64,000 nt of DNA from Verrucomicrobiia bacterium (GTDB lineage: Bacteria > Verrucomicrobiota > Verrucomicrobiia > Limisphaerales > UBA8199). The DNA lies in the NCBI GenBank assembly GCA_035294005.1, contig DATGLT010000445.1:400-64399 (forward strand). The letters run 5' to 3'. Position numbers and translations under genes: made by a program. Of this stretch, positions 1-64,000 are shown piece after piece; within the stretch, counting starts at the first letter, position 1; the number at the start of each line of letters is the position of its first letter. The notes under the pieces are model-generated. The model made no database searches. It was not told where the DNA came from and worked only from the letters and a program-made list of their open reading frames with translations.

Positions 1-1421
1 AGTTTTAAGGTCCCCTGGGTGCTGCGCAACAGGATGTGATCCCATTGTGCCGCCTGGACCGCCGAGCCGAATTTCTCGATGCAACGGCCGCGAACGGCCG
101 CGCGCGTCGTCGAAGGCGGACACAAACTGTGCGCCTTTATCTCCGCCAAAGGGTAGGGCAGTTTAAAAGCGCCCTGGTCCATCAGACCGTAAAACAGGCC
201 CTGCTGTGGATCGAGGAGGTGATACGACAAATCAAGGCTTTGAAGCCACGGATCCTCTTCGGTGAGGCCTTCAGCCTGCCGGAATTGGTCGATCAGTTTG
301 AACTTGGCAGACCAATCCAGCCGGTCCGCTGTGCTGAGAGGATCGCGTTCGAGGTCGGCCAGGGCGGTTTCCCACGCATTCAAAAGGTGGAACCATTCTT
401 CGCCGACATTGGTGCAGAAGTCCCGCACGAGTTGGAGGTATTGCCTTTGGATCTCCAGCGCGGTGGTTTCTTTGCCGCCGCTGACCAGGCACCGCCATTT
501 CCAACTGCGATCGCGTGAAATGCTCTTAAGCGCTCCCAGTGGATCGACCAGTTCCGGCACGCGGCTCAGCGGGGCGCCGTTGAGCAATGCCTGCAGGACC
601 AGCGCGGTGGTCCCAATCTTCAGGTAAGTCGAATACAGCGACAGGTTCGAATCGCCCAGGATCACGTGGAACCGGCGATAGAACTGCCGGTCGGCGTGCG
701 GTTCATCCCTCGTGTTGATGATGGGCCGCCGCTGCATTGTATCAATGCTCTGCAGTTCGAAGAAGAAGTCGCTCCTCTGCGAGATTTGAAACCCCGGTTT
801 GAGATACTTATCCTCCTCTTCCCACCCGAACTTTCCCGCGCCGCAAAGGATTTGGCGCGTGACCAGGAACGACATGATGCCGTTGCTGAGCGATTCCCAC
901 GGCAACCGCCGCGGAAGGAGGTAATTCTCGTGGCAGCCGTAACTGTGACCGCAGAAGTCAGTGTTGTTTTTGTAAAGCAGAACCGGGTTATTGGACCCCT
1001 GGTTGAGATTGCGGGCGCAATCCATCAGCAGTTGGTCGCCGGAATAATCCTGCTGGAGATGCTCGAGCAGGGTCGTGCACTCGGGCGAGCTATACTCGGG
1101 ATGCGAATGGTCGTTGTACAGACGCGCGCCGTTTCGCAGAACCAAATCACTGTGAACGGCATCGGTTGAGAGGCGGCGCTGCGCGTCCTGAACGAAGTAA
1201 TTGGCTTCGTCATGGTCCTGCATCAGTTCTTTGACGCGAAAACCGCGAGCGTCACAATGGGGGTCTTCGCATCGGTAATCCCAGCGGCGGCGGACGCCGG
1301 GCGCGGTTGCGGCGCCGACCAGGGCAATCGCTTCGGCTACGACGTCAAGACCCTCGGCGCGTTCCCGGGTGATTCCAATCTCGGTTTCGGTGCCGAACTG
1401 AATATCCAGTGTTTCCTGCAT
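1..1421 (-). CDS. dop: Pup deamidase/depupylase Dop-like protein (PafA/Dop family), 3'-truncated by the window edge
   Basis: Translated by hand (absent from the ORF track because there is no stop inside the window): MQETLDIQFGTETEIGI...RRWDYRCEDPHCDARGF...NGARLYNDHSHPEYSSPEC...LYKNNTDFCGHSYGCHENYLL...RLHVILGDSNLSLYSTYLKIGTT...VQAAQWD. These match the GxExE, Dop-loop (WDY..E.P..DARGF), NGARxYxDHxHPEY, SYGxHENY and RLHVIxGD motifs. It starts 30 nt after the arc stop. Confidence 0.9.
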   Translation of the reverse strand, partial: MQETLDIQFGTETEIGITRERAEGLDVVAEAIALVGAATAPGVRRRWDYRCEDPHCDARGFRVKELMQDHDEANYFVQDAQRRLSTDAVHSDLVLRNGARLYNDHSHPEYSSPECTTLLEHLQQDYSGDQLLMDCARNLNQGSNNPVLLYKNNTDFCGHSYGCHENYLLPRRLPWESLSNGIMSFLVTRQILCGAGKFGWEEEDKYLKPGFQISQRSDFFFELQSIDTMQRRPIINTRDEPHADRQFYRRFHVILGDSNLSLYSTYLKIGTTALVLQALLNGAPLSRVPELVDPLGALKSISRDRSWKWRCLVSGGKETTALEIQRQYLQLVRDFCTNVGEEWFHLLNAWETALADLERDPLSTADRLDWSAKFKLIDQFRQAEGLTEEDPWLQSLDLSYHLLDPQQGLFYGLMDQGAFKLPYPLAEIKAHSLCPPSTTRAAVRGRCIEKFGSAVQAAQWDHILLRSTQGTLK

Positions 1422-1451
1422 GGCCTAAGGGGGTTAAGTGGCAGCCGAAGC

Positions 1452-3143
1452 TCAGACCGCGGCCGAAAAGGCGCCACGTTCGCCAGGGCGATAGGGCGAC
1501 AAACGCACCACATTGGAAGGATCGAAGTCGGTCAACTTCAACCAATCCTCGGTAATGTCACTTGGCGGGAACAGTTCGTTCTCGCGATATTCCTTAATCA
1601 GCGCGTCGATCAGGTCCTGGCGTGTTATGGGGGCCTCTCCCCGAATGCTGATGGATCGTTTGATAGCCGATTCCTTGGCCCTCTCGACAATTGCCGCGAT
1701 GATGGCTCCGCTTGCCAGGTCGCCGCGATACAGGTAATCGTGACGGCCGCTCCGGAACGTGATGTCGAGGAACCGATTCTCATCGGCATTCGCGTAGTGT
1801 GCTTCCACAATCGCGTCGATTAGGGCTTCCCGCGGTTCTTCGAGAGGCAGGTCGTCGACGAGGTAAATGCCGTAAATCTCCCGCGCGGCGCCCTTGTCCG
1901 GCCGTCGCACGCGGATTTTACGATCGATACGTCCGGGCCGAAGGATCGCCGGGTCGATTAGATCGGCGCGGTTGGATGCCAAAATAACCACGACATTTTG
2001 CAGCGGCTCGAGTCCGTCCATTTCGCTGCAAAACATCGGTACCAGCGTCGACAAAATGTTTGTGCCGGCCCTGATGGCGTGCCGGGTTCCCAGGATCGAC
2101 TCCGCCTCGTCAATGAACAAGAATGCCAGGTGGCCTTCGGCGGCCTTTTCACGGCATTGCACAAACAGGTCCCGGACCTGTCGTTCGGATTCTCCAAGCC
2201 ACATGTTTAGAATCTCGGGCCCCTTGACGCTGAGGAAATATTCAGGGCGATCTTCTCCGGTCTCCTGGAGTATTTGTTTGCGCAAGTTATGGGCGGTTGC
2301 CTTCCCCAGCAGCGTCTTGCCGCATCCCGGAGGGCCGTACAAGAGGAACCCCTTGGGCACCGGGTGGTGAAAACGCCGAAAGAGCGCCGCGTGCAGGAAA
2401 GGCAATTCGATGGAATCCCGTATTCCCTGCACCGCCTCCTGCTGGCCTCCGATTGCGCTCCACGGAATCGGCTCGACTTGGGTCAGCGTTCGATCCAACC
2501 GCTTGCTGGCGCCGATAATCTCCACGGCGACCCGCTGCTGGCTGTCCAGGCGGATGTCCAGGCCAACCTTGAGTTTGTCCTTCAACAACAAGGACGAGCG
2601 GACGACCACCGCGTCGGAGATCCCCGACTCGTTACCCACACGCAGACGGCCGTCAGCCATCACCTCGCTAATCCGGACGACGGGCCCATTCTTTTCAAAC
2701 CCAAACACATCCGTCACCGCAAAAGCTTCGTTCAGCAATACCCGTGTCCCGGTTTCCAGGGACGCTTCCGGCACGTTCGGGTCGAGATTGCACACATACT
2801 CGGTCCCGTTGACGCACACCAGGACACGGCCATTGGCCAAAGACTGCAACAGCGTCCCCAGGCGCAACGCCGGAGCCCGCAGTTTTTCCACTGCTTCATT
2901 CAATTTTTCCAACGCGGTTCGCGCCTGGTCCTGGAGTTCTTCCATTTCGGCAATGCGCGTCCGCAGCAAGGGCATGGAGGGAGCCGTCCCTTGCGTAGCC
3001 AATTCGAGTCGCACACGATCCAGCATCTGCAACGCTGAAACGTTTTCCGGAGATTCTGCCCAAGTGGGTTCCTGGGGTGATTGAGACTGAGGATCCGGCC
3101 CCGGACCGGAATGGTCTGGACGGCCTTTCTGTAAGTTACTCAC
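1452..3143 (-). CDS. arc: Proteasome-associated AAA+ ATPase ARC/Mpa-like
   Basis: N-terminal coiled coil followed by an OB-type interdomain; Walker A GPPGCGKT; pore loop VKGPEILNMWLGESE; Walker B FIDEAE; SRH SNRADLIDPAILRPGRID; Mpa-like SGAIIAAIVERAK and ENE.FP...EDW. Start placed at GTG 3143 instead of the ORF-track start 3428 because of the promoter position. Confidence 0.88.
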   Translation of the reverse strand: MSNLQKGRPDHSGPGPDPQSQSPQEPTWAESPENVSALQMLDRVRLELATQGTAPSMPLLRTRIAEMEELQDQARTALEKLNEAVEKLRAPALRLGTLLQSLANGRVLVCVNGTEYVCNLDPNVPEASLETGTRVLLNEAFAVTDVFGFEKNGPVVRISEVMADGRLRVGNESGISDAVVVRSSLLLKDKLKVGLDIRLDSQQRVAVEIIGASKRLDRTLTQVEPIPWSAIGGQQEAVQGIRDSIELPFLHAALFRRFHHPVPKGFLLYGPPGCGKTLLGKATAHNLRKQILQETGEDRPEYFLSVKGPEILNMWLGESERQVRDLFVQCREKAAEGHLAFLFIDEAESILGTRHAIRAGTNILSTLVPMFCSEMDGLEPLQNVVVILASNRADLIDPAILRPGRIDRKIRVRRPDKGAAREIYGIYLVDDLPLEEPREALIDAIVEAHYANADENRFLDITFRSGRHDYLYRGDLASGAIIAAIVERAKESAIKRSISIRGEAPITRQDLIDALIKEYRENELFPPSDITEDWLKLTDFDPSNVVRLSPYRPGERGAFSAAV

Positions 3144-3149
3144 ATGCTC

Positions 3150-3177
3150 ATTATAAGGCTCCTCCGCATTCGTGCAA
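3150..3177 (-). promoter_or_regulatory. sigma70-like promoter for arc (TTGCAC-16-TATAAT, 6 nt before GTG; leaderless)
   Basis: Minus strand reads gatTTGCACgaatgcggaggagcctTATAATgagcatGTG. Confidence 0.6.
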
Positions 3178-3414
3178 ATCGGGGTTTCTGCGGAGTCCCC
3201 GGCTCCGTGTTTTTGCTCGGAGGAGCGCCCTGCACCACAACCTGCTGGGAAGCGCGGGCCTTCAACAGAATCAACGCTACGAGTCCGTTGGAAATAGGGT
3301 GAGTATCTTTGGAGAATAGGCACAGAAAGCCGAGCTTGCGGGGAGCAGACCTCCCCTGCCTGAAGAACACAATTTTTAAATCTTGGCCGCGTTGCGCGGT
3401 CAACGCGCTGATGA

Positions 3415-3987
3415 CTATTTACCGGCACCGTTCTGAACAGGCTCCAGCGTAACGTCAGTCAGTTTTTCCCGAGCCGGTTCGAGCCGGACGATCATGTGAT
3501 AGATCCGGCCGGATTCCAGGGTGAACGTCATCCCGAGCGAGTCATAGCTGATGGACTCGGTCCCGCCTCGGAGTTTTTCGCTCGAAGTCGGCTCCCCGTA
3601 CGCCTTGATCAAATCTTCACGAGTCGATTTGAGCCCGATACCCTCTTTGGTACGCCCATTGAACCTGTTGACCAGGGGTCCGTTGATGCCGGTCACATCT
3701 CCGCACATGACAACCTGGACGATGCCGTCCTTGTCAGGCATGACGGCGAAACCGAGTGGAGTGTATTCGATGGCGTTTGCCGTTCGCCGGTTTGGCTCGC
3801 CGAATTGTTGAATAACATCGCGAGCGCTCATTCCGGCGTGGATCCTGCCGACGGCGACCCGCGGCTCGATTAGGATTGGAGTGTCACTGGCAGCCGACTG
3901 TGGCTGGTCGGTTCGCGAACAGCCGCCGCCGAGAACAATCGCTGCGGCCACAACGAGCAACAATCCATGTTTGCTGCCACGTCTCAC
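3415..3987 (-). CDS. Lipoprotein with two internal repeats (SmpA/BLIP-like G..G.S..D....GEP units)
   Basis: Lipobox LGGGC; repeats GRIHAGMSARDVIQQFGEP...IEYTPLGF and GIGLKSTREDLIKAYGEP...ISYDSLGM. Confidence 0.65.
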   Translation of the reverse strand: MRRGSKHGLLLVVAAAIVLGGGCSRTDQPQSAASDTPILIEPRVAVGRIHAGMSARDVIQQFGEPNRRTANAIEYTPLGFAVMPDKDGIVQVVMCGDVTGINGPLVNRFNGRTKEGIGLKSTREDLIKAYGEPTSSEKLRGGTESISYDSLGMTFTLESGRIYHMIVRLEPAREKLTDVTLEPVQNGAGK

Positions 3988-3993
3988 AAAGTG

Positions 3994-4021
3994 AGTATAT
4001 CTGATTTTGCGATTAGATCAA
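3994..4021 (-). promoter_or_regulatory. sigma70-like promoter (TTGATC-16-TATACT, 6 nt before GTG 3987)
   Basis: Minus strand reads TTGATCtaatcgcaaaatcagaTATACTcactttGTG. Confidence 0.55.
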
Positions 4022-4023
4022 GA

Positions 4024-4779
4024 TTAGACCGAGGAAACTACCGGTTCGGCAGTCCTGGCAGGGGAGACCGCGGGCGTGTCCCGATGCCTCTGGCCGAGGA
4101 AATGAATCAGGCTCTCGAAAATCAGTCGTCCGTCCGCCGAGCCAAGGATAGGTTCGCTGGCGCGCTCCGGGTGAGGCATAAGCCCCGCCACGTTGCGGGC
4201 TTCATTGCAAATCCCCGCGATACTGGACACGGATCCGTTGGGATTGGCTTGCTCAGTGCAGTCGCTCTGGGCATTAGCATATTGCCAAAGGATCTGGTCA
4301 TTGTCGCGCAAACGCGTCAATGTCGGTTCATCGGCAAAATAACAGCCTTCCCCATGGGCTATGGGAATGCGCATCAGCTTTCCGGTGGGGATTTTGCACG
4401 TGAAAGGCGACTGCTGGGTAACGGTCTTGAGATAGACCTGTTCGCAGCGGAATTGCAGGGAGCGGTTGCGAATCAAAGCTCCGGGCAGCAAGCCCGCTTC
4501 GCATAGAATTTGAAATCCATTGCAAATCCCGAGAACCAGTCCGCCGTTTTGAACGAAGCTTTGAACCGCTCCCATGACCGGGCTGAACCGGGCAATGGCG
4601 CCGGTGCGCAGATAATCGCCATAGCTGAACCCGCCGGGAATGATTACCGCATCGGCATCCGCCAGTGAGCTTTCCTTGTGCCACAGCAGCCGTGCAGAAT
4701 GGCCCATGACGTTGCGCAAAACGTGGACGACGTCCTGGTCGCAGTTGGACCCGGGAAACTGCAAAACCGAGAAATTCAT
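4024..4779 (-). CDS. purQ: Phosphoribosylformylglycinamidine synthase subunit PurQ
   Basis: FPGSNCD, PGGFSYGDYLR, GICNGFQIL (catalytic Cys), PIAHGEG, GLMPHPER. Confidence 0.97.
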   Translation of the reverse strand: MNFSVLQFPGSNCDQDVVHVLRNVMGHSARLLWHKESSLADADAVIIPGGFSYGDYLRTGAIARFSPVMGAVQSFVQNGGLVLGICNGFQILCEAGLLPGALIRNRSLQFRCEQVYLKTVTQQSPFTCKIPTGKLMRIPIAHGEGCYFADEPTLTRLRDNDQILWQYANAQSDCTEQANPNGSVSSIAGICNEARNVAGLMPHPERASEPILGSADGRLIFESLIHFLGQRHRDTPAVSPARTAEPVVSSV

Positions 4780-4801
4780 ACGCGGTCAGCCTACGCTGTT
4801 C

Positions 4802-5047
4802 CTATTCGATTTCAAACCGGTAATCTTCAATAACCGGGTTGCTCAGGATTTTGTGGCAAGCCTCGTCAATTTGTTTGCGAGCCCCTTCGCGATCGGCTCC
4901 GGTAACTTCAATTTCGAGGTATTTGCCGACATGGACGGAACCCAGGCCTGAATACCCCATGTGCGCAAGGGCGCTTTGGACAGTCTTACCTTGAGGGTCA
5001 AGCACAGCCTTCTTCGGCGTAATGATGATCTTTGCTTTCATAAACAA
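4802..5047 (-). CDS. purS: Phosphoribosylformylglycinamidine synthase subunit PurS
   Basis: VLDPQGK, VGKYLEI and LSNPVIEDY motifs; 81 aa; directly upstream of purQ. Confidence 0.95.
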   Translation of the reverse strand: MFMKAKIIITPKKAVLDPQGKTVQSALAHMGYSGLGSVHVGKYLEIEVTGADREGARKQIDEACHKILSNPVIEDYRFEIE

Positions 5048-5160
5048 GCGCTCCGGGGAACGTGAACACTGCCACCCGGCAAGTCCACGGAATCAGCCGC
5101 GGCGTCGCCATAAATTTCACGCAACTGTGAGACAACGCCACCCCGGACGCCAGTCAATTC

Positions 5161-5580
5161 CTACCGCGCTTCGCGCACCCGGATTGTGTACCGTTGCGCT
5201 TTATCATTAGCAGACGAGAAGCTCACGTCCTGTTGCGCGTTTTCGTCCAAAAACACGTTTTGAAACGGAGTATCCTCAACCGCGAAGCCTTGAGCGTCTT
5301 TGAAGACGCAATTGACCTGGATTTGGATGCGACGGTCTTCACGGTTCCTGAGATTGGCATGAACCTGGAGCCGGCCATCAGGCAATCGTGCTTCTTGAAG
5401 GCTGCCGCAGGTGACCGAATATTGGGCTCTCTGGTTGAGGAGCACGAATTTGGAATTGTCCTCGAGGTTATTGACGCTGCCGTTTTGAGCGACGTAAGCG
5501 CCAGTATCGTGTGTCGCACAGCCGGGCAGGAGGCCCAGCGCAAGGGCAACGATGCCTGAATTCAATAGGCGAATATTCAT
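5161..5580 (-). CDS. YcfL-like (DUF1425) lipoprotein
   Basis: Lipobox LPGC; NLRN...IQVNCVFKDAQGF pattern; lies downstream of the LpoB-like and TPR lipoprotein genes. Confidence 0.65.
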   Translation of the reverse strand: MNIRLLNSGIVALALGLLPGCATHDTGAYVAQNGSVNNLEDNSKFVLLNQRAQYSVTCGSLQEARLPDGRLQVHANLRNREDRRIQIQVNCVFKDAQGFAVEDTPFQNVFLDENAQQDVSFSSANDKAQRYTIRVREAR

Positions 5581-6767
5581 ATGGTTTGTGGGGTTAAGGC
5601 TTGATCGCTGATGAAAATGACTTTGTCCTTTGCGTCCTGCGGGACTTCAACCGTGATGGTCTTCGTCAACGCAGGCACAACTTGCCCGCGGTTGTCTCGG
5701 AATTCGCAGGTTATGACGTGCCGACCAACCGGCAGAGTGAAAGTGGCCAGTCCAAGATAGCGCGGCAGGTTGTCCCAGGAGCGGACATCTGCTTCGGGAG
5801 TGGTGGCGGCCGAGAAGATTTTGCTGATCACACCGGCGGCGAGCAACCCGGCGCCCACTTCGTTGGCGGTGGCGTCATGCCCGTTGCCGGAAAGGATTGC
5901 TGCGCCGCCGCCGATAAGCGCGACATTGCCGGCGATGTCCGTGGCGTTCTTGAAGATCGCTTTGTTTCCGAGAATGTGGTCCATGACGCGGCCACCACGC
6001 GTGGTCGCCTGGTACCACACGTCATCATCTATGGACACGCGGTATTCGTTTCCATTAACCCGCAACTGCGCCGACCTAACAGGAGAGGGATCGACATGGA
6101 AGCGCAGTTCCTGGCGGTATTCGCCGGTGGCGTACTTAGTTGGTCCCGGACCGAACTCCAAAAAGGCGATCACATTGGCTTTGCAATCATACGCCTGTAA
6201 GCCGCCCGCTTTGCAGTTGAGTTGCGCGCGTTTAAGCGCATCGGTTCCATCTCCGCCGAGTTTCGCTGTGGCCAGTCCGTCCAGGTAGTCGGGCAAAACC
6301 CAATCTCCGGCGTACTCGTGATTTTCGGCGTCCCCGTCTTCGATTTCAGCACTGCGAAAGCACGCGCGCGCGTTGTCCCGCTCGCCATCCATCCAATAAA
6401 GAATGCCACGGTAAATGTAGGCCATGGACCGCTCGTATGGCTCGCCAATGAATGTCTTCTTTGCCTCGGAATGGAAATAGCCGCGCGCCTTTTTGGCGCC
6501 CGGATCTGGGCCGTACACTCCTTGCAAGGTCGTCAGGGCGTCATCCAGGTAACGCTTCGCCAAATCGAATTTGCCCTGCCGCATGGCGGCCGCGGCGGTG
6601 CGATATTCCCAAAGAACTTTATCCCGGGGCGGTCCGTGTTCAATCGCGGTCGGACCATCCACCATAATGTTGCCGGTTAAAACAACCGGATGCTCCGGCG
6701 GCCGCGTCGCGCACGAACTCACCAAAAGCGGGATGATTGCGGCAAAAATGCCACAGACAGCTTTCAT
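5577..6767 (-). CDS. TPR-containing lipoprotein (COG3014-like)
   Basis: Lipobox VSSC; helical repeat with FIGEPYERSM; C-terminal ADVRSWDNLP motif; stop overlaps the next gene. Confidence 0.6.
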   Translation of the reverse strand: MKAVCGIFAAIIPLLVSSCATRPPEHPVVLTGNIMVDGPTAIEHGPPRDKVLWEYRTAAAAMRQGKFDLAKRYLDDALTTLQGVYGPDPGAKKARGYFHSEAKKTFIGEPYERSMAYIYRGILYWMDGERDNARACFRSAEIEDGDAENHEYAGDWVLPDYLDGLATAKLGGDGTDALKRAQLNCKAGGLQAYDCKANVIAFLEFGPGPTKYATGEYRQELRFHVDPSPVRSAQLRVNGNEYRVSIDDDVWYQATTRGGRVMDHILGNKAIFKNATDIAGNVALIGGGAAILSGNGHDATANEVGAGLLAAGVISKIFSAATTPEADVRSWDNLPRYLGLATFTLPVGRHVITCEFRDNRGQVVPALTKTITVEVPQDAKDKVIFISDQALTPQTI

Positions 6768-6789
6768 CGGTTGAACTGGGCGTGCGGCT

Positions 6790-7425
6790 CTACCGGTACG
6801 CGGCGTCTTCCAGGCCCTGTTTCTTTATTTCCGCCGAATCTTCCCAAACGATGTCGCTGCTGCGCGCATCCGTGAGCCGGAAGGTGTAAAGAATGTAGTC
6901 ACTGGTGCCGGCGCCGGTCCGGGTGGTCAGACCCGAGAGCTTGCCCGTCAGGAAAAAATCAGCGCCCTTGAACTCGACCACGTTCGGATCCGCGCTGGCA
7001 GTAACCTGGCCCGCAAGTTTCATTTGACGTTCATGTTCGAGGGTGGCCATGCGTTCGCGGTCCAGAAAAATGACCTTGCCGCGAGCTTTGGAGTTTAATT
7101 CCGCCCGGATGCGGGAAAGAAAAATGTCCTTGTTGATCGGGAACCGGGTCGCGTTTTCGACCGGGTCCAGAACTATGCGGGGGGCGCCCTGGGCATTCGC
7201 GATCTGAGGAACGGTCAGCATGCTTTTCCACATTTTATCGGTCACTGCCACAAGGTCCTGTGATTCGACACCTGTGCCGGCGACAAAGCCCTGTTCGTCG
7301 GGGCGCATTTGAGTGACCGCAACGCCGGATGGGTTGCGGACACCGGAGGAAGCACAACCACAGAGCATCCCGGCCGCCACCGAAACAGTGGCAGCGCCAA
7401 ATATCGGCTTGAGTAAGGACTTCAT
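6790..7425 (-). CDS. Penicillin-binding protein activator LpoB-like lipoprotein
   Basis: Lipobox LCGC after MKSLLKP (start moved to 7425); GVESQDL..VTDKM..SML, VENAT, GADFFLTGKL and DIVWED resemble the LpoB/CsgG-like family. Confidence 0.65.
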   Translation of the reverse strand: MKSLLKPIFGAATVSVAAGMLCGCASSGVRNPSGVAVTQMRPDEQGFVAGTGVESQDLVAVTDKMWKSMLTVPQIANAQGAPRIVLDPVENATRFPINKDIFLSRIRAELNSKARGKVIFLDRERMATLEHERQMKLAGQVTASADPNVVEFKGADFFLTGKLSGLTTRTGAGTSDYILYTFRLTDARSSDIVWEDSAEIKKQGLEDAAYR

Positions 7426-7703
7426 AAAATCATTTGGTTTCTTGTAATTAGCTCGTTCTAACCGTTCGAATCCATTGGACGACTGAAGGGGTCGATTATT
7501 CGTTGCGCACGAACCCGGCTCGCCGCCGGGCGCCATTCGCAATCGACTGCAAAACGACGCGGCCCATCGCGTGGATTGGGCATTTCGCGTGCCAACAGAT
7601 CCGCGCGCATTATATCGATAAAGCCGCGCCCAGGCGCAACGGAATTGTCGAACCTCTGGAAGATGTTGATTCTGCCGTATTAAAACAGTTCCATGTGCGT
7701 GAA

Positions 7704-8495
7704 ATGATCGCCAAACGCGTCATCCCTTGCCTGGATGTCCATGCGGGACAGGTCACACGCGGTGTCCAGTTCGGAAAGGCTGAAGCCGGAGAATTGCGCA
7801 ACGTGGGGGATCCCGTGGAATTGGCGCTGCGGTATAATGAACAGGGCGCCGATGAAATGGTATTTTTCGACATCACCGCGAGCGCGCACGGGCGCGCGAC
7901 CATGGTGAGCGTCATCGAGCGCGCCGCCGAGCAATGTTTCATGCCTCTCACAGTGGGGGGCGGCCTTCGTTCCGTGGACGACATGTACACCATGCTCCGG
8001 GCCGGCGCGGACAAAATCAGCATCAACTCCTCGGCGCTGGCCAACCCGGCACTTATCCGAGCGGGTGCCGAAAAGTTCGGCAGCCAGTGCATTGTCGTGT
8101 CAATTGACGCAAAGAAAGTCGCCCCGGAACGATGGGAGGTTTTTTCTCATGGCGGGCGCAAGCCGACCGGGCTTGAAGCGGTGGCCTGGGCGCAGAAAGC
8201 CGTTTCGCTAGGCGCGGGTGAAATCGTGCTCAACAGCATAGACGCCGATGGGACCAAGGGCGGGTTCGACCTGGCAATCACCCGGAGGGTCAGCGAGGCA
8301 GTAGGTGTGCCCGTCGTTGCCAGCGGGGGCGCCGGCAAACTCGAGCATATGGCCGAAGTGCTTCTGGAAGGAAAAGCTGATGCCGTTTTGGCGGCGAGCA
8401 TCTTTCATTTCGGCGAATACTCGGTTGGCGATGTCAAAAATTACCTGGCTTCCAGAGGGATTCCCGTGAGGTTGACTCAGGAAATTGGAAATTGA
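7704..8495 (+). CDS. hisF: Imidazole glycerol phosphate synthase cyclase subunit
   Basis: [60 protein letters not shown]. Confidence 0.97.
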
Positions 8496-8670
8496 GTTCA
8501 ACGCGTCGGAGGCGTTTTGGGACGGCACTGGGGCCTTAGCGCGCCTCCATTGCCAATGATAAGTTCGCAACAATCCTTGTCCGTAACCCGCGGTTGATGC
8601 CGATCTTTTCAGGTTTTTCCTAGTCGGCTGCTCGAAATTTGTTAGATTGCCCCAAGCACTGCAGGCGGCT

Positions 8671-9060
8671 ATGACATTTTTCGAACAGCTGAAATTTGAC
8701 GGTAACGGGCTGATCCCCGCGATCATCCAGGATGTGCAGACCAAGCGCGTCCTGATGATGGCCTGGATGAACCGCGCCTCCCTGGAAACCACGCTCAAGA
8801 CAGGCAAAACGCACTTTTGGAGCCGGTCGCGCCAGAAGTTCTGGATGAAAGGCGAGACCAGCGGTCACACACAGACGGTCAAAGATGTGGCGTTTGATTG
8901 TGACGGTGACACCCTGCTGATCCAGGTTGAACAAACCGGGGCGGCCTGCCATGAAGGTTATCGATCCTGCTTTTACCGGTCCGTCGAGTCTCAAGGCCAA
9001 TCGTTTAAACTGACGGAGGAGCGACTTCAGAATCCCGAGGCGATTTACGGCAAGAAGTGA
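8671..9060 (+). CDS. hisI: Phosphoribosyl-AMP cyclohydrolase
   Basis: [44 protein letters not shown]. Confidence 0.96.
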
Positions 9061-9638
9061 TGGATGATTTCGTTGCATTCGGGAGCCGGACGTACGGAGA
9101 GGTTTTTCTGTTGCTGCTGGTGGCGCGGGGAATGGATTTCCTGAGCACCTGGATAGCGACTCCGAACATGGTTTTGGAGGGCAATCCCCTGGCAAAAAAG
9201 CTGGGGTGGCGCTGGGGCATCCCGATCAACTTCCTGATGTGTTTCGGGTTCGCCTTTTGGCCCTTGCCGGCCATTGTGATTAGCACGACCAGCGTGTTGG
9301 TTGCCGCCAGAAATTTTCAATCGGCATGGCTGATGCGCTCGCTGGGCGAGCAGAACTACCGTGAATGGCACGTCGAACGGGTTCAGGAAACAAACATTAC
9401 GCTGTACCTGTTTTGTCTTTTCGGTCAAACACTCCTGACGGGCGGAGTGGGAGCCGGGGTCATCCTGGCCACAAACAGCCATCAGAAAGACGAGCCCGTC
9501 GCCCTTGCGATAGGACTTGGCATTATTGCATATGCCCTGGCGGTTACTTTTTTCACGCTGCTGGGGATAATACGGCTGCGCCGGGCGGATAAACGCGAGG
9601 ATGCGCGCAAGTTCATTGGGCAGCCGATACCGAGGTGA
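9057..9638 (+). CDS. Membrane protein, DUF5658-like (D..ST...E.NP motif)
   Basis: Several hydrophobic segments; [18 protein letters not shown]; overlaps the hisI stop. Confidence 0.55.
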
Positions 9639-9683
9639 TGTAGCCGCGGGGAAAAGGGTCGCGTAATCACAACCTCCACTCAG

Positions 9684-11225
9684 ATGGATATCTACTACCC
9701 CAAGCTCCAGGATTTTCTGGAATTGGCCGACAAAGGGAACCTGGTGCCGGTCACTCGCCGGCTGTTGGCGGATATCGAGACGCCGCTCTCGGCCTACCGG
9801 AAGATTCGAGGACCCGCCGATTCATTCCTCTTCGAATCCGTTGAGGGCGGCGAACACCTGGGGCGCTATTCGTTTGTGGGATGCAACCCGCGCTCGGTCA
9901 TTCGCCAGACGGCGGACCGCGTGGAAGTCCTGGAGAACGGGCGCGTGGTAGAGACGGCGATCGTAAGCCGGGCCGGCGAGTCGGATCGTGCCACCGTCAG
10001 GGACGGCCTCGAAGTCGTCGAACGAGTGATGAAGAAATACCGGCCGGTGCCGTTGCCTGGATTGCCGCGATTTACCGGCGGCGCAGTCGGGTTTATCGGA
10101 TACGAGTTTATTCATGATGTTGAACCGATCGTCCCCAGGCCTCCAACCGACGAACTCGGGACGCCGGTGATGTATTTTCTCATCGCAGACCAGTTGATGA
10201 TTTTTGATCGCGTGTCGCAAACTCTGACGGTGCTGGTAAACGCCGTTCTAGATGACGCGGCCAATCCGGAAGAGGCCTACGAAAACGCTGTGGCCGAGAT
10301 AGAACGGCTCGTTGCCTTGCTCGAACAGCCAACTGAACACACACCCGTCAGTATCCCCTCAGAACCGCCCGCCATTTCATTTGACTCGAACGTTCCGAAG
10401 GAAAAATTCCTGGCAAACGTTGAGAAAGCCAAGGAATACATCGTTGCCGGCGACATCATCCAGGTGGTTGGGTCGCAAAGATTCTCAAAACCGGTTTCAG
10501 CCACTCCCGTGGATATTTACCGCGCCGCCCGATCGATAAACCCCTCGCCGTACATGTTCCTGCTGGAATTGGCGGGCTTTTCACTCGTGGGCGCCTCGCC
10601 TGAGATCCACGTGCGGTGCGAAGACAACGAAGTTGAGATCCGCCCCATTGCCGGCACGCGGCGGCGTGGCGCAACAGGACAGGAAGACCAGGCTCTCGAA
10701 AAGGAGTTGCTGGCCGATCCCAAAGAACGCGCGGAGCACGTCATGCTGGTGGACCTGGCGCGAAACGACCTGGGCAGGGTCTGCGATTTCGGATCCGTTG
10801 AAGTTAAGGACCTGATGGTCATTGAACGCTACAGCCACGTGATGCACATCGTTTCACAGGTGCGCGGGCGCCTGTCGCAAGGCCGAACGCCTTACGATTT
10901 AATGCGCGCGACATTCCCTGCCGGAACTCTCAGCGGGGCGCCGAAGATCCGCGCGATGCAAATCATCTCAGAACTGGAACAAACGGCGCGCGGCCCTTAT
11001 GGGGGTTGCGTCGGGTATTTCTCTTTTAATGGCAACCTGGATTGTTGCATTACCATTCGCACCGCTTTATTGAAAGAGGGAAAGGCGTACGTTCAGGCCG
11101 GCGGTGGATGGGTCACAGACTCGACCCCGGAGGGAGAGTACCAGGAAACGGTGAACAAGGCGCAGGCCATGCTCAAGGCTGTGGCCATCGCCCAGGGGTT
11201 TTCACAAAACCATGCGTCTTCCTGA
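9684..11225 (+). CDS. trpE: Anthranilate synthase component I
   Basis: ADIETPLSAY, FLFESVEGGEHLGRYS, NPSPYMF, GASPE, RPIAGTRRRG, KERAEHVMLVDLARNDLG, FPAGTLSGAPKIRAM. Confidence 0.93.
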   Translation: MDIYYPKLQDFLELADKGNLVPVTRRLLADIETPLSAYRKIRGPADSFLFESVEGGEHLGRYSFVGCNPRSVIRQTADRVEVLENGRVVETAIVSRAGESDRATVRDGLEVVERVMKKYRPVPLPGLPRFTGGAVGFIGYEFIHDVEPIVPRPPTDELGTPVMYFLIADQLMIFDRVSQTLTVLVNAVLDDAANPEEAYENAVAEIERLVALLEQPTEHTPVSIPSEPPAISFDSNVPKEKFLANVEKAKEYIVAGDIIQVVGSQRFSKPVSATPVDIYRAARSINPSPYMFLLELAGFSLVGASPEIHVRCEDNEVEIRPIAGTRRRGATGQEDQALEKELLADPKERAEHVMLVDLARNDLGRVCDFGSVEVKDLMVIERYSHVMHIVSQVRGRLSQGRTPYDLMRATFPAGTLSGAPKIRAMQIISELEQTARGPYGGCVGYFSFNGNLDCCITIRTALLKEGKAYVQAGGGWVTDSTPEGEYQETVNKAQAMLKAVAIAQGFSQNHASS

Positions 11226-11278
11226 ACCGGAGTTCCGGTTCGGACTGAGCCTTATTTGCCTCGAAAAAGGAAAAGCCC

Positions 11279-13852
11279 ATGAACGGGAACGCTGGTGCCG
11301 CGCGTGAAAACCTGCCGATTTACGAGATCGAGAGCGCCGTTATCTCCAGTGTTCGAGAGCACGGCCGCGTTATCATCTCAGCTCCCACTGGTTCGGGAAA
11401 ATCGACGCAAGTTCCCCAAATGCTCCTCCGGGACGGGTTGCTCGGGAACGGCCAGGTAGTCGTGCTCCAGCCGCGGCGGCTGGCCACCCGATTGCTCGCG
11501 GCTCGAGTCGCCTGGGAACGCAACGGCGAGCTTGGCCGCGAAGTCGGGTACCAGATTCGGTTCGAGAACGTCACCAGTGCCCAAACGCGCATTCGCTTTG
11601 TCACCGAAGGAGTGCTTTTGCGACAGATGGTTCAGGACCCCAGCCTGACTGGGATTTCCGCGTTGATCTTCGATGAATTTCACGAGAGGCACCTCTACGG
11701 TGACATCACCCTGGCGCGCGCGCTGGATTTGCAGGAATCGACCCGGCCGGACCTCAAAATTCTGGTGATGTCGGCCACCCTCGATGCCGGAAGATTGGAA
11801 GACTATTTGAAGCCGTGCCGGGTCCTTGAATCTCACGGAAGAACGTATCCAGTCGAAATCCGGTTCGCGGCCTCCCCCGGTTACATGGACAAACGACCGG
11901 TCTGGGTTCAGGCTGCCGAAGCGTTCAGCGACTTCGTTCAATCGGGTGGGACCGGCGACGTCCTGGTTTTCATGCCCGGAAGCTTTGAAATTTCCCAAAC
12001 GATTCAAGCAATCCAGCACTGCGAGGAATCGAGAGGCTTCATTCTCCTGCCGCTTCATGGAGAGCTTCCGCCGGGCGAGCAGGACGCCGCCGTGGCGCGG
12101 TACGAAAAGCGAAAGGTTGTGGTCGCGACAAATGTCGCCGAGACATCGCTGACCATTGACGGGATTCGATGCGTGATCGACAGCGGCCTGGCCCGGATAC
12201 CGCGATACGATCCCCAACGAGGCATCAACACGTTGCTGGTAGACAAAATCAGCCGGGCTTCTGCCGACCAACGGTCTGGCCGGGCCGGACGAACCGCGGC
12301 GGGGGTTTGCCTGCGGCTTTGGTCTCAAGAAGAGCACGGGTTCCGCCCTGCCCAGGAATTGCCGGAGGTCAAGCGGCTCGATCTTGCCGAGGTGGTGCTC
12401 ACACTCAAGGCGGCCGGTATCGAGGACCTGCGAAAATTCCGCTGGCTCGATCCGCCTGAAGAACAGGCCCTGGCTCACGCGGAGGAATTGCTCACAGACC
12501 TTGGGGCGCTCAAAGGGACCTCCGGTTCGGCAGCCGCTGCGATTACCGAGACCGGCCGCAAAATGCTGGCCTTTCCGTTGCACCCGCGATACGCGCGGAT
12601 GCTCTTGGCCGCCCAGCAATACCATTGCGTGCACCAGGCGTGCCTCGTTGCCGCTTTGACTCAGGGCCGCGACCTGCTGCTGCGCAACGTCGATCGCGAC
12701 ACAGCGCGTTACCGCGAGGATTTGCTCGGCGACAAGGCCCCCAGTGATTTTTGGATGCTCATGCGTGCCTATAATTACGCCGCGCGACACCAGTTCAGAA
12801 TGGACGCCTGCCGCCGCCTCGGCGTGCACATGACGACCGCCCGGCAGGTCGGACCGTTATTTCAGCAATTCCTCGACATTGCAAAACGCGAAGGCCTGGA
12901 CACCTCCTCGGCTTCGGTTCCCGACGAAGCGTTGCAAAAATGCATTCTCATCGGGTTCAGCGACCGGGTGGCACGGCGCGTCGACGGCGGGACGCTGCGA
13001 TGCGACCTGGTGCATGGACGGCGGGGACTGCTCGCAAGGGAAAGCGCGGTGCAAAACAGCGGGCTCCTGGTCGTCGCAGAAATCCGTGAAGTTGAAGGAA
13101 AAGACAAGACCGTGAATACATTGCTAAGCCTGGCTACGGCGATTGAGGAGCCGTGGCTACGCGAACTGTTTCCGGAAGACATCTCTTCCGGCTTGAAAGT
13201 CTTTTACGATGAGACCAGCAAGCGCGTTTTTGCCCAGGAACAGCTCAAATTTCGGGACCTGGCTATTGGCGACCGAAGAGTCGAGCCGCCGCCCGCCGAG
13301 CCGGCAGCCCAACTCCTGAGCCATGAGGTTGTGGCCGGGCGCCTCGTCCTGAAAGAGTGGGATCACTCGGTCGACCAGTGGATCCTTCGGTTGAACTTGT
13401 TAAGCCAGTGGTGCCCGGAGTTCGAGCTGCCGGCTATAGGCGAGGCGGACCGACGTCACCTGATTGAACAACTTTGCCACGGAGCTTTCAGTTACAAGGA
13501 TATTAAGGAAAAGCCGGTGAAGCCCTTGATTAAGAGCTGGCTCAGCGCGGCCCAATCCGAATGGTTGGACACCCACGCCCCGGAACGGCTGGCCCTCGGC
13601 AATGGACGAACGCCCAAGGTTAGCTACGAGTCGGGGGCGGCCCCGCACATTGCGGTGCGGATTCAGGAGATTTTCGATGTGACTTCCACGCCGAAAATCG
13701 CTTTGGGGCGCGTGACGGTGGTTGTCCATATCCTTGCTCCAAACATGCGCCCGGTCCAAATCACGCAAGACCTGGCCGGGTTTTGGCGCGATCACTATCC
13801 CCGCATCAAACAGGAGCTGCAACGCAGGTATCCCAAACACCAATGGAAGTAA
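11279..13852 (+). CDS. hrpB: ATP-dependent RNA helicase HrpB
   Basis: APTGSGKSTQVP, DEFHER, MSATLD, ATNVAETSLTIDG, QRSGRAGR; C-terminal LAPNMRPVQITQDLAGFW...YPKHQW typical of HrpB. Confidence 0.95.
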   Translation: MNGNAGAARENLPIYEIESAVISSVREHGRVIISAPTGSGKSTQVPQMLLRDGLLGNGQVVVLQPRRLATRLLAARVAWERNGELGREVGYQIRFENVTSAQTRIRFVTEGVLLRQMVQDPSLTGISALIFDEFHERHLYGDITLARALDLQESTRPDLKILVMSATLDAGRLEDYLKPCRVLESHGRTYPVEIRFAASPGYMDKRPVWVQAAEAFSDFVQSGGTGDVLVFMPGSFEISQTIQAIQHCEESRGFILLPLHGELPPGEQDAAVARYEKRKVVVATNVAETSLTIDGIRCVIDSGLARIPRYDPQRGINTLLVDKISRASADQRSGRAGRTAAGVCLRLWSQEEHGFRPAQELPEVKRLDLAEVVLTLKAAGIEDLRKFRWLDPPEEQALAHAEELLTDLGALKGTSGSAAAAITETGRKMLAFPLHPRYARMLLAAQQYHCVHQACLVAALTQGRDLLLRNVDRDTARYREDLLGDKAPSDFWMLMRAYNYAARHQFRMDACRRLGVHMTTARQVGPLFQQFLDIAKREGLDTSSASVPDEALQKCILIGFSDRVARRVDGGTLRCDLVHGRRGLLARESAVQNSGLLVVAEIREVEGKDKTVNTLLSLATAIEEPWLRELFPEDISSGLKVFYDETSKRVFAQEQLKFRDLAIGDRRVEPPPAEPAAQLLSHEVVAGRLVLKEWDHSVDQWILRLNLLSQWCPEFELPAIGEADRRHLIEQLCHGAFSYKDIKEKPVKPLIKSWLSAAQSEWLDTHAPERLALGNGRTPKVSYESGAAPHIAVRIQEIFDVTSTPKIALGRVTVVVHILAPNMRPVQITQDLAGFWRDHYPRIKQELQRRYPKHQWK

Positions 13853-13855
13853 GAC

Positions 13856-14731
13856 CTAATTGATCACTTCCGTCCCGATGCCCGCATCGGTGAAAATCTC
13901 CAGCAAAACCGAGTGCGGAACGCGCCCGTCCACGAGTGAGACTTTTTCGACCCCGTCCCTGATTGCCGCTACAACGCTGTTCATTTTAGGAATCATCCCT
14001 TTGTCCACAACGCCCGACCTTCTGAGCCCTTCAATTTCGCTGACCTTTAATTGTGAGATAACGGTCCTGGGGTCGGACGGATCTCGGAGCAACCCGGGCA
14101 CATCGCTCATAAACACCAACCGGCGGGCTTTCAATGCGATCGCAGCCTGGGCTGCCGCTACGTCTGCGTTGCAGTTGTAGAGTTTGCCGTCCTGGCCGAG
14201 GGCTGTCGGGCTGATGACAGGCGTAATGCCACGGGCGATGCAATCCAGGAGAGGCGCGGTGTTGACTTCGGTGACCTCGCCAACAAATCCAATATCGATG
14301 AGCTCGCCGCTCGGGCTGGTTACATGCGTCTTGCGGCATTTGAAAATCGACGGCCCGCTAAACCCTTTGGCAGCGCCGCCCAATGCGTTTATGGCCTCGA
14401 CTATTTCCGGATTGATCTCACTTGAAAGCACCCGGTCGACGATCTGCACCGCCGCCTCGTCCGTCACGCGCTGCCCTTGCACGAATTGCGCTTTCAACCC
14501 TGCGCTTTCCATGGCCCGAGTAATGGCTTTCCCGCCGCCATGCACGACCACCGGGTTGATTTCCACTGCCTCCAGAAAGACGAGATCGCGGGCCACGCTT
14601 TGACGCACCGCGGGATCCGGCGAGTCCATAAAGCTGCCGCCGTACTTGATGACGAACGTCGCCCCGCTAAATTTTTGGATGTACGGAAGGGCCTCGAGCA
14701 GTGTATCGGCTTTAGCAATCAGATCCTGCAT
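13856..14731 (-). CDS. argB: Acetylglutamate kinase
   Basis: LLEALPYIQKF, VIKYGGSFM, VVHGGGK, NCNADVAA, GMIPKM, LLEIFTDAGIGT; start moved to MQDL at 14731. Confidence 0.96.
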   Translation of the reverse strand: MQDLIAKADTLLEALPYIQKFSGATFVIKYGGSFMDSPDPAVRQSVARDLVFLEAVEINPVVVHGGGKAITRAMESAGLKAQFVQGQRVTDEAAVQIVDRVLSSEINPEIVEAINALGGAAKGFSGPSIFKCRKTHVTSPSGELIDIGFVGEVTEVNTAPLLDCIARGITPVISPTALGQDGKLYNCNADVAAAQAAIALKARRLVFMSDVPGLLRDPSDPRTVISQLKVSEIEGLRRSGVVDKGMIPKMNSVVAAIRDGVEKVSLVDGRVPHSVLLEIFTDAGIGTEVIN

Positions 14732-14738
14732 GGGGGCC

Positions 14739-14767
14739 AGAATATCGGCCGGAACTTTTCGACACAA
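14739..14767 (-). promoter_or_regulatory. sigma70-like promoter for argB (TTGTGT-17-TATTCT, 7 nt before ATG)
   Basis: Minus strand reads TTGTGTcgaaaagttccggccgaTATTCTggcccccATG. Confidence 0.5.
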
Positions 14768-14852
14768 CTCTGCGCATCTGCCGCAACAGTGACGCCTGAA
14801 TCGTCGTGACTTCGGGGTGTGCTTTGCTATGGCTTAAGGCGGCTGCCATACT

Positions 14853-16610
14853 ATGCAAAAAAAGTTCCTTTCCCTCGGTTTGCTCATCCTTGTTTTTGGC
14901 CTGAACGCCGCCGAACCGCGTTTGGGCCGGTGGTCTGAAGAACGCGCTCGCCAATGGCAGGAAAAAACCCGGTGGCTCGCCGGGTGCGATTTCCTGCCGA
15001 GCACAGCCATTAACCAGTTGGAAATGTTCCAGGCTGAGAGCTTTGACCCGGCGACCATTGACCGCGAACTCGGGTGGGCGCAGTCACTGGGTTTTAACGC
15101 GGTTCGGGTCTACCTGCAGGACCAGTTGTGGCAGCAGGATTCGAAGGGTTTTACAACCAGGCTGGATGAGTTCCTCACTATCGCCCAGCGACATGGGATC
15201 AGGGCGGTGCTGGTGCTGTTCGATTCGTGCTGGGACCCATTCCCACGACTTGGCAAGCAAAGAGCGCCTCGGCCTCACATTCACAACAGCGGGTGGGTCC
15301 AGAGCCCCGGCGCCAGGGAGTTGCTCGATCCAGGTTCCGAACCCTCGTTGAAAGCTTATGTCCTGGGAGTGGTCGGGCGTTTTCGCAGCGACCCGCGAGT
15401 TGTCCTTTGGGACGTCTGGAACGAACCCGACAACATGAACCGGCCTGCTTACGTGGCCCTGGAGCCCACCAATAAAGTGGACCTGGTCCTGCCGTTGCTG
15501 AAAAAGGCCTTCGATTGGGCCCGCGAAGCCGACCCGTCGCAGCCTCTCACATCCGGGGTGTGGATGGGCACGTGGCCCGATCCCGACAAACTCAGCCCGA
15601 CCGAGCAAGTTCAGTTATCCGAGTCGGACATCGTCAGCTTCCATAACTACAATGATTTGCCGAGCTTGAAGGAGGCGGTTACAAACCTGCGCAGGTATCA
15701 TCGGCCGCTGGTCTGTACCGAGTACATGTCCAGGGGCAACGGCAGCTTTTTTGATCCAAACCTCGGCTACCTCAAATCTCAGCACGTCGGCGCACTTAAC
15801 TGGGGTCTTGTCGAGGGAAAGAGCCAGACGATTTATCCCTGGGACTCGTGGACCAAGCAATATAACATTGAGCCCTCCCTCTGGTTTCACGATATTTTTC
15901 GACGTGACGGAACGCCTTACCGCCCGGAGGAGGTTGCCTACATCCGCGAAATCACACAGGCTGATTTCCTTTTTGACGGCACCGACCTGGCAGGGTGGCG
16001 AGAGCCTCACGGGGAATGGCGCGTAGCTGAATCCGTCGCTTCGGATCCCTCAAAGCCTGAGGCCTTCACGATCCGCGCGGGGGATGGGGTGCTCGTCAAC
16101 GGCGATATGGGTCACACAGAGGACCTCATCAGCGAACAAGAGTTTGGGGACATGGACCTGCACGTGGAATTCTGCATACCCAAGCACTCGAATTCCGGCG
16201 TGTACTTGCAGGGCCGTTACGAAGTGCAGGTTTATGACAGTTTTGGAGTGGAAAAGGATGCGTATCCCGGAATCGAATGTGGAGGCATTTACCCGCGCTG
16301 GATTAATGAAGCTAACGTTGAAGGGCATTCGCCCCTGGTCAACGCGAGCAAACCGCCGGGCCAATGGCAATCGTTCGACATTGAGTTTCAAGCTCCACGA
16401 TTCGATTCATCGGGAAAGAAGGTTGCAGACGCAAGGATCGTTCGCATTTTGCACAATGGCACGGTCATTCACAGAAATATTGACCTGAAGGGGCCGACAC
16501 GAGGTGCTCTTTCAGACCAGGAACAGGAGCGCGGCCCGATTCGCCTCCAGGGGGATCACGGTCCGGTGGCTTACCGGAATCTGCGCGTCAAACCGCTGCA
16601 CTTAAATTAA
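14853..16610 (+). CDS. Secreted GH5-like (clan GH-A) glycoside hydrolase fused to a C-terminal DUF1080 (3-keto-disaccharide hydrolase-like) domain
   Basis: Signal peptide; WDVWNEPDN (acid/base) and CTEYMSR (nucleophile); then LFDGTDLAGW, FGDMDLHVEF, NSGVYLQGRYEVQV, GQWQSFDI, GPIRLQGDHGPVAYRNL. Confidence 0.85.
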   Translation: MQKKFLSLGLLILVFGLNAAEPRLGRWSEERARQWQEKTRWLAGCDFLPSTAINQLEMFQAESFDPATIDRELGWAQSLGFNAVRVYLQDQLWQQDSKGFTTRLDEFLTIAQRHGIRAVLVLFDSCWDPFPRLGKQRAPRPHIHNSGWVQSPGARELLDPGSEPSLKAYVLGVVGRFRSDPRVVLWDVWNEPDNMNRPAYVALEPTNKVDLVLPLLKKAFDWAREADPSQPLTSGVWMGTWPDPDKLSPTEQVQLSESDIVSFHNYNDLPSLKEAVTNLRRYHRPLVCTEYMSRGNGSFFDPNLGYLKSQHVGALNWGLVEGKSQTIYPWDSWTKQYNIEPSLWFHDIFRRDGTPYRPEEVAYIREITQADFLFDGTDLAGWREPHGEWRVAESVASDPSKPEAFTIRAGDGVLVNGDMGHTEDLISEQEFGDMDLHVEFCIPKHSNSGVYLQGRYEVQVYDSFGVEKDAYPGIECGGIYPRWINEANVEGHSPLVNASKPPGQWQSFDIEFQAPRFDSSGKKVADARIVRILHNGTVIHRNIDLKGPTRGALSDQEQERGPIRLQGDHGPVAYRNLRVKPLHLN

Positions 16611-16637
16611 CCGGCAACGCGCTGCGATTGTAACCGA

Positions 16638-17000
16638 ATGAAATGTTTTAAGCACAACGCCGCGGAAGCCGTTGCCGTTTGCGCTTACTGCGGACGGGCT
16701 TTGTGCGTCGAGTGCGCGGGCAAACCTGCGACCTCGCGCGCGGCATGTTCAGAAGCCTGTGCCAATGCTTTGGAAAAAACGGAGCATGCTATCCATTCTA
16801 TTTTGCAACAGAGCATGCGCAGCGCCCAGGCAAGCGCGTTTTATTGTTATCTCTGCGCCGGGCTTTCCGGCGCCGCCGCAGTTGTCGCGTGGTTCATGCT
16901 GCCGTCACCGTTCCTGATTCTTTTCACCGGCGGATGTGCCGTGGTTCTCATCATTTCCGGGCTTTGGTACGGCCGCGCAGCCCGGAAGGCGAGGTCTTAG
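16638..17000 (+). CDS. B-box-like zinc finger membrane protein
   Basis: MKCFKH...CAYCGRALCVEC...CSEAC followed by two hydrophobic helices. Confidence 0.6.
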   Translation: MKCFKHNAAEAVAVCAYCGRALCVECAGKPATSRAACSEACANALEKTEHAIHSILQQSMRSAQASAFYCYLCAGLSGAAAVVAWFMLPSPFLILFTGGCAVVLIISGLWYGRAARKARS

Positions 17001-17002
17001 TT

Positions 17003-17710
17003 TCAGGGAGCTCCTCCATCGTAATTCGATTTAGAATCCCCATGCCGGATCTCTCCGGGTAAAACTCGCGGCGGCGGCGCTTTCACAAAAGTTGTGGGAC
17101 GCAAGTAAATCGGCTGTAGCTGGTCGCTGCTCACGCTTTCGTTCCTGCTGGCGCACAACTTCCCAAGCGTCGCGGCGCGTGGAAAAACCGTGCGACCCGA
17201 CTCAAACCAATTGCGCAGTTCGGGCCCCACCAGAGTGTGGCCGGCTTTTTCACGCTCCAGAACCGTCGCTTTGGAGACGAGGCGGAGCGGGGCAGCTTCA
17301 GAGAGACGCGCCTCGGAAATCCGGTAATCAGCCATGTAAAACTCACCCCGCTGAGCATCAACCACGACACTGACAAGTCCGAGGATTCCGTGTGCGCGAG
17401 CCTCCTCGGCAATGCATTCGACGCTGCTGATTCCCGAAACCCGAACAATGCGCGCAAGGTCCCAACCTTGCGCCAGCGCTATGGCAATGCGAATTCCCGT
17501 GTAAGAACCCGGGCCAAGACCAACGGCAAGCGCCCGAACCTGTTCTCGTTCCACACACGCCTGCCGCAACACTCTCTCGACCATTTCAAACGGCCTCGTG
17601 GATTGGCCTCCTGTCTCGATCGCTTCATTTTCCACCAACCCGCCGTTCGCGGGCTGGAACAGGGCAACACTGCGCTGCGGCGACGAAAATTCAAAAGCCA
17701 ATATCGTCAT
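17003..17710 (-). CDS. tsaB: tRNA threonylcarbamoyladenosine biosynthesis protein TsaB
   Basis: MTILAFEFS, AVGLGPGSYTGIRIAIA, VVDAQRGEFY, LQPIYLR; adjacent to tsaE. Confidence 0.92.
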   Translation of the reverse strand: MTILAFEFSSPQRSVALFQPANGGLVENEAIETGGQSTRPFEMVERVLRQACVEREQVRALAVGLGPGSYTGIRIAIALAQGWDLARIVRVSGISSVECIAEEARAHGILGLVSVVVDAQRGEFYMADYRISEARLSEAAPLRLVSKATVLEREKAGHTLVGPELRNWFESGRTVFPRAATLGKLCASRNESVSSDQLQPIYLRPTTFVKAPPPRVLPGEIRHGDSKSNYDGGAP

Positions 17711-18134
17711 ACGAAAAGCGCCTGTTCGTTCCTTCGAGAATCTCTATCTCCACCCACCGCAGTTTTCGACCTTCTTCAATCTGCTCTGGCCTTTTCAAAA
17801 ACCATCGTTCAGCCCATTCGATTACCGCCAGGCCGTCGGGATAAAAGTATTGTTCCAGTCCCGCAGCTGCTATTTGGTCAGGTGTATCGAGGCGGTAAAG
17901 GTCGAGATGATACAGCGGCATGCGTCCTGCCTGGTAAACATTCACCAATGCAAACGTGGGTGAGACGACACGGCTGCCGATCCCAATTCCGGCGGCAATG
18001 CCTTTGACGAGCTGGGTTTTCCCGGCTCCCAGGTCTCCGCATAGCGCGATAACCAGGCCACGCTGCGCGTTTCGGGCCCATTGTTCTCCCAATGCAAATG
18101 TTTCAGCAGGGCTATGCGAAATGTTCGTAACCAT
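17691..18134 (-). CDS. tsaE: tRNA threonylcarbamoyladenosine biosynthesis ATPase TsaE
   Basis: LCGDLGAGKTQLVKG, VVSPTFALVNVY, HLDLYRL, VIEWAE. Confidence 0.95.
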   Translation of the reverse strand: MVTNISHSPAETFALGEQWARNAQRGLVIALCGDLGAGKTQLVKGIAAGIGIGSRVVSPTFALVNVYQAGRMPLYHLDLYRLDTPDQIAAAGLEQYFYPDGLAVIEWAERWFLKRPEQIEEGRKLRWVEIEILEGTNRRFSYDDIGF

Positions 18135-19041
18135 GAAGGTTCAGCGGGCGCAGTCCATGCCGGTCCCGGATCTGAATTCCCGGACTCGAAGTTATTTTGC
18201 CGATGCAATGCAGTGGAATTTTCGGGAACCGAGCCTTCCACGAGTCCAGCAATGATACGGCATCCCGGCCGGCCAGGGCGAAGAGCAGTTCGAAATCTTC
18301 GCCGTCGGTCAGTGCGGCAATAAGTCCAGTCTTGGCAGTATTGGAAACTTTGGCGGCGCGGCGGGCCTCGCGGCTGATCGGGATCGCCGATGCCAACAAC
18401 TCTGCTCCCAATCCCTGCCGGAGCAAGTGCTTCAGGTCACCAGCCAACCCGTCACTGAGGTCGATCATGGCGTGGATTTTGAAATGGTCGGCGAGCCAGC
18501 GTGCTTCTTCAAGGCGAGGCTCAAATTCGAGGTGTTTTGCGCCGATCGACCCGCCCAGATGCCCGCTCACAAACAGCGCGTCCCCTGCCTGGGCGCCCGA
18601 TCTCGAGATGGCCTTGCCGCGACTCGCCCAGCCCAGCAGCGAAATGGAGATCAACAGTCGTTCGGGATTCGTCGTGGTCTCACCCCCTGCGATTGCCACA
18701 TCATACTTCGACGCAGTCGCATTCAATCCTCGATAAATCCTGTCCACGTACTCGGGATCAAAAGGATCGGGCAAAGCCAGCGTGATGAGGGCCGCTGTTG
18801 GTGTCCCTGCCATTGCGGCAATATCACTTAGGCAACGCGCAATCGCTTTGTGACCGACTTTTTCGGGGGGAGCCGCCGAGTCAAAATGCACGCCTTGTAC
18901 GACTGCGTCTGTCTTGAAAAGCAACAATCGATCAGGAATACCCAAATCGATCACGGCACAGTCGTCGCCGGCTCCGACCACCACCGACGGGTTGGTGTGA
19001 AGGGAGCGCGTCAGCCGCGAAATCAGCTCGAACTCCTTCAT
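18112..19041 (-). CDS. thiL: Thiamine-monophosphate kinase
   Basis: MKEFELI, GAGDDCAV, TDAVVQGVHF, LSDIAAMAG, AGGET, MIDLSDGL, GEDFELLF; start at 19041 (ATGA overlap with the upstream gene). Confidence 0.93.
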   Translation of the reverse strand: MKEFELISRLTRSLHTNPSVVVGAGDDCAVIDLGIPDRLLLFKTDAVVQGVHFDSAAPPEKVGHKAIARCLSDIAAMAGTPTAALITLALPDPFDPEYVDRIYRGLNATASKYDVAIAGGETTTNPERLLISISLLGWASRGKAISRSGAQAGDALFVSGHLGGSIGAKHLEFEPRLEEARWLADHFKIHAMIDLSDGLAGDLKHLLRQGLGAELLASAIPISREARRAAKVSNTAKTGLIAALTDGEDFELLFALAGRDAVSLLDSWKARFPKIPLHCIGKITSSPGIQIRDRHGLRPLNLHGYEHFA

Positions 19042-19955
19042 TGGATCTGGCGCAACAAGCTGGGCATCCAATACAACATGAGGAAGTTGATCCCGTTGAA
19101 CATCGCATGGGCACAGATGGGAGCCAAAAGGTTGTCCGCGTACTCGTAGAGGACGGTCAGGGCGATTGCCAGGAGCAGCAGCGGGATAAAAGTGAGAAGG
19201 TTTTGGTGAATCGCGGCGAACAGGATCGCCGTCCCCCACAACGCGAGTCTCGGGAATCCCGCCCTTTTAATGGCGGTGTAAAGAATACCGCGGAAAAGCA
19301 ATTCCTCGGCAACCGGCGCCAGGAAGATTGTCACGATGCCCAGTACAACCCGGTGGACCCAGGTCACAGCCATTTGCAGTGTCTGGACTGATTCCTGTTC
19401 GTGGGGTTCGAGTTGCAGATGCGGGATGTGAACCATGATATACGCCGAAACCCACTGCACGACCACGCCCAACGGAATAAACAAACAGGCCATAATGATG
19501 CCCAGGAAAACCGCTCGGCGGCAGTTATTCGCGAAGCCAAACGCTTCCCGGGAGGTGAGTTGTTGCTCGCGCAAAAAGTGTGGAATAAAGACCAGCGCGG
19601 CACCTTGGAAACTCAGGGAAGCAACAACCATTTGCCCAATCGACGGCCCCATCGTTAGGTGGGCGTTCTTTTGCGCCCAGATACCGAGAATGAACCCGCC
19701 GTAAAGACAGACCAAATACCCCCCGAGTTTTGTAACGACCGTTTCGGGAGTCCAGGGCCGGTACACAAAGACGATCGCAGTTCCCATGCACCCCAGCGCC
19801 GAAGCGGTAAGACGATAAAACCGGAGATCCTGTCGGCTGCCGAGCCCAGAATGGTTCAAAACTCCGACAACCAGCGAGCCGCAAAAAAAGCAAGCCACCA
19901 AACACAGGAAAAGTCTCAGGATAGCGCCAGGGTTCCACGCTCTGACCGATAACAT
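19038..19955 (-). CDS. CPBP (CAAX/Abi) family intramembrane glutamic endopeptidase
   Basis: Multi-TM; APVAEELLFRG, FAAIH, LLAPICAHAMFN. Confidence 0.9.
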   Translation of the reverse strand: MLSVRAWNPGAILRLFLCLVACFFCGSLVVGVLNHSGLGSRQDLRFYRLTASALGCMGTAIVFVYRPWTPETVVTKLGGYLVCLYGGFILGIWAQKNAHLTMGPSIGQMVVASLSFQGAALVFIPHFLREQQLTSREAFGFANNCRRAVFLGIIMACLFIPLGVVVQWVSAYIMVHIPHLQLEPHEQESVQTLQMAVTWVHRVVLGIVTIFLAPVAEELLFRGILYTAIKRAGFPRLALWGTAILFAAIHQNLLTFIPLLLLAIALTVLYEYADNLLAPICAHAMFNGINFLMLYWMPSLLRQIQ

Positions 19956-19961
19956 CGCGGC

Positions 19962-19990
19962 AATTTACCGGAGCCACCCCGGAGTGACGA
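19962..19990 (-). promoter_or_regulatory. sigma70-like promoter (TCGTCA-17-TAAATT, 6 nt before ATG 19955)
   Basis: Minus strand reads TCGTCActccggggtggctccggTAAATTgccgcgATG. Confidence 0.45.
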
Positions 19991-20004
19991 GGAAATCCAG
20001 TGCT

Positions 20005-20033
20005 TTGCTCTTTGCGAGCGTTAAGGCTATGGT
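20005..20033 (+). promoter_or_regulatory. sigma70-like promoter (TTGCTC-17-TATGGT, 5 nt before GTG 20039)
   Basis: Plus strand reads TTGCTCtttgcgagcgttaaggcTATGGTggcctGTG. Confidence 0.5.
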
Positions 20034-20038
20034 GGCCT

Positions 20039-22126
20039 GTGAACACGGACTCCGTTTCCGCCGAACCACGCAAGCCCAACAGGCTGTCCAAAGAGAAGTC
20101 ACCTTACCTGCTGCAACACCAGTTTAACCCGGTCGACTGGTATGCGTGGGGAGCCGAGGCGTTCGAGTCCGCGAAAAGGCTGGATCGACCCATTTTCCTC
20201 AGCATCGGCTATTCAACCTGCCACTGGTGCCACGTCATGGAGCGTGAGTCGTTCGAGAACGAAGCCGTAGCCAAATTCCTCAATGAGCACTTTGTCAGCA
20301 TCAAAGTGGATCGCGAAGAACGCCCTGATGTGGACAAGATTTACATGAGTTTCGTTCAAGCCACCACCGGCCAGGGCGGGTGGCCTTTGAATGTGTTCCT
20401 GACCCCGGAGCTCAAACCATTTTTTGGAGGCACTTATTTCCCGCCCTCAAATAACCACGGCCGGCCGGGGTTTCTACAGTTGCTCCAGCAAATCGCCGAA
20501 CTTTGGGCCAACCGACGGCAGGACATCAGCGGGTCTGCCGAGGAAATTCATTCCAAGCTCCAAAGGGCCGCGGCAACCGGGCTGCAACCCGAAGACCGTT
20601 TTCTTTCCCAGGAAGTTCTGCGCCACGCCGGGCTGGCTTTCAAAGATAGTTACGACTCCGTCCACGGTGGATTTGGAGGCGCCCCGAAGTTCCCGCAACC
20701 GAGTCAGCCGGAGTTCCTCCTCCGATACGCGAAGAGATTTCACGACCAGGAAGCTACGCAAATGGTTCTTCACACGTGTGACGCAATGGCGGCCGGAGGA
20801 ATTCATGATCAGCTTGGCGGCGGGTTCGCGCGCTATTCTGTCGACGCGCAGTGGCTCGTCCCTCACTTCGAGAAAATGCTGTACGACAACGCACAACTGG
20901 CGCACCTGTTCCTGGACGCCTTCCTGGTCAGCGGCTCACACCACCATGCTTCCGTCGTCAGGGACGTTCTCGATTATGTGCTGCGCGACATGACCCATCC
21001 CCAGGGCGGCTTTTACTCCGCCGAAGACGCCGACAGCGAAGGGCACGAAGGAAAGTACTATTGCTGGACACGACAGGAACTCTCGAAGCTGCTCACGGCC
21101 GAGGAGTTTAATATCGGAACGAAATATTTCGGAATCACCGAACGCGGGAATTTCCTCGATCATAGCCACCCTCACCCATTGCCGGGACAAAATGTTTTAA
21201 GTATGGCGCATCCGAAGCTCCGGCCTCAGGACGAGGAACTGCTGGATTCGGCCAGGCGCAAGATGATTGCCGAGCGCGCCAAGCGGGTGCGCCCTCATTT
21301 GGATGACAAAATATTGGTTTCCTGGAACGGGTTGATGTTGGGAGCCATGGCTCGGGCCGCCGTTGTGCTGGGCGAAGCCCGCTACCGGAACGCCGCGGAG
21401 ACAAACCTGGCTTTCCTCCAAACGCGGCTGTGGGAGGCCCAAAGCCGCACCCTGTACCACCGATGGCGCGATGGCCAGCGCGATTCCGTCCAGTTGCTCG
21501 ACGGGTACGCCTTTTTACTGTCAGGCGTGCTTGACCTGTACGAAGCGACGGTCGAACCCAAACACCTGGAATTTGCGCTATCCCTCGCCGGTGCGATGCT
21601 CGAGAAATTTTACGATTCCCAGAACGGCGGCTTTTGGCAGGCAACCGCGGGCACCCCGGATCTCATATTGCGCATGAAAGAGGATTATGACGGCGCCGAG
21701 CCTTCCGGGAATTCGGTTGCATGCCTGGCGTTGTTGAAGCTGGGCAAAATCGCCGGAAAACCGGAATTTACGGCGGCGGCGGAGAAAACGCTGCGCCTCT
21801 TTTCCTCGCGGCTGGAACAATTCCCGCAGGCGGTGCCCTACATGCTCCAAGCCCTTGATTTTTCATTGGAAGAACCCAAACGCGCCGTGGTGGCGGGCGA
21901 ACCAGGCAAAGACGACACCGCTTCACTGCTGCATGCCGTGCATTCAGTTTTCGAACCGAACAAGGTCGTGTTAGGCAACCTTGGGCACGTCGAGGCGTTC
22001 GCTCAAACGCTGCCGGCAAAGGACCATGCCTTGCTATACCTTTGCACGGGAAATGCCTGCCAGGCGCCCACCCGCGATTCCGCCGCCATAACAAGCCTCC
22101 TGCGCGGTGAAAACCGAGTCAAATGA
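20039..22126 (+). CDS. YyaL/SPATA20-like thioredoxin domain-containing protein with six-hairpin glycosidase-like domain
   Basis: [74 protein letters not shown]. Confidence 0.92.
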
Positions 22127-22142
22127 GCTCGAGTCCACGAAT

Positions 22143-22562
22143 TCAGATGTAGTACATCTTTTCTTTTTCGGAACTTTCCTCGAGCAGTCTTTGAAACGTG
22201 ATGCCGGCCGCCGCCGATTCGAGACTTTCCTTGAGCCGATGCCAGGCTCGCCGCAATTCCGGCGGACACTCGGGATCGGACAACGCGGGGGTGTCAAACA
22301 CAGTGCCGTTGACGGCGCGAAGCACATCCGCAAGTGTGATTTCCGCCGGAGGGCGGGCCAGGAGATAACCGCCTTCTTTTCCTCGGAGGCTGCGCGCGAT
22401 GCCCTGGGACTTCAACTCAATGAGAATTTGAACCAGGTAGTTGCCGGGAATGCTCTGCTCGTCGGCCAGGTCTTCCACACGAACCGCCGTGCCCATTGCG
22501 AAATGGCGGGCCAGTCCAAGTACCGCGCGGGCCGCGTAATCAGTCTTTACCGAGAGCTTCAC
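22143..22562 (-). CDS. Rrf2 family transcriptional regulator (CymR-like, lacks the Fe-S Cys triad)
   Basis: MKLSVKTDYAARAVL, NYLVQILIELK, SLRGKEGGYLLARPPAEITL; only one Cys. Confidence 0.9.
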   Translation of the reverse strand: MKLSVKTDYAARAVLGLARHFAMGTAVRVEDLADEQSIPGNYLVQILIELKSQGIARSLRGKEGGYLLARPPAEITLADVLRAVNGTVFDTPALSDPECPPELRRAWHRLKESLESAAAGITFQRLLEESSEKEKMYYI

Positions 22563-22568
22563 CAGCCA

Positions 22569-22597
22569 AACTTATGCAGCCATCTCACGATCTGCAA
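22569..22597 (-). promoter_or_regulatory. sigma70-like promoter for rrf2 (TTGCAG-17-TAAGTT, 6 nt before GTG)
   Basis: Minus strand reads TTGCAGatcgtgagatggctgcaTAAGTTtggctgGTG. Confidence 0.55.
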
Positions 22598-22614
22598 TGG
22601 TGAAGGGTTCACGG

Positions 22615-23670
22615 TCAAAGGTTTCGATCGAGCCATTCAAGGGTGCGGTTCCACATGGCCTGGGTGTACACATGTCCAAGGCCGGGGTAGATGATGCTTT
22701 GGAACGCGGTTGGTTTGCCATAGAGCCGGTAAGCGGGCAACACGGCTGCTTCGATGTGACGGACGCCGTCAACCGGTGAACCGGCGTCCTGGTCGCCGGT
22801 TTGGAATAAGACAGGCCGCGGAGCAATGAGAGAGATAACAGCCTCGGTATCGAAATGGGAGAGAACTCCCGGGACGAAGTAATAAATGCCGTGAGCCTTG
22901 AGCTCCTGGTGCCGGATCAGATCCTGGTAACGGGTCATGCACGCCACGGCGACGCCCGTCTTGAGGCGATCGTCGAGCGCCATCAGCCACCAGGACCGGG
23001 TAGCGCCCATGCTGATGCCGGTAACTGCCAGCCGATTGGTATCCACCTCCGCTCGCGAGGCCAGGTAATCCAGGGCCATGAGGTCATCGCGCAGAATCAT
23101 CCCCCACAAAGTGCGCCCTACCCAAAGATTGAATTTGCTGGCTGTGGATTCGCCGGCGGAGCCCTTTTCTTCAGGCCCGCCCGGGCCGGCTCCATTGCGT
23201 TCGCCAAAACAATACGCATCGATCCCGACCACCACGAAGCCGCTGCGGGCCAGGGCCGGTCCTGGAGCTTCCGGAGTGTGGCGCGCCTGGAAGAGCTCCT
23301 CTTTGCCGATATCGTATTCACCGCCATGCCAATGGCAAAACAAGATTCCAGGAGCTTTGCCCGAGAGCTTTGAAGGAAGTATAAGATAGCCCGGCACCGT
23401 TGCTCCCGCCCCGTTATCAAACATGAACTTTTCCACGCGGTATTCACCGTGGTCTTCACGCGAAACCACCGAGACACTGGGCACCGGCGGTCGGGGCGGC
23501 AGCTTGCCCAACAAGTTCCAGAGCGTGGCCCTGATTTTTTTGCGCTCGGCCTCCCATTGCTCTTGAGAGGCAGGCACCGTGAAAGCCGGCGCCAGCTGCG
23601 AACTTTGCAGCCAGCGTTCGGGAGCTGTTCCGTTTGTTTGGGCCATCAATGTATGCGTTCCCGACAGCAC
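22615..23670 (-). CDS. Alpha/beta hydrolase (dienelactone hydrolase/acetyl xylan esterase-like)
   Basis: HWHGG, DAYCFGER, nucleophile elbow GISMG, LIAPRP, GDQD, GLGH. Confidence 0.85.
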   Translation of the reverse strand: MLSGTHTLMAQTNGTAPERWLQSSQLAPAFTVPASQEQWEAERKKIRATLWNLLGKLPPRPPVPSVSVVSREDHGEYRVEKFMFDNGAGATVPGYLILPSKLSGKAPGILFCHWHGGEYDIGKEELFQARHTPEAPGPALARSGFVVVGIDAYCFGERNGAGPGGPEEKGSAGESTASKFNLWVGRTLWGMILRDDLMALDYLASRAEVDTNRLAVTGISMGATRSWWLMALDDRLKTGVAVACMTRYQDLIRHQELKAHGIYYFVPGVLSHFDTEAVISLIAPRPVLFQTGDQDAGSPVDGVRHIEAAVLPAYRLYGKPTAFQSIIYPGLGHVYTQAMWNRTLEWLDRNL

Positions 23671-23723
23671 AAGTGTCGCCGTAACACAGTTGAGAGTTGA
23701 ACTTTTCAGATAAAGAAACGCCC

Positions 23724-26580
<2,857 letters not shown>

Positions 26581-26600
26581 CGCCCGATCGCAACGGCCAC

Positions 26601-26629
26601 AAAATAGGTCGGCGCGGCTGGCCGTGCAA
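26601..26629 (-). promoter_or_regulatory. sigma70-like promoter (TTGCAC-17-TATTTT) for the methyltransferase-ligA unit
   Basis: Minus strand reads TTGCACggccagccgcgccgaccTATTTT, 20 nt before ATG 26580. Confidence 0.4.
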
Positions 26630-26680
26630 TCGGCTTTTTTCCGGTGCGGTCCCGTGCTGAAAACAGGCCGAGGCCGTTGT

Positions 26681-27193
26681 TCAGTGGCCGTTCCCGTTCT
26701 CCGGACCCGCCTTTGAACGCGTTCGTTGTTCGCTGAAGAATCTTTGCAACAGGGCCCTACATTCCGCCTCGCGCACCCCGCCCGTGATTTCGCACCTGTG
26801 ATTCAAAGTCGGAAACTGCAGCAAGTTCAAAGCGCTGCCCGCAGCGCCCCCTTTAGGATCGCTGGCACCGAAGACCACTCTTGCAAGCCGCACGTGAACA
26901 ATCGCCCCGGCGCACATGGGACAAGGCTCCTTGGAAACATACAACGTGCAGTCGGTCAATCGCCAGTCGCCCAAAGCCTCTTCCGCCTGGGTAACAGCCA
27001 GCATCTCGGCATGGGCGGTGGCATCTTTAAGCAATTCAACCTGGTTATATGCGCGGGCGATGATATGGCCTTCGCGCACGATCACCGCGCCTACGGGAAC
27101 TTCCTCCGCGGCGTACGCCTTCGTCGCCTGGCGCAAAGCTTCCCCCATAAAGTAGTGGTCGCTTTGAAGGTCGATGATCGGCTCGTCCGGCAT
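26681..27193 (-). CDS. tadA: tRNA adenosine(34) deaminase TadA
   Basis: EVPVGAVIV, TAHAEML, KEPCPMCAGAI, FGASDPKGGA; start moved to MPDEP at 27193. Confidence 0.93.
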   Translation of the reverse strand: MPDEPIIDLQSDHYFMGEALRQATKAYAAEEVPVGAVIVREGHIIARAYNQVELLKDATAHAEMLAVTQAEEALGDWRLTDCTLYVSKEPCPMCAGAIVHVRLARVVFGASDPKGGAAGSALNLLQFPTLNHRCEITGGVREAECRALLQRFFSEQRTRSKAGPENGNGH

Positions 27194-27197
27194 TGCG

Positions 27198-27713
27198 CTA
27201 AGGTGCGGGGAATCGCGGTTGAGCCGGCCAAGCCTCTTCCAGTGTCCAGTTGTAAGTCCCGTCGTCCTGATACCGGCAGTGCGCCGCGAAAAAGCCGCCG
27301 CGGTACTGCCAAAACCAGGGCCAGATGCGTTCACGGTCCGTCTCCGGCAATTCCAAGGTCATCAGTTCCTCGCGCCGGATAAACTCAAACCTGCCTTCGC
27401 GATGAGGCGCCGGGAGGGTATTGAGCTTTGGTTTGACCTCAAAAAGAAACATCAACCAATGGTGCCCCCGGTACCCGCGCTCGCTGACGATTCCGGCCAG
27501 GTGCAAATCCGAAACCGAAATAGTCACCTGCATCTCCTCCCGTGCCTCGCGGCAGGCACAAGCATACGGTGACTCTCCATCATCGGTCTGCAGTTTCCCC
27601 CCGCACGGGCTCCACAGCCCCAGGTTCGGTTCCTGTCCGCGTTTCATCAGCAAAATCTCGTCTCTGTCATTGAAACAATACAACAGCGTCGAGATCTTGT
27701 AGGGCATCGTCAT
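27198..27713 (-). CDS. NUDIX hydrolase
   Basis: Nudix box GGKLQTDDGESPYACACREAREEM. Confidence 0.85.
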   Translation of the reverse strand: MTMPYKISTLLYCFNDRDEILLMKRGQEPNLGLWSPCGGKLQTDDGESPYACACREAREEMQVTISVSDLHLAGIVSERGYRGHHWLMFLFEVKPKLNTLPAPHREGRFEFIRREELMTLELPETDRERIWPWFWQYRGGFFAAHCRYQDDGTYNWTLEEAWPAQPRFPAP

Positions 27714-27734
27714 TGATCGGGGCAGCGGGCCGCA

Positions 27735-29027
27735 TTAGCGCTTCTCGACGCAGTAAAGGTTCTTGGCAGTCCGGATAAACAGTCCGCCGCCCGCGACGGC
27801 GATGGAAGCGCGCACGGGTGATTCGCCCATTGGGATAGTGGCCAAAACTTTGAACTCTTCACCTGCCGAAAGCACAACGGCTGTGCCGCTCTCGCTGATG
27901 CAATAAATCTTCCCATCGGCGCCCGTTGGGGAAGCTCGAAAGATTTCGTGAATGCCGAGGTTGCCCTGCCAGATCTTCTGTCCGGTTCGCGGCTGGAGGC
28001 ACGTAAGGACCTGGCGGTCCCCATCGAGCACGAACAAGCGGTCACGGTAGACCAGGGGCGTACAGCAGTCCGAAGGAAAGTCGCTGAATTTCCAGAGCGT
28101 GTGCGTCGTCGTGACCAGGCCCTGGCCGCCGTCCTTGATGGCCAGCACCGGGTCACGCTTGGGTCCACAGGCGAACACGATTCCGTCGAAGGCGACTGGC
28201 GACGGCACGATCCGCCAAAACGGTTCATGCTTGTCGTTCAACCCCCCGCAGCGCCAAATTTCCGCCCCGTCCTCTGCTTTGTGAGCTGTCACATAATTGC
28301 CGCCCACGACAATGATTTCAGTTCCTGCGCCGGTCTCGAGCGGCAACGGCGTTGTATACGCTTCCTGCGCTTCGCTGAACGCATCGGTGTCGCGCACGTG
28401 GCGCCATAACTTGTCGCCGGTTGCAGGATCCAAACAAAGAAGATACGACTCGCGGTCAGGCCGCCCGTCCTGTGCGTGGGAATATTCCACTTTCCGCTGT
28501 TGCAGCACCTCGACGTAAAGCTTTCCCCGGTACAACATCGGGCTGGATCCGTAAATCCAGTTAACGGCGAATCGGCCGTACTCCGTCGCCAGATTGCGGT
28601 GCCAGATTTCCTTGCCTGAAAAATCAAACGCAGCGAGATCCCCGGTTGCGAACAGAATAAAAACCCGGTTCCCGTCCGTTGCGGGTGAAGGCGAGGCCGT
28701 ATTGTTGCGGCCTTTGTCAAAATCACCCGTGCTCACTTTGCGTTTCCACCGGGCGCCTCCCGTTTTGCGGTCCAGGCAAAGCAGCCAGAGAGCCTTTTCG
28801 TCGTCCGGGCTTGAAACGAACACAGAGTCGCCCCAGACGACCGGTGTCGCCCCGCTGTAACCTGGCATGGGCGTTGTCCAGGCGATATTCTCCGTTCTGG
28901 TCCACTGGCTCGGCAGGTTCTCCTCGGTTGTTGAGCCGTTGAAAGAAGGCCCTCGCCATTGCGGCCAATTTTCCGCCTCCGAAATTGAGACGAATGCCAG
29001 GAAAGCAAGCAGAACAAAGGGTTTCAT
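27735..29027 (-). CDS. Secreted PQQ-binding-like beta-propeller protein
   Basis: Signal peptide [12 protein letters not shown]; WPQWRGP; repeated SPV/G..W units ([27 protein letters not shown]). Confidence 0.88.
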
Positions 29028-29068
29028 AGCGGTGTCAAATGACTGGAACAAAGTCCGGTATGGGTTGA

Positions 29069-29096
29069 ACTCTAAAACGTGAGCGTTGAAGGTCAA
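29069..29096 (-). promoter_or_regulatory. sigma70-like promoter (TTGACC-16-TAGAGT)
   Basis: Minus strand reads TTGACCttcaacgctcacgtttTAGAGT upstream of ATG 29027. Confidence 0.4.
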
Positions 29097-29163
29097 GAGC
29101 GCCTATCCTGATTCTGACAACCGGGACGGCGCAATCGGCCCATTGCCCTCCCTTAAAATTCCG

Positions 29164-29191
29164 TTGCCACTGCAGCCGGAATGATTAGCAT
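29164..29191 (+). promoter_or_regulatory. sigma70-like promoter for leuB (TTGCCA-16-TAGCAT)
   Basis: Plus strand reads TTGCCActgcagccggaatgatTAGCAT. Confidence 0.4.
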
Positions 29192-29226
29192 CAGCCTCCC
29201 CGCCGCCGGGCGGGGATGATTTTTTA

Positions 29227-30285
29227 ATGAAAACCTACGATATTGCGCTCATTGGCGGTGACGGCACGGGACCCGAAGTTGTGCACGAGGCCGTAAAGGT
29301 ACTCGACGTTGCGGCAAAGAAATTCGATCTCAAGCTCAATTACACCAAGTATGACCTCGGTGGAGACCGCTATCTGCGGACCGGTGAGGTTCTGCCGGAC
29401 AGTGTGCTCGAAGAGCTGCGCAAATTCCCGGCGATTCTTCTGGGCGCCATCGGCCATCCAAACGTCAAGCCCGGCATTCTTGAAAAAGGCATTCTTCTGC
29501 GCACGCGCTTCGAATTGGAGCAGTACATCAATTTGCGGCCCGTAAAGCTTTATGACGAGCGGTTCTGTCCGCTCAAAGATAAGAAACCGGAAGACATCGA
29601 TTTTGTCGTGGTTCGCGAAAACAACGAAGGATTGTACACTGGGGCGGGCGGTTTTGTGTTCAAGGGCACCCCGAACGAAGTCGCGTTGCAGGAGAGCGTC
29701 AATACCCGGCGCGGAGTCGAACGGTGTCTGCGGTTCGCGTTCGAATACACCCGCAAGCGCAACAAAGACAGAAAACTTACGCTCAGCGGGAAGACGAACG
29801 TCCTTACGTTCGCTTTCGACCTGTGGGAGCGCGCGTTCAATGAAGTTGGCGAGAAGGATTTCAAAGACATCAAACGCGACTATGCCCACGTTGACGCCAC
29901 AACGATGTGGTTTGTGAAAAACCCGGAATGGTTCGATGTGATTGTGACCGACAATATGTTCGGTGACATCATTACTGACCTAGGTGCCATGGTTCAGGGT
30001 GGAATGGGAATCGCCGCAGGTGGGAACATTAATCCTAAAGGCACCAGCATGTTCGAACCCATAGGCGGCAGCGCGCCTAAATACACGGGACAAGGGGTAA
30101 TCAATCCGCTGGCAGCAATTTGTGCCGGCCAGATGCTCCTGGATTTCCTCGGTGAAACTCAGGCCGCCAAGGCAATCGAGACCGCCGTGATCAAGATCGT
30201 CCGGGAGAAAATCAAAAGTTTGGCGGCCGGCAAGATGGGCTTTAGCACCTCCCAAGTCGGAGATCTTGTTGCAGCAGCGGTTTAG
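29227..30285 (+). CDS. leuB: 3-isopropylmalate dehydrogenase
   Basis: [54 protein letters not shown]. Confidence 0.88.
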
Positions 30286-30352
30286 CGGTTGTTTAGACGG
30301 CCTGCCTGAATGCGCGCTTCGCGCCGGGCTTGAAAAAGGCCGGCCTTTGGCA

Positions 30353-30381
30353 TTGACAATAGGTTGTCGCAATGGCAAACT
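30353..30381 (+). promoter_or_regulatory. Promoter TTGACA-17-CAAACT overlapped by the inverted repeat GACAA-tagg-TTGTC (candidate MarR operator)
   Basis: Perfect -35 at 30353-30358; palindrome at 30355-30368; ATG at 30391. Confidence 0.5.
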
Positions 30382-30390
30382 CTCGCTTAC

Positions 30391-30996
30391 ATGGCGCACG
30401 TTGCTATTCCCAAAGATCCGCTACCCTCACCCGAATCACTCGACAACCCCGAACGGGTTCCTTTTACAGTCCTGCTGACGGAAATCAATTCCGTGGCCAT
30501 TCGCTTGCGGCAAAGGGCGCGGGCGACCCGGAGTTCTCCGGCGGATTTACCTGGAGCGGCGCAATCGGTGCTGGAAATCCTGGGGCGGCGGGGAGCGATG
30601 ACAGTTCCACAAATTGCTCGGGAGCGATCCACGTCGCGGCAGAACATTCAAATGCTGGTGGACAGGCTGGTCTCACAAGAACGCCTCGAGTTTTGTTCGA
30701 ACCCTTCGCATAAGAAGTCCGCCCTGGTCCGATTAACGCCCGGGGGAAAGACTCTGTTGGGCGCAGGAGCGTCGAACCAAAAAGAACTTTTGGGGGAGCT
30801 TGAGTCGAGCTTTTCGACAGCGGAAATGAAGACAACGCTTAAAGTGCTGCGGGGGATTTACGACTTGCTGTCCAAGCACCCGGAGAGGACCAGTATGCAA
30901 AAGCCCGCCGCTGGCCAGCAACTGACTCACCGCCAAAAACAAACACTTCCCGAACGCGAAGCAGTTATCGAGGATTTTCCGGTGGCGCTGCTATAG
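30391..30996 (+). CDS. MarR family winged-helix transcriptional regulator
   Basis: MTVPQIARERSTSRQNIQMLVDRL...NPSHKKSALVRLTPGG. Confidence 0.85.
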   Translation: MAHVAIPKDPLPSPESLDNPERVPFTVLLTEINSVAIRLRQRARATRSSPADLPGAAQSVLEILGRRGAMTVPQIARERSTSRQNIQMLVDRLVSQERLEFCSNPSHKKSALVRLTPGGKTLLGAGASNQKELLGELESSFSTAEMKTTLKVLRGIYDLLSKHPERTSMQKPAAGQQLTHRQKQTLPEREAVIEDFPVALL

Positions 30997-31018
30997 GGGC
31001 ATCAGCGGAAAGTAAGAT

Positions 31019-32305
31019 TCAGGCGGCCGCGCGACCGTGCTTGCGACGCACCAAAGGCTTGGTTTCACCACGCACCACCGGTTGAGTGATATTGACCTGG
31101 ATGATGTCGTCGCTGGAGGGCACGTCATACATCACGTCCAGCATTAACTTTTCCAATAGACTGCGCAGGGCCCGGGCGCCAGTGCCTTTACGAATCGCCT
31201 GCGCGGCAAGTTCGCCGAGGGCATCTGATGAGAATTCCAATTCGACGCCTTCCATGGCCATTAACTTGGCGTACTGCTTGGTGAGCGCGTTCCTGGTGTC
31301 TGTGAGAATTGAGACCAATTGCTGCTCGGTCAATTCAGCCAGGACAGTCACCATTGGCAACCTGCCGATGAACTCGGGGATGAAGCCAAACCCAAGCAGG
31401 TCTTCCGGCTCAATATGCTGCAGAACTTCCTGCCTCGCGATGCTTGCCGCGCGAAACCCTTCTTCGGCGGCTCGAAAACCCATCACGTGCTTGCCGAGCC
31501 TTCGCTGAATGATTCGCTCCAAACCAACGAAGGCGCCACCGCAAATGAACAGGATATCGGTGGTATCGACGCGAATATATTCCTGTTGAGGATGTTTGCG
31601 TCCGCCTTGAGGAGGGACATTGCAGATGGTCCCTTCGAGGATTTTCAGGAGCGCCTGCTGAACGCCCTCCCCGGAAACGTCACGAGTGATTGAGACATTT
31701 TCGGTTTTGCGCGCAATTTTATCGATCTCATCAATATAAACGATGCCTCGCTGGGCGCGTTTGACGTCATAGTCGGCATTCTGCAACAACCGCAAGACGA
31801 TATTTTCGACGTCCTCCCCGACGTATCCCGCTTCGGTCAAGGTCGTCGCGTCGGCCATTGCGAAAGGCACATCGAGGATTTGAGCGAGGGTGCGGGCCAG
31901 CAGCGTCTTGCCGGATCCCGTAGGGCCGATCATCAGGATGTTGCTCTTTTCAATTTCGACTTCAGCGTGCGGATCCTTGGGCGGGGAATCCTCTTCGGTG
32001 TTGGAGGAGTGGTCCTGCAGGATGCGTTTGTAGTGGTTGTGCACCGCTACCGCCAGGGTCTTTTTGGCATGGTCCTGCCCGACACAGTTCAGATCCAGTT
32101 GGCGCTTGATTTCAGCTGGCTTTGGAACGCTGATCTTGGGCTTGGTTTTCCTTGCCTGAGACGCAAGTTCCTTGTCGAGGACCTGCTTGCAGAGCACGAC
32201 GCAATTGTCGCAGATGTAGACCCCGGGCCCGGCGATAAGCTTTTTGACTTCAGCATGTGACTTGCCGCAGAAACTGCACAGAGTGATATTCGTCGGGCGC
32301 GCCAT
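31019..32305 (-). CDS. clpX: ATP-dependent Clp protease ATP-binding subunit ClpX
   Basis: CSFCGK...ICDNC zinc-binding domain, [37 protein letters not shown]; start at MARP 32305. Confidence 0.98.
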
Positions 32306-32309
32306 GAGC

Positions 32310-32951
32310 TTAGGACTTCTTCTCCACCAGGCTGCTGACCTGATCAGCCAAGCCCGGGATTTCTTTGCGCGACTGCACGACTTCATCAACCAGGCCGTAA
32401 TTCTTGGCCTCCTCTGCACTCATGAAGTTATCCCGGTCACAGTCCTTTTCGACCTGGTCAATTGAGCGGCCCGTGTGCTTCGAAACGATCGAATTAAGCC
32501 GTTGCTTGAGTTTCAGCATGTAACGAACTCGGATTTCAACGTCACTGGCGGCGCCTTCCGCTCCCCCAAGCACCTGGTGAATCATGATGTTCGAGTTGGG
32601 AAGGGCGTACCGCTTTCCCTTGGTACCACCGCACAGGAGCACCGCGCCCATGCTGGCGGCCTGGCCGATGCAGTAGGTATTCACGTCACAGGTTAGGAAC
32701 TGCATCGTGTCGTAGATTGCCAGGCCCGCCGTGACGCTGCCGCCGGGAGAATTGATGTAAAGGTGAATGTCCTTCTTGGGGTCGGTCATTTGCAGGAACA
32801 GGAGCTGAGCGATGATGACGTTAGCCACCATGTCGTCCACGGGTGTTCCGAGGAATACGATCCGGTCGACCAACAGCCTCGAATAAATGTCATAACCGCG
32901 TTCACCCCGCCCGGTCTGCTCAACCACCATTGGGACTAAAAAGTTATCCAT
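32310..32951 (-). CDS. clpP: ATP-dependent Clp protease proteolytic subunit
   Basis: [35 protein letters not shown]. Confidence 0.98.
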
Positions 32952-32983
32952 AAAACATATAAGAGCTTTATTCTCTGTGTCGC

Positions 32984-33012
32984 AACGTAGCGGAGCCCCT
33001 GATCCAGGTCAA
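32984..33012 (-). promoter_or_regulatory. sigma70-like promoter for clpPX (TTGACC-17-TACGTT)
   Basis: Minus strand reads TTGACCtggatcaggggctccgcTACGTT. Confidence 0.45.
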
Positions 33013-33044
33013 GCGTGCCCCGAACCAGCATCAACCAATAACAA

Positions 33045-33566
33045 CTAATTCCACGTCCGCCCTTTTACGGATGCCAGGACTCTCGGCCAAATCAGCAACA
33101 AAGCGCTTGCGAACTCTTGCGGCTTCTGTTCCATCCATTTTGTGACCATCCCAGGGCTGAACCAACCGCCGCTCTCGATTTCTTCCAGGTTTAATTGGAA
33201 AGGGCCTTCCGCTTCGCATCGATAGACCCAGACATGTTCCTGGTCGGTCATGTCGGAAGCGGGTAACTTGAAAAGCGGCAGCGGTGGAGTTTTCAACTGC
33301 AGGCCGATTTCCTCGCGCAGTTCGCGAAGCGCGCAGGCATCATAGCTCTCTCCGCTGTCCACGTGGCCCGAAGCTGAAGAATCCCACAGTCCGGGCTGCC
33401 GATCTTTGCTCATTGAGCGTTTTTGGAGAAAAACATCGCCTCGCTGGTTAAAAACCAGAACATGCGTGGCCCGGTGCATGAGGCCAAGTCGATGGACTTC
33501 GCTTCGCGGGCGGCGATCCACAACTTCATCACGTTCGTTTACCACGTCAAAGATTTCTTCGCTCAT
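33045..33566 (-). CDS. NUDIX hydrolase (IPP isomerase-like subfamily)
   Basis: EEIFDVVNERDEV, LMHRATHVLVFN, WDSSASGHVDSGE, RELREEIG. Confidence 0.85.
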   Translation of the reverse strand: MSEEIFDVVNERDEVVDRRPRSEVHRLGLMHRATHVLVFNQRGDVFLQKRSMSKDRQPGLWDSSASGHVDSGESYDACALRELREEIGLQLKTPPLPLFKLPASDMTDQEHVWVYRCEAEGPFQLNLEEIESGGWFSPGMVTKWMEQKPQEFASALLLIWPRVLASVKGRTWN

Positions 33567-34407
33567 ATAAAATCCGGGTGAGTTTCGTGAATTGTTCGAG
33601 ACTCACCATTTCAGCGCGCACCGCCGATGGCAATCCGGTTTCCTGCAAAGCGCGTTCCACAGCGCTGGTCTCCCAGTCCTCCTTCAGAAGCTTGGCCATC
33701 ATTTTGCGCCGCTGCGAGAAGCTGCGCTTGAGGATGGATACAAAACATGGGCGCAAATCCCCGGTCAACAGCGGGGGCGTCCTCCTGGAAAGGATCACGC
33801 AAGCCGACTCGACATCCGGCTGAGGGAAAAAGCAGCCGGCGGGGATCTTAAACCAGTCGATCGGCAGGTAATCCAACTGCACAAGCAGTGTGAGGACCCC
33901 GTAATCGGGCGTGCCCGGGCGCGCCGTCAATCTGCGCGCCACTTCGAGCTGGAGGGTGACCACGATCCGTTTGGGTCCGAGGTCATTCAAGGCGAGTTCG
34001 ACGAGGATCGGAGAGGCCACCGAGTAAGGCAGGTTGGCAACCAGTTTCCATTCTCGCCAATCGGCCTTGTTGGTCTTGAGGTACTCGAGTGCGTCGGCCT
34101 CAACGAGCTTCAAATGCGCAGACTTGAAAGACACCGCCTCTGCCTCGGCTGAAAATCGTTGCCGCATAATTTCAATCAATCGCGCATCTTTCTCGATTGC
34201 CAGGACTTCGCCTGCCGCGGCCACCAATAATTCCGTCAAAGGTCCCAGTCCGGGCCCGATCTCGAGCACTTTGTCCTCGGGGCCGATCTCCGCCTCTCTT
34301 ATAATGCGCCGCAGTTGATTGCCATCGTGAAGAAAATTCTGGCCGAGGGATTTTGTCAATTGCACGCCACGCTCGGCCAGGATTTGCCTCATCTCGCTCA
34401 GCTTCAT
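33547..34407 (-). CDS. rsmA: 16S rRNA (adenine-N6)-dimethyltransferase RsmA/KsgA
   Basis: KSLGQNFL, VLEIGPGLG, VANLPYSV, F.QRRKM. Confidence 0.96.
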   Translation of the reverse strand: MKLSEMRQILAERGVQLTKSLGQNFLHDGNQLRRIIREAEIGPEDKVLEIGPGLGPLTELLVAAAGEVLAIEKDARLIEIMRQRFSAEAEAVSFKSAHLKLVEADALEYLKTNKADWREWKLVANLPYSVASPILVELALNDLGPKRIVVTLQLEVARRLTARPGTPDYGVLTLLVQLDYLPIDWFKIPAGCFFPQPDVESACVILSRRTPPLLTGDLRPCFVSILKRSFSQRRKMMAKLLKEDWETSAVERALQETGLPSAVRAEMVSLEQFTKLTRILYERRNL

Positions 34408-35786
34408 ATTCGCAAGGTCTTGAGCATGGCCGATTCCAGTGCCGACACAGCCGACCGCAATTGATTCTTTTGGATTGTTAAGGGCGGCGTGAAGCTGATG
34501 ACGTTCGAATGCTCTCCCTCCGGCAGAAGAATGAACCCGCGCTTTAGCATGTTCTTAATGATGTCCAGCGCAAAGGCGGTAGCCGGTTTGTTCCCTCGCA
34601 GGATTTCGATACCCGCGAGCAATCCCCGCCCGCGGACGTAACATTTCACATTCGAACCGCGGGACTGGCTGGCCATGGCGCACAAGTCTTCCAAGAGCAA
34701 CTCGCCCAAAGCCGCGCTGCGATCCACCAAGTTGAGCCTTTGAATCTCACGAATGTTTTCCAGCGCCATTGCACATCCGACCGGGTGACCCAGAAAAGTG
34801 CTGGTATGAATGGCTTCCCCGTTGGAAACAGGCCAAGCGGCATCCATAACCGCAGCTTTGCCCACGCACGCTGAGAGCGGAAAACCGCCGGTCAGAGCTT
34901 TGCCCAGGCAAATGATGTCGGGAATGACATTCGAATGCTCGCAGGCAAACCAGGTGCCGGCACGACCGAAACCGGTATAGATTTCGTCCAGGATCAAAAG
35001 CGCGTCATTTTCATCGGCGACTCGCCGGAGCATTGCCAGGAAAGCATCCGGGGGCACGTTGATGCCGCCTCGCGCCTGAATCGGTTCGACGAGGATCGCG
35101 CCTATTCGGCGTCTTCTCAGCTTTTGCCTAAGCAATGTTTCGAGCGCCTCAACCGATGGTTGGTCGCTAGAGTAAAGGATTCCTTTGCCTTCCTGCCCTG
35201 GGCACATGCTGCGATGACTTGGGTACGAGACGAACGACGCAAACTCGCGAAGCTGATCGCGAAAGGGGCCGCGAAAGTGTTCCCGGTAGGTCGCGTTGAG
35301 CGCGCCATACCCGAGACCATGATAAGCGTTTCGGAAGGCGATGATACCAGATTGGGACGTGGCAAGCCGCGCCGTTTTCAAGGCCGCTTCCACAGCTTCG
35401 AAACCGGAATTGCAGAAAATCGTTTTGCCCTTTATCCTGGCACTTCGAGCCGAGCCGGCCGCGGTCCAGCGTTCAAAAGTCAGTTCGCTAAGCTTTGCCG
35501 CCAATTCCGCTTTCGCCCGATGCGGGTGCACGTCGCCCATGGCGTGAACGAGGCGGCTCATTTGCCTGCGTGCGGCCTGGATGACGCGGGGATTGGCGTG
35601 GCCCGTTGCCGCCACCCCGAACGCAGCCGTCAAGTCGAGATGGCGATTCCCGTTTTCATCCCAAACGTGCACGCCGCTCGCTCGTTCCCACACAATTGGC
35701 CATGAACCATCCGGATCGATGAAGGTGACATTCCGAGACTCATACGTTCGCAAGAGTCGCAAGGTCGGCGATGTTCCCCGCGGCAT
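34404..35786 (-). CDS. Class III PLP-dependent aminotransferase
   Basis: DLTAAFGV, NSGFEAVEAALK, YHG, VEPIQARGG, LDEIYTGFGRAG, GKALTGG (PLP Lys), TSTFLGHP. Confidence 0.9.
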   Translation of the reverse strand: MPRGTSPTLRLLRTYESRNVTFIDPDGSWPIVWERASGVHVWDENGNRHLDLTAAFGVAATGHANPRVIQAARRQMSRLVHAMGDVHPHRAKAELAAKLSELTFERWTAAGSARSARIKGKTIFCNSGFEAVEAALKTARLATSQSGIIAFRNAYHGLGYGALNATYREHFRGPFRDQLREFASFVSYPSHRSMCPGQEGKGILYSSDQPSVEALETLLRQKLRRRRIGAILVEPIQARGGINVPPDAFLAMLRRVADENDALLILDEIYTGFGRAGTWFACEHSNVIPDIICLGKALTGGFPLSACVGKAAVMDAAWPVSNGEAIHTSTFLGHPVGCAMALENIREIQRLNLVDRSAALGELLLEDLCAMASQSRGSNVKCYVRGRGLLAGIEILRGNKPATAFALDIIKNMLKRGFILLPEGEHSNVISFTPPLTIQKNQLRSAVSALESAMLKTLRI

Positions 35787-35789
35787 GGA

Positions 35790-36542
35790 TCAAACTCCGC
35801 GTTGCTCAGCCGGCCAGATCACTTTATGCAGCTGAATTTGGAACCGCACCGGCAACGCATCGGCGATGATCTTGTTGGCCAGTTCCTGCCGAGCAATCGG
35901 ACGTTGTCCGGCCGGAACCGGTTTCAGGGATTTATGACGTTGTTCCGCGGTTAACGGGTGAACCCACGAAATCAATATTGGGCAAATGGAGGCCAGGTCA
36001 TGTTGGGTTATGATCTCTTTCGTCCATTCGTAGTCTTCAAGGGTGCCGATCACGAACTTTATTTCGTCGGTGCGCTTCAGCAGGGGCACGTTGGACCAGC
36101 GATTTTTGTCCATCTCCCCGCTGCTGGGACATTTCAAATCCATAATGCGATGGACCCGCGAATCAACCTGGCTGATGTCATGCGCGCCGCTGGTCTCGAG
36201 CAGGACGGTAAAACCGTCATCGCAGAGCCTCTTCATCAAGTCGTGCGAATTGGACTGCAACAACGGTTCGCCTCCGGTTAGTTCGACGAGGGGCAAGCGC
36301 AACGTTGTCGAAGGTGCGCCAGGCAAAACGTTTCTTCGAAACGGAGCAGCCAACTCCTCGATTTTTCCGACGATTTCGGAGAGCGCCAACTTGCTGCCTT
36401 CCTTAAACGCATACGCAGTATCGCAGTAGGAGCACCGGAGATTGCAGGCCGTCAGCCGCACAAAAATACACGGCAACCCAGCAAAAGTGCTCTCACCTTG
36501 CAGGCTTAAATAGATTTCGTTGGTCACCAACCCGTTAGCCAT
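35790..36542 (-). CDS. queE: 7-carboxy-7-deazaguanine synthase QueE-like radical SAM protein
   Basis: NEIYLSLQGES, CNLRCSYCDT (CX3CX2C), LTGGEPLLQ, LETSGA, QLHK; start moved to ATG 36542. Confidence 0.88.
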   Translation of the reverse strand: MANGLVTNEIYLSLQGESTFAGLPCIFVRLTACNLRCSYCDTAYAFKEGSKLALSEIVGKIEELAAPFRRNVLPGAPSTTLRLPLVELTGGEPLLQSNSHDLMKRLCDDGFTVLLETSGAHDISQVDSRVHRIMDLKCPSSGEMDKNRWSNVPLLKRTDEIKFVIGTLEDYEWTKEIITQHDLASICPILISWVHPLTAEQRHKSLKPVPAGQRPIARQELANKIIADALPVRFQIQLHKVIWPAEQRGV

Positions 36543-36641
36543 TAGTTTTGGCAGTTTAAACGGGTTTGGCGCCGATGACACGAACGAATCGGGTTGCCGT
36601 TCGCGGGTCAAAGCGCGGGTTACTCACCAGTGGACAAACTG

Positions 36642-37889
36642 CTATGGAGATAAATGGTCCCTCGAACCCCAGGTGCGCAAAATTGGTTCAAGGGTCTCTG
36701 TGAATCGAGCCCGGGCCACCGGGCCGACGTGGGTTAAATCTTCGTAATCAGACTCGCCCTGCGGCGGAAAATTATCTTCCTCCAACAAAATGAAGTTGTC
36801 GTACCGAGTTGCCAGCTTTCGCAGAAAAGCGCGCATTTGATTACGCAGGGTGGGGTCCAATCGTCGAGCAAGAACGGGATTGACCTGCCCGCAACAGGCA
36901 ATGACGGTGCGGTGCCGAGCCCGGCACTTCTCAACGAAGGCGTCAAATGCGTGAAATGAAAAATCCGACTGGGCGTTTACGCCGAACACAGCAGCAAATT
37001 CAGCCGCTCGCTGCGAAAGGTTGGAATCCAAAGCGGCGTCACGCTGTTTCTGGCGAATCTTGGTGGCCTCGATTCCCAGGAGGCGTTCGGCAAGAGGCTC
37101 CCGGATCCAGAAGGGGGGCAGGACATCACCAAGAAGTCCGTAGCCCATGGATCGTGGAGACCAAGACCATTGACCCAATAAGCGATGGAATTCCGGCAGG
37201 TCGCGCGGAGTTAAAAAGAATGGCAAACCTTCGCCGACAGCACCCTCAAAAAAATTAAGCTCACTGAGATAACAGAGAATGGCATCGACTTGATGGCCTT
37301 CCAGCTTGCGATTGAGTAAGAGAAAGTCGTACGCGCGGTTTCCTGGAAAATACAGTTGCGTGGTGAAGATTTTGGGGCCCAGGTGTTCGTTCAACTCACG
37401 CGCGTCAATCTGGGCAAGGACCTGGCTCGATCCCGCCAGCACGACTTTCAAAGGCGCTGGGCTCTCGTTCATGAGGAGCAGTTTGATATGAAATTGCGTG
37501 AGGTTGTTGGTGGAGCCCTTTCCAGTCCAAAATAAACACCAGAAAAGGCAGGTTCCAAAAGCGCACTTGAGCCAAAGGTTAACCCCCAAAAACCCAGCTA
37601 CGGAAAAGGGAACCCATTTCCACAAAACGGGAAGCCGGCGGGCTATCAATGTACCCAAAACGATGACACCCAGGCTCACGATAACCGTGACAGTTATAAG
37701 CCAGGCTGCCTCGTAAAAACGATGCTGCAGGAAAACGGCAACGTCGGAGAACTTGCCATCGCCAGCGCGCAAAATACGCTCTCCCCAACGCTGGGACGCG
37801 AATGCCGAGATTCGTTTAGCCAGCGCCCAATAGCTTGACCACACCACAACCGGTGCCACGAGGGAGCCAATCAAGAGCAGCCTTTTCAT
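36642..37889 (-). CDS. Membrane-anchored protein partnering the MBOAT (AlgJ/DltD-like SGNH-type candidate)
   Basis: N-terminal TM helices, then LAGSSQ (GxS motif) and C-terminal DLTH (DxxH) catalytic-type motif; 2 nt from the MBOAT stop. Confidence 0.55.
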   Translation of the reverse strand: MKRLLLIGSLVAPVVVWSSYWALAKRISAFASQRWGERILRAGDGKFSDVAVFLQHRFYEAAWLITVTVIVSLGVIVLGTLIARRLPVLWKWVPFSVAGFLGVNLWLKCAFGTCLFWCLFWTGKGSTNNLTQFHIKLLLMNESPAPLKVVLAGSSQVLAQIDARELNEHLGPKIFTTQLYFPGNRAYDFLLLNRKLEGHQVDAILCYLSELNFFEGAVGEGLPFFLTPRDLPEFHRLLGQWSWSPRSMGYGLLGDVLPPFWIREPLAERLLGIEATKIRQKQRDAALDSNLSQRAAEFAAVFGVNAQSDFSFHAFDAFVEKCRARHRTVIACCGQVNPVLARRLDPTLRNQMRAFLRKLATRYDNFILLEEDNFPPQGESDYEDLTHVGPVARARFTETLEPILRTWGSRDHLSP

Positions 37890-37891
37890 TC

Positions 37892-39544
37892 TCAGAATTG
37901 AAAGTAAATGAACTGCGACCCTTCAAACACACCTAGGCTCAGAATAGCAGCCAGGGCCAGAATAACTGCTACCACCTGTGAACCTGTGCGCCACCGAGAG
38001 AAGTGGTTCATCTCATCAAATTTCCATTGGAAAAATAAGCTGACACAGCCCAGCACCAGAATAGCCTGAGCGATCGGGTTAATGCGGGCCGGCCAGGCTA
38101 CCAGGCTCTCGAGGGAACGCAGGACAAAGTGGAATTGGTCAACTCCCGGAGCCAATGAGCCGGCGCGAAACAGCAACCAGCCAAGACAGGTAATGTGAAA
38201 AAAGACCACAATGAGAACAAAGCGCTTAACCAAGCCCATGAGGTCCCCGCCGGAAGGCGGTCGCGAAGGAGTCGAAATCGGCTGCGGGGTGGAGAGTGGA
38301 ACTGACTCCGGGGACGCGCTTTCTCTTTGGGATTCAGCATAGGAGGTCCACGAGCTTCCTTGGGCCAGGCTCACCGACGCCGTGGCCAATGTATTAACCG
38401 AAGGCCCCTGCATCACCGCATGGGCTTGAGACGTAGAGACCGGCAAAGGATGGGTGATCTCGGCCCGGCTGAAGGATTGGAATCGCGATGAGACGAAATC
38501 GTTCCACAGTCGTTGGCAGGCTAGAAGGCCCCCGTGATATAGTCCCCACAATACATAGGCGACACCGGCGCCATGCCACAAGCCGCCCAGCAACATCGTG
38601 AGCATCAGGTTTCGATAGGTCTTCATGCGTCCGTAGCGATTGCCTCCGAGGGGAATATAAAGATAATCGCGTAGCCAGGTGGAAAGGCTGATATGCCAGT
38701 GGCGCCAGAAAGCAGCGGGATTGGTGACCAGATAAGGAGCACGAAAATTCTCGACCAACTCGAAGCCCATCAATTTGGAGAGCCCTCGGGCAATATCCGA
38801 GTAGCCGGCAAAGTCGCCATAGATCTGGAAAGCAAAGGCGTAGATGACCAGCCAAAAGTTAGCGTCTGCCAAGGCAGGCAGGCTTCCTGAGAAACCCCAA
38901 GTAGTGATTTGGCCAAGACGATCCGCAATGACCACTTTTTTCAGATAGCCCATGAGGATCAGCCAAATTCCGTTGGCAACTTCCTCAGGAACAATTTTTC
39001 TAGGCCGCTGACATTGAGGCAGGAGCAAGGACGCCCGAACAATCGGCCCCGCCACCAGATGAGGAAAGAAGGCCACATACAACATGAAATCGAGGGGATT
39101 GCGAGCCGGCTTGAGTTCGCCACGATAAACATCGATGGTGTAGCTCATCGAGAGAAAGGTGTAGAATGAAATCCCTACCGGCAGAACCACGTGCAGGATG
39201 GGAAAACTCAAAGTGACGCCAAGGTGCGCGAATGCAGCTTGCAGGCTCTGCTCGAAAAACCCAAAGTACTTAAAGATACAAAGGACACCCAGGTTCACGG
39301 TCATGCTGGACGCCAGGAGAAACTTTCGTCGTTTCGGATCGGGTTCTTCGTCGATCCATAAAGCACAGAAGTAGTCAAATAATGTCGTGAACAGCAATAA
39401 GCCGAGGAAGCGGGGATCCCACCAGCCATAAAAAATGTAACTGGCAACCAGCAGCATCCAATTCTGGAAACGATGTTTCAAGCAATAGTACAGCGCCAGA
39501 ACCACGGACAAAAAAGCCAGAAAGGTTAACGAATTGAAAACCAT
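37892..39544 (-). CDS. MBOAT family O-acyltransferase (AlgI/DltB-like)
   Basis: MVFNSLTF, LPVGISFYTF, FFPHLVAGPIVR, YGDFAGYSDIARG, NFRAPY, FWRHWHISLSTWLRDYLYIPLGG, GGLWHGA. Confidence 0.93.
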   Translation of the reverse strand: MVFNSLTFLAFLSVVLALYYCLKHRFQNWMLLVASYIFYGWWDPRFLGLLLFTTLFDYFCALWIDEEPDPKRRKFLLASSMTVNLGVLCIFKYFGFFEQSLQAAFAHLGVTLSFPILHVVLPVGISFYTFLSMSYTIDVYRGELKPARNPLDFMLYVAFFPHLVAGPIVRASLLLPQCQRPRKIVPEEVANGIWLILMGYLKKVVIADRLGQITTWGFSGSLPALADANFWLVIYAFAFQIYGDFAGYSDIARGLSKLMGFELVENFRAPYLVTNPAAFWRHWHISLSTWLRDYLYIPLGGNRYGRMKTYRNLMLTMLLGGLWHGAGVAYVLWGLYHGGLLACQRLWNDFVSSRFQSFSRAEITHPLPVSTSQAHAVMQGPSVNTLATASVSLAQGSSWTSYAESQRESASPESVPLSTPQPISTPSRPPSGGDLMGLVKRFVLIVVFFHITCLGWLLFRAGSLAPGVDQFHFVLRSLESLVAWPARINPIAQAILVLGCVSLFFQWKFDEMNHFSRWRTGSQVVAVILALAAILSLGVFEGSQFIYFQF

Positions 39545-39806
39545 TGCAGCGTATTAAAGCGGGGACGGGGAATGGAGCTCCACAACTAAAGCCAGATCAA
39601 ATTGCCGGGCCAGTATTGCGGGTGGAAGCAATGCCTTTGGTTGCAATAAAGTCATGCGCGAAGACGTCATTTCAGGTTAATTTAGGTTCGGACCACGGCA
39701 AGGATAAACAGCGGACCAGCGAGTTGGCATTGGGGCCAGTTAAACGCGACTGATAAGCGAAAATTGCCGTGAAATCGAGCTCCTGACGGCTTATTTTCGC
39801 CGTGCG

Positions 39807-41063
39807 ATGCAAATTTACGATTCCCCCACGTTCCGCATGGCTTGCCAACAGTTCGACCTGGTTGCCGATCATCTGCAAATACCGGAATCGGAACGCGGTC
39901 GCCTGAAATTTCCGAAACGCTCGATGACAGTGGCGTTACCGATCCATCGAGACGACGGGTCAATCCAGGTGCTCAGCGGCTACCGCGTGCAGCATCACCT
40001 CACGCTGGGGCCGACCAAGGGCGGGCTGCGATATCACCCGGACGTGAGCCTGGGTGAGGTCGCGGCTTTGGCGATGTGGATGAGCTGGAAGTGCGCGCTC
40101 ACTGGCCTGCCGTACGGAGGCGCCAAAGGAGGCGTCGCCTGCGATCCTGGGAAGCTTTCCCGCGATGAACTGGAACGCTTAACACGCAGGTACACCCAGG
40201 AGATGATTCCATTTATAGGGCCGCAAATCGATGTCATGGCTCCCGACCTTGGAACCAATGAACAGGTGATGGCGTGGATGATGGACACCTATTCAGTGCA
40301 CGCGGGCTATACCGTGCCGAGCATTGTAACTGGCAAGCCTGTGGGAATTGGAGGGTCGCTCGGCAGACGCGAGGCGACCGGACGCGGCGTTGGGTACCTG
40401 GTGAATCGCGCGACGGACACCATGGGCCTGGATATCAGCAAAGCGACTGCCGCGGTCCAGGGTTTCGGGAATGTCGGTTCGGTGGCTGCTCTTTCGCTGG
40501 AGCGGTATGGCGTGAAGGTCATCGCCGTTACGGACGCCTTCGGCGGCGTCTATAACAAGAATGGCTTGAATCTCTGGGAACTGGAAAAGCACGTCGCCAA
40601 TAATAAAACCGTGGCCGGGTTTTCCGAAGCCGATCCGATTACCAATGAACAACTGCTGGTGTTGCCGTGTGATATCCTCGTTCCCGCGGCTTTGGAGCGG
40701 CAGATCACGGAAGCCAATGCGGGCAAAATCAAATGCCGGATCCTTGCCGAGGCTGCTAATGGCCCCACCACGCCTGAAGCTGATGCGATTCTCAATAATC
40801 GGGAGGAGATCTTCGTAATCCCGGATGTGCTTTGCAATGCCGGCGGCGTCGTCGTCTCCTATTTCGAATGGGTTCAGGACTTGCAGAGCTTTTTCTGGAG
40901 CGAGACCGAAGTCGTCGACAAACTGTTTCGGATCCTGGAAAACGCCTTTTCCCAGGTGGTCGCGATTAGTCGAAAACAAAAACTGCCGATGCGAATGGCG
41001 GCCTTGAGTGTGGGGATAAAACGCGTGCAGGAGGCAAAACGCGTTCGAGGTCTATTCCCTTAG
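39807..41063 (+). CDS. gdhA: Glu/Leu/Phe/Val dehydrogenase (glutamate dehydrogenase)
   Basis: GPTKGGLRYHP, MSWKCAL, GGAKGG, DVMAPD, VTGKP, ATGRG, VQGFGNVG, EAANGP, NAGGV.VSYFEW. Confidence 0.93.
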   Translation: MQIYDSPTFRMACQQFDLVADHLQIPESERGRLKFPKRSMTVALPIHRDDGSIQVLSGYRVQHHLTLGPTKGGLRYHPDVSLGEVAALAMWMSWKCALTGLPYGGAKGGVACDPGKLSRDELERLTRRYTQEMIPFIGPQIDVMAPDLGTNEQVMAWMMDTYSVHAGYTVPSIVTGKPVGIGGSLGRREATGRGVGYLVNRATDTMGLDISKATAAVQGFGNVGSVAALSLERYGVKVIAVTDAFGGVYNKNGLNLWELEKHVANNKTVAGFSEADPITNEQLLVLPCDILVPAALERQITEANAGKIKCRILAEAANGPTTPEADAILNNREEIFVIPDVLCNAGGVVVSYFEWVQDLQSFFWSETEVVDKLFRILENAFSQVVAISRKQKLPMRMAALSVGIKRVQEAKRVRGLFP

Positions 41064-41180
41064 CCGACGGTGCTGGGTTGCGGGTTTGGCGACCAAACGA
41101 CGGGTGCGCGCCAATGTTTCGTTAAACCACGGTGGACGCGGCAAAACCGGAGCAACCGATCACAAACTGTCTCATTCCAT

Positions 41181-41209
41181 TTGGGTGCATTCGAGGGCCG
41201 TGCTATGAT
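41181..41209 (+). promoter_or_regulatory. Extended -10 promoter (TTGGGT-17-TATGAT with TG) upstream of cotH
   Basis: Plus strand reads TTGGGTgcattcgagggccgTGcTATGAT, 15 nt before ATG 41225. Confidence 0.5.
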
Positions 41210-41224
41210 TGCGTTGCCACCGCA

Positions 41225-43567
41225 ATGAACTCGGGAACCGAGAAAGCGCCGACGCCTTCTTTAACAGGAATGCATGGAACGTGGCGGCAGATTTGCCTCG
41301 CCGGGCTCATCCTGGCTCTTTTTTCCTCAGTTCGACTTCACGCCGCGTCCCGTTTCACTTCGGTTTTCATTTCAGAATTCCTTGCCGACAACCAACACGG
41401 GCTAACTGACACCGACGGAGATCATCCGGGTTGGATTGAACTGTACAATGCGGGGTTTGAGACCGTAAACCTGGCCGGCTGGTTTCTCTCGGATTCGACC
41501 ACAAACCTGGCAAAGTGGCGTTTTCCGGAAGTGGGGATCCTTCCAGGCGCTTATATGGTCGTGTTCGCTTCTGGAAAAAACCGGACCAAGGACCTGGTTC
41601 GGCTCCACACCAATTTTCGTCTCGCTACCGAAGGAGGATATCTCGCATTGTGCGGCCCCCGAACGAACATTGTTTCGGATTTTGAGGATCGTTACCCAAA
41701 GCAAATGCCGGATGTGTCTTACGGCCGCGTTCGCGGGGAACCCGACCTCTGCGGGTTCATGCAGGAGCCAACCCCGGGCAAGCCCAACGCCAGCAGCGGA
41801 CCCGGGTTTGCGCCCAGTGTGCAGTTCTCAAGAGCCGGCGGTGCATTCGTCGAGCCTTTTTCTGTTGAACTGTCATGCACATTCACAGGGGCGGTCATCC
41901 GCTACACGTTGGATGGGCGGCTGCCCAGCCGAAGGTCCCCAAGGTATGAAGGGCCGATTTCCATCACAAATTCAACCTGCGTGCGCGCCCGCGCTTACGT
42001 TGAGGAATTTCTGCCGGGACCGCCGCGCGGGGAAACGTATACCCTCCTGGGATCGAATGTGATTGGTTTCGACTCAAACCTGCCGGTGCTCGTGATGGAC
42101 ACTTTGGGCGCCGAACGCTCGACCTCAAGCCGTTCTTCCGTTGTTCAATTATCTTTTTACGAACCGGTGAACGGCAGAACGCGTCTCACCAATTCTCCGT
42201 CCCTGACCACCCGGGGCGGTTATCACATCCGCGGCTCGACCTCGGCGGGTATGCCGCAAACTCCTTACGCGCTGCAGTTCCTGAACGAATTTAACCACGA
42301 GCAGCATCTGCCGGCGTTGGGCATGCCTGCGAATTCCGATTGGGTTCTGTACGCGCCAACGGAATTCGATTCGGTGATGATCCATAACCCGTTCATTCAC
42401 CAGTTGAGCAGGGACATGGGCCGTTATTCACCCCGTACTCGGTTTGTGGAAGTTTTCCTGGCCCGGCACGCCGGACCTGTTCAAACCCGGGATTATCACG
42501 GCTTGTACGTGCTCGAAGAGAAAATCAAGGTGGGGAAGCATCGAGTCGCCATTGACCGGATAGGGCCCGAGGATCTGCAGCCCCCGGAGGTGACGGGCGG
42601 CTATCTGGTAAAGTTTGACCGGCCGGGCCCCGAGGAGAGCGGGTTCTGGGCGGGTGGGGCTTCCATGATTTATGTCGAACCAAAAGAGCCGGTGATTAGC
42701 CTCCCTCAACGCGCGGAGCAGCGGCAGTATCTCTCGGCGTACTTCGATGAGTTCGAAGAAGTGCTGCGCAGCTCAAACTGGAAAGATCCTGTGCATGGGT
42801 ACCGGGCGTACGTCGATGTTGATTCCTGGATCGATTTCCATGTCTTGGAGGTGCTTAGCGGGAACGTGGATGCACTGCATTTCAGCACCTACTTTTACAA
42901 ACCCCGGAACGGCAAAATCACCTACGGCCCGCATTGGGATTTCGACCGGGCACTCGGTTCAAGTGATTATCGGGATTCCGAACCGCGGCGCTGGAATACC
43001 GGCAGGTTTTTTCATGCGCCGTGGTGGGGGCGACTGTTCACCGACCCGGATTTCTGGCAACTGTGGGTCGATCGGTGGCAGGCTTTGCGCTCCACAACCT
43101 TTTCCGAGCAACACATGTTTGGCCTCATCGATCGCCTAGCCACTGAAGTGCGCGAAGCCCAGCCGCGCGAGGCCAGTCGCTGGGATCTCCAGCCCAGGTG
43201 GGGCACCTATCAAAGTGAAGTCGATTGGATGAAAAACTGGCTGACTCAGCGAACCGAATTCATTGATCAGCAACTGGTCCAGCCCCCAAAGCTGGACCGA
43301 TCTTCCGGACCGGTCAGCAGCGGAACGCCTATTACATTGAGAGGCCCGGAAGGCGCAACCGTTTATTACACACTGGACGGCTCCGACCCGCGCGCTGCTC
43401 AAGGCGCCGTTTCAACCAATGCGCTGGTATATAGCGAGCCTATCGCCGTGCAGTCCAGTGTTCAAATCACAGCTCGTTCTCGCAACCCAATGCAGCGTCA
43501 AGTTGGAGGCCCGCCAATTTCGACCCCATGGTCCGGCCCGGTGAGCGCCCGGTATGAAGTTCAATAG
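41225..43567 (+). CDS. Secreted CotH kinase family protein with lamin-tail and FN3-associated/chitobiase-like domains
   Basis: ISEFLADN..D.DGD..GWIELYN (lamin tail); IRYTLDG and VYYTLDGSDP; CotH motifs YHGLYVLEEKIK and PHWDFDRALG. Confidence 0.88.
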   Translation: MNSGTEKAPTPSLTGMHGTWRQICLAGLILALFSSVRLHAASRFTSVFISEFLADNQHGLTDTDGDHPGWIELYNAGFETVNLAGWFLSDSTTNLAKWRFPEVGILPGAYMVVFASGKNRTKDLVRLHTNFRLATEGGYLALCGPRTNIVSDFEDRYPKQMPDVSYGRVRGEPDLCGFMQEPTPGKPNASSGPGFAPSVQFSRAGGAFVEPFSVELSCTFTGAVIRYTLDGRLPSRRSPRYEGPISITNSTCVRARAYVEEFLPGPPRGETYTLLGSNVIGFDSNLPVLVMDTLGAERSTSSRSSVVQLSFYEPVNGRTRLTNSPSLTTRGGYHIRGSTSAGMPQTPYALQFLNEFNHEQHLPALGMPANSDWVLYAPTEFDSVMIHNPFIHQLSRDMGRYSPRTRFVEVFLARHAGPVQTRDYHGLYVLEEKIKVGKHRVAIDRIGPEDLQPPEVTGGYLVKFDRPGPEESGFWAGGASMIYVEPKEPVISLPQRAEQRQYLSAYFDEFEEVLRSSNWKDPVHGYRAYVDVDSWIDFHVLEVLSGNVDALHFSTYFYKPRNGKITYGPHWDFDRALGSSDYRDSEPRRWNTGRFFHAPWWGRLFTDPDFWQLWVDRWQALRSTTFSEQHMFGLIDRLATEVREAQPREASRWDLQPRWGTYQSEVDWMKNWLTQRTEFIDQQLVQPPKLDRSSGPVSSGTPITLRGPEGATVYYTLDGSDPRAAQGAVSTNALVYSEPIAVQSSVQITARSRNPMQRQVGGPPISTPWSGPVSARYEVQ

Positions 43568-43601
43568 TTTTCCCGGAAGCTGCACTCCCCGCACTCAACG
43601 A

Positions 43602-43676
43602 GTAGCCGCCGAGGTAACGAGGCGGACCAAAGGCGCAACAGAAGCGCCGAATCCGCCTCATAACTTCGGCGGCTAC
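43602..43676. repeat. REP doublet (REPIN-like): two inverted GTAG-type REP units around a small inner hairpin
   Basis: Left arm gtagccgccgaggtaacgaggcgga (43602-43626); reverse complement of the right arm gtagccgccgaagttatgaggcgga (43652-43676); 22/25 identical. Each unit is GTAG plus a CCGCC..GGCGG palindrome. Lies between convergent cotH and purC. Confidence 0.75.
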
Positions 43677-43705
43677 GCCGGCTCGAAGGGTTTTTCAACA
43701 GTCCT

Positions 43706-44611
43706 TTAGGAGAGCAACTTCTTCCCTGTAAGCCGCTCGTACGCTTCGAGGTATTTTGACTCCGTGCGCGCGACCACCTCGGCAGGCAACGCCGGCGCGG
43801 GAGGGGACTTGTCCCAATCCAAGGTTTCCAGGTAATCGCGCACGAACTGTTTGTCAAAGCTCGGTTGACCTTTGCCAGGTTGGTACTGGTCAGCCGGCCA
43901 AAAACGCGATGAATCCGGCGTCAGGACTTCGTCGATCAGGATGAGTTCTCCGTTGAGAAGGCCGAACTCAAACTTGGTGTCGGCGATGATAATTCCCCGT
44001 TTGCGGGCATAGTCGCGGGCGGTATTGTAAATCTTGAGACTGGCAGCACGCGCTTTTTCAGCGATGTCGGCACCGACGATCCCCGCGGCTTGTGCGAAGG
44101 AAATATTTTCATCGTGGCCGGTTTCGGCTTTGGTCGCCGGCGTAAAAATGGGCTCCGGCAGTTCGGACGATTCTTTAAGTCCGGGCGGCAGCTTGACTCC
44201 GCAGACCGTCTGGCTGGCGCGATATTCTTTCCAACCGGACCCGGCAAGATAACCGCGCACGACACACTCGATCGCCAGGGGTTGGGCTTTTTTGACAATC
44301 ATGCTTCGGCCATTGAGTTGCGGGGCAAAACCCTCCAACTGCTCGGGAAGCGGTTCCTGGGCGCGCGATATCAAGTGGTTTGCCTGAAAAGCCTGCATTT
44401 GCGCGAACCAGAAATAAGAAATCTGCGTCAGGACTTGTCCCTTGTGCGGAATTCCGCTCGGCATGATGCAGTCGAATGCTGAGATGCGGTCGGTTGCAAC
44501 AAACAAAAGACGGTCGCCCAAGTCAAAAATCTCCCTGACCTTCCCGCTTTTCAGTTTCTTGATTCCCGGCAATTCAAGACGCAACACTGTTCCATCTGTT
44601 TCAATTGGCAT
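43706..44611 (-). CDS. purC: Phosphoribosylaminoimidazolesuccinocarboxamide synthase
   Basis: [75 protein letters not shown]. Confidence 0.97.
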
Positions 44612-44617
44612 AGAGTT

Positions 44618-44645
44618 AATATGTCCAGTCAATCGCAACGTTCAA
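44618..44645 (-). promoter_or_regulatory. sigma70-like promoter for purC (TTGAAC-16-CATATT, 6 nt before ATG 44611)
   Basis: Minus strand reads TTGAACgttgcgattgactggaCATATTaactctATG. Confidence 0.4.
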
Positions 44646-44720
44646 GCACAAGTCGAAACGGCGCCGGAGCCTTACCGGATTCGGTCTCTGAGCGGAGACT
44701 CTTTGAATCGAGTCGACCGT

Positions 44721-46262
44721 CTACTCCCACTCGATGGTTCCCGGGGGCTTGCTGGTGATGTCCAAGCAAACACGGTTGACTCCTTTGACCTCGTTGATAA
44801 TCCGGCTGGAAAGCTTTTCCAGCAAGTCGTACGGCAGTTTGACCCAGTCAGCCGTCATGCCGTCCTGCGATTCGACAGCTCGCAGTGCGATCGTGTAATC
44901 GTAAGTCCGCTCGTCGCCCATTACCCCGACGCTGCGCACGGGCAGCAGCACCGCAAAGCTCTGCCAGATTTTATAGTACCAATCCGTGGCTTTCATTTCC
45001 TCCACAACAATCGAATCTGCATTGCGGAGAATTTCCAGCCGCGAAGGCGTGACTTCGCCCAGAATGCGCACGGCCAGGCCGGGGCCGGGAAAAGGCTGTC
45101 GCAGCACGATCTCCCGGGGAAGTCCCAACTCCAGGCCCAACTCGCGCACCTCATCTTTGAAGAGGCACTTGAGCGGTTCGACCAGCTGAAATCTCATTTT
45201 TTTTGGCAACCCCCCGACGTTGTGATGACTCTTGATCATTGCCGCGGGATTGCCTGCAATCGGCACCGATTCGATCACATCGGGGTAAAGCGTTCCCTGC
45301 GCAAGGAACCTGGCTTTTCCGACTCTGCGGGTAGCGGACTCGAATACTTCAATGAACGTTTTGCCGATGATTTTCCGTTTGCGTTCGGGTTCCGTCACGC
45401 CTTTGAGTCGGCTCAGAAAGAGCCTGGTGGCGTCTTCGTATTGGAGCTTGATGCGAAAATGGCGTCCAAAAACTTCGCGCACGACGGTGGACTCCTTCCC
45501 GCGAAGCAGGCCGTTGTTGACAAAGATGCACGTGAGTTGATCGCCGACAGCTTTGTGTAACAGGGCGGCGGCAACGCTCGAATCGACTCCTCCGCTCAAG
45601 CCAAGAATGACCTTTTCCTGCCCTACCTTGGCCTGGATGGTTTCGACCGCCTGGTCGATGTAGCTTCGCATCGTCCAGGTTTTGCCGCAGCCGCACACGT
45701 TGTGGACGAAGTTCGCAATGATTTCTTTCCCGTGCGGTGTATGCACCACCTCCGGATGGAATTGCAGCCCAAAGCTTTTGTGGTCCTGGCTCTCGATGGC
45801 GGCGTAATCGGAATTCTCGGTCACGGCGACGGAACTAAAACCTTTGGGCAGCCGCGTCAGCTTGTCTCCGTGAGAATTCCAGACCTGCAATGTCTCGGGC
45901 AGGTTCGCGAACAGCGGACAGAAACTGTCTTTGACTCGTAGTGTGCCTTTTCCGTATTCCCGCCGTTGTCCAGGCTCAACTTTGCCGCCGAGGTATTGAG
46001 CCATGAGTTGAAGGCCGTAGCAAATTCCGAGAATCGGAACGTTCAATTTGAAGATCTGGCGCGCCGGGAGTGGGGCGTCTTTGCTGTAGACGCTCGATGG
46101 CCCTCCGGACAGGATAATGCCTTTGGGGGCCATTTCGCGCAGTTCGTCCGGGGGTATATCGTAGCGGACAATCACCGAGTACACATTGCATTCGCGGATT
46201 CGGCGGGCTATCACCTGGGTGTATTGGGACCCGAAATCCAAAATGACAATTTGCTCAGTCAT
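44721..46262 (-). CDS. guaA: GMP synthase (glutamine-hydrolysing)
   Basis: [72 protein letters not shown]. Confidence 0.98.
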
Positions 46263-46451
46263 GGCGCCTTTGAAAAACGGGAAATCTGATCCGTGCAACC
46301 CCGTTTGGCGAGAGAAAAGTGCGGGATTTTTTTATCGAGTTTTTTTCACCCCGCAGAGACGTGGAACCGCCGCGAGGTTGATTTGCAGCATTGCAATGGC
46401 GTTGCGAACTTGCGCGAAGCGCGACGGCCTTTGGCCGGCACGGGCCATCGC

Positions 46452-46814
46452 CTACTGCTTCACGATTTTCACACTTCCCGAATTGGCATCGTAGACGATC
46501 TTGGTTCCGTACGGCGCATCCGGGATTTTGGGAATGTACTTTTGCTGAACCAACTCGTTGAGGTCTTTAGGATTTCGCCCGTTATCGACAGCAAACATCT
46601 GGATTGCTTTGTCGAGCGAGGTCGTGTCGACGGTCGTGACGGCCGCTTGGTGGCCTTTTTGCAAGGCGCCCAAGTAACCGCCGGGGGCATTGAGCGGAGT
46701 GGTTCCGTTATTCGAGGCGTTGGTGCTGCCAGCCGCGGTCGAGGAATCCGGTTTCTGATCGCAGGCGCACAGGATCAGCGCAGAGGCGAGTGCGAGGTAA
46801 CGAGGTGCTTTCAT
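46452..46814 (-). CDS. Lipoprotein with S/T/N-rich linker and pseudopilin-like C-terminal domain
   Basis: Lipobox LCAC; AIQMFAVDNGRNPKDLNELVQQKYIPKIPDAPYG resembles the GspG-type L...Y..D.G.YP..L..LV motif. TAAACT lies 6 nt before the ATG. Confidence 0.6.
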   Translation of the reverse strand: MKAPRYLALASALILCACDQKPDSSTAAGSTNASNNGTTPLNAPGGYLGALQKGHQAAVTTVDTTSLDKAIQMFAVDNGRNPKDLNELVQQKYIPKIPDAPYGTKIVYDANSGSVKIVKQ

Positions 46815-46839
46815 ACGGCGAGTTTAAACCCGGGGGACG

Positions 46840-46873
46840 AAAAATAAAAGAGCCGGGCAAACCCATGCCCGGC
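46840..46873 (-). terminator. Rho-independent terminator after the small lipoprotein gene
   Basis: Minus strand reads GCCGGGCA-tgggtt-TGCCCGGC followed by tcttttattttt. Confidence 0.7.
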
Positions 46874-46910
46874 GTGAATGACATCCCCAAATTGTTTGGA
46901 AGTAATGTCC

Positions 46911-47042
46911 TTACTTGTTGGTGCTCGCGGCGGGCGGAGCATTGGTGCTGGCACTCGAGGTGTCGCTGCCGCTTTGGTTACAGCCCGCAAACACGCCCAC
47001 TGCGAGGCCCAATAGTGCAATAAGGGTCAATAGCCTTTTCAT
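46911..47042 (-). CDS. Small 43-aa lipoprotein (below the ORF-track size cutoff)
   Basis: MKRLLTLIALLGLAVGVFAGCNQSGSDTSSASTNAPPAASTNK*: basic n-region, hydrophobic core, lipobox FAGC, followed by a terminator. Confidence 0.75.
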   Translation of the reverse strand: MKRLLTLIALLGLAVGVFAGCNQSGSDTSSASTNAPPAASTNK

Positions 47043-47134
47043 AGTGGGGTTAACCTTGACCAGAAATCCTTGTAGGACTAGTAAAAAGTTACCCTACCAT
47101 CCCTGCGCAAAACTCCTGCGCGTTTGGGGTGGTG

Positions 47135-47818
47135 TCACCGCGCTTTCCCGGAAGGCCGCCGGCCAATCACCAGAAACTGTTCGCCTTTCCAACGCCAAAG
47201 CAAAGGCAGCTTGAGATAGAGCCCTATGCACCACATCGGATATTGCCGCGCACCCACCATGGTGTAGGGCAGGAAACGAGCGTAGCAGTTCTCGATCTCA
47301 AAGCCTCGAACGGCCATCCCTTCGGACAATGAAGTTTCTGTCAACGGCAGGTAATGGTCCCAAAAATCCCAATACCGGCCGTCCGTGAACTTGATATTTG
47401 GCCCCATGGCAATGAGCCGTCCGCCGGGTTTGAGACAGCGAAAGACCTGTTCCAAAGTGCGGCCGAGGGCTGTCTTATCGGGGAGATGCTCGAAGAAATT
47501 GCTGGTGAATACGACATCGAGGTGAGCATCGGGCAAGGGCCACGTTGTGGAACAATCCTGCTCGAGGAACTGGACGCCGGGAGCGAGGTTGGACCGAGTG
47601 TTCGGGTTGAGGTCCATGCCGAACTTGGAAGCAGCGCGGACGGTGTTGATAAACTCGCCGTAACCGCAACCGAGATCCAAAACGGCGGCGCCCTCGGGAA
47701 CGAGGCGCTGGAAGAAGTTGGGCACCAGGACCTGCCAGACGCGCAGGCGATAGTCCCGCACCGCGTCAAACCGGTTGCCGTAAACCCGGGCTAATTCACT
47801 TTGTCGTTCGTCCTGCAT
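47135..47818 (-). CDS. Class I SAM-dependent methyltransferase
   Basis: VLDLGCGYGEF, LDVVFTSNFFEH, CLKPGG. Confidence 0.88.
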   Translation of the reverse strand: MQDERQSELARVYGNRFDAVRDYRLRVWQVLVPNFFQRLVPEGAAVLDLGCGYGEFINTVRAASKFGMDLNPNTRSNLAPGVQFLEQDCSTTWPLPDAHLDVVFTSNFFEHLPDKTALGRTLEQVFRCLKPGGRLIAMGPNIKFTDGRYWDFWDHYLPLTETSLSEGMAVRGFEIENCYARFLPYTMVGARQYPMWCIGLYLKLPLLWRWKGEQFLVIGRRPSGKAR

Positions 47819-48584
47819 CTTGTTTCATGTAATCACCGCGGCTGAAGTATTTCTCAAGCCAAACGTAAAGGCAGATAAACAAGTAGCGGCTGCCCATCTC
47901 GCGAATTTTCAGCTTGGCCTCGCCGGTCCGCCGGTTTCGCCATGTGATCGGGATCACGGTCCAACTGAACCCGCGCACAATGGCTTTAAGAGGCAACTCG
48001 ACGGTTAAGTTGAAATGCGGCGAAATGAGTGGTTTACAGCCCTGGATCACTTCTCGGCGGTACGCTTTGAAGGCGTTTGTGGTATCGTTGAGCCGCACTG
48101 CAAAAATCGTTTTTAAAAAGAAATTCGCCATTCGATTCACGATCAGCTTGATCTTCGGGTAATCAATCACCCCGCCGCCTTTCATGAACCGGCTTCCAAA
48201 AACACAATCCCAGCCCTGGTTCAGCTCGTGCCAATAGCGGACCACATCGCGACAATCATCCGATTCGTCCGCCATCATGATGACAACCGCGTCGCCCTTG
48301 AAGCGGTCCAACCCGCAGGCAACCGCACGGCCGAATCCGTGCAGCGCTTCGTTTTTGACGGGAACCAGTTCCGGCATATTGACCGCCAGCTTGGAGAGGA
48401 GTTGCCACGTTTCATCCGTGCTGCCGTCGTCCACCACCACGATTTCATGCGGCACTTCGTGCAGCTTCAGTTCCAGATGCAAGTGTTGGACGGTCGAAAG
48501 AATGCAACCGGATTCGTTGCGAGCGGGAATGACGACCGAAAACAGCGACAGCGGCCTGGGTTCGGGTGATTGCGGCTTGCTCAT
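47796..48584 (-). CDS. Glycosyltransferase family 2 (Dpm1/ArnC-like)
   Basis: SVVIPARNE, VVDDGSTD, IMMADESD, VFGSRF, DTTNAFKAYRR; ATGA overlap with the epimerase. Confidence 0.9.
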   Translation of the reverse strand: MSKPQSPEPRPLSLFSVVIPARNESGCILSTVQHLHLELKLHEVPHEIVVVDDGSTDETWQLLSKLAVNMPELVPVKNEALHGFGRAVACGLDRFKGDAVVIMMADESDDCRDVVRYWHELNQGWDCVFGSRFMKGGGVIDYPKIKLIVNRMANFFLKTIFAVRLNDTTNAFKAYRREVIQGCKPLISPHFNLTVELPLKAIVRGFSWTVIPITWRNRRTGEAKLKIREMGSRYLFICLYVWLEKYFSRGDYMKQDAGRTTK

Positions 48585-49645
48585 GAGCCAGCGCAAATAT
48601 CGAGCCAATCCGGATGATCGACCGCGTGTCGGGCGATTTCCTCGAGAATTGATTCCATGGGTGTTGCTGGGGTCCAGCCCCACTCACGCTGTGCGCGCGA
48701 AGAATCCAACACAAGCCAGGGCACATCGTACGGGCGGTTGGCAGGTTCCGATTTGACCTGGTGCTGCCCAAACCGACCGGCGCACCACTGGCTGAGCTTT
48801 GCCAGAGATATGCTGTTGGCAACGCCTCCTGACACGTTGAGCACACCGCCGCCCTTTTCAGGTTGCTTCAATTGGGAGGCAACCAATTGCGCCAGGTCGC
48901 GCGGGTGCAGACAATCCCTGACCTGGTAGCCTGTTCCGTTGAAGCCAATGTATTTCAAGGGCAGGCGGCGACAATACGAATGAATCCAGAAACTGTAAAT
49001 CCCCTGGTCCGCCTTGCCGAATTGGCCTGCGCCCGCCATCACACCGCAACGATTCACGTGCACGGGAAAATCGAAAGCCTTCGAGTATTCGAGGGCCAGG
49101 AATTCTGAGGCCAGCTTGGCCGAACCGTAAAGAGAAAGCGGCGGTTGGGTTGAAAAACCCTCGGATACGCCCTCCCTGGTAACGCCTGGGATCTTGCAAG
49201 CATCGGATGTCGGCGAGAACGCTGAATCCGTGACGGTCACAGCCAGCGACGCAAGCTCGGACTGCGAGTAAACCCGGCTGGTACTGAGCATTACCAACCC
49301 GGCCTTATGACGCTTGCAGTATTCCAGAACGTTAATCGTGCCCACCAGGTTGTGTTCCATTAATTGGCGGCTGCTCGTCTCGGCCCCGATACCAGCCAGC
49401 ACGCTCGGGTTCGCGGCGGCGTCAATAACCCAGTCGACCTTGGGGAGGGTTTCCAGATCGCTAGGGTTGCGAACGTCGCCATGCAACAAGTGCGCCGACG
49501 CGTGCAGTATACGCCGATTCAGTTCACTCCCTAGCCGGCTAAGATTATCCAGCCCAATGATCTCCAGACCTTCACAGCGCGCGCGCAACTCGTTCGAAAG
49601 GACGCTGCCGACGAACCCGCAAATGCCAGTGATGAGAACTTTCAC
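48581..49645 (-). CDS. NAD-dependent epimerase/dehydratase (RfbE/CDP-paratose 2-epimerase-like)
   Basis: ITGICGFVG, DNLSR.GS, STSRVY, YGSAK (YxxxK), QVRDCLH. Confidence 0.85.
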   Translation of the reverse strand: MKVLITGICGFVGSVLSNELRARCEGLEIIGLDNLSRLGSELNRRILHASAHLLHGDVRNPSDLETLPKVDWVIDAAANPSVLAGIGAETSSRQLMEHNLVGTINVLEYCKRHKAGLVMLSTSRVYSQSELASLAVTVTDSAFSPTSDACKIPGVTREGVSEGFSTQPPLSLYGSAKLASEFLALEYSKAFDFPVHVNRCGVMAGAGQFGKADQGIYSFWIHSYCRRLPLKYIGFNGTGYQVRDCLHPRDLAQLVASQLKQPEKGGGVLNVSGGVANSISLAKLSQWCAGRFGQHQVKSEPANRPYDVPWLVLDSSRAQREWGWTPATPMESILEEIARHAVDHPDWLDICAGS

Positions 49646-50254
49646 GACACGAACGTGTTACGGTGGAGATGGGTTGTCGGCAGGGTGCTTTAACATTGTA
49701 ACGATTTCCAAGGTGCTAGCTTAAAAAGTGCGCCGGCATTGGCGAAATTGTGAGCTGTTTTATGCTTTTTCAGAGGGCCAAGCCATGGACGATCAATGCG
49801 GGTTTTTCAACCCACTAGCAAGGTCAAACCTTGTCTACCATTGCAGATGAACGCGGATGGCATTTTGCCAAGAGATTCACTCCGAAATCGAATATATGTC
49901 CCGATTTTTTTCGTGCTGAAGGAGAAAAAATCACTTTCATTGCTTCATTCCAGATACTGGGACGGAAAATTGAATTCTGCCCCATTGGTTTACTGAGTTG
50001 AAGAGCGACACTGGGATCGTTTTTGAAATCGCAGGGTTTCAACCTTGACGTCGTCGCGGATTTCGGTGATTAAACTGTTTACCAGGACGTAGAGTTCACG
50101 GCCTTATGAAAATTCCGACCGGTCATTGTCTAGGAGATCATTCAGTTCGTCGGTTCGTAGCAGGCGCGCTTGACTGCCAGCCAGCTCGCGTTGGTTGAGC
50201 CTGTCGTCAAGCCGATACCCGTTAACCCTAAATCGTTACTGTGAAGGCACCCCT

Positions 50255-51409
50255 TTGAGGTTTCTCGTTGCTCAATCGGCTCTTATTGTTGCTGTAAGCC
50301 TAATCTCTGCAAGGGGAGGAGCTGAGACTCGAATGCTTACAAATGACTGGTCGTTTGTGCTCGTATACGCTAGCGATTCTTCACCCGCTATCGCGGACGA
50401 CGGAACACTTTATTTAGGGGCTTGGAACGGAGACCTGCGGGCATTGCACCCGGATGGGTCACCTAAGTGGCTGTTTCATGCCGGCCGCGAGATCAAGTCC
50501 TCCCCTGCGATCGGTTTTGATGGAACGATCTATTTCGGAAGCCGGGACCGCAAGCTCTACGCGCTGGGTTCTGAAGGCAACAAAAAATGGGATTTTAAGA
50601 CCGGAGCGTGGGTCGACGCATCGCCGGCGATTGGCCTCGACGGAACCATTTACTTTGGGTCTTGGGATAAAAGCTTTTACGCACTGACAAGGGACGGCTC
50701 CGAGCGATGGCGATTTCAAACGGGCGGCGAAATCAGCGCATCCGCAGCTATCAACTTCCAAGGGAATATTTGTTTCGGTTCGCATGATGGGAAGTTTTAT
50801 GTACTTCAGCCAGATGGGCATCCTGTGTGCAGCTATCCGACAGGCGGCCCGATTATCTCATCCCCGGCGATTACCCTGAGCAACACGGCTTATTTCTCGT
50901 CCACAGATGGCTTTTTCTACGCGCTGGATGCGCGGGGTTCTTTGTTATGGCGGCTCAAAACAGGCGGAATCAGCGAATCGTCACCGGTTATTGGAAACGA
51001 TGGAACCATTTATGTCGGCGTTAACCGCGCTTTTTGGGCAATCTCGTCCGACGGGAAGAAACAGTGGGAACAGGCCGACACTCAACTGGTCGATGCTTCG
51101 CCTTTGGCTCTGCAGGATGGCAGCGCCTGCTTCGTTTCCCGTTTGGGTGACTTAGTAAACCTCAACGGTCCCAATCAGTTCAATTGGCTATTTTACCAGA
51201 ATTGGTACGGCTCGGTGTCTCCTTCCGTTGGAACAGACGGGAAGATTTACACGTTTGGCAACGTCGTAGGAAAAGGAACGATTCTCTATGCTTTGCCGAC
51301 ACATTATAAATTGGCCGGTTCCTCATGGCCACGATTCCGAGGAGACGCTCATGGCACAGGGAGAGCGTGCCAATCGGAATGGCGCGATTCCGTTTCAGCT
51401 GGACCGTAA
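50255..51409 (+). CDS. Secreted PQQ-binding-like beta-propeller repeat protein
   Basis: Repeated SSPAI..DGTIY.GS.D..LYAL...G...W units; C-terminal WPRFRGD..GTG. Start uncertain (TTG 50255 gives a signal peptide). Confidence 0.85.
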   Translation: MRFLVAQSALIVAVSLISARGGAETRMLTNDWSFVLVYASDSSPAIADDGTLYLGAWNGDLRALHPDGSPKWLFHAGREIKSSPAIGFDGTIYFGSRDRKLYALGSEGNKKWDFKTGAWVDASPAIGLDGTIYFGSWDKSFYALTRDGSERWRFQTGGEISASAAINFQGNICFGSHDGKFYVLQPDGHPVCSYPTGGPIISSPAITLSNTAYFSSTDGFFYALDARGSLLWRLKTGGISESSPVIGNDGTIYVGVNRAFWAISSDGKKQWEQADTQLVDASPLALQDGSACFVSRLGDLVNLNGPNQFNWLFYQNWYGSVSPSVGTDGKIYTFGNVVGKGTILYALPTHYKLAGSSWPRFRGDAHGTGRACQSEWRDSVSAGP

Positions 51410-52474
51410 CATCGCCCGATAAACTTCCACAGCTTGCTCTGCGCATCTTCTCCAAGAGAATTTGTCTGCTTGCACAAGTCCCATTTCAACTAATTCCCCG
51501 CGCAGGATAGCATCGGCGCTGATTCGCCGCATGGCCTCCAGGTATGCCCCGGGTGTCATTTCCGCGAAGAGCGCGGCGGCCCCGGCGACCTCCGGGAGAC
51601 TCGCCACCGCCGAGCAGATGACCGGACAACCCAGAGACATGGCCTCAGCCACGGGCAAACCGAACCCCTCGTATTTGCTAGGAAAGACCAGTCCCATTGC
51701 ATGGCGGTAAAGATAAACCAGAATCTCATCTGGCAACCGTCCCAGGTAGTGCCAGTTTTTGGGCGGCGGGCCCTCGCCTCGAATGCCTTCCCATCGCGCT
51801 CCCACAATCAGCAAAGGCGGAAGCACGATTTTTCTGCTTTCGGCCACCGCATAAACTTCCTTCAGCAGAGCCAGGTTTTTCCCGGGTTCCAGCGACCCAA
51901 CGAAAAGGAAGTATTCATTTGGCAAACTGAAATCAGGTCTCCTTTCAGGCGGGGCGGACTCGCCCTGATGAAAATCGCAGCCGTTATGAATCACCGTCAA
52001 GCTCGATGCCGGAAGGTTCAGCAACGCCATCGCTTCGGTGGCGGTAAAGCGGCTGATGCAGATCACCTGGTCGGCGCTCCGCAGCCTTTGCATTCGCCCA
52101 AGCGCAACCCTGAGATGCCAGGAGCGGAATCGTTCAGGATACCTTAAAACGGCGAGATCGTGTAGTGTAACGACCTCCTTAATGCCTCGTGGTGTGCTAA
52201 TCAGGGGTCCCGCTGTGGAATGAAGCAATGCTATATTGCACTTGCGAAGCCAAAGAGGAGCACTGAACTTCGCCCAAATCAATTCACGGTAAAACGTTTT
52301 GAAAGCACGCTGGGGTTGCCGGTATGAAAAGTTTTGTACTTCCCAAGCGACAACGCGCAGGTCGATGTCAGGTGTGCCCAAGCACTTCAGGCCTTTGAGC
52401 AGGCCGCGAATGTACCTGGCCAAGCCGGCCTGAGTGGTATAAAGGCCGTTCGTATCGATGCCGACCAGGGGCAT
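51395..52474 (-). CDS. Glycosyltransferase family 4 (WbdB/MtfB-like)
   Basis: VTLHDL, CISRFTA, FVGSLEPGKN, FPSKYEGFGLPVAEAMSLGCPV. Confidence 0.92.
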   Translation of the reverse strand: MPLVGIDTNGLYTTQAGLARYIRGLLKGLKCLGTPDIDLRVVAWEVQNFSYRQPQRAFKTFYRELIWAKFSAPLWLRKCNIALLHSTAGPLISTPRGIKEVVTLHDLAVLRYPERFRSWHLRVALGRMQRLRSADQVICISRFTATEAMALLNLPASSLTVIHNGCDFHQGESAPPERRPDFSLPNEYFLFVGSLEPGKNLALLKEVYAVAESRKIVLPPLLIVGARWEGIRGEGPPPKNWHYLGRLPDEILVYLYRHAMGLVFPSKYEGFGLPVAEAMSLGCPVICSAVASLPEVAGAAALFAEMTPGAYLEAMRRISADAILRGELVEMGLVQADKFSWRRCAEQAVEVYRAMLRSS

Positions 52475-52476
52475 CC

Positions 52477-53241
52477 TCAAGGTTTCCTGAAGATATAGAA
52501 GAAGCCCTCAGTCGTCGGGCCGGCGCATGGGTCAGGTTCAACGTGAATTAGTCTCAAACCGGCCTGGGAAGCAGTCGATTCAACCGTAGACCTGGGGGTG
52601 AAATAGACGTCAAAGGCGGCGGAACTTCCGTGCCGCCAACGCCGGTAGACCTTGCCCATTCCAAGCGGAAGCGACTCAACCAAAGACTGCCTGAACTCGG
52701 CCATCCGATCAGTCTGAAGTTTCCGAGTCGGCAGTTGAAAGCTAACCACCCCGGCCGGCGCGCAGATTCGAGCAAAATCCGTAATATACTTGGCCGCCAT
52801 CGACCAGGGCATGTGTTGCAAGCACACCAAAGAGAAAACCAAATCAAATTCCCCTTCCTTGAAAATCCTGAGATCCTCGCTCGGGTTCAGAACGAATTTG
52901 ACATGATCTTTTCCCGCCAAATTACTGTTCGCTATTTTCAGCATTGCCGAGGAAATATCGACACCAGTGACGCTTTTCGCTCTTTTGGCCCAAGCGAACG
53001 TCAGCCGTCCCACGCCACACCCGAAGTCCAGAACATGCGAGAACAAGCCCGTAGTGGGAATGTGTTTTGCAATGAGCTCATAATATTGCGATACTGTTTG
53101 TTCGCCGGTCTCCATGAATTCCTTCATGTTCCAGCGCCCGCCCCGCTTGTCCGGGTGCGAGTAGATGGCCCACAATGGATCCTCTTTCCCCAGCACCTCC
53201 CAGGTTTCGGACAGATGTCTTAAATCTGATTTCATCACCAA
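52477..53241 (-). CDS. Class I SAM-dependent methyltransferase
   Basis: WEVLGKEDPLWAI, VLDFGCGVGRL, GVDISSAM, LVCLQHMP. Confidence 0.88.
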   Translation of the reverse strand: MVMKSDLRHLSETWEVLGKEDPLWAIYSHPDKRGGRWNMKEFMETGEQTVSQYYELIAKHIPTTGLFSHVLDFGCGVGRLTFAWAKRAKSVTGVDISSAMLKIANSNLAGKDHVKFVLNPSEDLRIFKEGEFDLVFSLVCLQHMPWSMAAKYITDFARICAPAGVVSFQLPTRKLQTDRMAEFRQSLVESLPLGMGKVYRRWRHGSSAAFDVYFTPRSTVESTASQAGLRLIHVEPDPCAGPTTEGFFYIFRKP

Positions 53242-53370
53242 TACTGAGACTTAAATGAGAGAGCATTGTCAACCTGATCCTTGCGTTGCTGCAGTCCCGC
53301 CATTGGCAAAACCTCAACTGAGAGTCCCTGTGAGCCTGTCACGATCCGTGCTGAACTTGCAATGGCGCCG

Positions 53371-54894
53371 TCATGCGGGTTGCAAGCGCAAATCTTCTGC
53401 CGAAGAAGTTGCGACGGGGGCTGGTGCATGCATCCGTTGGCGCACTCCGCCGTTCACCGAAAGACTCAGCCCGACGGTGCCGGTGAAAAGCATCAGGTCA
53501 ATGTAGAACTCCCCGTAAAACAGGCAGTAAAAGACTAGACGACCAGCGAAATATGCTAACAAAAAGGTGTTTAGGGATCGAAACTCGGGGGGGCTATACC
53601 GATAGTTGATGTAAAGAACCCGCAGCGATGCCACGCAAAAGGCGACGAAAGCCAGGAAACCCCAGATTCCAAAAGGGACGATCAGCGTGAGGATTCCCTG
53701 GTGATAGTCGCCGCTGATAATCGCCGCGTCGTAAGCGGTGGACATGCCTCGCTGAGCGCCGAGCGCTGTTAAATACGCATCCGTGCCGTCGAAGTTAAAC
53801 CCTTTGCCAAGCAGCAAGTAGCGCGGCACCAAGCCGAGCGCGGTACGCCACATTTCCCAACGCCAGTCCCAAGTGCCTTCCGCATCGCGCCTGACCGCCG
53901 GATCAACCTGCACCGGGAGAAAGCTGATGCTGCGTTGTACGACCAACGGAAGACGATCAGAAAATGCAAAAAGCAATGTCAGCCCGACAACTCCGGCCAG
54001 CGAGAACCACAAAAAAATTCGGCTCCGAAACAAACCCTCGAAATAAAACTGGAACAGCGCTACGGTTACCAAAGTAATCAAGAAGGATCGGAACCCTCCC
54101 AGTAGACCGAGTCCGAGTACTACAAGGAAAATTCCGAATCTCCAGGGCTTGCCAAAATCAAGAATACCTCGAATACCGAACCGTAACATCATGTACCAAC
54201 AGACGGCTTGCGACATGAACATCACACCCACATATCGCTGGAGATCCTGCCCGAAAATAGTGGTATCGGCGGCGATGGAGGTTTGGGCAAAAAGGACAAG
54301 GAGGGATTCCATTCCCGATCCGGCAAGCGCGATCAGGACCGGAAGGACTGAGGTTGCGGCCGAAAGAAAAAACAGACTGGTCAGCAGTTTGGCACGATGG
54401 GCGGCGACGGGCTGGCTGATGAAAGCGAAGTAGCCGGCGATAGCCCCAAATACCTGGAAATAGCGCATTGCCCCCCAAGCATCTGAGCCGAGCGCCCTCG
54501 CATGAATGCCGCCGGTCTGCTGCGCCGTGAAAACCACGATCCCGACGAGCAGGAGCAATGGAATGCTCACCGATGGGCAATGGATGGCGTTTGCTTCGTT
54601 CAACAGTGCTCTCTTCGCAGCTGCCATGAGCAGACTCAATGCTCCAACCAGGTACCCAACAGCCGGCGCGCCGGGTAGGAAAAAAGCCACCAAAGCAAGG
54701 TTCCAACTAACGATCAGCGCCTCGTGGTGCCATTTGAGCATGATAGGAACGAGCAGCAAAAAAAGAATCAATGAGATTAAAACCATGCTGGTTGACTCCA
54801 ACGGGGTGGCGAGCAAGTAACCGAGGAAGATGGCCAGCGGCACACAAATACCGAACAACATCAATCCGCTAAATAGCGAGGAACCTTTAAACAT
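53371..54894 (-). CDS. O-antigen ligase/Wzy polymerase-like membrane protein
   Basis: About 12 hydrophobic segments; large loop with WRWEMWR..LLGKG and GDYHQG.L.L..PFGIWG (Wzy_C-type His motif). Confidence 0.8.
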   Translation of the reverse strand: MFKGSSLFSGLMLFGICVPLAIFLGYLLATPLESTSMVLISLILFLLLVPIMLKWHHEALIVSWNLALVAFFLPGAPAVGYLVGALSLLMAAAKRALLNEANAIHCPSVSIPLLLLVGIVVFTAQQTGGIHARALGSDAWGAMRYFQVFGAIAGYFAFISQPVAAHRAKLLTSLFFLSAATSVLPVLIALAGSGMESLLVLFAQTSIAADTTIFGQDLQRYVGVMFMSQAVCWYMMLRFGIRGILDFGKPWRFGIFLVVLGLGLLGGFRSFLITLVTVALFQFYFEGLFRSRIFLWFSLAGVVGLTLLFAFSDRLPLVVQRSISFLPVQVDPAVRRDAEGTWDWRWEMWRTALGLVPRYLLLGKGFNFDGTDAYLTALGAQRGMSTAYDAAIISGDYHQGILTLIVPFGIWGFLAFVAFCVASLRVLYINYRYSPPEFRSLNTFLLAYFAGRLVFYCLFYGEFYIDLMLFTGTVGLSLSVNGGVRQRMHAPAPVATSSAEDLRLQPA

Positions 54895-55996
54895 GTGCCA
54901 GAAGATTAGAATAAAGAAGCTGGTATTGCGCAACCATTTTCGAAGCGCAGAATTCGCATAACACCCGTTGATGCGCCATGTTCCCAACTCCTTGCAGCTC
55001 TTTGGGGCTAGCGATCAATCCCTGGAGAATTTTGGCGGCATCCTCGAACCTCCCTGGTTCAAACAGCCAGCCCGTTTTGTTCTCAAGAATAATCTCGGCT
55101 ACTCCGCCCACTCTGGACGCCAATACTGGAACTCCCGACTGCCCAGCTTCAAGTAAAACCGTAGGGAAAGGGTCAAATTCACTGGAGGGGAGCAATAACA
55201 GGTCCACTGAACGCAGGAAGTTCTGCGGGGACTCCACCCAGCCAAGCCATCGAACTCGCGACCACCAGGGTCTCGTCCCGTAACCTCTTTGGATGTCGTC
55301 TGCTAACATTTTGCCGGCCTTATCGGAGGCTCCGCCTGCGATGAGCAGTTCCCATGGTGCCGTATCAGTGGGCAATGCGTCGGCAATCTGGAAAAGCGTT
55401 CGCAACCCTTTGCGCTCAGAAAACATTCCCAGGAAGCCGATACGAAAAGGACCAGGAGCCCGGAGCTTGATCCCGAGATTAACGGACGGCAGCCCGTTCC
55501 GCACTACCTGGAGTTTGGACGCAGGGTAACCGGCATCAGCGCACGCATCCCGAACCGCTCCGGAAACACACACAATTCTCTTCAAGCCGAACCGAGCGCA
55601 CCAGCGCATTAACCGGCGGCGTTTGCGGCGAATGAAGGATGCCTCAGGATGGTCATGCAGTGTTCCGATTGCCGGACGCCGCGACAACCAACCAATAAAA
55701 GCCGACAATTCCCAATCCCGAGCGGCCCACCCATGCACAAGGTCAAAGTCGAATTCGGCACGAAGGGCCTTAAGGCTCTTCGCTTGACGCCAGATTGTAA
55801 AAGGAGAGAACGCAGGACAGGGCTCAAGCCAGACAGGAATGGTTTGAGCAGGCAGCAACCCTGCAACCCGGCTTTTTCGCACGGCGGCAACTGCCACCTT
55901 GCAGTCCGTGCGCGCCAATTCCGTGAGAAAATAGCCCAGCATGGTTTCCGCGCCAGCAAAGTATTCACTCTCCGGATGGATGATTAGAACACGCAT
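54887..55996 (-). CDS. Glycosyltransferase family 4
   Basis: MRVLII..AGAE, VVRNG, FLGMFSERKG, LLPS.EFDPFPTVLLEAG..G.PVLAS.VGG..E. Confidence 0.9.
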   Translation of the reverse strand: MRVLIIHPESEYFAGAETMLGYFLTELARTDCKVAVAAVRKSRVAGLLPAQTIPVWLEPCPAFSPFTIWRQAKSLKALRAEFDFDLVHGWAARDWELSAFIGWLSRRPAIGTLHDHPEASFIRRKRRRLMRWCARFGLKRIVCVSGAVRDACADAGYPASKLQVVRNGLPSVNLGIKLRAPGPFRIGFLGMFSERKGLRTLFQIADALPTDTAPWELLIAGGASDKAGKMLADDIQRGYGTRPWWSRVRWLGWVESPQNFLRSVDLLLLPSSEFDPFPTVLLEAGQSGVPVLASRVGGVAEIILENKTGWLFEPGRFEDAAKILQGLIASPKELQGVGNMAHQRVLCEFCASKMVAQYQLLYSNLLAHV

Positions 55997-56304
55997 TTGC
56001 AACCCGATTAATTCCGGGGTCCATACCGTAGAGGTGCGGCCAAAGCCAGCCAATTCACGCCTGCAGAGCGGAGCAATCTCAAAACCGGAATACAAGCCAT
56101 GCCCCTTGGAGAGCTGAAATTGAAAGGCCGAAAGCCGAAAGAAACCGAAAACAGAAGCCGGCATTTGTTTGTTCACGATCCACGCGGGCGGGGTGGCGGT
56201 CAACCGCGGTGCGCCGTTGAGCTTTACGAGAACCCGAAAGGTGACTATGTTTCAGCAGTCAGAAGGCGTTTGTGAACAGATTTTGACAAAAGTCTTGGCT
56301 GGTA

Positions 56305-57714
56305 TTGACGGCGGCTTTGGCATTGAGCGTTGGTGGTCTTGGACGGGCTCAGGCTTTCAGAACACTCTGTAACTTCAATAACCCCGACAGTGTTAACCCA
56401 TACGGAGGCTTAATTATATCGAGCAACGTTCTCTACGGCGTGACGACCGGCACCGGGCCGGGGGATTTACCAAATCTCTGGACGCTTGGAACGGTTTTCA
56501 AAGTCAACGCGGACGGGGCAGGTTTCACAATCTTACATCGTTTTATTGGTTACTATAACGATGGCGTGAATCCGAGAGGTCGGCTGCTTTTATGCGGCAA
56601 CACCCTTTACGGCACCACCCTTTCCTCAGTTTTTGCTGTAAACACTGACGGCACAGGTTTTAGAGCGCTTCACTTTTTTGATCAATGGTTCGACTATACC
56701 AATGGATGGAATGCGTATTCTGGCCTGGTTTTGGTTGGTAACACTTTGTACGGCACAACATCGGAGGGTGGCCGCGGGGGGGGCATCGTTTACGCTATCA
56801 ACACAAATGGCTCGGGGTTTACCAGAATCCACGATTTCATTCTCACTGATGGAGCAACGAACCCACAAGGAGGACTCGTCGCTTTGGGCGACAAACTGTA
56901 TGGAACAACCATAGGCCCCTACAATGGGGCGATTTTTTCACTAAAAACAGATGGCTCGGAGTTTACTGTTCTTCACACTCTTTCATCTACCAATAACAAC
57001 AGTACGAACGCCGACGGGGCTAATCCGAAGGCCGATTTGTTTCTGTCGGGGAACGTTCTTTACGGCACTACGGTCTTCGGGGGCCTTAGGGGTGCTGGAA
57101 CCGTATTCGCCATCAACACTGACGGCACAGGTTTTACGACTCTGCACAACTTCGACCCGCACTCGGACTCAGCCTTTCCGGGAATTGGATTGGACATAAC
57201 CGGGAACACGATCTATGTATCCCGGAACACGCTCTATGGCACGGCTTCCGGCGGTGGGAGGTCGGGAAACGGCACGATTTTCACCCTTAACGCCGACGGT
57301 ACGGGCTTTACGACAGTTTATGAATTCTCATCAACATTTCCCCCAGATGCGCCTCCAGATTTCACGGCAGGCAAAAACGTAGACGGCGCTTATCCGGTGA
57401 ACTGCCTTCTGTTAACGAGTAACACACTGTACGGCACAACAGTCTACGGCGGCACATGGGGTTTTGGCACGGCGTTCAGCCTTTCGTTCTTGCCGCAATT
57501 GAGCGGCTGCTGCTCTGCTTCGAACATGGTTTTATCGTGGCCTACCAATTACTTCGGATTCGATACCTCCGGCTTCATCTTGCGATCCACCACCAACCTG
57601 GCCTCGCCAGTTTGGCGCACAAATTTTCCCACACCTCTTCTTGTCAACGGTCGATATACAGTCACGAATCCAATCACAGCGGCACAGCAGTTCTTCAGTT
57701 TAACCGGTCAATGA
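56305..57714 (+). CDS. Gloeo/Verruco (GloVer, TIGR03803-like) tandem repeat protein with Verrucomicrobia-type C-terminal domain; in-frame TGA in the likely signal peptide
   Basis: Repeats L..GNTLYGTT..GG..G.GTVF..NTDGTGFT.LH.F; the 21-nt aacactgacggcacaggtttt occurs at 56641 and 57115; C-terminus LSWPT...GFILRSTTNL.SPVW...FFSL. Confidence 0.8.
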   Translation: MTAALALSVGGLGRAQAFRTLCNFNNPDSVNPYGGLIISSNVLYGVTTGTGPGDLPNLWTLGTVFKVNADGAGFTILHRFIGYYNDGVNPRGRLLLCGNTLYGTTLSSVFAVNTDGTGFRALHFFDQWFDYTNGWNAYSGLVLVGNTLYGTTSEGGRGGGIVYAINTNGSGFTRIHDFILTDGATNPQGGLVALGDKLYGTTIGPYNGAIFSLKTDGSEFTVLHTLSSTNNNSTNADGANPKADLFLSGNVLYGTTVFGGLRGAGTVFAINTDGTGFTTLHNFDPHSDSAFPGIGLDITGNTIYVSRNTLYGTASGGGRSGNGTIFTLNADGTGFTTVYEFSSTFPPDAPPDFTAGKNVDGAYPVNCLLLTSNTLYGTTVYGGTWGFGTAFSLSFLPQLSGCCSASNMVLSWPTNYFGFDTSGFILRSTTNLASPVWRTNFPTPLLVNGRYTVTNPITAAQQFFSLTGQ

Positions 57715-57944
57715 CCGGATGGGGCCGCGAAGACCTTCCTTTTTGTTATAGTCGAATCAACCCAGAAAAAAATCGCAATTCCGAGAGATTCCGCGCGGCT
57801 TTTTTACAGTCCAGGCGGACTAGTGTGCTGCTGGTCTAGCGCACGACGATATTTCATATTTGGAATTTCCGGGATTCGCGCACGCTCCCGCGCCGGCCGT
57901 TCGGCTTTACTTTACCTCCTGAATCCCTACCGTTCGTATACTCG

Positions 57945-59102
57945 ATGAATTTGCTTTCCAAAATCAGGCGCTGGCTTGCTCGCCTGACCCTGCATGGACC
58001 GCTCATGGACTTATGGCTGAGAAGGCGGGGCCGGCAGGTTGATTTGGTTTTCCGCGCGAACTTGCGTAAGGAATTGAACACCAACCCTGAGACCACGCCC
58101 GTGCCAAGTTTAGGAGGGGCCAAAATCGGGCAAATCCTGCTCATCGCAGATTGCCTGTGGGAGCAAAACGACCTCGTGCCGGAACTGGCGCGCATTGCTG
58201 AAACTCGTCTGCTGAATTTGCGCACCAGTTTGAAAAACCTCGAGGAAAGTCCGGAAGCACGCTCGGCGGTGGTCGAGGCGGTCCGGCGGTTCGCCACCTC
58301 GAACACGGCCGTGGTGCCGGATGTCATTTTGTTTTACCTGCGACCCGGGTTGCTTTCAGATGAGGTTTTTGATGTGTTGCGCCAATACTGGAAGTGCCCT
58401 CTATTTGGAATGAATTTGGACGACAAAATGGAGTTTTTCCCAAACGGGATCTTTGCGTCGGGCAATCATGATTACCAGAATTGGGCCAGGAAGTTCGACT
58501 TGAACATCTCGAACTGCCTGCCGGCTACCGATTGGTATCGGGCACGAGGCTTGCCGTGCTTGTATTCGCCACAAGGCGTGCACCTGACACCGGAGTTGAC
58601 GTTGCCCACTTCCTGTAACTTCAAATACAAGTTAAGCTTTCTGGGGCAGGTCAAAGTGGAACGGAAATTCATTGTGAATGAGCTTCAGAGTGCCGGTATA
58701 GACGTACGGCTGTTCGGCAAGGGTTGGCCGGGAAGCCAATGGGTCGAGAATCCCAACTCGGTTTTTCGAAGCAGCCAAATTAACCTAGGTATTGGATTTG
58801 CCTCGCCATCTTTCACTCTGACGACAGTAAAAGGCCGTGACTTCGAATGCCCTGGTGTGGGCGCGTGCTATCTGACTACTTACAGCTGGGAACTGGCGTT
58901 GCACTATGAGCTTGGCAAGGAGATTTTGTGCTATCGCTCAATCGAGGAGTTGATAGAGATGTATTCCTGGTTTTCAAGAAGGCCGGAGGAATGCCTGAAG
59001 ATCGCCCAGGCCGCCTGGCGCCGGTGCGCAGCCGAGCATACCTGGGAAAAGCGGTTCAGGAAGATCTTCGAGCAAACCGGGTTCCGCGTCGAAGGCAACT
59101 AA
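57945..59102 (+). CDS. CgeB-like glycosyltransferase (Glyco_trans_1_2)
   Basis: KLSFLG, LFGKGW, SQINLGI, KGRDFECPGVGACYLT, YELGKEILCY. Confidence 0.8.
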   Translation: MNLLSKIRRWLARLTLHGPLMDLWLRRRGRQVDLVFRANLRKELNTNPETTPVPSLGGAKIGQILLIADCLWEQNDLVPELARIAETRLLNLRTSLKNLEESPEARSAVVEAVRRFATSNTAVVPDVILFYLRPGLLSDEVFDVLRQYWKCPLFGMNLDDKMEFFPNGIFASGNHDYQNWARKFDLNISNCLPATDWYRARGLPCLYSPQGVHLTPELTLPTSCNFKYKLSFLGQVKVERKFIVNELQSAGIDVRLFGKGWPGSQWVENPNSVFRSSQINLGIGFASPSFTLTTVKGRDFECPGVGACYLTTYSWELALHYELGKEILCYRSIEELIEMYSWFSRRPEECLKIAQAAWRRCAAEHTWEKRFRKIFEQTGFRVEGN

Positions 59103-59130
59103 AAGGCGCGTGGGTTGTGGCGAGGCTCTA

Positions 59131-60039
59131 TCAACCAGGGATCCGACCCATATTGTTAAGGTCCTGTCCGTCCGGTGCGAAAATCAGGTTGCCGTAGGCA
59201 TACTGTTCTTTTGCTTCATGTGGCCGAAACCCGGATGAAGTTGAGTCCCACGCTTTGTATTTAGCTGCTTCAAGCCAACGAACCAAATCCCGGCTACCCC
59301 TCTCTTGGCCGAAGTCTCCGACTTCAACGGACAGCAGCGGACGGTCGTTCTTAATTAGTTCTTCTGCGCCGATTAGAATCTCTTTTTCGGCGGATTCGGC
59401 GTCGATCTTTACCAGAGAAATTGGGCGATTCAGAGAACGGCGTAGCTGATCCAAGGTGGTTGTTTCCACCTGGAACGGCGTGCCCTTAATTGCGGCATCC
59501 AGACGGGCTTGGGTGAAGCTGTTGAAAGCCATCCACTGCACTCCGTAGTCCTGAAAGGTCATGGTGCGCTGGGAAGACCAAACCGCGAGAGGATGGACGA
59601 TCACTTGTGAAAACCGCCCCACGTTACGCATCGCAAGGGCTCGGGTGGAGGGGGTCGGCTCGAAAGAATGAACTTGACCGCCGTTGCCAACCAGTTGCGC
59701 GAGCAAAACAGTAAAATACCCGAGATGCATCCCGATATCCACCACCACCTGATCCGGCTGAACCAAACGCAAAAACGCCCGGGTCAAATCTTCCTCAAAA
59801 ACACCGTAAGAGGCAATTTCGGTGCTCACGCCTTCGCCAACAACAATCGCGAAATCAGACGAATGAAATGCCTCGACATTGCGCACTGCGCCCGTGGCTG
59901 AGCGCGGGATTCCGAATCTGCGCAGCTGGTTGGCAAAGAACCGTCGAGGTTCGATGAAGGGCTTGCGCCACGAGGCAGCATGCTTGTAGCGCATTTGCAG
60001 ATGAAACCGGTTGCAAAGGTCCGCCTTTTTCACGCTCAT
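59131..60039 (-). CDS. FkbM family methyltransferase
   Basis: VVDIGMHLGYF, HSFEP, TTLD, VKIDAE.AE..IL.G. Confidence 0.9.
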   Translation of the reverse strand: MSVKKADLCNRFHLQMRYKHAASWRKPFIEPRRFFANQLRRFGIPRSATGAVRNVEAFHSSDFAIVVGEGVSTEIASYGVFEEDLTRAFLRLVQPDQVVVDIGMHLGYFTVLLAQLVGNGGQVHSFEPTPSTRALAMRNVGRFSQVIVHPLAVWSSQRTMTFQDYGVQWMAFNSFTQARLDAAIKGTPFQVETTTLDQLRRSLNRPISLVKIDAESAEKEILIGAEELIKNDRPLLSVEVGDFGQERGSRDLVRWLEAAKYKAWDSTSSGFRPHEAKEQYAYGNLIFAPDGQDLNNMGRIPG

Positions 60040-60863
60040 GGAATCCTTTTGAACCAGAGATCGACCTGCCACAGTTCGTCTGCAGGCCACGAACGGCATG
60101 CGTCGCTAATATCTGTTAGCCGAAATTTCAATTGGGTCAGCGCGAAAAGAACCTCAGGGAGCAAAGGTTGGCCCTGATATATCGGGCTGAGTGAGGTTTC
60201 AACCACAATCCGTTGAACATTGCAAAATGCAGAGTTTCCACCCGCAATAACTTTTGTTTCGAAACCTTGCACATCAATCTTAACCAGGTCGGGCAAAGGC
60301 AACCTCTCCCTTTTAACGAGTTCATCCAACGGGAAAACACTCACTTGCTCTTGTCCTGTTTCGGTGGTCACGGGATCAAGTGCCGCAGTGTGCAACGGGG
60401 CAAGCAGCGAGCTCGCGGCTCGATCGCGGGTCAGGCGAAGCGTTTCTTTCTGTTCGGCTTCCCCTACAGCATAAGGAAGGAAAGTCCATTCGGAGCCACG
60501 CGGTTGCCGTTTGCGGGCTTTTTCCAAGTACTGGTTCTGTGGCTCAAACAGGCAACAGGTCATCGGTTGATAAATGGTGTGGCACATTTCAGACCAGCAG
60601 CCGGCGTGCGCACCGATGTCATAGATGACCTTTGGACGAAACCCCTCATCCCGCCAGTGCAACAAACGCCGATAATGGTCGCCATCCCAGCTATGGCGCC
60701 AAGCCTCCACCAAGCGTGGTTCCTGCGCGAGAGCAGAAGCTTTAGAACACAACTGGAACGCTTGAGCACGCAAAAAACGCACGAAACGTTCTGTGATTCT
60801 GCGGTTTGCAAGATCGTTGTTTCGCTGCCAGAAGCCGGTTTGCTTACCTGCTGGGTTCGACAC
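60036..60863 (-). CDS. FkbM family methyltransferase
   Basis: IYDIGAHAG, LFEP, AVGE, PLD, VKIDVQGFE..V..G. Confidence 0.9.
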   Translation of the reverse strand: MSNPAGKQTGFWQRNNDLANRRITERFVRFLRAQAFQLCSKASALAQEPRLVEAWRHSWDGDHYRRLLHWRDEGFRPKVIYDIGAHAGCWSEMCHTIYQPMTCCLFEPQNQYLEKARKRQPRGSEWTFLPYAVGEAEQKETLRLTRDRAASSLLAPLHTAALDPVTTETGQEQVSVFPLDELVKRERLPLPDLVKIDVQGFETKVIAGGNSAFCNVQRIVVETSLSPIYQGQPLLPEVLFALTQLKFRLTDISDACRSWPADELWQVDLWFKRIP

Positions 60864-60936
60864 TGCACCGCGGAATCAACAGGATCATGCGAATGAAGGC
60901 AAGATCATATCGGGGCCTCGCCGGCGCCTTTACGCC

Positions 60937-61665
60937 TCACGGGTTGCGAGTTCCACGGACCAAATAAGCTGAGCAAACGACCTTTGGGCCGAGCCAACGA
61001 TCGAATTTGGGCAGCACGCGAGGTAAAATGAGATGAATCGGGAGTTTGGCGAGTGTCCGAAGGCATTTGGATGTTATTCGTTGAAAAAAGGGCAGCATTT
61101 TTTCATGGGCTCCCCAAGCTGTGTAAAACACCTGCAGGTAAACGACGGCCGTGCGGCCAGGACCCCCCACCGGCGTAATTTCATCGATTGAAAAGCCGTG
61201 GAGCGGAAGCCAGTGCCGGTACCAATAATGAGTGAACCCACCATAGAAATGGTATGGTTCCATATGCAAACTCGAACTCAAGGGCGCCGTTAAGAAGAGC
61301 TTGCCCCCGGGCTTCAAAAGCCGAAAGAACTCCCGGAGCACGGCCATCGGGTCTGCCACATGCTCGATTACCTCGGTACAGAGTATCGCATCGAGCGAAT
61401 GTGGAGGCAGGGGAATCGACGTGATCTCACATACGTAGGTAAGCGGCTCGGCGTAACGCACTAGCTCCCCCTGGTATTGGCAAAAGTCCTGAGTTTCGTA
61501 CCGGCAATGGGCAAAGTACGGCCGATATTTGCTGGCGCCGGCGCCCGCATCCAGCACCCAACTTCCCTTAGGCAACAGCGCGGCCTGAGCCTTCACCCAA
61601 GCATCGCGCATAAAGGGCTCATAAGCCCACAGGTAATCGCGCCTTGTTGTCGCAAGTCGATCCAT
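60937..61665 (-). CDS. Class I SAM-dependent methyltransferase
   Basis: VLDAGAG, DAILCTEVIEHV.DP, LLKPGG.L.LTAP. Confidence 0.88.
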   Translation of the reverse strand: MDRLATTRRDYLWAYEPFMRDAWVKAQAALLPKGSWVLDAGAGASKYRPYFAHCRYETQDFCQYQGELVRYAEPLTYVCEITSIPLPPHSLDAILCTEVIEHVADPMAVLREFFRLLKPGGKLFLTAPLSSSLHMEPYHFYGGFTHYWYRHWLPLHGFSIDEITPVGGPGRTAVVYLQVFYTAWGAHEKMLPFFQRITSKCLRTLAKLPIHLILPRVLPKFDRWLGPKVVCSAYLVRGTRNP

Positions 61666-61856
61666 GCCAGAAAAGAGAGATTCTTTGACAGTGGGTTTTC
61701 AAACAAGCAGAATGTGACTCCAAGCTATGCTTCCATTCCCGTTGGCGGATTTCGAGCAGGCATTGCACGACGAGGTGTGGCCTGACGGCCGTACGGTTAG
61801 CACGTGGAACCACAACGCTCGACCGTAAGTTACTAAACAAAGTTCCAGTCCAGTGA

Positions 61857-63308
61857 ATGAAAGGTCGGAGTTTATGTTCAACCGCGGTTCGCGTACTCGA
61901 GGCACTGCTGAAACGACTTTTCGCTTCGGCGATTGCGTGGTTATGGCTATATAACGCTTTCAGGTTAGCTTCCGGGCTCATTTTATTGCCGCTGGTTTTT
62001 AGAACATTCAGCAAAGCAGATTTAGGGATGTATTATGTTCTTATGACCCTTTCGGCCTTAATTCCGCTAGTGGATTTCGGGTTTGGTCCGACAATCGGAC
62101 GTTTCGTCGGGTATGCGATGGGAGGTGCCACATCCTTGCAAACGCACGGACTTGCCAAATCGGAGAGTTCCGGGGCTCCTAACTACACCCTGCTGTGGCA
62201 ACTGCTTTTCACGTCGCGCTCGCTTTACCGTATCCTTTTACTGGGCCTGCTGTTGATCCTTGGGGTATGGGGAACGTACCTTGTAGAATTGCGGATTCAA
62301 GAAACTTCTTCTGTCGCAATCACACGGTTTGCGTGGCTGGCTACGCTCGTAGCCGCTCTGTTTGACATTTACTCGAATTGGTGGGTCGTTTTTCTACGCG
62401 GCACGAACGATGTTCTGACGGCTGCGCGCATTGACGTACTGGCCATGACGGTGCGTCTCGTGATTTCCGCCGTCTTGCTGGTGTGCGGCGCAGGATTGCT
62501 AAGCGTGCCGATCGGAGGACTCCTTGGCAGTTTTATCCAACGTTCCCTGGCACGTCGGCGCTGTCTTAAATTGCTGTCGGGACATCCGCAGCCGCATAAG
62601 ACGGAGCGCAAAAGAATCTTGAGCATACTATGGCCAAATGCCTGGCGGGCCGGAATGATTTTCGTAGGAGGTTACCTGACTGTGAATGCCAATACCGCCA
62701 TTTGCCTCCACTCACTCGGTTTGAGCGCAAATGCGCAATACGGGCTTTCGGTCCAACTGCTGAATGTGATCGCGGGTATTGCGGGCGCCTGGACAGCCGT
62801 CAAATGGCCAATCATTGCCCAGTACCAGGCGCGCCACGATTTCGCTGCGATGCAGTCGGTCCTGCGGCCGCGCATTTGGCTGCAAACCTTGAGCTTTATC
62901 GGCATGTCCCTCATGTTGCTGCTTTTGGGGCCTCTGCTGCTGGCGCATTTCGGAAATGGTAAGCAAGTTCTGCCATTGGGTTGGTTTGGGCTGCTGGCGA
63001 TAGGTTCGTTCCTCGATATGCAACTCGGATTTTGGAGCACCCTAATTTTTGTTGGGAACCGATTGCCGTTCCTATGGCCGGTAATCGCGGCAAACGTTCT
63101 CAGTCTGGGCCTGTCTCTTGCTCTTATGCATTTCACTTCAATTGGCGTGGGAGCTTTGGTTTTGGGGCCCTTGCTTTCTGGAAGCTGTTTCAACTACTGG
63201 TATTGGCCCCAATATGCCTGCGCTGCTATCGGTACGAGCCTCTTTCGCTTCTTGTTCAGAGGGCAAGTCATTGCCAAAGCACCAGCTCAACATGGTGCCT
63301 TGGTTTAG
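61857..63308 (+). CDS. Wzx-like oligosaccharide flippase
   Basis: About 12-14 TM; LPLV...S..DLG.YY, DFGFGPTI.R, YGLSVQ typical of polysaccharide flippases. Confidence 0.75.
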   Translation: MKGRSLCSTAVRVLEALLKRLFASAIAWLWLYNAFRLASGLILLPLVFRTFSKADLGMYYVLMTLSALIPLVDFGFGPTIGRFVGYAMGGATSLQTHGLAKSESSGAPNYTLLWQLLFTSRSLYRILLLGLLLILGVWGTYLVELRIQETSSVAITRFAWLATLVAALFDIYSNWWVVFLRGTNDVLTAARIDVLAMTVRLVISAVLLVCGAGLLSVPIGGLLGSFIQRSLARRRCLKLLSGHPQPHKTERKRILSILWPNAWRAGMIFVGGYLTVNANTAICLHSLGLSANAQYGLSVQLLNVIAGIAGAWTAVKWPIIAQYQARHDFAAMQSVLRPRIWLQTLSFIGMSLMLLLLGPLLLAHFGNGKQVLPLGWFGLLAIGSFLDMQLGFWSTLIFVGNRLPFLWPVIAANVLSLGLSLALMHFTSIGVGALVLGPLLSGSCFNYWYWPQYACAAIGTSLFRFLFRGQVIAKAPAQHGALV

Positions 63309-63449
63309 TTCGCAAAACTAAGGCAGGGACTCTGCAGTAAGTGGCCTTGGAGCCTGTATTTCTGATCGGAAGTTCGAACGCCGTTGGTGGGTTGGGGTTT
63401 CCGTTGCGTTGAAACGAAGAAATTATGGTAAGGACCGAAGAACAACCCT

Positions 63450-64000
63450 TCAGCTGGTCAATAAAGCTTCGACCAGCTTGCTGCAGGTGAGTTTCCAGTT
63501 GAATCGTGCCATTAATGCTTCTTGCCAATTGTGAAGCTGGGCCGGAGGAGTGCGCAGAGCGGTTTCCAGCGCCGCGGCGAACGACTCATACGAATCATTT
63601 TGAAATGCGCACCCCGCGCCAGCCATGATTTCCTGCGTGGCCGCAATATCGGAATAGACCGGGCAGGCGCCGTGCGAGATGGCCTCGACAGGCGGCATAC
63701 CAAATCCTTCGTAATCGGAAAAAAATACTAGAGCGCGAGACCGGCCAAGCAGTCGGCGAAAATCGGGCTCAGGAAGACGGCAGTGGAGCTTCCAGTTCGG
63801 ATAGGGTGGCAAAGTCATCTCCTGAGGCAATCGGCCGACCCAATCGATTGTGCCCTGAAATCCGGTTTTAGCCTGCCATTGTGTAAGATATTTGACGGCC
63901 AAATCGGTTCGTTTATGAGGCCACGCCCCCGCTAACACCAAGATTCGATTTTCGCCAGGCAGCTTCTCGCATTGGCGGAGCTCAGTGCCCATGCCAATTG
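63450..64000 (-). CDS. Glycosyltransferase family 4, 5'-truncated by the window edge
   Basis: PHKRT, FSDYEGFGMPPVEAI..G; the frame stays open to the right edge. Confidence 0.85.
   Translation of the reverse strand, partial: IGMGTELRQCEKLPGENRILVLAGAWPHKRTDLAVKYLTQWQAKTGFQGTIDWVGRLPQEMTLPPYPNWKLHCRLPEPDFRRLLGRSRALVFFSDYEGFGMPPVEAISHGACPVYSDIAATQEIMAGAGCAFQNDSYESFAAALETALRTPPAQLHNWQEALMARFNWKLTCSKLVEALLTS

Follow-up and report, generated by a model that had tools for sequence, protein, structure and literature searches.

A UBact-proteasome operon at the edge of the window

The left edge of the window, the complete stretch of 64,000 nucleotides analyzed here, in all likelihood represents the 5' end of a canonical UBact-proteasome operon with the gene order arc/mpa-dop-ubact-prcB-prcA-pafA, located on the chromosome of a member of the Limisphaerales and split by the assembly inside prcB. 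The genome is a MAG of an uncultured soil bacterium of the Limisphaerales (Verrucomicrobiota), and its nearest relatives are MAGs of the Limisphaerales and Verrucomicrobiia, in agreement with an earlier note on this DNA that had described it as Verrucomicrobia-like. Gene identity, order and continuity, the conservation of the locus and the catalytic motifs of its products are matters of direct observation. The base composition is flat, with a GC content of 0.54 to 0.60, and the neighbors of the operon are housekeeping genes.

The window itself contains the first two genes of the operon only, both on the minus strand. The gene arc (or mpa, 1452-3143) encodes a proteasome-associated AAA ATPase of 563 amino acids, and dop (1-1421) encodes a deamidase/depupylase-type enzyme of the Pup_ligase family with 518 amino acids in full, of which residues 1-473 are found before the gene runs off the window. 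The ARC reading frame ends at 1452 and the next one starts at 1421, leaving a spacer of exactly 30 nt (1422-1451), and the arrangement claimed in the earlier note, an ARC/Mpa ATPase with a Dop-type gene 30 nt behind it, is thus confirmed. The same note had listed dop as missing from the track of open reading frames. It is indeed absent there, but this is an edge effect, because the open reading frame has no stop codon inside the window; its last 45 codons and the stop are located in the 399 bases to the left (L004 264-399, equivalent to C445:264-399).

The modifier, the 20S subunits and the ligase, all suspected to lie beyond the left edge, were found in these 399 bases and on a further contig, C76. 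To the left of the window, the end of dop is followed by the gene for a UBact modifier of 55 amino acids (L004 104-271, minus strand), which begins 8 nt before the dop frame is over, and by the 5' part of prcB (L004 1-107, minus strand), which shares 4 nt with ubact and breaks off at the end of the contig. C76 contains the remainder of prcB (L005 2-613, plus strand; identified by TIGR03690 and PF00227), then prcA (L005 606-1319, plus strand) and then the gene for a PafA-like paralogue in the Pup_ligase family that is devoid of the Dop loop (L005 1344-2690, plus strand). The six genes are closely packed. Three of their junctions are overlaps (8, 4 and 8 nt) and the other two have spacers of 30 and 24 nt, and the overlapping stop and start codons were confirmed by direct reading of the sequence.

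The operon is distributed over two contigs because the assembly broke inside prcB. An exact overlap between the ends of C445 and C76 was looked for and none was found. Three independent contigs of 783, 550 and 439 nt, originating from three other metagenome runs (X2, X3 and X4), fill the break between them with exactly 42 nt and keep the reading frame, restoring 15 codons of prcB, and the order of the operon is therefore arc-dop-ubact-prcB-prcA-pafA. In a relative whose Dop is 90% identical (L015), the same order of six genes is intact, following purQ and a lipoprotein gene, and its uninterrupted prcB likewise served to settle the join.

The ARC/Mpa ATPase and its C-terminal tail

The ATPase consists of an N-terminal coiled coil, two OB domains, an AAA module and a C-terminal beta-grasp-like region, in which Pfam recognizes the domains Prot_ATP_ID_OB_N, Prot_ATP_ID_OB_C and AAA. 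Its best match in NCBIfam is the proteasome ATPase model TIGR03689 with 424.8 bits, which falls short of its equivalog cut-off (504.75). The same is true for all five proteins compared with such models, ARC, Dop, the PafA-like paralogue, PrcB and PrcA, with cut-offs that fit actinobacterial members. Residues 61-558 of ARC align with structures of Mpa from M. tuberculosis at an E value of 3e-98, and in the comparison with 7LJF, 7PX9 and 5KWA (E about 1e-98) the Walker A motif GPPGCGKT, the Walker B motif FLFIDE and the pore loop MWLG are aligned.

The tail of ARC lacks the GQYL/HbYX motif, and the protein ends in GAFSAAV. A comparison of 28 verrucomicrobial ARC C-termini, from 27 relatives and the present genome, revealed no penultimate aromatic residue, and all 28 end in valine or isoleucine after a small or aliphatic residue (AAV, GTI, NMI, AIV and others). 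As the HbYX/GQYL tail is missing throughout this set, tagging might be functional while ARC does not dock to the 20S core in the manner of Mpa, such that tagging would be mainly regulatory or delivery would proceed through a different contact. We consider this unlikely. The arc gene is co-operonic with prcB and prcA in an arrangement that is conserved, ARC terminates in every case in a hydrophobic residue behind a variable linker, resembling a conserved docking tail of another type, and PrcA has an invariant lysine (K49 in alignment A1) that is aligned to the lysine in the HKV motif of the Rhodococcus alpha subunit. This residue presumably corresponds to the lysine of the activator pocket. Delivery of substrates from ARC to the 20S core thus remains the reading that we prefer.

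PrcB, matched by TIGR03690 and PF00227, has a propeptide, Thr1 (LEA/TTVFAF) and Lys33 (TEKI), and the position of Asp17 falls into the 42 nt missing from the assembly, with Asp17 being present in L015. PrcA reaches 62 bits on TIGR03691 (cut-off 139) and has no match to PF00227; the only PDB entries matched by a profile of 24 PrcA sequences were the 20S alpha subunits of Rhodococcus and Mycobacterium, with E values of 1e-14 to 7e-13.

The two Pup_ligase paralogues

The dop product scores 476 bits against PF03136 (Pup_ligase). The earlier note had suggested comparing the models for Dop and PafA, and here the Dop model came out ahead, with 424-425 bits for TIGR03688 and 322 bits for TIGR03686. 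The 425 bits do not reach the TIGR03688 equivalog cut-off (492.3), but this model is nevertheless the best one, about 100 bits ahead of PafA. The Dop-loop motif WDY..E.P..DARGF that had been claimed for this gene is literally present in its product. The alignment with Dop from A. cellulolyticus (4B0R) extends from residue 9 to 465 and matches the loop residue for residue, RWDYRCEDPHCDARGF against RWDFEEENPLRDARGF, with RWDY..DARGF conserved; in Dop this loop comprises about 40 residues, placed between the N-terminal ExE motif and the catalytic aspartate. Structures of PafA align from residue 90 onwards only. From the start of the GxExE motif to the catalytic aspartate there are 95 residues in the Dop-type enzyme, compared with 89 in Dop from A. 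cellulolyticus and 62 in the paralogue resembling PafA. The catalytic motif, NDHSHPEYSSPE, fits the Dop-type consensus D-H-x-H-P-E-Y-S-x-P and contains no insertion (PMC7947786, Table 1), and the alpha-loop agrees with the Dop consensus only in part.

The second paralogue lacks the Dop loop, and its alignment with Dop begins only past this element. Its residue 54 is aligned to residue 50 of PafA, from where the alignment continues to the C-terminal ..DPF of PafA. On the family models, however, the two alternatives are about equal, with 263.8 bits for Dop versus 248.9 bits for PafA (PafA cut-off 551.3). The insertion of one residue that follows the catalytic aspartate in PafA (L-D-V-G-S; PMC7947786, Table 1) is absent from the PafA-like sequence, which reads IDMGHLEY, and the alpha-loop, FILNDCFEWIQHN, fits neither the PafA consensus (H..WEG.SSA..RS) nor that of Dop, both consensuses being actinobacterial (PMC7947786, Table 1). 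In a quick tree of 124 family members, in which the PafA side is anchored by a single solved PafA, a split with an SH-aLRT support of 98 places the PafA-like paralogue with PafA from C. glutamicum (4B0T) and the Dop-type enzyme with the solved Dops 4B0R and 9CKU. A lineage-specific duplication, in which the two paralogues would share a clade, was rejected by an AU test on 52 rows with LG+G4 (delta lnL 312.6, p-AU 1.6e-24), a p-value weakened by the fact that the tested group was named after the first tree had been seen.

Few changes separate a hydrolase from a ligase in this family (PMC7947786). Considering also the balanced model scores and the absence of PafA-specific residues around the catalytic aspartate and in the alpha-loop, the paralogues might split the work in a way unlike their actinobacterial counterparts, for example with the Dop-like enzyme activating and ligating a glutamine-ended UBact and the PafA-like enzyme in another role. 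In our view this is quite improbable, as the PafA-like enzyme is devoid of the Dop loop and falls on the PafA side of the tree, and as every intact locus has retained the two paralogues. Moreover, most UBacts end in glutamine, which calls for a deamidase in addition to a ligase. A Dop-type deamidase acting beside a PafA-type ligase is the division of labor that we adopt below.

The modifier

The modifier of 55 amino acids has the C-terminus ...RRYRQRTGQ, in accordance with the pattern R-x-x-R-x-R-T-G-[E/Q], and a C-terminus of this kind, with either Q or E in the last position, is found in the loci of about 40 relatives. Both curated UBact models recognize the protein, NF033388 with 79.9 bits at a cut-off of 35 and PF20513 with 83.8 bits at a cut-off of 27.8, and a match to the Pup family (PF05639) was not obtained in Pfam at E<=0.01. 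From the Pup/UBact-type modifier of the earlier note, the UBact part therefore stands, with two curated models passed, and the Pup part is to be discarded. The note had proposed to search the left flank for an open reading frame of 50-70 amino acids ending in GGE or GGQ (Pup) or in TGE or TGQ (UBact), and ubact is of the latter type; the frame had also been expected to be acidic, but the protein is basic, with a pI of 10.26 and 12 lysine and arginine residues versus 7 aspartate and glutamate residues.

These family assignments refute the presence of a true Pup system recently transferred from Actinobacteria. All of the nearest solved structures come from Actinobacteria, but the modifier matches UBact rather than Pup, ends in TGQ rather than GGQ and is basic, all enzymes stay below the actinobacterial equivalog cut-offs, the locus with its conserved synteny and promoter is common to many Verrucomicrobiota and the base composition is without anomaly, leaving such a transfer extremely improbable. 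To the same degree we discount a decayed or truncated remnant with a broken prcB and scattered genes. In its favor, prcB is cut in the assembly and the operon lies on two contigs whose ends do not overlap in sequence, but the three bridging contigs that join these ends in frame refute it, and all reading frames are open and the catalytic motifs present.

Promoter and start of arc

A sigma-70-like promoter of the operon is located at 3150-3178 on the minus strand, with TTTGCA (3178-3173), a spacer of 17 nt and TATAAT (3155-3150), amounting to 10 of 12 consensus matches in the promoter scan. The start codon of arc is the GTG at 3143, and this column of the alignment is common to the ATG or GTG starts of 28 relatives. 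Among 27 distinct upstream regions of relatives, 24 have kept both TTGC at -33 to -36 from the aligned start codon and TAnnnT beginning at -11 to -13. With 6 nt between the -10 hexamer and the start codon, the arc mRNA would be leaderless or nearly so. Judged from this sequence arrangement, which also serves to place the start of transcription, arc appears to have a leaderless message, with a conserved promoter just ahead of it, and the six genes are probably transcribed from this one promoter, with the transcript starting at the start codon of arc. A terminator scan returned 5 sites, with 4.5 expected from shuffled sequence, and in the absence of an excess no terminator is claimed. An Rfam scan of positions 1-12,000 of the window gave no match.

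Proposed mechanism

By homology with the actinobacterial Pup-proteasome system we infer each enzymatic step, the roles of the two paralogues and the docking of ARC on the 20S core. UBact tagging followed by proteasomal degradation is the likely mechanism. UBact would be produced with a C-terminal glutamine that the Dop-type enzyme would deamidate to glutamate, and the same enzyme probably also strips the tag from substrates. The loop-less PafA-type paralogue would then phosphorylate the gamma-carboxylate of the terminal glutamate with ATP and ligate it to target proteins at the side chains of lysines. In the last step, the hexameric ARC/Mpa ATPase would bind the tag via its N-terminal coiled coils, unfold the substrate and deliver it to PrcAB, the 20S core, where it would be degraded. 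The operon is a complete and apparently functional example of such a system, its function being assigned by homology.

Relation to known systems

This kind of system is already known and catalogued, and the locus does not add a new kind, since Pup-like systems were reported in Verrucomicrobiota in 2008 and named UBact in 2017. Iyer, Burroughs and Aravind predicted them outside of Actinobacteria in 2008, for example in Methylacidiphilum (PMC2588565). As cited in PMC12751074, UBact was named by Lehmann, Udasin, Livneh and Ciechanover (2017, BBRC 483:946), who described a UBact-proteasome cluster Mpa-Dop-UBact-PrcB-PrcA-PafA in Gram-negative phyla including Verrucomicrobia. The present operon has the same six genes in the same order, and its modifier, ending in R-T-G-Q, is above both curated cut-offs. 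Nothing essential is different, except that the present copy is split by an assembly gap. It also resembles the systems of 2008 in having a small modifier ending in G-[EQ] beside two PafA paralogues and three proteasome genes in a verrucomicrobial genome, although the modifier was then treated as an orthologue of Pup and is a UBact in the present case. The membrane-linked variant of planctomycetes and deltaproteobacteria, which has no proteasome (PMC2588565), is unlike the present locus. The designation as under-described in the earlier note is thus not appropriate with respect to genomics, given curated Pfam and NCBIfam models and the publications of 2008 and 2017, but it does hold for biochemistry, as neither a biochemical characterization nor any other experiment on a UBact system was found in the literature searched.

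With the actinobacterial Pup-proteasome systems of Mycobacterium, Acidothermus and Corynebacterium (4B0R, 4B0T, 4BJR, 7PX9, 3MI0) the locus shares homologous enzymes with conserved catalytic motifs, the OB-OB-AAA architecture of ARC, a beta subunit with propeptide and Thr1, and a tag that ends in glutamine and consequently needs deamidation. In contrast to these systems, the tag belongs to the UBact family, ends in TGQ instead of GGQ and is basic with a pI of 10.3, ARC is devoid of a C-terminal GQYL, the PafA-like enzyme lacks both the insertion after the aspartate and the PafA alpha-loop residues, all proteins remain below the equivalog cut-offs and the host is a diderm. The non-HbYX tail of ARC and the atypical PafA signature residues are common to all verrucomicrobial relatives compared.

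In Actinobacteria, the alpha-loop of PafA selects substrates. With a short, conserved aliphatic ARC tail replacing GQYL throughout this verrucomicrobial clade and a ligase paralogue without this PafA alpha-loop, docking, gate opening and target choice may therefore follow rules of their own, and we tentatively put forward, as a possibility that we hold to be rather less than even, that UBact-type systems differ from mycobacteria in the coupling of unfoldase and 20S core, including docking and gate opening, and in target choice, and have a leaderless arc mRNA with a promoter conserved at single-nucleotide spacing.

For annotation, the locus is a reminder that a complete operon may be mistaken for a fragment when it is interrupted by the edge of a window and by an assembly gap of 42 nt. 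How regulated proteolysis evolved is a question on which the proteasomes and ubiquitin-like tags of diderm bacteria bear, and the comparison, covering about 40 verrucomicrobial loci, points to three concrete features that differ from the mycobacterial model and can be tested, namely the tail of ARC, the signature residues of PafA and the leaderless arc promoter.

ARC and Dop at the left edge of the window

The gene arc, on the minus strand at 1452-3143 of the window, encodes a protein of 563 amino acids. Its maximal open frame extends over 1452-3428, and the start was placed by comparison with the upstream frames of 28 relatives: similarity among these frames begins at the GTG column, at 3143, where all relatives have either V (GTG) or M (ATG). 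The right-hand limit of 3143 set in the earlier note thus coincides with the start codon of arc. The product contains the domains Prot_ATP_ID_OB_N, Prot_ATP_ID_OB_C and AAA, and its best match among the NCBIfam models is TIGR03689 (proteasome ATPase), at 424.8 bits, short of the cut-off of 504.75. Residues 61-558 align with the structures of M. tuberculosis Mpa (E ~1e-98); the pore loop is matched in this alignment, as are the Walker motifs A (GPPGCGKT) and B (FLFIDE).

On the same strand, dop starts 30 nt downstream of arc (spacer 1422-1451) and runs off the left end of the window. It had been reported as missing from the ORF track, and this is because its frame has no stop within the window; the last 45 codons lie in L004, the 399 bases of contig C445 to the left of the window (C445:400-64399), and the complete product has 518 amino acids. 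It scores 476 bits on PF03136, and 425 bits on the Dop model versus 322 bits on the PafA model. Over residues 9-465 the product aligns with Dop from A. cellulolyticus (4B0R), and the Dop loop is part of this alignment (RWDYRCEDPHCDARGF here versus RWDFEEENPLRDARGF in 4B0R); PafA structures align with the dop product from residue 90 onwards only. Note that the residues beside the catalytic Asp also follow the Dop pattern, NDHSHPEYSSPE, at the positions of PMC7947786 Table 1. The earlier description of arc with a Dop-type gene 30 nt further on is borne out by the domains, the models and the loop alignment with 4B0R.

The modifier and the 20S subunits

The earlier note had further placed a modifier, 20S subunits and a ligase past the left edge, and genes for all three were found there. 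The first is ubact (L004 104-271, minus strand), which starts with an ATG, overlaps the end of dop by 8 nt and encodes 55 amino acids, MPDRIQKPHLPPSSPGGGEGPSAPKVEKPSTEELLKRMRKVDPDQARRYRQRTGQ. The product exceeds the cut-offs of two curated models, NCBIfam NF033388, 'ubiquitin-like protein UBact' (79.9 bits; cut-off 35), and Pfam PF20513 (83.8 bits; cut-off 27.8), and searches of the Pfam and NCBIfam models gave no match to Pup. It has a Pro/Gly-rich N-terminal half and five lysines of its own. Although a small modifier was thus correctly anticipated, its expected acidic character was not confirmed: Pup is acidic, whereas this UBact is strongly basic, with a pI of 10.3 for the whole protein and 10.8 for its C-terminal half.

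The ubact stop overlaps the ATG of prcB as ATGA. L004 holds the first 35 codons of this proteasome beta subunit on the minus strand (MTGDF...LEA/TTVFAF), and a second contig of the same genome, C76, begins inside prcB at AGHTIFSDRTEKILELD..., with Lys33 in this part. In a whole-genome profile search prcB on C76 was the sole PF00227 match, and no HslV-type subunit was detected by this search in the 96%-complete assembly. The following gene, prcA, overlaps prcB by 8 nt and encodes a divergent alpha subunit with only 62 bits on TIGR03691. Using a PrcA profile of 24 orthologues, the only PDB matches were the 20S alpha subunits of Rhodococcus and Mycobacterium (E 1e-14 to 7e-13). The predicted 20S genes are accordingly located beyond the left edge, split between two contigs.

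The ends of C445 and C76 share no sequence, and in comparison with PrcB of locus L015 (on DASRFK010000037), from the relative whose Dop is closest at 90% identity, residues 36-50, i.e. 15 codons, are missing. Logan contigs of 783, 550 and 439 nt from three mine-metagenome runs span both left ends at at least 99% identity, and each places exactly 42 nt between them. Together with the partial codons 'CA' and 'G' these 42 nt make up 15 codons, in frame. As the order purQ-lipoprotein-arc-dop-ubact-prcB-prcA-pafA is also intact in L015, the operon is continuous, and the break inside prcB is an assembly artefact. The codon for PrcB Asp17 falls within the 42-nt gap, so that this residue was seen in the relative L015 only. 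Given the identity of at least 99% to the mine-metagenome contigs, the same or a near-identical strain is present in soil and mine samples.

The PafA-like paralogue

Besides dop, a whole-genome search found a single further Pup_ligase gene. It lies on contig C76, which is 4.7 kb long, at 1344-2690 of locus L005 (plus strand), 24 nt after prcA. Its 448-residue product lacks the Dop loop; residue 54 aligns with residue 50 of C. glutamicum PafA, and the alignment reaches the very C-terminus. Scores do not separate Dop from PafA in this case, neither on the NCBIfam models (263.8 versus 248.9 bits) nor against the solved structures (187 versus 178 bits). PMC7947786 Table 1 lists positions that discriminate the two enzymes, including a one-residue insertion in PafA and the alpha-loop. 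At these positions the insertion after the catalytic Asp is absent, IDMGHLEYCTPE, and the alpha-loop fits neither the Dop nor the PafA consensus. The lack of these actinobacterial PafA signatures is a clade-wide trait that extends beyond this genome.

In a family tree of 124 members, comprising representatives and three solved structures, one strongly supported split (SH-aLRT 98) separates the PafA-like protein, together with C. glutamicum PafA, from the Dop-like protein and two solved Dops. Forcing the verrucomicrobial paralogues into a single clade cost 312.6 log-likelihood units in a 52-row subset (p-AU 1.6e-24), for a clade chosen after the tree had been seen. Based on the tree grouping, the clade test and the absence of the Dop loop, we infer that the C76 paralogue is the ligase anticipated in this position.

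ARC tail and predicted arc promoter

The ARC tail (within 1452-1500, minus strand) reads ...GAFSAAV. In each of the 28 verrucomicrobial ARCs compared, the last residue is V or I and the one before it is small or aliphatic; the penultimate Tyr of the GQYL/HbYX motif occurs in none of the 28. Being conserved throughout the clade, the non-GQYL tail is a trait of the group and not a defect of this gene.

A predicted sigma-70-like promoter (within 3143-3178, minus strand) consists of TTTGCA, a 17-nt spacer and TATAAT, with 6 nt between the end of the latter and the GTG of arc. In 24 of 27 distinct relatives (loci L015-L049) the two hexamers lie at unchanged distances from the start codon, for GTG and ATG starts alike. 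As the promoter ends this close to the start and the spacing is retained, its placement suggests a leaderless arc mRNA.

Distribution and genomic setting

The close relatives are MAGs assigned by their labels to Verrucomicrobiota, Verrucomicrobiia or Limisphaerales, apart from a few bins labelled otherwise. Pedosphaera parvula Ellin514 and Methylacidiphilum are examples of cultured relatives with the locus. The Dop model detects the locus in 11 of 41 genomes (this one and its 40 nearest relatives), and the UBact model in 10 of 301 genomes and 7 of 149 genera sampled across the phylum, a distribution that is patchy yet far from unique. The locus has an even base composition and is flanked by purQ, purS, an LpoB/DUF1425/TPR lipoprotein group, hisF and hisI, the setting of an ordinary chromosome. 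The lipoprotein group comprises three consecutive genes at 5161-7542 (minus strand) for a DUF1425 (YcfL-like) protein, a TPR protein and an LpoB-like peptidoglycan-synthase activator; it adjoins purS/purQ and is unrelated to the proteasome operon.

Loci L018, L021, L031, L037 and L039, labelled Limnocylindrales, Gemmataceae, Methylomirabilota, Saccharimonadales and Haliangiales, respectively, carry Dop genes 56-81% identical to that of the window. By pattern search a verrucomicrobial-type UBact is present on L018, L021 and L039; L031 is truncated, and on L037 this pattern found no UBact ORF. For these bins, which bear the names of unrelated phyla, we suspect mis-binned contigs rather than transfer. 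On a 1-Mb contig of a relative, L045 (4268-7559), arc and dop are each broken into overlapping frames and the neighbouring genes are intact; here we suspect consensus errors of the assembly rather than real pseudogenes. Two relatives of the same family contain a different adjacent Pup_ligase-family pair (G015:C36:25540-28586 and G023:C136:20721-23691), with open frames of 556-823 amino acids and lower Dop-model scores of 200-276 bits, which may represent a further kind of Pup-ligase module that has no canonical Dop.

Relation to known systems

Pup-like modifiers, two PafA paralogues and adjoining proteasome genes were described for Verrucomicrobia by Iyer, Burroughs and Aravind in 2008 (PMC2588565); the name UBact was coined by Lehmann et al. 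(2017), according to the reference in PMC12751074, and curated UBact models exist in both Pfam and NCBIfam. Judged by its genes, the system is a complete predicted UBact-proteasome operon of known kind. The ARC tail, the putatively leaderless arc promoter and the PafA residues are clade-wide, and none of the three changes this classification. No biochemical study of UBact was found in the full-text literature searched, and the interest of the operon rests on this gap in the biochemistry of the family together with three testable differences, namely the ARC tail, the promoter and the PafA residues.
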